59,352 bases of DNA from Welwitschia mirabilis (lineage: Eukaryota): NCBI GenBank assembly GCA_051453625.1, contig JBOZIK010000001.1:17946294-18005645 (forward strand). The letters are read 5' to 3'. A model generated the notes under the pieces. That model saw only the letters and a program-made list of their open reading frames with translations. It made no database searches and was not told where the DNA came from. Shown here one piece after another: positions 1-59,352 of the stretch (position 1 is its first letter; every line of letters begins with the position of its first letter). The position numbers and the translations under genes are program-made.

Positions 1-2342
1 CTCCTTTGAAGAAATCCCCTTCTGAAACCCCAAAAGCAACATCTCTAGATGAGACTCTTTCATATTTGAAATGGATTAACTCTCGCACCAGGCGTATGAA
101 AGAAGCATTCATAGCAACTAAATATGACACTGTGAATACCTCAGCTAAAGGTACTAATTCTGTTCATACTGGTGGAGATAAAGAAAATTGAGAAGAGGAA
201 CCTAAAGAAGAAGAAGAAGAAGAGGAAGAATCAGATTAAATCCTTCTTTTTTTTTTTAGATCATAGTTGTGTTGTTCTCTCTTTTGCTTTTGTTATCAAA
301 AAGAGAGATTTTTGCTTGTTAGTGAAATTTTTTCTTCAGATGTATGCTCTTGATAAGCATTTCTTTTTTTCTTTTTTAGTTTGAAACTTTGTAATGGTTT
401 ATTTTGTTAATAAAATCTAGTTTTATATTTGAGCTAAATTCTTGCATTATTTTGGTATTTTGAGTACAATATATTTAGAACAGAATTAAAATTATCATCT
501 CAATTGAAAATGAGTTAAATTTTTTTTGAGTGCTTTTTCGATCATATTTTGCATTATCATTTGGTATTATATTGTATTCTCAAAGGATGTCATTTAAATA
601 TGTAATTCATAAGTGTTTTTTATCATTACTTTTGGTAAAATTATTTGCATATTCAAAACTTATCTCATTTAAAAGCCCTAAAAAAATTTTTGTCTATTCA
701 AAATGCCTAAATATGTTTCAAAATGTTGTCTTATCGTTATTTATTATTTGGTATCAACATAGGAAAAGAGAATATGATTGATAGTTATAACTATTTATCT
801 AGATTTTATTTTATTTGCCATTAATGTCAAAGGGGAAGAAATAATGGTAGTGTTCTTTCAAAAGTCTTTTTTAAGATATTGAGATATTGGACTTTTAAAT
901 GTTTATATATTTTACTCCTTGCTTGAATGTATATTTGCCTTGATGTAAGGGGGAGTTTTTATTTTTAAATGTGTGCCTAAAAGTATTTACTGAATAAGTT
1001 TAAATTATTTTAGATTTTTTAAAATTACTTAATTGTTTGCCATCAATATCAAAGGGGAAGATTGTTAGATTATACTTGTCAATTGATGTTAAAATAATTT
1101 CTCTGGTGTAGTGTAAATTATTACATATTATGTGTAGATGAAATTAAGTTTTACAGGTGAAACATTTAGATCAAAATGCACTAGAGAAACTACTCAATCA
1201 TGTTTACCTCCAGTGGGGGTCAACCATTTTAAAGAGGTCGACCAACCTGTGATCTCAAGAATCAATAGTCCTAGACTGATAGGAAAGGGGTCAACTGGAT
1301 ATTCATGGGGTTAACCAAATTTAAGAAGCTGATAGTCAAGTTCCAGACTGAGAGGAGAGGGGTCGACCAGATTTTCATGAGGTCGATTGAACCTAAAAAG
1401 CTAATAGTCCATAATTTCAAACTGAAATACAAGAGGTCGACCAGACCCAAGATGGGGTCGATCAAGTTCTCATGAGGTCAACCAAATTTTTATGGGGTTA
1501 ACTGGATGGTGCAGAAAAGCAAAAGTTATAAACATTATGTATTCATTACCTAGCCATTACCTAGCCATTTTATAGCCATTTATAGCCATTGAAAACGCAA
1601 TTCATTTGTAATAAATCCTAGTAATCCTCCATTATAAATAACTAGATAAGAGATGACTTAGAGATCTTTTGGTACTTTTCTAAATCAGTATATTCATTGT
1701 GGATCTGAAAGATCAAGTAGTGTTTTTCATTGGCACGTCATTGTATAGATTCATATCTGATTGAGGAGATCTATTCTTGGCAAAAGAACTTTACTCAGAA
1801 TTAGATCTAAGGACTTCATCATTGTCTTCTATTGGAGAAGAGCTTCATTCATTATAATGATACTAAATGTGTGATATCAGAGCTACCAAGGCTGCATTAC
1901 ATCACTTCTATTTGACTTCAAATGTTGAAACTTAGCCTATAAATATCCATTGTTAAAGGTTAAGACTTAGCCTACAAAAGTCCAGTGTTAAGGTTGAGAC
2001 TTAGCTTGTAAAATTCTGCTTGTAAGGGTTACAGGTGAACCTGACAAAACCTATGGAGTAACAGAGATCCGAGATCAAGCTTGGGAGAAGCTGATTATCA
2101 AGAGTGGAGTGGGGGAGTTCCCAAACCACTATAAATCCTGTGTGTATTAAAATTGATAGTTTATGTTTTTCTATCTATTGATTTCATTACTATTAGTTTT
2201 ACATTCTTGTATGCACATTATTAATTCCATTATTTCTTTATGTAAACTGTGCATAGATAGATTTAATTATCTTTTAGACATAAATTTTTAAAAGAACCTA
2301 TTCACCACCTCACCTTTTCCTTTAGGGTTCTCGATCCTATCA
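1..2342 (+). mobile_element. 3' end of a Sirevirus (SIRE, Ty1/Copia) LTR retrotransposon: 3' region with multiple PPTs plus 3' LTR
   Basis: Repeated polypurine tracts AAAGGGGAAGA (829-839), AAGGGGGAG (~947-956) and AAAGGGGAAGA (1051-1061), the last directly followed by TGTTAG. Multiple PPTs upstream of the 3' LTR are a Sirevirus hallmark. The ORF fragment at 6-191 may be the tail of the extra 3' ORF. Confidence 0.75.
1063..2342 (+). repeat. Sirevirus-type 3' LTR (family S1, copy 1)
   Basis: TG...CA termini (TGTTAGATTA...GATCCTATCA). Array of GGTCGACC-core palindromes at ~1215-1505, TATAAATA at ~1633, tandem GTTGAGACTTAGCC repeats at ~1925-2010, and a C-rich CTATTCACCACC...TAGGG motif near the end. 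Colinear with 2967-4282. Confidence 0.85.
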
Positions 2343-2966
2343 CTTGTAAGGATGTGTTTCAAGGAATTTGAAGAGGGTTATTAGGTGTATGAAGTTAATG
2401 AGTAATGATGAAATGATGAAGGACATTCAAAATAAGATAAAGGATAAGGATCAAAGGATCATGAATACGAAGTGAAGGGTGAAGAATAAAGATTATAAGG
2501 GATGAAAGAAGGCATGAGATCAAAATCTTACGAGTTTTTATAAGGATTTTGAAATTAAAAGTTGTATAGGATATGGATGGAATTGAGGATATTCTTCAAA
2601 GGACTACCTATTATTAAAAGGTTCTAGAGGTTATGATTAGTATGAGTTACATTGAAGCTAATCCCCTAGAGTTTGTTTTGGTCTAATGAAATCTCCTACA
2701 GTTCACTTAAGTCAATTATCATTATGAAAACTATAGGAATAGATAGATTAAAGATTGGAAGATGATTGAAATGGATTCAATGCCCGACTCATGGNNNNNN
2801 NNNNNNNNNNNNNNNNNNNNNNNNNNNNNNNNNNNNNNNNNNNNNNNNNNNNNNNNNNNNNNNNNNNNNNNNNNNNNNNNNNNNNNNNNNNNNNACACCC
2901 TTCCCCTTCAACAACTCGCCTACTGGATCGGCTGACTCGACTTGCTTTTCTCTATTTGCTATGCTT

Positions 2967-4282
2967 TGTTATATTATATTTGCCACTTGATGTCAAACTA
3001 ATTTCTCTGGTGTAGTGCAAATTATTACATGTTGTGTGCAGATGAGATTGAGTTTTGCAGGTGAAAGATTTAGACCAAAATGCACTAGAGAAACTACTCA
3101 GGTATGCTTACCTCCAGTGGGGGTCGACCGGATTCTAAAGGAGTCGACCGCACCTGAAGCAGTCGCAAAGAAATGAACTAAACCTAGAGGGGTCGACCGG
3201 ATTATAAAGGGGTCGACCGGATTATAAAGGGGTTGACCGAACTGTGATCTCAAGAACCAATAGTCCCAGACCAAGAGGAAAGGGGTCAACCGAATATTCA
3301 TGGGGTCGACCGAATTTTCATGGGGTCAACCAGACTTGAGAAGCTGATAGTCCATAGTTCTAGACCGAGAGACAAGGGGTCGACCAGACCTAGGATAGGG
3401 TCGACCAAGTTCTCATGGGGTCGACCGGATTTTTGTGGGGTCGACTGGACGGTGCAGATAAGCAAAAGTTATAAACGTTACGTATCCATTACCTAGCCGC
3501 TACCTAGCCGTTTTCTAGCCGTTTATAGCCATTGGAGATGCAATTCATTTGTAATAAACCCTAGTAACCCTCTGTTATAAAAAGCTAGGCAAGAGATGAC
3601 CTAGAGATCTTTTGGCACTTTTCTAAATCAGCATATTCATTGTGGATCTGAAAGATCAAGTAGTGTTTTTCATTGGCACATCATAGTATAGATTCATATC
3701 TGATTAAGAATATCTATTATTGGCAAAAAGAAATTCACTCAGAATCAGAACTAAGAACTTCATCATTGTATTCTATTAGAGAAGAGCTCCATTCATTTTA
3801 CTGATACTGAACATGTGATATCAGAGCTACTAAGGCTGCATTGCATTACTTCTATTTAACTTTAAAGGTTGAGACTTAGCCTATAAAATTCTGTTGTTAA
3901 AGGTTGAGACTTAGCCTACAAAATTCCAGTGTTAAGGTTGAGACTTAGCATGTAAAGGTCTGTTGGGAAGGGTTATAGGTGAACCTGGTAGAACCTGCAG
4001 AGTAACAAAGAACTTCGATTAAGGTTGAAAGAAGCTGATCATGAAGAGTGGAATAGGAGAATTCTTGAACCACTATAAATCCTGTGTGCATCTAAACTGG
4101 TAGTTTATGATTTATCCTCTTTTATTTTAGTTTTTCATTTCTCATATGTTCATTCTTGATTTCTTTATTTTTATATGTAAGTGATGATGAAATTATCTAA
4201 ATGTGTTTTTGAGTCTAAGTTTTTAAAAGAAACTATTCATCTCTTCCCATCCCCCCTCCTTTTATGGTTCTCGATCCTATCA
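2967..4282 (+). repeat. Sirevirus-type LTR (family S1, copy 2), orphan/solo without TSD
   Basis: TGTTATATTA...GATCCTATCA, aligns end to end with 1063-2342. No PPT upstream, no PBS downstream, and flanks TGCTT/CCATC do not match. Confidence 0.85.
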
Positions 4283-7200
4283 CCATCTGCATCATCATAA
4301 CTGTGAAATCCTTTCCTTTTAAGAATGCTATGCAGACCATGTAGACAAAGTAGAATGCCATGCTCTTATTACACATTGTGGCATCCTTCATGCTACAATA
4401 AATTCCATTCACTTATAGCCATGATTCCCCATAAATACATACTCTCCATGGACAAATGTAGAGGATGCATGCATTCTACTGAATAACATCATTTAGACTA
4501 CAATGTAGCCCTCCATAAGTGATTATTACTTTTACTTCAAAAATTTAAAACTAGATTTCTAGTTTGGGGATAGTGTGGTGGATCCAATTTTGCATAGATC
4601 TTTTATCTAATCATCAAATTTAGGCACAGGTTCATCATTTCATTCATTTTAATAGGAAATAATGCAGAAGGGTTATCCCATTTTTGTTTCTATTAATAGA
4701 AGAGAAGGAAGACTTAGATAAAATAGAAGTGGTACAATTATACATCAAGCTGATCATGATTAGAATCGAAGGTGACCCAATCAAAAATAGTACATATAAA
4801 CATGTTCCAAATGATGAGGAGCCCTGGTAATCACCAGCAAGTAAGTAAAGATAAGAAGCATCTAAGAATGCAATGAGATTATGAAGATCAGATGTATCTA
4901 GGAATGTAATAAGACCATGCAACATCACCTATAAAATTCAATGGATAGAATAATAAATGATGCAGATTAGAGTGTCTGTAGCCTTAGCACTACTACCTCT
5001 CACATTTTTTTTCATTCTTTCATTCTATATATCGTTGATGGATCTGATCTAAACTCCTCTTAAGTTTCGCTATGAAACTGACTTATGAACTTCTGCAAAA
5101 TCTAAGTTCTTCTAATTTCTTTCATTCTACCTGTGACATCACAAAAATGTCCCATCTAAAGTATGATTAGAACTTAATACTCATAATGCTTCCTTAGCAC
5201 ACACCTTAATGCAAGAAATTGCATGTGCTCCAATGTAGTAGGGTGCTACAAATTTATTTTAAGATCCTAACATAGTGATGTAATATTACATTAGGCTATT
5301 ATTTATGATTTTCATAAACTTATGTTATAAAAGATTATTCCCTCTTATTGGCTCAGGATGTGTAAAGGTATGAGGGGTCTCTTATTCTTGGTGAATAAGG
5401 TGACTAATGGATGATCATGAATAAGTAACCAAGGGATTTACTATTAAAAAGGAGGGGGAAAACATTAAATACCGATGTTTGTTTTGTATTACTACACATA
5501 ATACTATATTTTTAATAAATTATGAATTAGGTCAATATTTTTAGGGGTAAAAGTCTATTCCTCAAATATTGTTTTTAGGCTAGTACTCCTTCATGATAAT
5601 CCTAAGGCTCAATGTAAATGCTTTGTGCATTGATTTTTCTTTCTATATTAACTTGTATTAGTGATATTTAGTTAATATGTAAAAATAATTAGTTTATCTA
5701 GTATATTTATTATTTTACTAATTCAAATTATTACATAACTATTTGTAGAATCTTTACTATAATTTTATAGTGAAATTTAAATTTCCAGAATAGAGGCATA
5801 GGTTAAGAATACCATAGCTCATTAAATAATAGTTATAAATTACTAAATTTTTTCATATAAGTCTAGTATTATGTTATGATCGTGAAAATTTAAAAACAAT
5901 AATTTTTCTTATTCATAATAATATTTAAGAAAATTATTTATGAAACTAGATTAGGAACTAATTACAAAAATAAGTAAGCAATTAATTTACATTTTTAAAA
6001 CTAACCATTAAGCTGGCTAAAAACTTGAGCACTATAAATAGTAGAAAATTAAATATTCTTTTCAAAATATTTTGAATCATATAAAAACTCAAAGTATTTT
6101 GAAATCTGTGATCATTCTAGTGTTTATGATAGGGTTATAATTTTAGAAAATTTGATAGTTTTTAACCAATCATGACCTTAAATATAATATTTTTAGAATT
6201 CAAAAATCACTTAAATTAGTTTCTAAGGACCCTATTATGCATTTAATATATGAAAAACTACTATACTTTTTTTCTTCATTATTAATAAATTTTTAATTAT
6301 AGTATCTTCTTATAGCCCAAAAACATTATAATTAATGTCTTAAATTATAGAAAATTTATTAAATAAAATGATATAGGTAATTTAACTACATAAGATATTT
6401 TTTATTAGTAACCTTATGTTACATTACTTAAGAATAATATTTGTTAGGATAAATAATTCTTTTACTTTTTTCTTTTATCTTAGTTTGATTATGCATGCTT
6501 ATAAGGGTTTTCACCTTAGTAGTTTAAGTAATATGATTAGTCCTTAATTTATCACTTTTTTCCTCACTTATCACATAACCATATGAGTCTTGGATAAGAT
6601 TTATATCTTAATAACCAAGCTTGAGCTATACTTTTTTTTTTTTTTTTTTTTTTTTGAAATCTTCGTTGCATATACCCATGGATATTTTCATATGATAATA
6701 AAAGAAGGATTTTAGGATTAGCATAGCTCTAGGTATGGATTAGTTTCTTTAAGGATAATATTAATATGCAATTTGATACATTTTGAATATTTTGATTATT
6801 CTTAGAAAAAATGAAAAGAACATTTTTTTAATTTATATTTTCATTACTATAATCTTGAATATAAAGATGTTCTAGTATGCTTATTTTCTATTTTCTATGA
6901 CTGTTTCTAAACATTAACTCAATAATGATTAGACTTATTATAACTAAGTAAATTATTCCTTAAATATCCACATCAGTTAGATTATATGCATGCATTTGTG
7001 TGGTGTATTGATCGAATGAAACTAAATAAAGATAATCCTAAAAATGATCATTCTCGTATTTGAATTTCATGACCAAGGTAGGTTGCATTGTATTCTTTTT
7101 ATAATATGCTTCTAAAAGTAAATTTGATCACCACTCTCCTATCCTACCTATGTATGAACTTCATCTTAATATCCTATGCTCTTAACATTAATGGATCACA

Positions 7201-8899
7201 TTCTTCCATCTAGAGATGTCTCAAGAAAGCAAGGATTATTTGTAAGCATGCATCCATCTCATGCAGTACTTGTCACTTGTATTTAAGGTATATCAAGGTG
7301 ATATGTAAGTCTATAAGTTCAGCTCATTCATGTTTGTATAGTTTAAAACCTAAAGTAGAATCAACTTGCATCTAGAGGATGGTCTGATATCAAGCTAAAA
7401 TGCCACTAATAGCAGTTGTAGCCTACTATTATATTAGTTAAGTATTATCCTCAAACTTATCCATATATGTTTTAGAATAAGTTTACATATGCTCAACTAT
7501 TTATAACATATTTCTCTATGTAATAAAAAACCAGGAAGAAATAGAAGGCATAACCTTATGATATCACTATTGTTTATTAAATAAATAACCTATAAATTAA
7601 TTATAGGTAAATATATGATAATAATATGATTTATTTTTCTTATAATATAAAAATACTAACAAATAGACAAGTAAATATTGATCCCACATTTCATCGTATC
7701 TATTAGTTAATAATATTAAAGAAGAAAGGAAGGAAAGAAGGGGAAAATATACTTAATGAGAGAAAGAAAATTTAGAATGTTACATAATGATATCAAAGTT
7801 CTAGATTAACTTAAGTAATACCTATATTAAGAACTTATAAATTTATGAAAAAATAAATCTAGTCATATATTTAATAACCTTTCTTCCTAATAATCATAAG
7901 ATGGGTTATAACCATAATAATCTTAATTCCTAGTATCTATAAAGTTAATTATATTCCTAACATTTCTAAACCTTAAATAAAATCAATTATATTCTTTATA
8001 ATACTATATTCCATGATAATCCTAACTCTTATATAGGCATGAATTTAATCATATGTCCCAACAGTCATGAATTTGATTACCCTACTCTCTAAAAGAATAT
8101 TAAATCACATCCATGTTAATTTCAATAATTATAAATATTAGACTAGTAATTTTCTTATCATCTTAATAATCCTAGAAGTTAATTATAAGTTGATAGTTTC
8201 AAGGTATTTATAAGGTTAACTATAACCCCAACTTCTAGATGATTATTATGTTAATCATATTCATGATAATTCTAAATTCTTAAACAACCTTAAAAGGATG
8301 ATGAATTCAAGTCACTAAAAGCTTTACTACCTTACAACTATAGATAATAATCATTTAGAATAATTATGATTATCTTAATAATTTAGAACAATAACCTTAT
8401 GTGATTTTTCAAAGAGCTTAACATTTTGCAAGAAATATAAATACATAAAATTATGTCTTATAATTAGATACCCTTGCAAATAATCAAACCTCTGACCAAG
8501 TTATTTATCTTGACTTATATGATTACATAACCTTAAAGTAAGACTCCAAATTCATAACTTCTAAACCTACTAAATCTTATCTATTTAAAATAAAAAATGG
8601 GATAAACTTTATTATGTATAAATTAGGACTAATTACTTCCTAATAATAACCATATCCTTCCTAAGATCATAAAAATATTTCTAAGTTTAACCTTTATTAA
8701 TATTTTTCCTATTCTCAAACAAAATCTTATAATAATTTCCACTTCTTTCAGATGTCTTGTCATCATTAGTTAAACCTTAAAGCCAAGTCAGTTGCATTAA
8801 CTAATAAAGACCAAGAGAATTTACAATAACATTAGTAATCTAATGATGAAAATAAAACCCGATTCAACCTTAATCTAGAGCATTAATAAATGCATTCAT

Positions 8900-11800
8900 G
8901 TAATTTCTATTACAAGTAGTAAATAAAGGTCAAACTCACAAGTAAATAACGATGTTAGTTAACCTAATGAAGTGGGTATGAGAAAATTAATTCAAATTTT
9001 TATTAAGCTAAACTTACCAAAGTTTATAGGAGGTTCAAACCCATCCAAAGTAGAAACATTAATAAGTGATGTTAAAAAGGTTATAGGTACTTTAGGACAT
9101 GATAAATACAAAAAGGCTTCTTTACCTATTTATATGTTATAAGGAAAAGTAACCTATGATGAAAATGAAAATGATTAAGTTAGTAGATTCAGAAATTTCA
9201 TGGAGGAAATTTCAGCACATCTTTAAGGATAAGTATATTACGAAGTTCCATATTCATTAGAAAGGTACAAAATTCTACAATTTAAGACAAACCCATAATT
9301 TAAAGATCACATATTATGAGTGAAAATTTGTAGAATTATTAAGATATTTATCATATATGCATCTAGATTAAGAAGCTAAAGAAAATTTCTTTATTCATAT
9401 TCCTCTTCCTTTTGTTGCTACCAAGGTATCCATGTTTCAACCTAAGAATTTAGCAGAGGCTATAGAAAAGGAAAAGACTGTAGAATAGAACTAACATAAA
9501 TAATCAAAAATTATGAAAAGAATTCCTACATGGAGACATATCCTTAAACAAAACCAATCAAAAATGTCTTATTCAAATAAGAATTAACACTTCAATAAAA
9601 ATAATATCAATAGAAATAATAATAGAAATAGTAATTTTAATCAATCTAAGAAGGCTTTGTTGGGAAAAAAAAGGAATGTTCCTAATCAAAGCTATGTAAG
9701 TAATTCACCTTAAAGATTCAATTTCAAATAAATTCCTAGTTAGTATTAGTACCAAAACTAGTATAATAATGAAGATAAATGCTTCTAATGTAAGGGAAAT
9801 CCTAAAGTGAAATAATGTTCAATATATAGGAGAGACCCCCTAAATAACAACCAAAAAATCCTCAATGATCAAAAAGCATTCCTTAATCAATAAGACAACT
9901 TCAAGTAGTAGTAAATAATCAAATAGTATAATTTTAAATCTATATCATAAAAGTAAGACTTTAATTAATAATGAAGAAGTAATTATTTTATTTAATGACA
10001 TAAAAACTCATTATGTCATATCTACTAGGATTATTGTAAGAGAAAAATTATCTTATGCTCTAATTAAGGAATGCATAGATCCAGCAAATGGGTCCATGTT
10101 GAAGGTCAATTAGCAAGTCCAAAATTGTACTTTATCTATAAGCAAGGAATATTTTTAGATACAACCAATTTTTATTAACTTAGGAAAATATGACATTAAT
10201 TTGAGTATGAATTGATTGATATAGAAAAGAGAACTTATAAATTAGGAAAAGCATTGAGTAGAAATGATCAATCATGACCAAAGACTAATTTTTTAAGATC
10301 ATGACAAATTAGTAGTGGATAATTTAATAAAAAGTATATAAAATGAGAAATTAAGAGGGGATTACTATTTTATATGTTATACCTAAAATCAATTAGCTTA
10401 AAGGAAGGAAAAACTTGATTATAGAATATACCAACAATTCATGAATATCTCAATGTATTTACAACAAAATTACCAAGAATGAAATTACTTCAGAAAGTTG
10501 AGTTTTCTATTAAATATATGCTAGGAATCTAATTAGTTTCTAAGGCACCATATAAAATGTCTCCTATAGAAATGAAAAATTAAAAATTTAGATTGAAGAA
10601 CTCTTATAAAAAATTTTAATTTATCCTAGTATATAACCATGGGAAGCACTTGTATTATTTGTAAAAAAGAAATACTAAGATTATACATTGATTATAGATA
10701 GTTAAATAAGATTAACATTAAGATTAAGTATGTGCTACCAAGAATAAATGACCTTTTTAATTAGCTCAAGGAAACTAAGATACTTTCAAAAGTTGATATG
10801 AAATTTAGATATCATTAAATTTGAATTAAAAAAGAAGATATTCATAAAATAATATTTAGAATTTATTATAAGCATTACATGTTCACTATTGTGCCTTTTA
10901 GTTTAACTAATACCCTTATAGTATTTATGAGTCTTATGAATTACATATTTCAACCACATCTTAATTCCTTTGTAACAATATTTATTGATGGTATCCTCAT
11001 TTATTCCGAGACCTATAAAAAGTATAAGGAACACTTAAGAATAGTATTATAAACTTTATGAAATTATCAATTATATGATAATATGGAAAATTTCCCTTTT
11101 GGAAGGAATCCATTCAATTTCTAGGTCATTTAGCATCCAAGGAAGGTATTTGAATTGATCAAAATAAAGTTAGAGTAATTTTGAAATGGAAAACACCTAT
11201 AAATATTACTGAGATTGGAAGTTGTCTTGGTCTTATTGGGTACCATTGTCAATTCATCTTCAACTGCCCTAAGATAGCTTCTCTATTAACAAGCCTTTTA
11301 AACAAAAATAAAAATTGTAATGGATAGAAAAATGTCAATAGTTATTTAATCATCTTAAAGAATGCTTACCTAGGGCTCTAGCCTTAGTAATACTAGATGA
11401 TTCAAATATCTTTTTAGTTTATACTGATTCATTTGGAGAAAATCTTAGAATAGTTCTTGAATAAAATAAAAAAGTAATAGCTTATAAATCAAAACAACTT
11501 AAAAATCATGAGAGAAATTATTCTATTCATGATCATGAATTAGCTATAATAGGTTTTTCTTTAAATTTGCGAAAGCATTATTTCTATGATGTAAAGTTTC
11601 AAGTTTGGACAGATCATGATATTCTAAAATATGCTTTTACTTAACTAAATTTAAATCTTATGTTAAAAAGATAGATGAAATTTTTATGTGATTTTAATCT
11701 AGATATTTTATATCATGAAGGTAAGGGAAATAAGGTTACAAATGATCTTAGTAGATGAGGTTATCTTAAATTACTTATTTTAGAGAGATAGAAAAATGAT

Positions 11801-13165
11801 GAAATTATCAAAAATTAAAGAACTAATTATAAAAATCAATATATTTTTAGAGAATCTTAGTATTAATTTAGATGGTATTATTAGATTCAACAAAATATTT
11901 TTAGTTCACAATGTTGATGGAACTAGATATAAGTTAAGTTTGAATTTCATAATCCATCTATAGCAGGTCATCCTAGAGTAACTAAAATGTATCAAAACAT
12001 AAAATAAAAATTTTGATGGCCAAGATGAAAAAAGATATAGTAGAATTTATGTTATGGTATTTCAATTGTTAATAAGTTAAAGTAAAACATATAAATCTAG
12101 CAAGATTACTTTCTCATCATGATATTTTAGAATATAAATGAGATATGATTTGCATGGACTTTATTTTAGGGCTTCTAAAAATACAAAAAGGTAATAACTC
12201 TGTCATGGTAACAATTGATAGAGTAACTAAGTCAGTAAATTTTATTTTAGTAAAATCCACTTATAGTGTCAAGGATATGGATAAATTATATATTTAGAAT
12301 GCTATTTGAGTTCATGATATGCCTTTAGTAATCATCTCTAATAGAGATTCAAAATTTACTTCTAAGTTTTGAAAAGAATTATAAATGAGTTTAGAAACTA
12401 AATTAAATATGAGCACTACATTTCATCCTCAAACAAATGGTCAAGAAGAGTTAATCAAATTTTAAAAAGACTTTCTTAAAGCATGTATTTTAGACGATCC
12501 TAAGAATTGGGAAGAGTACCTCTGATTAATGAAATTTGCATATAATAATAGGTATTGGAGTGTAATTCTAATCATTCCATTTAAAACCCTATGAGGTAAA
12601 AAGTGTAGAGCACTCACTTCATGAACAGAATCTAAAGAGAGATTGATTCTAGGACATAAATATTATAGGAAATGGAACGTAAAATTATGATTATTAAGAA
12701 TAAACTTAAAGAATTAGCAATAGATAAAAGATGGATGCAGACCGTTAAAGAAAAAATCTTTAAGTTCAAAATAGTTGATCATGTATTTTTCAAAGTATCA
12801 CCAAGTAAATCAATAATGAGAGGAATTAAGAGAATAAAATTAACTCCTTAATTCATTGGACCATTTAAAATATTATAAATAATTAGATCTATTTCATGTA
12901 AGATTGCTTTACCTTCTCGATTGCATGATGTTTTCCATGTAAGTATGCTAAGAAAGTATATAGGAGATTCTTCTCATGTGTTAAATTGGTCTCATATTCA
13001 GGTGAAACTAAAAAGCCAAAAATAATGCTATACTTATAAACTATTAATTTAATAAATAGGGACATCCATCAAGTGAAGCTAAAATGGAGTAATCATAGTG
13101 TTGATGAAGCTAGTTAGAGTCTCAAGGAAATAATGTAAAATCAATACCTAAATTATTTTTGAATC
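8900..13165 (+). pseudogene. Gypsy gag-pol pseudogene (RT, RNase H, integrase, chromodomain)
   Basis: Manual translation gives YIDYR*LNK (~10684), FIDGILIYS (10981, decayed RT DD motif), VYTDS (~11419), YSIHDHELA (~11519), AGHPRVTKMY (~11963), FHPQTNGQ (12421), FIGPFKI (~12853), HDVFHVSML (~12925) and chromodomain VKLKWSNHSVDEAS* (~13073). Many stops and frameshifts. The 5' boundary is approximate. Confidence 0.9.
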
Positions 13166-13234
13166 TTACAATATGTATTTAAACTTTTTATATATTTAAA
13201 TTCTTAGGAGGAGATCAATTTGAATGGGGAAGGA

Positions 13235-16200
13235 TGTCATACCACACATTTTGTAAACCTTAATTACTTGGATATTAAGCATGTTAAGCTTTTAATTAGA
13301 TGATGAATTCCTCTTCTTTAAAAGCCTTGTTTAAATAAAATGATATTTTTGGTAATTTACCTTAATTTTATAGTTTTCATAATTCCATGTAAAAATAATA
13401 ATAATAATTATGTGGTAAAAATTTTCATAACAAAAGCTATCCAACCAATTCAAACTAGATAAGCCCATTATATAAGGAATTCAAATAACACCATAAAACT
13501 AATATATTGAAAATTTCAAGAGGACATAATAATGTATTCTAGATCTTATTTACTCAATATAAATTCTTGATAAATGTGATGGGTATACTATATTATGAAT
13601 AGACATTTGCTTCTTTATGTTGTGTAATTAATGGATTCTATACATTATAAAATAAATAAGCATATGAATAAGTACATGTACTATTACCTGAACTCAAGAA
13701 TGATAAATGAGTAAATTTACTCTTCCATAACTTTTTATCTTCTTGAGATGTGCAATGGAACTTAATTTATAACATATTTATCATTTTGTTCATTAAAATT
13801 AAAGAGTTTATATCATTATGCTATATGAAATTTTGAGATTTTTACATTTATTCTTTTGATGCATGTGTTGGATGAAGTAAACATACATACAAGCCTAGGA
13901 AGGACTAAAAAAAAACTAACATAAGGAAAATATTAAATGTAATTAATCTTGTCAATTAAAGTAAGAAAATTACTTACCGTAGTTAGGTGTATGAGTTATA
14001 AATATGATTTTCTTTTTATACTCTAATATCACTTTTTACACATTTTACTTATCAATGATAAATCATGTGATCTTATGATCTTGAATAATGTGTCTTTTGT
14101 TTATCTATATATAGAGATCCTTTGCTCTCTTGCAAAAAAGAGGAGATACTTTATATATTCCATGTAAGTGCATTTCCTTCTTTCCTCTCTCTTTCTTTTT
14201 ATTCTCTTGCTTGTGGAGCTTGGAGCTAAGAATTCTTGAGCTTGGAAATTCCATCGTTAACCACCAAGAATTGACTAATCTTTCTAAGTACGTTATTTGC
14301 TCATGTTATTCATGTGGTCTCTTTTAAGATTCTAGTAGAATGATATAATTTTGCATTAGTCAATTATTTATGATTTTCATTAAATTATATTATAAAAAAT
14401 TATTCCCTTCTATTGGCTTTCACCAAGATATGGAGAGATATGAGTGGTCTCTTATGGTAGGTGATTGAGGTTACTAATAAATGATTATGACTAAGCAATA
14501 AAGGGGTTTAATAAAAGAAAAAAAAAGACCTTTAAGTATCATGTCTTTTAATATCATTATACATGATATTATATTTTTTGTTAATTATGTATTAGATCAA
14601 TATTTTTATTTTTATTTTTTTAAAGAGATAGCGAGAAGGTAATTTGTGCCATATAAATGCCCAGTGGCATTTGGTTTTATGAAATCTATTCCATTTCTTG
14701 TGTTCATTGCCACTATTGGGATTTGAACTCTGGACCTTTGGGTCCATGTTTCTCTGATTTTATCACTCTAGTAAGTAGTTATTAACTATCATGTCAATCT
14801 TATTAAGGATAAACGTCTAATCCTCAAAAATCTTCTTTAGGCTAATATTCCCTCATCATAATCATAAGGCTCATTGTGAACTTTTTGTGCATTGATTTTT
14901 CATTTTACATTGATTTGTATTAGTCATATTTACTCAAGATATATTGTAAATAATTAGTTTATATAGTATATTCATTATTTTACTAATTCAAATTATTGCA
15001 TAACTAGTTATAAAATCTTTATTATGTTTTTATAGTGAAAGTTAAATTTCTAGAATAGAGGCATAGGTTAAGAACATCATATCTCATTAAATAATAGGTA
15101 TAAATTAGTGAAAAAAATTCGTAATTCTATAATTATATTATGATTGTGAAAACTCAAAATTAATAATTTTTTATGCATAATATTTTTTTAAGAAAATTAT
15201 TTATGAAATTAAGTTAGGAAGTAAATGCAGATAGTAAGCAATTAATTTATGTTTATAAAACTAAAAATTAAGCTATCTAAAAACTTGAGCATCCTAATTT
15301 GTGGAGAAGTAAATAATATTTTCAAAACATCTTGAATTATTTAAAAACTCAAACTATTTTGAAAGTTATGGTCATTTTAGTGTAGCACGGTAGAACTGTA
15401 ATTTTAGAAACTTTGACAGTTTTTAACCTTAAATCATGACCTTATACATAACATTTTTAGAATTCTAAAATATCTCCTCTTATAAGTCTAGTTTATGAAG
15501 AACTTACTTTAATTTATTTTTTAATCATATTAATTAATTATTAATTTTTTTTATTATAGTGTCTTCTTAAATCCCAAAATGTTTATAACTAATGTATTAA
15601 ATTATAGAAAAATATTTAAATAAAATTATTTAAATAATTCTAGTAGATAAGATAATTTGTTATAAGTAACCTTAAGTTACATTACTTAGGAATAGTATTT
15701 TATTAAGAGCAATACCTCTTTTACCTTTTTCTTTTATCTTACTATGAATATGTATGTTTAGAAGGGTTTCCACCTTAGTAGTTTAAGTAGTAATGAATAT
15801 TTCTTGATTTATCACTTATTTTCATGACTTATTGTTGCAAGGCCAAATTGGCCATATTTAACATCGTATTTGAGCATGATTTTAGGTCAAATTAAATAGG
15901 TTCATCGAAAAATATGGAAACTCCATCAAAGCTTAATGATCAATAGAAATCAAACAAATTTTTCATTGTATTCAACTCCTTTGTTATTTTAATTGAAGAC
16001 TCATGTATGCTATCCTATGAGAAGATGATTAGAATGGGCATCGCATCATCTACTTAGGAGTACTTCACATTGCAACGATCACAATAGAATCCATAATAGT
16101 CACATAAGATCTAAGGGCTGCATTCAATCACAAAAAAGGCATTAGAAGCCAAAATCACACTTGAGTTTGATGATCAAAAAGGATGGAAGCAAGAACAGTA

Positions 16201-19066
16201 TATTATCCAATGTATCCTTGCTTTAAAACTTGGAAATTAAATATATACCTTTGATTTTACAAAACACACTTGTGTAGTATGATCAACCCAAAATGTCATA
16301 CTCTAGAGAACACTTGCGAAAAGGGAATTAGAAGATTGATTGAAAAAAGATGAGACAAGTTCTGTAATTTCTGCTTCTTTCAATGAAAAACTAAATTAAC
16401 AACAATGCAAATGTGAATGCAATGGATAGTAATGGAATGAAATGAAATGCAATGCAATTGAATTAATATAACCTAAATACAAATATTAACTAAATTGTTA
16501 ATCTAATGTCACATAGATTATTCCTTCTAATCCATATTAATTAAAATAATGTCACTAAATTGCAATTAACATGAACTATAAGGAATAAAAGAAAATTTTT
16601 ATAAAAGTAATACAATTCAATCAACTTTGTTAATTAATCAAATTGTCATATATCCACTTACAAGTAAAAGTTCCTCCATGCAAGAATCACAGCCCAATGC
16701 GAAGGACACCTTTCTCACAAGCTAAGATAGATCCCTTTACCCCTTGAATTCCCAACGCATCACAAGTTCAAGATGTACAAAAAGTTGGTATAATGTGATT
16801 TAAGGGGGTTTCTTTATAGTGTAGGGTCAGCAGTTGGTTGTACTAAAGATTGGAATGTGAAAAGGCACAATCAAAACCAAAATTGTTATAAGGAGATTAA
16901 TTTTTTTAATAAATAATTAACCATCATCCACCTGATGTCATTCAAATGATAAGGTGGACGATGGTGCAACTTCTTCTTAATGCTTAACACCTATCCAACT
17001 TCATGGTTGATGCATAGTCCTAGCTGCCATTAGACGATATGGTGTATGACAGACTTAAATCACTATATATGCAAGACACATGATTATATGATAAAGGATT
17101 TGTTTATTTATTGACCGAGGTATCATCTGGATGATGAGGTGGACGATGACCTTACTCTTAGGCCTTTCTGTTGGAAAAGTGCTAGTAGTCATTTGGTGAT
17201 GTCAGCTAAACAAGGGGACTAATGACACACTATTCTGGCTTCCATTCTTCTTGATCATCAACCCCGAGTGTGATTTTAACTTTGAATGCCTTTTTCATAA
17301 TTGAATGTATCCCTAAGACCTTTTATGACTATTATGAATTTTATTGTAGTCGTTGCGATGTAAAGTACTCCTAAGTAGATGATTTAATCCCCATTCTAAA
17401 CATCTTCTTACAAGGTAGCATAGATAAGTCTTCAATTAAAACAAGAAGGGAGTTGAATACAATGAAAAATTTGTGTAATTTTTATTGATCATGAAGCTCT
17501 GATGGAGTTTTCATATTCCTCGATGAACTTGTCTAGTTTGACCTAAAATCATTCTAAAATATGATGTTAATTATGGCCAATTTGGCCTTGCAACATAGTT
17601 TCCCACTTAGACTTGTCAGTCTTTTGCAAAGTGAGAGGATAATTCTAGGTTGCAAACCAAATTGGTAAGGATAATTATTTATTGAAATGCATAAATAAAG
17701 TTTGCAAGTCTTTCCATATATGTTTCTAGTCAATATGGGCTTAATACAATATGTTCTTACAACAACTGAGAAAGATCATGTGTTATCCACTCTATCATTT
17801 GGACAATGATGGGGATGATAGCCTCTTTTTTTTTTCTTTTTTTCTTTTTTCTTTTTTTTTTCTTTTTTTTTGGCTCAAAAATTGATTCGTCCCTGGTGAA
17901 TAAGTGTCTAAAATGCATAACTTAACATAAAATATTAGACGCACATGATTTTTCTTATATTAGTTCCCCCACTTAAACATTTGTCAAATCAACAAGGTAA
18001 AATGGAGTGCTATGTAAATAAGATCATTTATGATATAGCTATGTGAGTCTTGGATAAATAATTATTTCTTAATAATCATTGTTGAGTTGTATTTCCTTCT
18101 ATTTATTTTTATTATACATAACCATCGAGATTGCTATATGATCATCGAAGAATGCTNNNNNNNNNNNNNNNNNNNNNNNNNNNNNNNNNNNNNNNNNNNN
18201 NNNNNNNNNNNNTCTGATTTGATACATTTTAAATATTTTTATTATTATCGAGCACAATAAAAGAATATTTCTTGTATTTAGATTTTCATTACTATAACCT
18301 TAAATATAAAGATGTTCGAGTATGCTTGTTTTCTCTTTGTATGATTATTTCTATAAAATAAGCCCAATATTTTGACTAGGTAAATAATTCATTAAATATC
18401 CATGCTAGTTAGAATTATATGCATACATTTATATGGTGTATTCATCGAACTAGACTAAATGAAGATAATCCTAATAATGATCATCCCTATACTCAGATTT
18501 CATCACCAAGGTGAGTTGCATTGCATTTTTTCTAATACACTTCTGGAAGTGGATTTGATCACCACTCTTCTATCCTACCCATGTACGAACTTACTCTGAC
18601 TTAATATCTAGAGATGTTTCAAGGGAGCAGGGTTCATTTGTAAGCATGTATCAACCTTGCATACTGTCTGTCACCTATATTGAAGGTATATTAAAGTGAG
18701 GTGTAAGCCTATGACAATGAGCCCCGCCATATTTGTATAATGTAAAACTTAAAGTACAACTAACAAGTTTACATTCTGCACTATATACAAGATATTTCTC
18801 TATGTAATTAAAAACTAGGAAAAAGTAGATGATATAACCTCATGACATCGTTGTTATTTATAATTCAAAATAACTTAGAAATTAATTATAGGTAAATATA
18901 TGATAACAATATGATTTTTTTCTCAGAATATAAAAACACTAATAAAGGAATAAGTAAATTTTGATCTTAAGATCTATTGTGTCTAATAGTTAATAATATT
19001 AATAAAAGAAGAAAGAAAAGGGGAAAAATAGTACCTAACTAGGGTAAGAAAATTTAGGGTGTTACA
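13235..19066 (+). repeat. Tekay-like 3' LTR (~3.6 kb excluding the nested 2.2-kb insert)
   Basis: TGTCATACC after the PPT, ending GGGTGTTACA. Homology to the 5' LTR breaks at 15832 and resumes at ~18027-18032. Confidence 0.85.
15833..18026 (-). mobile_element. Nested Athila-like fragment (family B: 3' UTR, PPT, LTR) capped by an inverted copy of its own LTR start
   Basis: Absent from the homologous 5' LTR. The minus strand reads AAGTGGGAAACTA|TGTTGCAAGGCC at 17595. 17596-18026 is similar to ~20953-21390. 15833-16206 is an inverted copy of 17222-17595. Confidence 0.7.
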
Positions 19067-19819
19067 CATACATCATTTTACCATAAGGTATTATCATCAA
19101 CACAAAACATAAGAAAGAAGATGTCATAATTGAATGTAGTACACTTAGTTTGTTTTTTATCCACTTCTTTTATCAAGTATATTAATGATTTACTTTTACT
19201 AATAAATTTTACCTTCTTAAAACTTAAATGAAATACATTAATAAATTAGTAATACAAAGATGCCATTTGTCATTTACGTGAATATTTTAATATTAAATGT
19301 TAATTTAATCATTTTTCCATGTAAATTTAATGCATTTTAATAACGGAGTTGTTTGATTTTAACATATAAATAGATTTTGCTTATTAATTTATTTTCTCAT
19401 TAAAAATATTTTTTATAAAATAATTATCCTTATTATTATATTTAATCAAAATTATCAAAGTTATAAACAATTGCTAGATAATTAAGATTAATTACTTAAA
19501 TATTATAAAAGTATCTATAATTCAAAATTAAACATAATGTATATCTTTGATATAAAAAATATAAGATGTTATTTATTATAAAGCTAGATATTAGTTTCTG
19601 TAAATTCTCTAATGGAAGAAGGATTTCATGTTAAAAATTTAAAATCAAAAGTCATATAATAAAGAAATTAACATTTCTAATATTTGAGTAATTAAAAGTT
19701 TACAAAATAGGGAATATAACATTTACTTAATGATTACTTCCACTTTAAGTGATTCTTAGAAAAGCAAAAGAATAAAAGACATTATTCTTTAAAAAGGACT
19801 AAATAAAACAATTAGATTG

Positions 19820-21413
19820 TAAAGGGGAACATGCATATAGCCATGTTAAAATGTGCATTAACATGTGCTTCAAATTCACTTATCTTATTTGATTAATATC
19901 CTATAATCTTTCAATATCAAATCCACCTAAGTATACACTAGAATAGGGAGTCAAATCCAATGTCATAAACTAGGAAGGAATTCAATAATTATTTAGAAAA
20001 TTGACTCGTACAAAGAAAAAGGTGTCGTTATTCTTTTGCAAATTAAGAATGAAAAATGAAATAATAATGCAATGAAGGATTGGTTGCAATGTATGTGAAA
20101 TGCAATTAAATCACAATGTGATGATTAAGTTTAATCCTAAATGTAATTAACTTATGAATTTTACTCTTTGTCTATATCAAAACTAAGATTAATCTAATTA
20201 CACATTAATTTGATTTCAACATAAACTATAAGGTATAGAAGAAGAAATAATTAAGAGAAAATCAATCAATTTTCCTCATCAAAATGTAACAACATCCACT
20301 TATAAGTAGTAACTTCACAATAAAGAAGTCTCAATCTTAAGTGATCATCCTACTAGCTCATCTAGATGATGATGATGGATAATTCTCAAGTTTTTAAATA
20401 ACTACCCTTAGTATGCGTTTCTAATATAACTACTACTTGTCATTCTCTTAGCTTCATCTAGATGATTATGGTAAACACCTATCTGAAAATAGATTCTAGT
20501 TTCTATTGGATTCTATTGAGAGTCATGCTCCTATCTTTATCTAGAAGACCTAATGCATGAAGCTTTGTTCCCATCAAGCACATCTCTAGACATCATCCCT
20601 TAATTCAAAATTGATTTCTTAGGTCCCAAACTATTATAATCATACTTTATATATCTCCATTAGTCAAGTGAACGCTTCTATAATGTTGTGATGTTACTAG
20701 CTGAAGTGCTTCTTATGTATGACACTCTTTGAGATGGAATTGCCTATCATTTTGGATTTATTAAAAGGAATCATAGATGGATCAGTCCTTAAAAATCATC
20801 TAAAGAGTGTTAAAAAGTGATGTAAAACTATACATTTTTCAATTATCATAATAACTAAGTCTAGTTATCATAATTTCCTCATGAACCTATCAAATAAGAC
20901 TAAACACACACTCCAAAATCATGTTAAATATTACCGATTTGGCCTTACAACATAGCCCCTCATTGAGAATTTTTTAGTCCCTAACAAAATAAGTAGATAA
21001 CAAGTAGTAAACCAAATTTACAAGATAAATAATCTAATTAATCATAAAAATGAATTTCAATAACTTTACAATCCAAGTTCAATGTGATAATTTAGTGAAT
21101 CTCCTATCCATTAGTTGATATAATTCATGTTGGACTTTTATTAGTCTAACTTCATCTAGATGACTAGGTATACAATGATTAATTAAATTAGTTTTAAGAA
21201 TGATTCATCCTCTTAACTCCTGTAGAACACACATGGACCTTAATAATGCCTGTGAAAACCTTCTATAGTTATTGTATGACAAGTACTCCATGAAAATAAT
21301 TAAACAACATTATTTTCCTATATTAGACTTCCACTATACATTTGCCAAGGATGACAATAAGAGAATGGAATTCTACTTAGATAAAAATCACATTGAAAAA
21401 AAATGACATAGTA

Positions 21414-21472
<59 letters not shown>

Positions 21473-23470
21473 GTCAAGATTTGAGTATAAACATCAAATA
21501 AGGCATAAGAGATATTACAAAATTCCATATAATGGTGATAAAATGCTAATATAATGATCAATTTCAATGAGGAGATGTCCTAAATAGTACATCGACATCT
21601 AGAGGAGGAGGTGGTGGTAATAGTGCTCACTCCTCATTCATTAGAAAGAAGAAGCTCACATACTTGTAAATGGCCTTGATGGTCTCAACATGTTGAGATC
21701 TAATCTCCTCCGGAAGTTCATTGTGACACTCTACTTGATATTCACCACTATATGCTTGATGGTTGTAACTCTTCCTCCAAGTTATCCATCTTCTAATTAA
21801 TCTAGTCCTTCAATCTCTACTCCACACCTACAAGTAGTGTGTGCATCTGTTCAAGGATAACTCCTCTAATAACACCTACTACAAGGTAACTCTCTGGGCC
21901 TATGGCTACTTTGGCTCTCTAAGGACCTAGATGTCCATATCCACAAGGTACCTAATCATAGTATGTAAATGATTTTAAGCTTGTATACCTATGGCTTTGG
22001 TATGCCATACATCTAGAAAATGGTTAAAAGGAGGCATGCAAATTCCAAAGTCTATGTAGATCAAATATTTACCATAGCCTATAGTGCCCCCAAATGAATG
22101 ATGCTAAATCCATCTATTTTCCTTATCAAAAAGTAATCAAAATCTATAGGTGNNNNNNNNNNNNATCATATAATGGTGGTGATGGAATGATGGACTAATG
22201 TTATGTATCAATGCCTTGTGGAGTACTTTGAATGCTAGTAGCAGGTATGTATCAAACAGTCCACAGCGATCTCCTATAGCATCCTATTGTATGTTAAGAA
22301 CAGTTTAGTATGCTAGTTAATCTTCCTTCTAAATATATGAATGTGGATGGCTCCTACACCATCCAAACTAGTAACCTGATTAATGTGCTCAAGTAAGATC
22401 TGCACGTCCTAGCCACAAACCATAGCTCTAATAGCATCTTTAATCTCTCCATGGTCTCCATATTAGAGCTCAATATGCATGATTTTATAAAGGTCACTGA
22501 TTTTTCTAACTTAGTGTGATCTGTGGACATGTAAGAGCCATTTCATCTAGATGTAGATGACACACTGGTCTACCTCTAGATTCAATCTCTATATGAAATC
22601 ATTGGAGTTTCTTTCTAGCTTGATCATTGTATGGACCCCCACTTCCCCACTTTCCCCCTCTCCCTTGCTTCCTGCCTCTCTCCCTCTCTCTCTCTTCCCC
22701 TCTCCCACTCCCTCCCCCTCGGCCACCACCCCAACCCCCACCCCCCTCTCCCCTCATCTTTGCGAAGAAGGGGTGTCCAATCCTCTATTTGGAAAGAGGT
22801 CTCAACTTTACTAACCTATCTAGCTTATGCACATGTCCATGACTGATTAAATAATACATGTGATGCATATACCATAAGAATATATGTCAAAAACATTACC
22901 TCATATAATTATGTCAAAAATAAGCCATAAAACCCAAAAAATGTGTCTTCTAAAGTTAAAATTTCTACCAAAAATTATGAAATGTATTTCTATCCCCTAC
23001 TAATTAAACCAATTCATGTTGAATTATGTGAAAAATAGGAAAGGAAAGGAGGAAAACAGACAATTAGATAAAAAGTGGTATAAAAAATAAGCACATGTAT
23101 TTATCATGCAAACTTAAGGCTAGAAATGAAAATTATGAGATGGTAGAAAGGTAGAGAATGTGAATCTAATATTTTGACGATAATTATGTAAAATTTCATT
23201 TTGAATTGAGAGAAACAATAGCATTTAAGCTAAAATCCTAGTTTCTAAGGAATTTAAGTCAAAATTACTAATTTCTCATAAAATATGTGGTGAAATCATG
23301 AACCATTTGAATCAAAACAATAGTTAGGAAAATTTAATGTTGCTATGTATAAACTATGTCTTTAGAGGCTCTAAAATACGATAAATAAGCAAATATAAGC
23401 TAAAAAGAGAAAACACCTCTCTTTTTAATGATAAAAAATTTTAATCCAGAGAAAAGGGGACATACCCTTT
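19820..23470 (-). mobile_element. Degenerate Athila-like Gypsy 3' half (family B LTR ~19820-20952, PPT, env-like/accessory ORF remnant)
   Basis: Minus strand TGAGGGGCTA|TGTTGTAAGGCCAAATCGG at 20952 resembles the LTR start at 17595. Minus translation of ~22350-22500, LYKIMHIEL*...AIRAMVCG*DVQILLEHINQV, resembles the FY..M...VRG..I.....IN pattern of Athila env-like ORFs. Outer boundaries are approximate. Confidence 0.55.
21416..21470. repeat. Compound (TA)n(CA)n microsatellite
   Basis: Directly visible. Confidence 0.95.
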
Positions 23471-23503
23471 TGGAATTCTAATTTCTTTAATGGTAAGGAT
23501 CTG

Positions 23504-24113
23504 TTGGACTTCCCAAAGCTTAAGAGGACAAGAGAGGAGTTAGAAGTTCTAACAAGGAGCAAGCTTAGAAATTATTGTAATCTTTCGATGAAGTATCAGG
23601 GGGAAGATAGAAAAATAAAAGAGGTAATAATAGCCCTAAGAAAAATTTTTCGAGGAGTGGAGTTAGCGCCTAATAAAAAGGACATCTAGCTAATTGATGG
23701 GGGTGGGATCTCTACAAAGGTGACTGTAATAAAGAAGTATAGTAGTAATAAAAGCATGGTAGGCACCTGGAAAACAGGGGCCACAAGCAAGTACGTTGTC
23801 CTCAAATGGCTAATTAGAAAGAACATAGTGCTACAGACGGTAAGATTGAGCTGTTGCGGTGTAAGAGTCTCGAAGGAATGTCAAGCATGTGGAGGGGCAA
23901 AAATGGTGCGGCGCCTATTCTAAGACTACCCCTTCGCGATCGAGGTGTGAAGGATAATAGACAAAAAGGCCACCTGGGAAAGAGCTCTTAACGCAACTCA
24001 CAAGGGCTACAACATGGCGCTTTGGTTCATTTGGAAGGCAGGAAACAACCACATTTTTTCACGGTGGCAACGAGCACGCAAAGAAGGGACTCCCTCATCT
24101 TGAGAAAATTGAA
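23504..24113 (+). pseudogene. Non-LTR retrotransposon ORF2 C-terminus (zf-RVT zinc-binding region)
   Basis: One frame with in-frame stops: KDI*LIDGGGISTK...WKTGATSKYVVLKWL...RLSCCGVRVSKECQACGG...RLF*DYPFAIEV*R...ALWFIWKAGNNHIF. This matches the plant L1 pattern WK...K..F.WL...RL..RG...C..C...HLF..CPFA..VW...W.IWKARN..IF. Confidence 0.8.
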
Positions 24114-24134
24114 GCTCACTAGGTGATAAAGAGG

Positions 24135-25378
24135 ATGGGGAAGCATCCCACTATGAGGAAAGAGAATACGAAATGTAGAAGCAAGAAGGACCTTTAGCAT
24201 CAAATGCAGCACATGGGGTGGGAGACGTTGGTAAAGTTAAAGGGCAACCCGAGATTTAATTCGATCAAAGCAATGGTAAAGGGGAAGCTTCTGAAAAAAA
24301 AAAAGGAGGAGGATTCTGGTGACTCTGAATCTGATTGTGCGAGCCACGCGTCTGAGGGAAAAGGGAGGTTTGGTGCTCCCCTCTTTCTATGGAAACTCAG
24401 ATGCGGATTGTTTTCTTGGACATAGGGCACCTAAAAATTCAAAGGTCACATTCAAAAAGCAAAGCTAAAATAGGTGTAGGCCCTGGTCGTGGAGTTCATG
24501 AACCAATTCATCGTTCAAAAGGGGAACCGAACAATAAAGGGCTCCACTTCAATTTCCTGCTCGCATTGAGAGAACAATGACAACTCAACCCTCCGCTATT
24601 CTTTGCCAAGAAGCTAAAAGGGAAGTTCAATGGAAAGCACTTAGGTCTTATTTGCAGGCTGAGAGAGTTCATAAGGAAGAGGAAGCGGATTTCAAACAGG
24701 CTCAACAAAGACGAGAAGAAAGAGAAGAGGGTGAGCACATTGGAACCTGAAATCCCATCAATTCCAGGGGGCAAAAGAGCCCCTCGCTAGAAATTCGTGA
24801 GGACAGGAGCGCTTACAAAGGGAGAAGAAGTGAAAGAGCCTGAAGCGAGAGTTCGTGAGGATCTCAACCTTATTCCAGCCAGTTCACCGAAAGGGAAGGA
24901 AGCTGAAGCAGAGCGTGAAGCCTCATCTGACTCAGAGGTAATTGTCTTACGTGACAACGAGGGCAAGGCAAAACCAAGTTCTCAACAAAATGAACAGCAG
25001 TGGAGGGGTGATAGGAAGCAAGAAGGGCAAGATGGACAGGAGCATTCAGAAGATCAGACACTTCACAGGAAGACAAGGAGGAGAGTCCTGCAAGTAAGCA
25101 TAGCATAACACTGGAACTCAATTCTCTAGCTGCGTAGACTATTTCAAAATCCTGGGTGTAATCAAAGAACGTCAAGACAGGAAATCATCTCTGCTCATAC
25201 AAAGCTCGCTTTCAAATGGCACTTGGACAAGAATAGACACAGGGCAGCAGAGGCAGCAGAAAAAATGGTTAAAATCAATAACGCGAAAGACCTTCTAACG
25301 GATGATGATGCGTGAAGGGCTTATAGTGAGGAGTTCTTCGTTCAGTTGGTCAGTAAATACACAAGGCAAATCTATTGA
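24135..25378 (+). pseudogene. Decayed ORF (~410 codons): retroelement accessory-ORF-like N-half, charged linker, C-terminal DnaJ J-domain
   Basis: Possible start MGKHPTMRKE at 24135. 24389-25378 is largely one frame with stops explainable as CGA/CAG/CAA deamination. J-domain at ~25121-25330: IL/SCVDYFKILGVI/RTSRQEIISAHTKLAFKWHLDKNRHRAAEAAEKMVKINNAKDLLTDDDA*RAY, where / marks a frameshift. Confidence 0.7.
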
Positions 25379-26019
25379 GTGCTCTTGTCAACCGATTTTC
25401 TGTTGTCATGTCTATTCATGTGTTTTTCTTTTATTATCATGTTTGTTGTTTATCATTTCTCTTTCACATTTGTGTTTTTGCAGCTAGGCTCAACCCAGAT
25501 TTTACATGTTTTGGTTGGATCTCGGGCATGCAAGAAGTTGCTTCTGCAAATGAACAATTTAAATCTTTGGTTTTCCTTCCAGCTGTCTTGTTGATAGCTT
25601 AGTTTCAACACCCTGTGTTTGTATGGTTTTTTTAAGACAAAATGCACAACCCTTTTTTCAAAAATAATAATAATAATAATTCATTCGTAGAATACACCCT
25701 ACGATTCTTTGATGAATATTGAGTGTCAACTTACAAGAAAAATGCTATGTTGACCTATGACAAAAGGAAAAAAACCATTAAAGATACCATCAATGTTTGA
25801 GGATATTTCATTATATAAATAATGTATTGTAACTGTTTACCAAAACCTTACAATCATTCTACAATAAAACCTAAAAACTAGGTTTTTTGAGCTTGATGCA
25901 TTCACCATGGAAAAGGACGTTGTCAAAAGGGTGAGGTGGGTGAGACATACTTTTCTTTAGAGTGGGTGACACGGTACTTTTTGGGGAAAGGTGTTTGCCC
26001 ACTACTATTGAAGGGGCCA

Positions 26020-26422
26020 AACAACAAAAAAGGACAAAAATAGATCAATCATTTCAAGATGGGAAGACCTCCACTAAGACCATTAGGACCTTGACAAGAA
26101 AGATGTGAGCTTGTAGGGCTCATTATAACTGAGCACCAAAAAGTTAGTAAGGCCGACTGTAACGTAGTTTTGATTCAGGTTTTGGGTTTCATTGTGTAAA
26201 GGTTCAGCTCTGTAAAAGACGATTAACAACAAAAAACGACAAAAATAATCATTTCAAGATGGGAAGACATCCACCAAGACCACTAAAACCATGACAAAAA
26301 AGATGTGCACTTGTGTGGCTTATTATACCTGAGCACCAAAAAGTCAATAAGACTGACTGTAACTTCGTTCTAATTCAGGTTCTGGTCTTGATCGTGTAAA
26401 GGTTCAGTTCTGTGGAAGATGA
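26020..26422. repeat. Tandem duplication, ~205-bp unit x2
   Basis: AACAACAAAAAA.GACAAAAATA...AATCATTTCAAGATGGGAAGAC...GTGTAAAGGTTCAG starts at 26020 and again at 26225. Confidence 0.9.
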
Positions 26423-26993
26423 ACAGACCAGCACTGCTGAAAGTGGAAAAAATCATTTTACTGAAATACAATCCTTCTAATTAAAGAAGAATTTATTACT
26501 TTCAAGAAACATAGAAACAAATGCAGCTTCCTTGAAAGAAATAATGGCAAATACGACATTTCCATTTCGGTCAAGGAACAAGGAAGATTCATAACAATAA
26601 ATATAATTGGAAACCCATTTTCTATGTTCATCATGACGGTAATGGATGATCACTCCAAGACATAGTTTATGCATTTCTAATTTTCAGCTGAAATTGGTCA
26701 TGCAACGCTCGAGTGCCAATTTGGGATGATCGAAACAAAAGGAAGTGAAGATTTTGCAGAGTTCAGATTTTCTTAATTCAGAACGTACATACAGTTTTCA
26801 GGCCCTCCCTCTTTCCAGACTATTTACATATTCATATCTGGAGAAGATTGTGGAGCAGATTTTGAATAAATTGTCAAGACCGTATTTACAGAACCATGAA
26901 CCATAAATAGGAACCCGTAATATTAAGAGGGTTCAGATCTGAAAGCATCATAATAGTTTTGATGCCTGTACAAAGATAAGAACGGGAGAATGA

Positions 26994-27161
26994 TCAAGCA
27001 AAGCTGTTGATGTGGTTAGAATAGTCAAGAGTACCTGCCCCCTCCCACCCCATCCATTCTTCCCATTCATCCCAACAATCCATATTCACTCCCATTAAAT
27101 CCTCAACATAGTAATCAGGATAGCTCTGATGCTGCTGTTGTTTGAAGCTGGCCAATAGAGT
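26994..27161 (-). CDS. J8: Chloroplast small J-domain protein J8-like, exon 3 of 3 (55 aa + stop)
   Basis: Polypyrimidine tract + CAG acceptor (27164-27162). Encodes TLLASFK...[26 protein letters not shown], the Trp-rich C-terminal motif of Arabidopsis J8/DJC22-type proteins. Confidence 0.93.
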
Positions 27162-27277
27162 CTGAGGGCACAACAACAAAAAAAAAAAAAAGAGAAAACC
27201 AAAAATGGTTTAAAACCAAAGAATGACTAAAAGTTTTCGGTTCTGAATCTTAAATCCACCAGAAGAAAGAAACAAAC

Positions 27278-27346
27278 CTCGTAAGCTTGATTGATTCGAT
27301 TAAAACTGACGCCGCAATTTTCTCCTTTGCAGACATCAGGATGATA
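27278..27346 (-). CDS. J8: Chloroplast small J-domain protein J8-like, exon 2 of 3 (23 aa)
   Basis: TTTGCAG acceptor and GTTTGT donor. Encodes YHPDVCKGENCGVSFNRINQAYE with an intact HPD motif. Flanking introns are phase 0, 88 and 116 nt. Confidence 0.93.
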
Positions 27347-27434
27347 CTGCAAAGAGTACAAAAATGTGATGCAAATGAAAGGCAAAAAATGCTGTACCTA
27401 GAAACCCTAGCCAAGGCTCAGATTTAGCACTTAC

Positions 27435-27659
27435 TTGCAGAGCAAGACGTCGGAAGGCCCTTTTAATGTCCTTTTCCGAAGCGCTTTGATTCACTTTCAG
27501 AATTTCGTATTCCTCCTTGAGAGGAGCCGAACTTCGCACAGAGGAGACGGCCGCGGCGCGAACTTTTATCCAATCTTTGCGGTTACGGCCGTTCCTTTCT
27601 GCTAATCCATTTCCGCAGAACGGCTTTACAGTCACAAATCTCCCAGCGGTGATCGCCAT
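27435..27659 (-). CDS. J8: Chloroplast small J-domain protein J8-like, exon 1 of 3 (75 aa; transit-peptide-like N-terminus + J helices I-II)
   Basis: ATG at 27659. Arg/Ser/Ala-rich N-terminus with VRA, then YEILKVNQSASEKDIKRAFRRLALQ and a GTAAGT donor at 27434. The spliced product is 153 aa with no internal stops. Confidence 0.93.
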
Positions 27660-27699
27660 GCCGTTTCCTGAAACCGATCACGGAAAAGAAATAAACTTA

Positions 27700-28450
27700 C
27701 TTCGCTGCGCTGAAACCCTAGGTCTCTGAAACCCTAACAAACAGAATTCGAAAAACGGAGCAAGATTTGACTCGGGTTGAAGGAAAACGAGATCAAGAAA
27801 AGAAAGATAAAGAGAAGCAATAATACTGCAATGACACAAGGAATGGAGGAGTCACAGGCAATAATGGACGGTCGACGCTGGTTTAAATAAGAGACCTTCA
27901 TCAATGAAAGATTCTTCTGTGGACAAGAACAAGTCGCGAAACTTATCCTCGAAAACTAATTTACAGAAGCGTTCTTGATTATCCGATTAAAGAAAGAGAA
28001 GGAGCGAACGGAAGCCGGTAATTTACAGCCGCTACAATCATTGGGCGCACTGTTTGAATCGCATTTAACGGAATATTCCCCTGGTTTTTGTGTCAAATTC
28101 TGTGTACGGATCATTGCGCGGCTTGAGATCTGGTATTTACTCCTTTACTATCGACAATTTATTTTCCTAATTTAACTTAATTAGAGGTCTTGCCTTATCC
28201 ATTTTTGCAACCGTGCTTTTGCTGCGTCGGATCCACGTGGCAACCGACGCGTTGCGTTTGCCCGGTTCTTACGTTCAAGAGATAAGCCGCTTTTGGTGGT
28301 TATCCTTCCCGTCTTCTTTTAACACGTGAAAGGTCACTGACACGTCAAACGCACTTTATCTGGGACAACATTGGCCCTCTTCCGAAGGTTGCCTTATCCG
28401 AAACGCACTGAAGCTTGGAACGGCAGCACTCCACATTTAGCGTTATTCAC
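27700..28450 (-). promoter_or_regulatory. 5' UTR and proximal promoter of the J8-like gene
   Basis: CpG-rich relative to its surroundings. Telo-box-like AAACCCTA (~27713, ~27729), TATA-like TATTTAAA on the minus strand (~27882-27889), G-boxes CACGTG at 28234 and 28323, TGACACGTCA at 28338, and several GATAAG/CTTATC I-box-like motifs (~27941, 28194, 28281, 28393). Confidence 0.65.
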
Positions 28451-30823
28451 TATTTAGAAATCAATTATGATATTATTAGAATTGTAAGAGTTTTTTTCGT
28501 GTCATTTTCAACTGGCAAAGGAGTACTACTATTAACACATGGAATTAATAGAATAATAATGTGATGGGATTGGATATTTGGTCAAATACAACTCTTAATC
28601 ATCTCATCTTTGAAAGTGGGGTCATATGACTTTTAAGGTTAACATCATCTTCTTCTCTTTTTATCTTTTATTTTTTATTCTTCTTTTTTTTTTCTTTTTC
28701 TTTTGTTGTTATTTTTGTGTAAAATTATTTCATTTTTGAAATTCAACTTGTACGACACTTAATGTTAACTTCCTCTTTCTTCTTATTTTATTCTAGAAGA
28801 TAAATTACTTTTTAATGCACACGTAAAGTTATCCAGTTAGATTATCCATTTATAGTCAATGGAGTATTAGTTGGGCTATTGGCACACTATGAGGCCTCGG
28901 GCATAATTAAACGTTTTGTTTAGGTAATTGTCATGGCTATATTTTTCAAAGGAGATATTGTCACTAATAATTTTAAGTTTGACATCACCCCTAAATTATT
29001 AGTTTGTAAATAAAGTAGAATATAACATGTGCTGTAGAATTTTTTTAACTTTATTTTCACCTATGTCAGAAGTTTTTATTTTACATTATTAANNNNNNNN
29101 NNNNNNNNNNNNNNNNNNNNNNNNNNNNNNNNNNNNNNNNNNNNNNNNNNNNNNNNNNNNNNNNNNNNNNNNNNNNNNNNNNNNNNNNNNNNTACATTAT
29201 TAACTAAAAGGATGAGGCCATCCAACCCACCTGTTTTGTGAAAGGAAAACAATTATTTTTCTTGTATAATATCAACTTAATAAAAAATATAGTAATAGAA
29301 AGTAATAGAAGAAAAACATTGTTTTTGAAAAATGTAACTTTTTTATTTATAAAATTGGGAAGCTATTATAGCTAAAAAGTAAGTAAGATCATGCAACAAT
29401 TAAAAAAGAGAGTTATCCTTGCAAGGATTTCCATTCTTCATAATATGGAGCATCTTGGGGTTCTTTGAATATGCATATCAGTTTTTTTAAGACTCTCATG
29501 ATAATTCCATTCAATTAATATATAAAGATGAGCATAAGATATAAAGAGGATTTTCTCAAGTATCTTAGCTTTAGCTATACACTTCAAATGGGTACAATTC
29601 ATAACATTGTCACGATCAGGTATGTCACCATTCCTTCAATTGTCTAGCATTTGATCTCTTATCTCATCAAGCACATCATCTTCATTAGATAACAGTGCAT
29701 CCCACAGAATACTAATCTAAATAAAAGTCTCTTTGAGTTCAATTTGGACTTAAATCCCAACTTATCTCTATGCAGCTCTTTAGTTAAGGGTCGTGTTATA
29801 CCCACATGATGAATTTTATCATGTTACACTACTTATCTTAATGAATTATTCATAAAATAAGGTACATTAATTTTAAATTAGCTTAACATGGAGATGATAA
29901 AGTTGATATGTATATTGGTAAATTTTTCAGATGGATTTTGAGCATGAAGTTTTGTAGAATAACATGCACCATTGTTTGCATGGCTTCAAGCAATTAAACT
30001 TGCAATTATTAGCTCCTAATATTTTAGGCATAATTCCTATTAGTTTATTAAAATCGTCTTTTAAGAATCTAAGCTTAGTTTCTCATTCCATTATTTATCC
30101 CTCAATAGTATATCCAATGACACCTACTACAATGAGATTATTAGCATATTCTCTAGTTCTATAGACCCAAGTTCCTTGTCCATCTCAATTATGTAAAAAC
30201 TCTTTCGATGTGTTTTAATCATGTCTAAAAAGGTACTCCACTAATTTAGTCTATCCTATCATAGTAAACAAGCTTTATCTTTAGTCATTATCTGATAAAA
30301 TAATCTGAAAGAAGGGTTCCACTCTTTGTGATTCTTTCATGAAATAATAATAAATCTGGTGAGGGTTTTGAAGGTGTGTAAATTTTTTGCATAGTAAGAA
30401 TGCATTATCAAAGTGTTTTAGTAGTATGAAAGATAAGTATGAAGAATAGGCTTCATTGTGAAATGTGTCAAGATGCTGGTCTAAAGGCAATATAGAATAG
30501 AGATGTTATATCGATGCTAGAGGAAGTTGCATAGTGATACAATCATAAGATGTGACAAGCATGTAAGCAAGTATGATAATTATGGGAAATCTAATCTTGA
30601 TAGTGATGTTACTAATTATACTTAAATGCGAAGGTTGAAAAACTATAAAAGAACATATCTAAGATTTAAAGGTTTGAAGAGCAAAGAAAGTTATAAGTAA
30701 AGGGATGTAAAAGGATAATATGATGGCAGAGTTATGATTTTAAGAGGGAAAAAGGGAGTATAATGTTGGATAATAATAAAAAACAGAGGGATGAGTAAAT
30801 AGGTGATTTTTAAAACACATATG

Positions 30824-32380
30824 TGATAGGATCAAGAACCCTAGAGGGATGAATCGGTTCATTCTAAACGAACCAATGATATATTAAATACTTGTACAAA
30901 ATAATTCACTAATTGAAAACATGCATGAAAAGAAAATCTAACAGAAGTTAAAGAAATGAACTAACTAAAAGCATAAAATACCAAATAGATGCACACAAGA
31001 TTTATAGTGATTTAGGAAACCCCCCTATTCCACTCTTGACAACTAGCTTACCACCAAGCTTGATCTGGATCTTCGTTACTCCATCAGGTGTTCCAGGTTT
31101 ATCTGTAACCTTTACAAATGGACTTTTCTAAGCTTAGTCTCAACATTTGAATGGAATTTTCTAGGCTTAGTCTCAACCTTTGAATGGACTTTTCAAGGCT
31201 TATTCTCAACCTTTCACAATGTAGAATAGTGATGTAATAATGCCAAGATGCATAGTTATCACTCGTTCTTAATACAATAGATTTGATGGAGCTCTTCTCC
31301 TAAAGATGTATAATAGATAAAGCACTAGATCTAACCTTGAATTTAAAGATAATATAGATAATAGATTCTTCCTTAGTTAGGAGAATAAATGCCAAGACTC
31401 AACAGTGAATATCACAAGATTTCAGTATAAGTTCATTAATTCAAAAAGGTTGAAAAGATCCTTTAGTCATTTATCTCTTAGCTATTTATATTAGAAGGTT
31501 TTTAGGGTTTATTACATTTGAAAATGCACTTCCAATGGCTATAAACAACTAAAAAATAGCTATCTAATGGATACAAAATGGATAGAAAATTTTATTTCCA
31601 TTTTGTCTGGTTGACCCCTCAAAAGTCTGGTCGACCTCATCTAGTGTAGTGACTTACACAGGTTGCTTGAGTGAAATTTTTGATCACTCCATTTTCTTAC
31701 AACTTCATGTCTGGTCAACACCATCTAGGTCCGGATGACCCTTATCTAGTTATCCACCATTAAATCTAGTTACCTGTTAGTCCTGATAAAGATCTTTCCA
31801 AGTTTCTACATCAGATCTGGTCAACCTATTCAGGTGTCTAGTCGATCTCATGACGATTGGCTTAGGAGTATTATCTGCACAGTGCTCAGGTCTAGTTGAC
31901 CCCTTCAATGATTTAGTCAACCCCTTGACAATCAGTTTAGGAGTACTATTCATAGGTTTATAGATTTGGTCGACCTCATCATATGTTCGGTCGATTCCTT
32001 ATCATTCAGTTTAAGGATACTATTTACCAGGTTCACAAATCTAGTTGACCTCATAAATGTTCGGTCGACCCGTTGCCATTCAGTTTAGGGATACTAACTC
32101 TCGAGGTTATAGGTTTAGTCGACCCCATCAGAAATCTGGTTAACCCCTCTGAATTTAGTTCAATTTCTGAGTGTCTGCTTCAGGTGTGATCAACCCCTTA
32201 AAAGTCTAGTTAACCCCTTGAGAGGGTAAATAAACTTGACAGGTTTCTAATGCTTCAAATTCAATGGTTTTGACTTCATCTTTAGACCTGTAAGTGATTA
32301 ACATATTCTACATAAGATACACAAAATTTGTTATACAGAAAAAATTAGTTTGACATTAATTGATAAAACATAATCTAATG
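30824..32380 (-). mobile_element. Sirevirus-type solo LTR (related to family S1) with near-perfect TSD
   Basis: Begins TGATAGGATCAAGAACCCTAGAGGG (reverse complement of the S1 LTR end) and ends ...TAATCTAATG (reverse complement of the S1 start with a mutated terminal dinucleotide). Flanks ATATG/GTATG. ~75-bp tandem units with GTCGAC palindromes at ~31815-32150. Confidence 0.8.
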
Positions 32381-35300
32381 GTATGTTTTTAAATTTTCAA
32401 ATTTTTCATAGGACTAGTATAAGGTGGATCTTAATGGCTTCTAAGATTAAAAAAATGAGTGGAAGAAGGGTTGCCACATTATTATTCCTAGCTAAATTCA
32501 ACGCTACTGAATATGTTTATAATTAAAAAAGATATGCTAAGTGACTTTAACTATCTCTTTAAAAATTTAACAATCCATTAGAGAATTAAGATGATAAATC
32601 TAAAATGCATATATTGTTGAGAAAATATTTTTAACATTGATTCCCATAAAAATTTTAATAATTTCCAAAAGTTCAAATTTTCTAGTTTTCTTCTCTTATT
32701 ATAATACACAAATAATTCTCGATAAATTGTTTGAACACTAATTTTACATTCTTGAAAGGAAGTTGATCTTCTAGGATATGAGGTTATAAAAGTAAGATAC
32801 CCACTCTCCTTATTTACTTCTATATTCCTTTTAAAATAGACAAAACCATGCTAGTGGTCATTTCCATATGATTCTTTATAGTACTTAATCAAAGGTTACT
32901 TGTGTAATGTCTCATTTTCATTAAATAAATTTAGTTTAATAACAGAGACTTAATGCATTATATATATGAAGATGTATGAAGTTTGTTACAAATAAGATTA
33001 TTATACTATAAATTTTAGGATTTAAAAATGTAATCTTATTATACATGATATAGTAGTATTATATATTTTATATTTAAACATACTATAGTAAAGCTATTAA
33101 TATGACTTTGTAATAACTTCATTATAGAGCATGCTTGGGGTATAATATAAATGCGATGGATGACTTTCCTAGAAGTGTAACCTAGAATATAAATTAAAAA
33201 TAGATTAATTAAGGTTATGAACATAGAAATAGAGTCATTTGATATTTTCCCATAACTAATAAATAATTAAAAATAAATAAAATATAATAACAAAAAAAGT
33301 AAGAAAAAATTGAGAAAGAAATATGTGTAAGGTTACAAACTTAATTAAATTCAATTAATGGATATAATTGACAAATAATTAATATCTTACTTAGTGGAGA
33401 TTATTAGTAATTTAGTAATATGTAATTAATAATTAATTAAGACTATTTAAATGATTAGTATATAATGTCAAAAAATAAAAGATTCATGAGTAATACAAGA
33501 ATCTAATCTAACACAAGAGGTACATGAAAAAGTTCATAGTGATATGACATCTAAAAAGATGATGTAGTTTAAAAAATAAATTAAAAAAAAAGAAAAAGTA
33601 AAGGTTATTTAAAATAGAAAGACATGAAGAGATATTTTTCAAAAGGGCAAGAAATGAAAAAGATATTTTTTTCCTACACTTTTCAATATTATCAAACTTC
33701 CATTTACTAAGTTAAAATATTATCAAACTTCTATGTGAAATTATAATAGATGTTAAAGTAATATTTTTACATAAGGTATAATATTTTTAAACCTTTATTA
33801 ATGATAAAAGCTCTAAGGCCTAAAATATCTCTATCTATAATTCGACTTCAACTGATGTAGTAGAATTTGAAAAATCATTTAGAGGATCAATTTTTGAATC
33901 ATTTTATTGATGCTTGCATGGAAAATGGAACTTAAGAATGATTAAATTTGTTCTATATTGTTTTGTTCTTGCTTTTCTATAGTTGGCTACTTTCTTTAGT
34001 CTTACCTCTTTCTCTTGTCTTTACTTTATGTGAAAGGAACATATTGCTAAGGTGATGTCCTTAAGGGTTTTTTTTCCCCACCTCTCTCTACATCCTATTG
34101 TATACATATCTATTTCTTTAATGAAATATCAATTCCCTTGCCAATCCCTTTCCTCTACCCTTGTCCCCTGTTCACCACAACCCCCTCCCCCTCTCGCCCC
34201 TCATCCCTGGCTAATAAATCTCTTCATTCCAAATCCTATAAATACCACATCATCCTTATCTAGATATAATAANNNNNNNNNNGAATTCCTAGGGGATGCA
34301 ATAAAGGGAGAAGATCTTATACGAAGTGTTGTTTATAAAGACATGTTTAAATAATACTTATGTTAGCCATGTTATTTTTGAAAAAATAAGATTTTCCATT
34401 AATAATATAATATATAACATTGTTACTAAGCTAAGGTTAATGATAACTATTATTTTCAAGTCTACTTCACTTTAAATTATCTTATTTATTAAATTTTAAA
34501 AAAATATTTTTTAACCACTTAATATTTTTTTAATATTGAGTGGCCATCAGTGGATGATCGATGATTTCATAATAGAAAATCATGTAGAGACCTATACTTT
34601 TATAGTGGGATACATGTTATTTGTTGAAATTTTTATTATTAAAACATAGGAAAGCATTTTCCTCATAATAAACACCTTTTAAAAATCATGTGTTATCCTA
34701 ATATAATCTGAGCATTTTTTTGAAAGCTAACATACTTTTTTTCAGTATGCACAGAGCTACTATAATACATAAATATCCATTGTATTACATTTATAAATGA
34801 TGTTTTCCAATTTCATTATATTTTAGATATTTTGGAATATTATTTTTATATTCTTTTAATTTCATTATTATAATAATATTATTATACAAAAGGTCTACAA
34901 CAGTGCATCGTTGAAATATCACAATAGCTTTATATTCGTCATTAGCCTTTATGGTTATGTCTATGGGAGATAATTGCATCTTCCACACAAAGCATAACCA
35001 TTGAAGTTGATAATATTAATACATATTTAATGATAATTAAGATGAACATATTCATTATGATAATAATATGTATTTTTGTGCTTGCAAGTGATCTTTCACT
35101 AGTTGGGATGAACACTAAATTTACCCATAGAGTGTAATCAATGGGGATGATGATATGCAATGACATTTTTACTAAAAATGTTTAAAATATTATTTTTTAT
35201 TTATTATGAACAACTTTTATCAAGTCATAATTTCTATAGCCTCAAGATGGATTACTTACTAATTTATATTTTTCTTTTATTATATTACTATAAAAACATT

Positions 35301-36771
35301 CATCCATCAACCTTGAGTAAGATCTTATTAGAGTTATGATGTGACCAATAATAATTTCAACATACTAAAGTTAGGAATCCTTATGCAAATTGCAAGGCCA
35401 TGTAAAAACATAGTTATTATGTCAACATCATTTCTCATTTAAGTATTAGGTCATAGATGTTTTTCTTATTATACATATAGTTCTTATACTATGGAAATTA
35501 ATAGGAAATAATAATTTAGAGCTTTACTTGCATTTTTTATTATTATTTTTCAAATAGATTATTATTATACATATAGTTAGTATGAGTATGTAGCACCACT
35601 TCATCAATCCACTAGTACCACTTAAACAATCTCTTATTTACTAAGTTTATAGTAATACTCTATCATAATCTTGATGCTTCCATAAGAGTTGAATGCAATT
35701 CTCATAATTGAATGGCTTTTGTCTATTAATCATTTGAGAAAAAAATTTAAATTATAAATATTTATAAATGTTTTATTGAGTTGCGTATTATAGCTCATTA
35801 GAAATATTAATGGTTGATGATATCAAGTTTACTTAAGATCATCAACCATCAGCCTTTTTAATATGATGTTAAAGATATAATATAAGTCTAAAATTATTTT
35901 TTTCACCCTCTTAAAACCTTGAGGATAAGAAAAATCATTTTAGGTATTTATCACAAGTATATATATCTTAGGTTTTAATGATTTTCATTTCCTAGCTTTT
36001 GTAGTTTTTATGCTTATTATTATAAAGTAAATCTTTATTCTAGAGATTAATATTACCTACTTATGAGTACCAGATCATCAGAGGAATTGGAAGGGAAAGG
36101 ATAATAAAATGAAATGTAGTTATTTTTTGATGAACAACATCTATCATTTTTTATAAGAATTCAAACATTCTGTAATTTAGATGTTCTAGTTTCAACATTT
36201 TATAATTTAGACACTCTATTGGTTATAATACTCTTAACATCTAAATAATTAGATGAATTAGGATTCAAATCAATAAAAAAATTAAAAAAATTAATAAGAA
36301 ACTCTAACGTCTAAATAACTAAATTCTTTATGTTTAGATGATTTTTGATTTCAAACATAGTCTAATTCAAAATCTTTATGAGTCTAGATGTTCTCTAGTT
36401 TAGAAGTAATAATTTGGATGCGTATGTAAGTTTAAGCACTCTAAGTAAGTTTAGATCCTCTAAGTGAATTCAAAATCTTCAAAAAAGACTTAAACATTCA
36501 AAAATATTTTGAACATCAAAATTAATATGTTTGATTAAAATCAAGAAATTCTTGAATTAAGAATTTTGGCCAAGAACATTGTAAACTTATTATTCATTCA
36601 ATATGCTTAGAATTTTTCAATCTTTTTATTTTCCATCTCATTCTACATATTACTAACTAAATTCACTATTTAAATAGTATTAATTATAAGTTATTCCTTG
36701 GTGAGTGCATAATGTGTAAAAATCTAACAAGTAAATATAAAATAGTTTAAACCTTCCATTCCTTATCATCC

Positions 36772-38590
36772 CTCAAGAGGAGAGATTTTTTAGTAGTTTT
36801 GATAAACTTTTAAAACCTAAAAGGGTGAAAATAAATGGATATAAGATACCTAAAATAAGTGAATGCACTATAAAAATAGTACAAATTTCAATCAATTTTA
36901 AGAAAAATATTTATATTATATTAGATGACGAGTTAAACTAGGATAATTGGTATGACAAACACATCTTGATAGCTAAAGTAAGCAAATGTATAAGTGTGAT
37001 GTATAAGAGAACAGTTTTTCACTAGTAAGAGCCAATTATACTAAAGTAAAATGGAGAGGAGCCAATGAAATATTACCTTTTTTAATTGTTATAATCAGAA
37101 ATAAAATTCATCATTAGATGGTATAGAAACATCTAGAATAAGATTATGCAAGCATTCAAGCAAGCATTTAAGAAGTAATCAAATATGAAGTTTATCTATG
37201 TATTAAATAAGATGAATATCCTTCAGATGAAGATAAGTAATACAATGGAGATAATTAATGATTTTTAAGGAATCAAAGAGATCATTAAAAATAGCTACAA
37301 ATAGTTGTACATTATGTGTAAGTTCCTAGTTAAGAAAGCTTAAGTAATTTTAAAACATGACCAAGCTACATTAAAACTATTACCTAATTAAAAAAATTTA
37401 ATATCTTGGATTTCAAAACACTATTAAATAAGATCATGCAAGCATTCAAGTTAGCATTTAGTAAGAAATCAAATATGAAGTTTATTTTTGTATTAAATAA
37501 GATGAACATCCTTCACAGGAAGTCAAGTAAAACAATGGAGACAACTAATGATTTTTAAGGAATCAAGGAAATCCTTAAAATAACTATAAATAGTAGTACA
37601 TTATGTGGGAGTTCCTAGTTAAGAATGCTCAAGTGATTTCAAAACATAACCAAGCTACATTAACACTATTACCTAATTAAAAAAATTTAATGTCTTAGAC
37701 CTCAAAATGCTGACCAAGATGTTGGTAGAGATTGACAAGAAGTATAATGCACACTAAAGGAAAAGCACAAAATTCAATTTGTAAGAGACGAACCTAAGTA
37801 TGTAATTATAGAAAGTGTAAAAGTAGAAAATAAATTCTTTAAATGAGGAGATCATGATATGAGTCTTTGCAGAAAGAATTGTGTAGTTAACATAATAATT
37901 TATCTCAAGTAAAAGAAATAAATCATAAATAATTCACAATCAGGCATAAATAAATCTCATGAATCAAATTGCATATATAGTGAAAGCACATGAATATCAA
38001 ACTAATGGAAAACTTTTCATTTATCTTATGAAAATATCATATGTTTTCTTATCAAACTATTACTTTACATGATAAAACAACTATTCTTAAGTAACAATTA
38101 CATAACACAACACATTATCTATAATAAACTTTAAGAATTACATGTGTGAAAAGCTTAATTTCATGAGATGTAAAAGAAGAAGTGTAATAGATTAGAAATA
38201 AATAATCTTTAATAAAGATTTAGTGTCATTATAAAGATAATGTATAACTCAATCGAATGATTACAAGAGTTAAAATAGTCAATATGAATTTAACCATGGG
38301 TATGCAAAAACTTTTATAAAAATAACTTTTACTACTTAAAATAATGTAAAAAGGACGTACATAAGTCATTCAAACATCTGATTCCATTCTATACTAATCA
38401 TACAACAACATGAAATCAAAAGATAGCACTTTGGAACATAGTTCTTAAAATTGAAAAAGTAAACTGTTTGACTTTAACCATTTTCACTAAATTTTAATGT
38501 ATTTAACTTGAAAAATAACTCTTAATTAGGCTTGAAATAAGTTATAAAAATTATGTACATATAACCTATTGTCAATCACCTAGTAATTAA
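36772..38590 (+). mobile_element. Possible highly decayed Copia/Sirevirus-type PPT and LTR
   Basis: TATCATCCCTCAAGAGGAGAGATT resembles the TCATC..AAAGGGGGAGATTG PPT/LTR junction. The right boundary is a guess. Confidence 0.3.
37137..37716. repeat. Tandem duplication, 290-bp unit x2
   Basis: AATAAGAT.ATGCAAGCATTCAAG starts at 37137 and 37427; the copies are colinear through ACCTAATTAAAAAAATTTAAT. Confidence 0.9.
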
Positions 38591-39273
38591 TTAAAATTCA
38601 TCATGTGAATATTTATTCTATCTAAGTAAAATGTAATCAATTTCATGATATGAAGGAATAAAATAAACAAAGGAAAGAGGAAAAAGAAAGAAAGAAACTT
38701 AAGAAAGTGGACTTCAAACTTTTCAAAACCATTAAAGTAATTAAAATATGTCCTAAAAATAAGTATTAGAATAAAAAGTTCAAGAACAAGAAATATCTAT
38801 TAAACCCACCTAGAACCAGACTATTAATAAAAATCTAAAAACATTACAGTTAATTCCACTTTAACCAAGAATATTAAGAAAACTTAAAAATTAAGAAAAA
38901 CCAGATTTGGTGTTTTAAAAGTATTCTAAAACTACTATAATATTATATCTTAAATTTCTAAAAATATGTTAATAATGATTAAAAAATTCATTATTCAAAA
39001 ACTAAAAGATTAAGATTTCGCATATTCAAAAGATTTTGAGTAAAATTGCAACATCAACTGTAAATTGTTAAAAAGGGGATTTTAGAGATCAAATTTGAGT
39101 TTTGGTGTCTTGACCATGCAAATTTATAAATCATGATAGGAATCCACTAATAAAGTTTTAAAGCAATTAGAGCTGTAGAAAAAAGGTTATAATCAAAACA
39201 ATCACTAAAATTCATGAGTTCTACTTCAATTTGAGAAAAGAGGAGGAGGGAGGAAGAGAGAGGGGAAGAGGGG

Positions 39274-39276
<3 letters not shown>

Positions 39277-39342
<66 letters not shown>
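39277..39342. repeat. (AG)n microsatellite abutting an assembly gap
   Basis: Directly visible; followed by an N-run at 39343-39859. Confidence 0.95.
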
Positions 39343-42300
39343 NNNNNNNNNNNNNNNNNNNNNNNNNNNNNNNNNNNNNNNNNNNNNNNNNNNNNNNNNN
39401 NNNNNNNNNNNNNNNNNNNNNNNNNNNNNNNNNNNNNNNNNNNNNNNNNNNNNNNNNNNNNNNNNNNNNNNNNNNNNNNNNNNNNNNNNNNNNNNNNNNN
39501 NNNNNNNNNNNNNNNNNNNNNNNNNNNNNNNNNNNNNNNNNNNNNNNNNNNNNNNNNNNNNNNNNNNNNNNNNNNNNNNNNNNNNNNNNNNNNNNNNNNN
39601 NNNNNNNNNNNNNNNNNNNNNNNNNNNNNNNNNNNNNNNNNNNNNNNNNNNNNNNNNNNNNNNNNNNNNNNNNNNNNNNNNNNNNNNNNNNNNNNNNNNN
39701 NNNNNNNNNNNNNNNNNNNNNNNNNNNNNNNNNNNNNNNNNNNNNNNNNNNNNNNNNNNNNNNNNNNNNNNNNNNNNNNNNNNNNNNNNNNNNNNNNNNN
39801 NNNNNNNNNNNNNNNNNNNNNNNNNNNNNNNNNNNNNNNNNNNNNNNNNNNNNNNNNNNGTAGAAGGTTGAAAATTAATGTATATTATAGAAATGAATAT
39901 GAATGAATAATAGATAAGGCTACTAAAGCTAGTACATAGAGAAGATAAATTTGGAAGAGAAGAAATGAGAGAGAAATATGGCTAGAAATTCCTTTCAAAG
40001 AAAAATAAAGCATAAAAATGGAATAACTAAGTTTGAAAGAATGTACTTATCTTAAATACGACTTGAATGTTTACTTTAAAATTTGGAAGGGGAGGTGGAT
40101 TTTACATAGAGTAACTTAGATCAATTTCAAGTGAGGTAGGTGTGAAAATGCTTGATTTTCATCATGGGTTTCTTATTTGCAAAAAGTGAATAATTGCATG
40201 GTGTTACATGTCAAATTACACTAAAAAATGGCATTATAGTGTCTTAGGTAGTTACACTAGTAACCAACCAAAAAAAAAAAAAAAAGGAAAAAAATCCAAA
40301 ATTACAACTTAGCTTAATTACCTTACTCAAGGCTAAAATTACGTGAAAACATCACATTTGATTAAAAAATGCAAATGCAAATTTCTGATGTACTGATTTC
40401 CTAACAAAATATGATATGNNNNNNNNNNNNNNNNNNNNNNNNNNNNNNNNNNNNNNNNNNNNNNNNNNNNNNNNNNNNNNNNNNNNNNNNNNNNNNNNNN
40501 NNNNNNNNNNNNNNNNNNNNNNNNNNNNNNNNNNNNNNNNNNNNNNNNNNNNNNNNNNNNNNNNNNNNNNNNNNNNNNNNNNNNNNNNNNNNNNNNNNNN
40601 NNNNNNNNNNNNNNNNNNNNNNNNNNNNNNNNNNNNNNNNNNNNNNNNNNNNNNNNNNNNNNNNNNNNNNNNNNNNNNNNNNNNNNNNNNNNNNNNNNNN
40701 NNNNNNNNNNNNNNNNNNNNNNNNNNNNNNNNNNNNNNNNNNNNNNNNNNNNNNNNNNNNNNNNNNNNNNNNNNNNNNNACTGATGTCCTAACACAATAT
40801 GATATGCTTTGATGTTATGCATCTAGTGTTAAAATGAGTTATAATTGTAACATCAGCAAGTGAATGAAACATGCTAATTAAAAAAGGACTATGAATCATC
40901 TTAGAACTCAATAGGTTAAATTAGTCTTTTATGCTTGGCATGTCCAATTATATCATTTGGCACTCATCAAATTTCTAATTTTCTTATCTCTTGAAAAGTA
41001 CAAGCATACCTCAAAATGTAGTATGATAATTCTAAAATGATTTAAAAAAATAATTATTAATATCTTATTTTATCAAACTTTAACCACCAATATAAAGCAA
41101 TCCTTTGGCAACGAAAAGGGTTTATGATGGATAGAATGAAGTGAAAGATTATGCTTGAAGTTATAGTTTGATTAGTCCATAATTTCATTCTTAACAAAGA
41201 CTTTAGTATCGATAAAAAATAGAGGATTAGATTTGTAAATGATGAATCAAATCCTATGAAAATGAAAATAGTTAAAACAATCAAACTAAATAAGATGCAT
41301 CACATAGCATATGGGTATTACATTATGCTAATTTATTTAAGATAATAAAATTAAGTATAAAAGTACTCTCCACAAAACTCCCTATGAAGTAACTCTTTAA
41401 AATTTATTTATTTAATAAAAATGTTAAAAGCACCTTATATGAGGTTTACAACAAAAAGTATGTAAGACTAGTTGAACTTTCTAATCAAACAAAAAAATAG
41501 TTCAAACAAAATTTTAGAAAACCATGTAATAAAACAAACAACTTCAACTAGTAGATTTCTTAAGCATTCTACATCCAACAACCATCAAATGAGAAGTATC
41601 TTTGCACTTAGAACTAAGCTTAATAATGAAAGTACCTAATAATATAATTAACTCTATTCTTGAAAAAATGATTAAGATCCATAGCTTACTGCTTAAAGAG
41701 ATAAAATTAAACAAAAGAGCAAGATTACTAATGTAGGTATTCAAAGTTGACCATAATGAGTCTGATGCCTCAAATTCAAAAACATGTACTATAAGAGCAT
41801 AAGGGGAAATGAATAAGAAAGATATTTTAATTGTTAAAAGTAAATTTTCAACATCTTTTGATAAGGGTTGAAATTAAAATCTATCCATATTTTAGATATG
41901 ATTGGCACAAAGAGTTATGATAATTGACCACACATTTTTAGAGGATGACATTTCTAAAACTTTCAATCAATTCTATCCTCCTATAAAACTTTGACAAATA
42001 TCTATTAACTTTGAAAAGGAATGGATCTAACTAGTAGCTCTTCAAAATGCTTCATACTTTTTCATTAAAATAAAATTTTTCAATGTCCAATAGCTCATGA
42101 CAAGGAGGACTGACATTGAGAAAAATCATCTCTAAATCCCTAACTTGTGATTACATAAAATCTTTTAGTAACATAAATTTGAACTTTAAAATAAATCACT
42201 TGAGACCTCTTTCTATTTTAAAGTGGTAATACTTTTATCTTGTTAAAGTTGGATTTAAATTATCACAAGTAACTCATTCCAAGCTTTTTTCTTTACATTA

Positions 42301-45300
42301 TTACTTTGTCTTGGAATTATAAATGTCTAGTTATTAGCATGTTGGAAAGGGAAGTGATGATAATAAATCATCTTACTATCCTAATTTTGCACCTTATCCA
42401 AAGTTATCCTTACATTCTTATTGTTATTTACATTATGTCATACTATTTCTTCTTTTTCATAACACTAGTATTAATTGTTATCTAATAAAGCACTCTAGAA
42501 TAATACATCTTTGGTAACTAGATTATCTTTAAACAATTGAATTGAAAAAATAATAATTAGGGGTTTAACCATTATTAGCTAAAAAATATCAATTTATTTT
42601 AACATGACTATGAGAAATACTATATCAATATTTAGTTGAATATTCAATTTTATTAATACAACAATGATTATAGTATTTTTTTAATGTTATAAAAATTAAT
42701 TTTTATAATGATTTAAAAACCAACTTCTAACTCCTAAATATGGATGGCAGAAATAATCCTAGAACCTTTAATAAATAAAAGGCCATTAATACATCTTCTT
42801 CATAATTTTAACCCATGAATTAGTAATGATATGAAATTGCTAAATAATATTTTAAATAAAGGATAGATTAAAACTTGAAAGATGTTTATCCCTAAAACTC
42901 CTTCATATTTTCTCTTATAAAGATCATTAACAGAGATTTTTAGAACTATTAGAATTTCAAATAACTGTTCTCTTTGTTTTTCCAATCAAATTCATAATAA
43001 TATTATGATTATAAAAACATGAAATAAAATATAAGGATAGTGATTAAGGGCAAATCTTAACTAACTACATTCTATCTCCCTGGGATGAGAGTTTTAATTT
43101 CCATCTAGACAATCTATCATAATTTTGGTAGTGGCCATATTTCATATTTATTTATTAAAACATGTAATAGTAATAGGAATCTAAAAATAAGTAGTGTGAT
43201 ATTTTCCTTTCTCAGATTTTAAAATATTAGAAATCTCATGAAAAAGAGTGTTATTAACACCTAAATTGAATATCTTACTTTAATTAATATTCATACATAA
43301 GCTTAAGAAAAGAGAGAAGCGCATAAGACATTGCTTAATATTTTCAACATATTTCTTATTTTCCTTGAGAAAGAATAATTTTTCATATGCAAATTAAACA
43401 TGAGTGTATTACTTATAATCATAAATGAAAATTACTTGATTCATTTAATTTTTTTAAATCATTTATCTAATTTTAGTTCCAACTCATTTCATAGAAAGAA
43501 TGAATAGATAAGGTGATAGAGGATTACCTTATCATAAACTATTTTTAGCTTTAAAAAGTGGTGATATAAGACCATTTACAAGGAGAGAAAAGGTTAAATA
43601 AGTAAATTAAAAATTTATCTTTTTAATCCAATGATAAAGAAATTTAAAATTATTAAGAATAGATTTTATATGTCCTGAATCTACTCTAACATAAGCCTTT
43701 CTTATCTCTAAATTGAAAGCTACATTTCTATCCTCTTATCTACTAATCAAATAGAAATGAAGATATATCAATAAATAATATGTCTTCCCTTAAAAACACT
43801 TGTCTATTCCTACTTTAATAATTTTCGAAATAATAATATTAAGTGTATTTTCCAAAAACCTTGAAATGAATTCATGATAAATAGAGAAAAGACTAATCAT
43901 ATAATACTTCTTAATAGGAAAGGCATTTTCTACCTTTGGAAGTAAGGTAATCTAGGTGAAGTTGAACTTATGAAGAGATTTTGTATGCTAGACATTGTCA
44001 TTATTTAATGACCCAGGTTTAATGTATCAAACCTATCAAAATTGGTATCATGTATGGATAGGGGTCATGAAATTCAACTTTTAATCAAGCACAAAGAAGA
44101 TGTTAATAAGGATAACGACATCTAGTACATGTAAATAAATCTTTCAATGAAAACGTCTACAAGATATTTAATGAGTTTTTAAAATTGTAATTTAAATCTA
44201 ATGTCTTGGTTAGCTTATTATGCTCTAGGGATTTTTTAGAGAAGGTATCTACATTTATTTTGAAGATGTCTACCATACCATCAAATGTCCACAATCTGAA
44301 ATAGATCTTAGATTAGTTAATAAAGCATGATAGAATATGTCTACTAAAATTTAAGACATCTAGTTCATAGAGAATTAGTTCATCCAAATTTTAAATGTCT
44401 TCTCATGTAAAGATGTCTTAATACAGCATAAGCACATTAACATAAGATGTTTATAAATATGAAAGACATCTACAAAAGGTAGATCTTTTAACAAACATTA
44501 ATGATTATTTGTCATCATTCATGAATCATGCTTGGCTTTATATTGAAGACGTATACACATTGTGAAAATGTTTGTAAAGCTAATGAAATCTACAAATTAT
44601 GAAAACATTGAATTTAACTTAAAATATCAAACAAAAATAGCCATTTTATGCCATGAACTTGACTATTTCTACATGCCTCCCTTTTAATGATTTCCTTTGA
44701 AAATTGCCTTATAAAAATTTTATAAGGAACAAAACCCTAAAAAGGTAACAAGTATTCTTTTAAAGAAGATCTTCTATTTTTGACTATAGATAGGGAATAC
44801 TCCTAAAAAGAAAAAAATGATATGAAATAATTTGATTAGGGAATAAGAAAGAATAAAAAATTATTCATCAAATTACTTCTTTCTGTAAATGTCAATATTA
44901 AGTAAGCAAGTAGTATTCCTTCATTTTCCTTTTAGCTTGCTTTTACTATATTCCTATACATTAAGGTGTACATTTGATTTGTGAAGTCTTTTGAAATCTA
45001 CATCCCATTATTTATTCCATTCTTATCTTGAAAGGCTTGGACTATTTTAGGTCCTAGAATTATTCCAAGTTATATGAGTATTTTGTAAGGCACTACAGTG
45101 TATTCTTGAGGGAAGTATCACTTTGTGAGCTTGAACATTAAGAGGTTTAATTAGATGCCTTGTGAAGGAAAACTCAATTTTACTTCAAGCCTTGTAATGT
45201 TAGTAGAGAGTCATAAATCAAAAAATCTTTCTAAATATCAAGATCTAAATATTTGCCTAATTTACCCTCTAAGTGTAAACTACATGATTTGCGAAATCAT

Positions 45301-48300
45301 GTCAACTTGGTAAGAGTAAGAATTCTTATTTGCATGTACCTATTTTATTTTTATCAAGTCAATTTTTTATATAGTTTATATTCATCATTTTATAATGTAC
45401 AGATTTAAAACTAAGTTTACACTTAGTTATCATTCTTCCTCAAGGATAACATAGGTGGTGGTTTAGAATTTATACTACTTAAACTTAGTGCAAGATATAA
45501 AATTTAAGGGGGAAAAGGAGAAAGAGGTGATTTTAGAGTTTAAGTTAAAACTTTGACTTTGAGAGAGAAAGGAAGTAAACTAGCTTCAAGGTATCATCAA
45601 TTTACTCTCAAGTAATCCTTTTCTTTAATGTTGTCTAATGCTTTTCTTACAATACAATTGAAACCATCAAGTGCTTTTACCTAAATCATGGTAGCATTAT
45701 CTCATTTATCGTATGAGTAATGGTGAACTTAATTTCCACTTGATATTTTAGGTCTTAAAGTAATAATAAAAAGTAAGGACTTAGTACTTAAAATCCATAA
45801 AATTAAAAGACTTAGATCAAGTATTAAAAGAGCTTAGTCAACTAAAAAGAGCTCTTAATGTTAAGTTGCTTCCTAAACATTTCAAACATAAAATAACTCA
45901 TGATATGAAATAAAAGATAAAAAACTTACATATTAAAGAAAGAATTCTTTATAAAAAGGAAAGAAAGATGCTGAGGAACTCCTCAAGCAATCCTAAATAT
46001 AGCTCACTCCCTCAAAGAGTTTCTTAAAAAGCCATTGCAATTGACACTCTAAGATTCTACAATTCACACTCCAAGATTCTACAATTCTCTAAATCCAAAG
46101 ATGATACAATGAAGGTGGTTTTATAGCCCTTTTATAAGAAGAGATAGGAATGAGGGGTGGTTACAAGATTTTGACTTATAGCGTTAGATGGATAGTTACA
46201 TAATGATAACATTAAATAGGATGATTTCTCTTTTTTAATAATTGGGAGAGATTCTTATGATGACACTAACACTTAGCTTCAAAGTGCTGCAGCTACTACT
46301 AGTTGCTATCAATGCCATGTATCTCCATTGTCATCCTACTCAGCCTAACGAATTTCACATTGTAAATCCTCATCATTATTGCCATGTGTCATCAAGAATT
46401 CAATTGATTTTTGATGTGGAATTAGATCAAGCCTCTAATTGCATTTAATCCAATTTTCCAAGATAAGCCAAAAATGTAAGCTTGAAGGCATTTTGCATAG
46501 ATTACCCAGTGACACATTTGATATTAGATGGTAGCATTGATGTTTTAGCTTTAATCATCTTCATTTTTAAGCATGTTATTTAGTTGAGCATAATTTACAT
46601 AAAAATGTCATGGCCTATCATAGGAAAATGATAAGTTTTTAATTATTATGAAAATTAATGGAAGACATATTTTCATGATAAAATTAATTATCTTAATGTC
46701 TTCTATTAAGATTAGTTAGTAATTTAACTTTATTATACATGTTAACACATCCCTTATCCAATCTTTAACTAGTGCTTTAGTAAAAAGTTAATAATGAAAT
46801 GGTTAAACATGAAAAGATCTATGTTGAAAGCACTCAAGTGCGTGAATGATATAACTTTTGAAAATCTTATGACTAATTTTCTATGATTAATGCATCAAAA
46901 TAAAAAATTTTATTATTAAAAGTAGATGCCTAACTTCCTAACTGAAACTAGACTTTATCCTTAAAGTTATGTGGTGAAAAAGATTTAAGATATTTAAGAA
47001 CATAAGCCTTAGATGAGATTGTAAAGAGTTATTTTATTGAAACCTATGCAACTAAGCTAAGAGAAATGAAAGAACTAACTATAGTGAAAAGATAAGGGGA
47101 AGAAAAAACTAACCATGGTGAAATAGTACTAAGTGGAAGGTATATTAATAAAAATGGTTTATGCCTCAGAAGTTATTTCTCATGAAAATGGATATGAAAT
47201 GAAGTCAAGTGGTATGAAGTAAATTAGAAATAACAAATGCATTAATGGACTAAACCATAAACTAATGAATAAATGAATGAACTATCTTAAGTTAATGTCC
47301 CTTATTACATTTCTGTATTTTTAGTAAATCACGATATTATTCAAGAAAAGTTTTAACTAATTAAATTATATGAATTCAAGAAACCATTGTAGATCTTAAG
47401 TTAAGAGATAATAACATGAAAGTTGAGAGACAATAGTTCACATAAAACCTCTTATTCCCATATTTTGTTGTTTCTTTATTTTTCATTATTAAATTCACAT
47501 ATGTTCTTGGTTTTAAGCCTTTGAATCACATTGAGCATATAGTATTATAACATTTTCTACCAATAGAGTTAATCATGTTGGTTTATGCCAAAATTAATGT
47601 TGCATTGCTAATGAGAATTTATAGCCCTGATGTAGTTGAACATGTCATAATTATATCATTACAGCTATATTTTTAGTAGGCATCCATATCCCTAGTGCAG
47701 TTAACTAAAACCCAATTAACTAATTATTTTTATATGCATTTGGATAATAATTATATTATTTTCTTTTATTCATCTTCCCATAGTCATTTTTATGCACATT
47801 AGGGGTCATTAACTCATTATCTTAATCAAGATAAATCTTATCTTTATTAAAGGCTTTAAATTTAAGGAATGCATGTGAAGGTAAATTCCTTTTTTTCAAC
47901 CAAGTTTTCCTTAAATCAGAGACCTTAAGTGAATGCATTCTTTAACTAGTACACTTAAAGTAAGTGTACTTTTCATTAAAAATCCATAAGTAAACTTAAT
48001 CTTAACCATTACTTAGGTGATAATGGGATCACTTATTATTAATTTCTAGTTAAGGGTCATTAATTTAGGTTAGTAAATCTTAGCAACTCATAGGTTAGTG
48101 GCTTAGATGGATGATTTATTAGCTTAATGAAATGATTTAAAAATGGGTTAGATGAATGACAAGATTTAAAACAGTGGTGACATGATATGATGATATGAAA
48201 TGTTCATGAGAAAGTAATCCTTAGGTAAAACTTGATTTTTAGGATGACTTATTTTAGAAAACTAAAAAATGTTTTGACTATCAAGTTTAAAATTAGAGAA

Positions 48301-48599
48301 GCAATAATTAAATGATAATGAAAACTAGGAAATATTTGGCTCAGAAGGAGAACATTCAAAGACAGAATTTATATTAAGCCAGTTAGCCTCTTCAGAATCA
48401 TGTAGTAATTTCATTGTGTTAAACATATTTAGGTTAATAGTTATGTTACCAAATGATATATTCATTTGACCATTCAGTAATTAATTAAAGTGTTTGAAGT
48501 TGTAAGGAAAGGTCTTCCTAAGATCATGGGCACTAAATTGTGTTTTTTTTTCATATCCATCTCTAAAATTATGAAGTCTAAGAAAAAAGTAGTTATTAA

Positions 48600-50650
48600 C
48601 TTAAACTGTTACATCCTCAACTATAACTAAAGGTTACTTCATAGAATTGTCTCCTAATTAAAATTGGATTTTAGTGCATTCAAGATCATTTAATCCAAAT
48701 TCCTTGTAAATCTAATGAGGTAAAATATTGACCCTTGCTTTTCTTTCAAATCTAATAAGGCTTGCTTAATATTTTTATATTCAATTGTAATGCCTATCAT
48801 GGGAGAACCTAGATCTTTAAACTTAGGCAAAAATTAGTTTTGAATGATTGTGCTAGTTTGTTAGGCTAAAAAGGCTTTGCTCTTAATACTCATGCATCTT
48901 TTCATAGTGCACATGTTTTTAAGGAATTTTTCATAGAAGGACATCTTTTTAATCACTTCTAAGAGAGGCATTGTGGTATTAAATTATTTAAAAATTTCCA
49001 AGTACTTAAGTTATTATTTTTTGATGTTCTTCTTTCTAAGATGTTGGGGAAAAGGTAAAGGCTCTTTATATATGAGTAAAGATTCTTCTAAGTCTATTAG
49101 CTTTTCTTTATTCAAGGATCGAGGGAAAGGTAAAGGTTATTAGTAAGAAGTTCTGTCTTTCTATTTTACTTTACCTCATCCTTAGATTTACTTAGAGTTA
49201 AATACTAATTAATTTTTATGCCATTTTTAACATGAATTACTTTGTTTCATTCTAAATGGCTTAACCCTTCTTTGACAAACCTAATTTCCTTGGGATTTGG
49301 TTAAGCATTCATTGGGAGTTTTCATGGATTCCTATGGTTTATAATAGAGAAAATCTAGGTTTTAATTTGTTGGACTTATTAGAGGATTTTTGAAATGAAT
49401 TAGATGTTTTACTTAAGTTTTATTAATGAAAAGAAACATTAATTAAGGATTAATTAATAGTTTTGGTTAATTTGGACTTCGTTTTCCATGAATTTATTTA
49501 TGGATAACTTAAAAGGATTGGATGGAGATAGCTTTTGATAGTTATGTTTAAATGGATGGGGTGAGGATGAAGGAAAAGAGTTTCTTGATTAAGTGATTTA
49601 ATTATCTTGCTTCTAAGAAAAATTAGGGTAATTTCTCCACCTGGGGTTATTTATGTTAAAGTATGGATCATTTTTTGTGTGTTGTGATTGGTGCCCTACT
49701 ACATTAACTTGTTTGTTAATAGTGTTTTGAAATAAGGGAATGGAGGGACACTTAGGTATTTAATGGATATCAATGTGGCAAATTAAGCATTTTGGCTTAG
49801 TGACCATTAATGAAGGTGAAGGTGAGGTGGTTAAGGATTCTACTCTTTGTGCTAGATTATTTATCTTGTTGTTAACTTTAAAGTTTTTAAAGACCTTGAA
49901 CACAATTATTGACCTAACAAGGTGGTGAAATATAGATGGTTATATGGGTTTTTCCCAATTATTTATACTCTTAGAAATACTCTCTAGGCATTTCCAAACT
50001 TCATCTAGAGGCATGCTAAGGAGATTTTCTCAACTTATCATCTTAACGAATGGGTAATTATTAGTAGATAACAGATCATAGAAGAAACTTATATATCTAC
50101 CTACCTCAAAATCATGTTGGTAACATTTTAGTAAGAAGTTTTTAAATTTTTTAAAGATCTGGGAAGAAATTTTATGGTCTTTAGGTTGGAAATTCATAAT
50201 TTATTTTCCTAGGGCATTCATCTTATGATTGGGGAAGAATTTAAAGATGAAGGATTTCTTAAGGTTGGATCATGATATAATGGATATAGGCTTAAGGGTG
50301 TAAATTAAGATTTTACCTTTTCTTCAAGGAAAATGGGAATAATGTAATCCTAAAGACATCATATGTGTTTAGGTATTATGAAAGGGTTAATAACATGAAT
50401 TTGAATTCCTTAGGATAAAGATACAGATCTTTGAATTCAAGACCATGGAAATGAGGCAAAAGTTGTATGGTGAAAGGTTTGAATTCTAGCCTTTGATTAA
50501 TGGATGGCAACACTATGCAAGAGGGTGTTCTTAGGCATTCTAGTTGAAGGTAGTTATAGAGAATTTGCTTACTTTGATTAGCTTTCACTGTAGTATCTTG
50601 GCATTTGATCACTTATTATGAAAAATAGTAGGTAATTAATCTATTAATCA
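48600..50650 (-). pseudogene. Athila-like gag and aspartic protease remnant
   Basis: ORF 50376-50612 reads PSCIVLP...EFKPFTIQLLPHFHGL (Athila gag N-terminus). Minus-strand PKFKDLGSP (~48801-48828) and ALLDL...VNIL (~48722-48761). Confidence 0.8.
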
Positions 50651-51316
50651 TCTTCTACTTAGACAAAGGTCCACTAAAGGCATAATAAAAATTAAGTAGA
50701 TTATAGGTTAAAAAGGCTTTAAACAAGTTTGAGATACATTTTCATAGAGCCTATAAGTTAGTTCAATTTCAGGTTTTAACAGAGGGATTGCTCAAGAAAT
50801 TAGAGTGTTCTAGTTGCAAATGTAAGTGGTGTCAGTCAAGGTAGGTGGTAGTACCAGTCAAGTTATAGAAAACTAATTTAGTTTTTACATAGAGGTTTAT
50901 TGATTACATGCAGAATTTTTTGAGTAATAAGGTAATGACAAAACTAAATTGAGACAATGAATGTAAGCCAAAAATAATCAAAATAATAAGATATATTTTA
51001 GATTTTTAAGGTTTTTTTAACACACAATGAATTCATAGAATAGTAGAAACAGAAACACAGAAATACACAACACTTAATAAAAGTTAAAATTTTTTGTTTT
51101 TTAGTTTATGTTTTTTTCTCCTAAAGTAATTTAAAAAATAAGATGTTAAACTTGTAAAATAAAATAAGTTAGTCTTAAAATCAAAAACAAACTTGAAAAT
51201 AAACTGATTAGTTTAGGTTTCACTAGAATGACCAATACCAATCACTAGATAGAAAATTGAAGAAACAAAAGAAAAGCAAAATGGGCTAGTTCAGTATCAC
51301 TAGAGAGGACTAGTAC

Positions 51317-51576
51317 TGTAACACCCTAACTTTAATTACCCTAATTAACCATAATTAATTTTTTTTTCGTTATTAACTATCATGCACAACGGAACCTAGG
51401 ATCANNNNNNNNNNNNNNNNNNNNNNNNNNNNNNNNNNNNNNNNNNNNNNNNNNNNNNNNNNNNNNNNNNNNNNNNNNNNNNNNNNNNNNNNNNNNNNNN
51501 NNNNCATTAATATCAAAATGTTTTACATAGTTTAGAAACCCTATTAATTAAAGCTTACAAAATGTGGGTTATAACA
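51317..51576 (-). mobile_element. Tekay-family LTR (solo LTR or whole element) mostly hidden in a gap, perfect TSD AGTAC
   Basis: TGTAACACCCTAA is the reverse complement of the LTR end at 19054-19066. AAAATGTGGGTTATAACA is the reverse complement of an LTR start like 13235. AGTAC at 51312-51316 and 51577-51581. Confidence 0.85.
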
Positions 51577-53010
51577 AGTACCCACTAATAGAAAAGTAAC
51601 AACTATGTATAAAAACTTGCAAACAAGATAAAGTAGTACTCCTCGGAGCTACTATGCTGCCATTATTCCTAGCAATGGTATCAAAAATTTATTTATTATT
51701 TTATAATGTTTGAATTTAAAACTAAGTTTGCAATTAATTCTCATTCTTCCTTAAGGATAATATGGTAGCGGCTTAGAACTTATACTATTTAAAACTAATG
51801 TAAGTTACAAAATTTAAGAATTTAGAGAAGGAAAAAGAGGTGATTTAGAGTTTAAGTTAAAACTTTAACTTTTAGAGAGAAACGAAGCAAACTAGCTTCA
51901 AGGTATCATCAATTTTCTCTTAAGAATCATTCACTTCAATTTTTTATAATGTATTTCTTGTAATATAGTTAAAAGCATTAAGTGTTTTTGACCCAAATCA
52001 TGATGATACTATATCATTTATAATATGAGTAATAGTAAACTCAATTGCCACCTAATATTTCAAGCCTTAAAGTAATAATGAAAGGTAAGGGTTTAGCACT
52101 TAAAATCCATAAAATTAAATGACTTAAATTAAGTATTAAAAGAGCTAAAGTATTTCAAAATAAGTCTTAATAATTAAATTATTATTTAAACACTTAAAAT
52201 ATAAAATAACACATGATTTAAAATAAAAGGTAAATAACTTATGTATTAAAGATAGAACAATTTACAAAAAACAAAGAAAGATGCTAAAGAAATCCTTAAG
52301 CAATCTTGAAGACTAGCTTACTCCTTTAAAGATTTACTTAGAAAGTGATCATGATTGATGCTCCAATGTTTCACAATTATCTAATACTCATAAGGAGATA
52401 TGGGGATGATGGGTGGATAAAAGTTCTTGGCTTATAGTGTTAGGTTGGTAGTTATATAATGATGATGTTAGATAGAACAATTTATCTTATTTTACAATTG
52501 GAAGAGATTCCTATAACAATTCCAACACTTGGTTTTTGAGTGCTACAACTGCTTCTAACCACTGTTAATATCATGTGTTTCCACCATCATCCTACTTAGC
52601 CTTACTAGATGTTGTAGTATGAATCCTCATCATCACTGCCACATGTCCTCAAGAATAAAATTATTTTCTGATGTGAAATTAGATCAAGCCCATCATTGCA
52701 TTTAATTTAATATATCATGATAAGTCAAACATATGTTTGAAAGCATTTTACAAAGATAAGTTGATGACACTGGTGGTTCTGAATGGTGGTGATGATGTGT
52801 TAGCTCTGAACATCTTCATTTTTAAGCATGTCCTTTAGTTGAGCATAATTTACCTGAAAATGGCATTGGCACATGGTAAGTACTCAATTATTATAAAAAT
52901 CAATAGACGACATGTTTTTATGATAAAATTGATTATATTAATGTCTTATCTTAAGATTAATTGATTATTTGACTTCGCCGTAATGTTAAATTTTACATGT
53001 TAATAGTTTA

Positions 53011-56000
53011 TAAGTGTAAAACCTCCACTCTTCAATGGAATGAATTATGCCTATTAGAATATGAGGATGTGGGTTTAGTTATAGTCTCTTAAGTTTGAGG
53101 TATGATAGACAATCAAAGATGACTCCATGACTTCTAAAGAGACTACCATAAATGTCACTAACCTATGCATTAGTAAGCCCAATGATAGAAATAATTGCTT
53201 TAATGTTGAAAAAGATTTTCATACATTTGATTCTAATACTAATAATGCTCTTTACTATATCCTTTCATAGGAAGAGTTTAATAGAGTTGCTAGTTATAGC
53301 ACTATAAAAGAAGTATGGGATGTTCTTAAAGGTACTTTTAAAAGTACTTCCATAATTAAGCAATCTAAATTATTAGTTTAGGTAAGTTAATTTTAAAATA
53401 TTAGAATGAATGATGGAAAAAGAGCTCATGAGTATGTTACAACATTAAGCAATATCATAAATGCTATTTATAAAATTGTGGAAAATTATTTAAAGAGAAG
53501 ATGATTAAAAAAGTAATTAGATTACTTACTCTAGTATACAAGTCTAAAATCACTACCAAGAAAATGTCAAGAAAGTTTTTCACTATGAAGTTTAAAGAAC
53601 TCCAAATTTGTTTAACTAATTCTAAAATTAACTTAATTAAAGATGGAATTATTAAAGAAAAATCCACATCTCTCAAATATTGTAATAATAAAAAACATGA
53701 CAAAAAAGACATATATTCATGTCTCAAATGATGACAAAAATTCTATAAATGATGTTTATGAAGAACTTGCTATCATTTCTAAGTGGGTTAAATGTATTCT
53801 TTCAAAAAGAGCTAAGACAAGAGAAGATAATCTTAGATCATGTGGACCTCAACATAAAGATAAAGGTATAGACAAATACTCATAATTTCTTGTAAAAGTG
53901 ATGTTTCACACCTAAAATATTAAAATCATGAAGGTTAAAAACATCTTACCATAGAATTTCCAAATGTTAATAGATTACAAGGAAAAAGCTGAGACAGAGA
54001 TTTTAAAATAAATAAAAACTTCTTTTCTAATTAGGATGCAAATGAAGTTGCAACTAATAAGGAGGTCTTGGGCAATGATAAGCAAGTTTCCCATCCTTAT
54101 TTGATGGATGTTATTTATAATACATCTAGCAATGGTCACAAGAACTTTAAAACCTTTAAAAACCAATAAATGCTTAATGAAGAGAAATATAAGTTAATCC
54201 TTCAAGAAAGGTATGATTTAATTTTCAAATAATTTGTTAAATTATATAAATTATGTATCAAAATGAAGAAATTCTCAACAACCATGCACTATATTATGAA
54301 TAAAAAATAACTCTCCTTCCAAGTTAATAACAAGAAAAAATTTGAATCTTAAGATAAAGATTGAAAATATAATAAATGAATTAAAGAAGTTGAAAAAAAA
54401 ATATGGAATGCTAAGTACATAAATGGAATACTTACCTAAGGTAAAATAATGTTAAACATTATGCTTACTAAAGATAGAAGGCCAAATGACAAGAGTGGCT
54501 TAGGTAAAAATGAAGCGTCAATAAGCAAATAACTATTTAAATTAGAAAATTACCTTTTTCAAATAAGAGTGTAATCCAAAGTGTGAACATTTAGCTTATA
54601 CCCATAACATCATTTACTTTAATTTCCATGAAAGAAGGTATTATAAAAACTGTTATCATTTAATTTTTGATGAATTAAAATACACTTATTATGGCCAAAA
54701 GACAAAGAATATATTATATGAATTAGCAAATCTATGTATAATAAATGTAAGAAAAGAATGTATTATAAAGAAATATAATAATTTTCTTCTTACTTATATT
54801 TTCTTGAGCATATAAAGAATCATATCTAAGGATATAAACAGTGATTTCTCTTGGAATATGACTATAGACAAATCAATCTTCACTTCTCTAGTTGACCAAT
54901 ATTATAGTTTTTCTTTATTTAGTAATAACAATAAATCTCTCATTAGAAGAATTAGTACTCTTGAAAATGGAAAAATTCCTGAACTGTAAAATGCATTTAT
55001 TACAACATAGCTTGTTAAGTTAGCTTTATAATTCAAACTATAATGTTTTTTCAAAGAATGGCTACATTGTTAAGGATTGAAATTCTAATAAAGTATTATC
55101 TAATAGACATAGAAAATCATATGTTTATGTTAGCTCCATCAATGATGTTTCTTAAAAATATGTCAAATGTTTTTTGTCATTAATGAAAAGATTTGACATA
55201 GAAAGCTTACATAGATGAACATGAACCTCATATAGACCTTTTCATCTAAACAACTTATAAGAGAATTTCTAAATCTTAAGAAATTTGATGAATAGGTGTG
55301 TCATGCTTGTCATGAAGGGAAGCATACAAAAGTAAGATTTATTAAAAAAAAAAATTTATTATCTACTTCTTACAGTTTAAATATATTACATCTTAATTTG
55401 GTTGATCCATCTCAATCAAAACTCTTTTAAAAAATGATATTATTTTACAATTATTATTAATAATTCTTAATTCACATGGGTGATACTTTTTACTTATAAG
55501 AATAAGGGTTTTGATCATTTCTCTAAGTTTTACATTAAATTACAGAATAACAAGTGTTACCCATCAATGTCATCTAAAGTGATAAAGATGGAGAATTCAA
55601 TAATGAAATATCAAGGAGTTTTGTTAATACCATGAAATATATCATTAATTCTCTACTTTAAGGATACTACAATCAAATGGAGTCATACAGTGTAAAAATA
55701 CAAAAGTAAAGAAGATTTTAAGAACTCTGTTACATGATTAAAAGATAGCATACCATTTTTGAAAAGAATTTATGAACATCCCATGATATGTTTCAAACCA
55801 TGTTCTAGTAATAAAATTTACTATCAAGACTTCCTATGAACTATGATCTGGTAAAATTCCTTATATAAGTTAGTTTAAATTTTTGGTTTAACATTATATA
55901 TTATAAATAATAAATATCAGCTTTTAGAATTTAATGCCAGGCCTAAAAAAAGGTATCTTTCATAGGTATTCTATGGTTAGAAAATCACATAGAGTTTATA

Positions 56001-56859
56001 ATAAACAAACTCTAATCATAGAAGAAACTAAATTTTAAGATTAGTGATCCTTACATGCAAACTTACTTGTATGCAAGATGACAAAGATGATGAACAAAAT
56101 GAACATTACTCTAAAGTGTAAAATCATTAGACTATAATAGTGACATAGGTGTTATTAAAAATTTAAGCATATTAAATCCTCCCAAAATGAGAAAGTTGAA
56201 AAAGGCACACTCTCCTAGCAACATTATTCAAAGCCGTTATAATGATTTCAAAATAAGGAAACCATTTCAAGAATTTTTTGACTGTGCTACATAAATCTCT
56301 ATAATGAAGCCCAAGAGTTTCAAAGATGCTAAAGCTCATGAAAGTTAGATGTTGAAAATGCAAGAAGAACTAACCCAATTCTAGAGATGTAATGTTTAGG
56401 AATTAGTACATGGAACTTCAAACCCTTAAATCATATAGATAAAATGGATCTTTAAAAATAAGATGAATGAGAATGAAAATATTGTTAGACATAAAGTTTG
56501 TCTTATTATCAAATATTACTCTCAATAAAAATGACGTTACATAAAAAAATCTTTACACCTCTTATCAAAATGAAGTCAAGTAGAATATTAATAGAATTTA
56601 CATATCTCAAAGGCTTTATTTTTTGTCAAATGGATGTCTAAAGTATATTCTTAAATGAAGTTATTTAATAATAGGCATATGTTGAATAGACTAAAATTTT
56701 TATTAACTCATATAAAATTGATTATATTTGTAGGTTAAATAAGCCTTTATATAGTCTAAAACAAGAACCTCATACTTAATACAAAAATCTCTATAAACAT
56801 ATCCTTGATAATGCTTTTAAAAGAGGTACATTTATTATAACATTATTTTTTATGGTTAT
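53011..56859 (+). pseudogene. Copia (Sirevirus-like) gag-PR-INT-RT pseudogene, truncated within RT
   Basis: KPPLFNGMNYAY*NMRM (~53019), I*HRKL (~55191), I*SDKDGEF (~55572), QSNGVIQCKN (~55670), KWIFKNKMNENENIVRHK (~56441), QMDV*SIFLN (~56627) and KPLYSLKQEP (~56741). INT precedes RT, the Copia order. Confidence 0.88.
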
Positions 56860-58461
56860 TGTTGCAATGCCAATTTTTAGAAATTAAATGGTGTATTTGG
56901 AGTACTTTTGTAGGACATTTATATAAGTTTAGATGTAAATCTAAATTCTTGGCATATTTGGAGGTATTTAAGGCATATTCTAGTACTTAATGTATTGAAG
57001 GAAGATTAATGATGAAGAATGCTAATTTTTTTAAGTTAGAAAGCTTTGAAAGGATGTTGTCCCCACTATTGTTCCCATAATAGACAAGAGGACAACACTG
57101 TATTAGCCTATTGTAATAGCAACTTGGACTAGAGCTTAGAGCTAGTGAGCACCATTTTCTAAGGAGGTGTCATCCCTATGAAATAAGGGATAACAATACA
57201 TTTGGAGCTAATTATAGGACCCATTGTGAAACCAAAAGCTGATGACGTGTCTGTTGTTATGAGGCCAGTCAGGACGATGAATGTTTTGTATAAATGGGAT
57301 TAAATTATCTTATAATGAGGTCATGTACCCCACTTGGGCTGCTAGGGTTTCTTCTATGACTTCTAAGATTACTATTCTAGTTACTTTAATGTAAAACTAT
57401 AAATACCTCCCTTGTCCTCAGTTCCAATTCATCTTATGTACTTGATGTTTTTATGATAAAAGATTGAAGGATAAGAGGTTCATTCAGTAGCTACAAGGAG
57501 AAGTTACCCTTGGTGTTGAATTGAGTATCCTCCATTGAGGTGCTACTACTTTATTGTGAGCAGATGTAAAAGTATCATAATCAATTTAATTACTCTTTTC
57601 ACTATAATTGTGTTTATGTTCATTATGGTTTAAGTTGATTATAGTTTAGTAACAATTCTATAATTTATTTAGATCATAAGGGCAACCTTTGTTAAGGTTG
57701 ACTTAGATTAGTTTACATTTGAATTATTATTTCATTTCAGTTTTACATTTGCATATTCTATTTGGATATCTCATAGTTCACATTATTTAGGAATAAGTTA
57801 TGAACTTTTCTTAATTAATTTGAATTATAGAGACCTAGTTCTTATGATATAAGAATTAGGATCTAATTAGAATCCATTCCATTTCCATTCTCAACCATTG
57901 CATTTCATTTCCATTTATCTTACATTGCATTTTACATTGTTATTTACTTTCAATTATTTATAGATAAAATATTAAAAATACTTCTTGAAATCAATTCTCT
58001 AACTCTAAGCCTAGTTCCTTCATTGGGATTATAACATTCAGTTTAATTCTCATCTATACTAGAGTGTGTGTTTTGCAAGTATTATGATTTACAGGTTTTG
58101 CTTAAAGGACTTAAAGATTACATAAATTTACACCACATCATACTATCTAGGTTACATAGGGCTAACCTCTATGATAGATTGATTTGGTTATTAAATATAT
58201 TTTACATTTAGATTAGTCTTGCATTTCATTTGCATAGTATGTTTACTTACATTTCTTACTTTGCATGTTATTTTATTCTACTTATAAAGTACATAAATAT
58301 TTCATTTGAAATTAATTTTCTTTCTTCTTGCTTATGCTTTCAATAGATTATGACATTGTGGTTACTCCTATCTATATTACTGTATTGTGTTTTGCAATAT
58401 ATATTTGTAATTGACAAGATTTAATAAGAACATGAAAATTACAAAAATATGCACTGCAATA
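56860..58461 (+). mobile_element. LTR related to family B, interrupting the Copia RT
   Basis: Starts TGTTGCAATGCCAA (compare TGTTGCAAGGCCAA). CTATAAATA at ~57397. CATTGCATTTCATT repeats and GTGTGTTTTGCAA match the reverse complement of ~16255-16460. The end is ambiguous (58140 or 58461). Confidence 0.6.
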
Positions 58462-59352
58462 ATGGATAATGGTTTTGAATATTTAAAATATAGAATCCTA
58501 TTTTGGCATAGATTTGAACATTCCTTTTGATGGTAGATGATATTTTCATTTCAGTGATCATTTAAATTCAATATTGACAATAGACACAAGAAATTTAGAT
58601 AGTATTATAGATGATTCACTAACTCTTATAGCTCAAAATCCTACTTCTATTATTATTTCTCTTATGATATCATTCCAAGAAAGCTAGGTATTTTCATTAG
58701 TAATTATTGTGCTATTACCTTTAATAAGATTATAAGCTTGGGTTTAAGCCAATATTGTAAAGGATCTTAATGTAAAATTCAAGTGTAACTCAAAGAATAC
58801 ATCATCTTCATTTTCTAGAGGATAAATAAAAATTATTTATTTTAATAGATTATAAATGTTAGTTTCTTTTCTTTAAATTGTATTTCATATTGGAAATTTA
58901 GAATGCTTCAAATTTATTTCTAAAGCCCCATATCAAAAACATTATAAACTGTAAAATCTAATAAGATAAAAAACCAGATGATGTATGAAGATGTAAGTAA
59001 AATAATGAGTAAGGCAATAAGAAGCATTTGCACTATTGCTTCTTTGTGTATAAAACAAAAATCATAAATCCCTATAATCAGCTCTACAATACAGTAATAA
59101 AGAATTTAATAAACAAGGGAGTTATTCTTGGAGTATGCATTGGAGTAATAAACAATTTGATGTTTGGATCATATTAATTAATCTTCTTATTTGGTGGACA
59201 TTTGATTATAGATCAAAAGATAATTTTTGACAACATATTCATAATAGCGTAATGTTATTTGTATCATTACCTTTCCAAGTTCTCTATTCTATTTTAGATA
59301 TAAATACTTTTGTATGGGCTAGCTCTATGATCTTAATTAATATATAAATTAA

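Follow-up and report, generated by a model that had tools for sequence, protein, structure and literature searches.

Results

Organization of the locus

The stretch of Welwitschia mirabilis DNA analysed here, hereafter the window (59,352 nt), is AT-rich, gene-poor, plant-like DNA interspersed with N gaps. One part of it carries a series of decayed features on the forward strand, in the order LINE tail, A-run, J segment and second A-rich tail:

23435-24103, forward: decayed 3' part of a putative LINE ORF2 (before, within and after zf-RVT), from a sub-cut-off Pfam zf-RVT match and contig depth
24295-24306, forward: run of 12 A, from the sequence
24307-25093, forward: charged, purine-rich stretch with the look of coding sequence, disrupted by stops and shifts of frame, from ORFs and composition
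25094-25129, forward: 36-nt stretch GTAAGC...TCTCTAG with two in-frame stops, from the sequence and its interpretation
25130-25352, forward: J-domain in an exon-like unit of 223 nt, from Pfam DnaJ, tblastn and splice-like borders
25353-25483, forward: 131 nt resembling an intron, 49% T, with GTAAAT at the start and TTTTTGCAG at the end
25484-25602, forward: last-exon-like ORF, from a phase check after skipping 25353-25483
25603-25680, forward: end of the repeat, rich in A/T and closing with a tail of the (AAT)n type (about 25655-25680), from the sequence and a drop in depth

The leftmost of these features can be read in a single frame with three internal stops, up to a terminal stop at 24104-24106. 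Its Pfam zf-RVT match (23690-23923, E 2e-4) scores 22.4 bits, below the 27.5-bit cut-off, and falls to an E-value of 0.007 in a long read-through; together with LINE-typical motifs that precede and follow the match, it leads us to take 23435-24103 for the C-terminal portion of an ORF2 from a plant LINE. The identification as a LINE depends on this sub-threshold match and must be regarded as weak. Pfam found no RVT_1 domain in the read-through frames of 16001-25701 on the forward strand or 18001-26702 on the reverse strand, and the LINE copy in the window is judged to be 5'-truncated because the reverse transcriptase domain is absent upstream. In the same read-throughs, neither strand has a domain of a transposase or a helicase, and the forward read-through of 16001-23400 contains no other Pfam family. 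A remnant of RNase H behind zf-RVT was considered and rejected, the Pfam read-throughs giving no match to it. When the read-through of the LINE tail was compared with longer proteins by a word-based search, none of 307 candidates proved a relative and no LINE protein was retrieved.

The run of 12 A that follows may mark where the LINE once ended in poly(A), or it may encode a run of Lys in a charged ORF, a candidate for which crosses it from a possible ATG start at 24274. Beyond the run, the charged stretch (A 34%, G 27%) has its longest ORF at 24791-25108, in the same frame as the body of the J-domain. This ORF, the J body and the ORF2 tail are, in fact, all in one frame, which in read-through translation bears 11 stops from 24104 to 25312. 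The charged stretch matches no Pfam family and none of 1.84 billion protein representatives, and its upstream ORF gave no usable match as a query to the Protein Atlas. A motif had brought up a gag-like protein as a candidate identity for this stretch, which was rejected in view of the empty Pfam result.

A degenerate J-domain

The original prediction had placed a DnaJ J-domain at 25121-25378, concealed from the ORF track by frame disruption, and both profile and translated searches bear this out. The stop-to-stop ORF at 25130-25312 on the forward strand matches Pfam DnaJ (PF00226) with an E-value of 4.3e-9 and 36.8 bits, the curated cut-off being 27.8 bits, and spans positions 7-57 of the 63 in the profile. 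The domain is significant as a single ORF and equally as a read-through with X at stops: the translation of 24581-25378 (P0001) matches profile positions 7-62 of 63 at 7.8e-9, and significance is retained (1.5e-7) within a 9.7 kb read-through of 3233 residues. Searches by tblastn with 36 J-domain proteins locate the head of the domain at 25119-25184 and its body at 25130-25375, in separate frames. The closest solved J-domain is that of DNAJC5 (E 1.1e-5).

The HPD tripeptide lies in the loop between helices II and III of J-domains and is required for the stimulation of Hsp70. At 25220-25228 the window has CAC TTG GAC, that is, H-L-D in place of HPD, and at 25313-25315 it has a TGA where alignments of J-domains usually have K or R; both lesions had been anticipated, with CCG and CGA as the proposed ancestral codons, and both are present in the sequence. 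The head, VDYFKILGV, starts at 25131 in a frame that differs from that of the body, and the break between the two lies at about 25159-25166, so that the reading frame is interrupted by this break as well as by the TGA at 25313. Two compensating frameshifts had been proposed. The tblastn alignments confirm the break just described, whereas the first proposed shift, at about 25129/25130, coincides with an acceptor-like ttctctAG and need not be a frameshift at all. Given these defects, stimulation of Hsp70 ATPase by a product of the window copy seems unlikely. The J-domain of the window copy is genuine but dead, and may be a passenger.

Splice-like borders and the 3' end

The J unit is bordered upstream by an acceptor-like AG at 25128-25129 (ttctctAG) and downstream by a donor-like CA/GTAAAT at 25353, from which we infer splice sites flanking the J-domain. 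The 36-nt stretch immediately upstream, at 25094-25129, is possibly the remnant of an intron; as it stands, it is too short for a working plant intron. On the other side, once 25353-25483 is skipped, the J frame remains open for 39 codons and leads to a 12-residue hydrophobic tail and a TAG at 25600-25602. The chance of finding an open phase behind the intron-like stretch is about one in three, and the same frame is also open through that stretch (ORF 25357-25602). No spliced RNA reads were seen over 25353-25483, where RNA depth is at most 0.23 in the corresponding bin. Spliceosomal introns are not expected in a native LINE ORF, and the exon-like borders of the J-domain, together with the T-rich intron-like stretch, point to a captured piece of a host gene instead of a native LINE domain.

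No target-site duplication of 10 nt or more was found at the A-rich tail, and the sole 9-nt match, at 21120, fits chance. The search for inverted or direct repeats that might mark a DNA transposon returned only short, weak pairs, with neither terminal inverted repeats (TIRs) nor Helitron-like ends around 20000-30000, and Rfam gave no match in 20000-29000.

Copy number and divergence of the repeat

Assembled DNA contigs from two sequencing runs, one of the organism of the window (X4) and the other of a second organism (X5), were aligned to positions 23000-28000 at a likeness of at least 80%. Summed depth in these alignments is not copy number; contig counts still reveal many versions of the J-domain stretch. 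Between 23000 and about 25500, contigs of the two organisms pile up to 3-35 times the level of the unique flank. Summed X4 depth is 17-172 in all 15 bins of 23000-25504, as against 4.8-6.3 in 13 of the 14 bins of 25672-28000 (11.9 in the remaining one), and it drops from 16 in the bin 25505-25671 to 5.6, near the single-copy level, in 25672-25838. The LINE ORF2 tail reaches 47-172, compared with about 5 in the unique flank, and the charged stretch 19-81. The AT-rich DNA to the left of the LINE fragment is many-copy as well (42-167 in the bins of 23000-23500). Over the J-domain bin, 25171-25337, depth is 135 in X4 and 82 in X5, the former being a peak between neighbouring bins of 31 and 27.

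At least 18 distinct X4 contigs cover part of the J-domain. Most aligned X4 pieces (375 of 464) are less than 90% alike to the window. At the variable places listed (40 of 701), a letter other than that of the window is carried by 18 X4 contigs at 25170, by 12 at 25331 and by 11 at 25133, the corresponding X5 counts being 8, 9 and 5; at position 23763, in the LINE part, the X4 count is 35. Among the pieces listed for the LINE part, two differ from the window at 69 of 373 and 56 of 294 letters (~18%), and the single long second copy among those listed differs at 48 of 269 letters in the J part and at 68 of 378 in the flank, ~18% each. This equal divergence of the LINE and J parts fits a single history of amplification. 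One other copy carries small deletions exactly across the H-x-D place (25220-25230). No further copies were detected inside the window by blastn or tblastn. An intact J gene lies nearby, and by the same two programs it shows no cross-match to the J unit.

The J-domain, hence, belongs to a dispersed, many-copy repeat. A single-copy segment matching a spliced host DnaJ mRNA had been named at the outset as a finding that would speak against a mobile origin; what the contig alignments and protein searches returned instead was a minimum of 18 contigs over the domain and no close host protein.

Linkage of the LINE tail and the J unit

In a 1390-nt contig (record 5), a piece matching 24441-24818 is followed by one matching 25117-25385, in the order of the window and with a similar spacing (325 nt against 299 nt). 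At least six X4 contigs have pieces on either side of the A-run, with order and strand as in the window; the joints over the run are 24142 to 24327 and 24287 to 24441 (one contig each), 24149 to 24629 (three contigs) and 23830 to 24710 (one contig). The last of these contigs ties the region of zf-RVT to that of the J-domain through successive joints (23830 to 24710, 24747 to 24818 and 24841 to 25165). It is likely that the LINE tail and the J unit are colinear in other copies, in which other sequence may lie between the joined pieces. A 444-nt X5 contig (record 12) matches 24108-24286 and stops matching before the A-run although the contig itself continues, which fits a LINE terminus at the A-run. 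The proposal that the J-domain is linked to zf-RVT consequently stands in that the J unit appears to lie behind the LINE ORF2 tail in other copies, but the zf-RVT match on which its other half relies stays below the Pfam cut-off (22.4 vs 27.5 bits).

Expression

RNA depth over 24336-25504 does not exceed 3.5 in one RNA run (X17) and 1.7 in another (X20), while a neighbouring gene reaches up to about 385 and 180, respectively, in the same runs. The window copy is silent or nearly so. Some of the few reads that do map to 24336-25504 bear letters of other copies, and some copy of the repeat may produce trace RNA.

Relatives of the domain and precedents in the literature

An exhaustive search among 1.84 billion protein representatives gave 32 matches, all of them weak and restricted to the J-domain. 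The best of these (E 4.1e-6, 53% identity) is not identifiably a plant protein, and only two of the ten top clusters bear a name, one being a fish protein and the other a transcriptome ORF. Word-based searches recovered no close relative of P0001 at near lengths among 678 candidates, and no relative of the J ORF among 25 candidates from longer proteins; of 377 pattern matches in metagenome contigs, none was confirmed. Two loci on viral contigs (L001 and L002) were rejected as spurious, since they cover only residues 1-14 of the query, the part that is out of frame.

Our literature searches turned up no transposon- or LINE-encoded DnaJ or J-domain protein, and the main texts of reviews that deal with captured genes and additional ORFs of plant retroelements (including PMC13317346 and PMC7264820) mention neither DnaJ nor the J-domain. 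What these sources do treat as established is that retroelements of plants, and human L1, pick up host sequence by capture and 3' transduction (PMC13317346; PMC7264820). Transduced ORFs are described there as usually present in one or few copies, and conserved extra ORFs as present in most copies (PMC7264820).

Discussion

A possible host exon carried by a LINE-associated repeat

The window contains a J-domain with evident defects, present in many copies and tied to a LINE tail in several contigs. From the arrangement of these pieces we infer a host origin, with a vehicle and an order of events that may be sketched as follows. A piece of a host J-protein gene would have come to sit immediately behind a LINE 3' end; that piece would have comprised the charged region, a single exon encoding the J-domain in full, the intron after it and a short final exon with the 3' end. 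The LINE and the host piece would then have been copied together, leaving some twenty or more divergent copies in the genomes of this plant and a close relative. The likeliest vehicle would be read-through of the weak end of the LINE (3' transduction) or, alternatively, template switching during reverse transcription, and either process would be expected to yield the order of LINE tail, A-run, host segment and second A-rich tail. We give about an even chance to this explanation, namely that a host J exon has been carried and copied as a passenger with a LINE-associated repeat and is now dead. The copies seen thus far look like decaying relics.

Several observations weigh against the passenger explanation. 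The splice sites are read from the sequence, the open phase has its one-in-three chance, the LINE is identified through a match below the Pfam cut-off, and other sequence may lie within the joints over the A-run. No host parent was found among the 1.84 billion representatives, where decay of the copies or the clustering of proteins at 50% could hide one. The peak of depth over the J-domain bin may be a sign that the domain was once under constraint. The A-run could be the Lys run of the ORF that starts at 24274, and not an old poly(A). Finally, the A-rich tail appears to lack a target-site duplication of at least 10 nt.

Competing explanations

The same order of features might also result from two unrelated repeats that happen to adjoin, one a 5'-truncated LINE ending at 24295-24306 and the other an independent many-copy J element, or family of retro-pseudogenes, extending from 24307 to about 25680. 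An A-run followed by a second A-rich tail is what two separate poly(A)-ended insertions would leave; the match of the 444-nt X5 contig ends just before the A-run, and more contigs carry variant letters in the LINE block than in the J block (35 at 23763 against 18 at 25170). Chance adjacency, however, does not sit well with at least six X4 contigs that have pieces to either side of the A-run with order and strand preserved, one of them joining the zf-RVT and J regions, nor with the ~18% divergence common to both parts, and a family of some 20 host retro-pseudogenes that kept an intron-like stretch would be unusual. We consider two independent repeats unlikely. The retention of the intron-like stretch would agree with a DNA-level vehicle (a Helitron, a Pack-MULE, a capture of the CACTA type or a segmental duplication) having picked up and multiplied a block that contained a dead LINE fragment and, beside it, a fragment of a J gene, intron included. 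The capture of gene fragments by Helitrons, Pack-MULEs and CACTA-type elements is common in plants according to PMC13317346, the many-copy region does extend to the left of the LINE fragment, and an A-rich tail without a target-site duplication is compatible with such an origin. Against it, neither TIRs nor Helitron-like ends occur around 20000-30000, no transposase or helicase domain was seen on either strand, and the left boundary lies beyond the aligned 23000-28000. Multiplication by a DNA-level vehicle strikes us as rather improbable. A host DnaJ mRNA that had been retroposed once, as a processed pseudogene of the usual single-copy sort, beside a LINE fragment would account for the A-rich tail at about 25655-25680 and for the broken domain, but it is contradicted by the many diverged contigs over the J-domain in two organisms, by the intron-like stretch that has been kept and by the lack of a matching host protein, and we hold it to be very improbable.

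The original prediction had gone further in suggesting that a mobile element family once encoded its own Hsp70 co-chaperone. In its explicit form, a LINE lineage would have had a J-domain of its own, appended to the C-terminus of ORF2 or placed in a third ORF, and the window copy, like the other copies of the roughly twenty or more, would be a decayed descendant. The position of the J unit behind the ORF2 tail on the same strand, with the tail, the upstream ORF and the J body in one frame, agrees with this, as do the failure to find a host parent and the depth over the J-domain bin (135, the second-highest block, vs 167-172 on the zf-RVT side in X4), which conservation of coding sequence would produce. 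There is also precedent for the gain of extra C-terminal ORF2 domains by LINEs, PMC4686597 and PMC5563155 describing the viral-type helicase of insect R1/TRAS elements. The exon-like borders and the intron-like stretch that follows the J-domain argue otherwise, as do the 11 stops in the common frame (24104-25312), a J part that, in the single long second copy listed, has diverged as far as its flank, and the deletions of one other copy over 25220-25230. No predicted protein bearing this domain occurs in collections of 5.8 and 1.84 billion sequences, and the prior is low, literature searches having found no transposon-encoded J-domain. Under an element-encoded origin, the exon-like borders would have to be due to chance, or to an old capture that was later made functional, and the J-domain might have served to recruit Hsp70 to the ribonucleoprotein or to interfere with silencing that depends on J-proteins. 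What persists of the suggestion is a many-copy repeat and its linkage to a LINE tail; a working protein finds no evidence in our data, the J part of that second copy has diverged like its flank, and the borders of the domain are exon-like. An element-encoded co-chaperone appears quite improbable.

Relation to known systems

The closest parallel to the passenger explanation is 3' transduction, as reported for human L1, maize Bs1, tomato Rider and Arabidopsis TRIM in PMC13317346 and PMC7264820, with which the window would share the succession of element 3' end, A-run, gene-like segment and second A-rich tail. As in those cases, a putative host segment with exon-like pieces appears to be copied along with the element. 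The likeness is not complete. The plant cases named in PMC13317346 and PMC7264820 are LTR elements, whereas the window has a putative LINE; its passenger exists in about twenty or more copies, when transduced ORFs usually exist in one or few (as stated in PMC7264820); and neither a host parent (among 1.84 billion representatives) nor a target-site duplication was found for the repeat of the window.

The domain itself shares with the canonical Hsp40/DnaJ J-domain (PF00226) the pattern of helix II, loop and helix III (KLAFKWH-x-DKN ... INNA..LL.D), and departs from it in having HLD for HPD, a frame break and a stop, and in an identity of at most 53% to any protein found. Some LINEs have acquired a domain behind the usual ones of ORF2, RNase H in plant L1 and the viral-type helicase in insect R1/TRAS. 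The window appears to resemble them in having a further coding module past the zinc-binding end of ORF2 and on its strand; in both of those families, however, the acquired domain is read in frame and has been conserved among intact elements, while the module in the window has splice-like borders. Polyomavirus T antigens carry J-domains with a working HPD and a demonstrated function. They resemble the repeat described here in being part of a genetic parasite with a J-domain that could potentially recruit host Hsp70, and differ from it in that the domain of the window lacks HPD. In Arabidopsis, the J-protein SILENZIO is tied, together with MBD5/MBD6, to transposon silencing in PMC8616336. By analogy, and as speculation, silencing of this type suggests why it might benefit a transposon to have a J-domain.

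Implications

Were a LINE family to have encoded a J-domain, it would represent a new domain architecture for non-LTR retrotransposons and a parallel, among cellular parasites, to the J-domains of polyomaviruses, and it would bear on the ways in which transposons use or evade the Hsp70 system. The passenger explanation has a more familiar consequence: with the balance of probabilities roughly level, the repeat described here may be a further case of a known phenomenon, the presence of host gene pieces on plant mobile DNA. If that is so, it would be a LINE-associated capture, a kind of event rarely documented in plants. Its practical bearing would be on annotation, in which some twenty pseudo-exons resembling a J-domain in each genome can give rise to false gene models.

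The neighbouring J-protein gene

An intact and well expressed gene for a small J-protein lies about 1.1 kb past the end of the many-copy repeat that holds the LINE fragment and the broken DnaJ unit (25130-25352, + strand, with HLD in place of HPD), and is convergent in orientation. The features discussed here are as follows.

Sequence features flanking the repeat
22557-22846, both strands: C/T-rich low-complexity stretch, several reading frames of which give proline/serine/leucine-rich ORFs
26020-26413: 200-nt unit duplicated in tandem (1.9 copies, 82% matches), located after the repeat and before the J-protein gene
26700-27860, minus strand: small J-protein gene
27347-27434, minus strand: intron of this gene (spliced reads: 271 in X17, 133 in X20)
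~27163-27277, minus strand: second intron, based on loose ends

The product has a chloroplast-type N-terminus and a J-domain whose coding sequence an intron interrupts, with the HPD motif retained (as YHPD, within exon 27278-27346). Spliced reads in both RNA runs, X17 and X20, confirm intron 27347-27434, and 14 reads carry a less frequent joint, 27666>27855. At two positions all covering DNA contigs and nearly all covering RNA reads carry A, the window reading G at 27329 (a synonymous difference in a Cys codon of the intact gene) and T at 27747; these mismatches reflect assembly error or strain difference. Since blastn and tblastn within the window detect no similarity between this gene and the dead J-domain, their adjacency is, on sequence comparison, probably due to chance.

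Extent and distribution of the insertion

The tandem duplication is at single-copy level in X4, the DNA-contig run bearing the window's organism label. Like the LINE fragment itself, the AT-rich DNA on its left side (23000-23434) is many-copy, with a summed X4 depth of 42-167 (contig coverage at ≥80% likeness, not copy number), and the left boundary of the repeat therefore falls beyond 23000-28000, the stretch compared with the contigs. This AT-rich sequence may belong to another repeat. The ORFs of the C/T-rich stretch gave no family match. Elsewhere, a GA/CT dinucleotide repeat adjoins a long N gap, followed by a second (39147-39981 and 40339-40822); the window's 1256 N in total are typical of a draft scaffold.

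Contigs from X5, the DNA-contig run with the second organism label, cover 23000-24137 with no differences from the window and 24120-24743 with two, and the insertion at this locus is therefore common to both organism labels.
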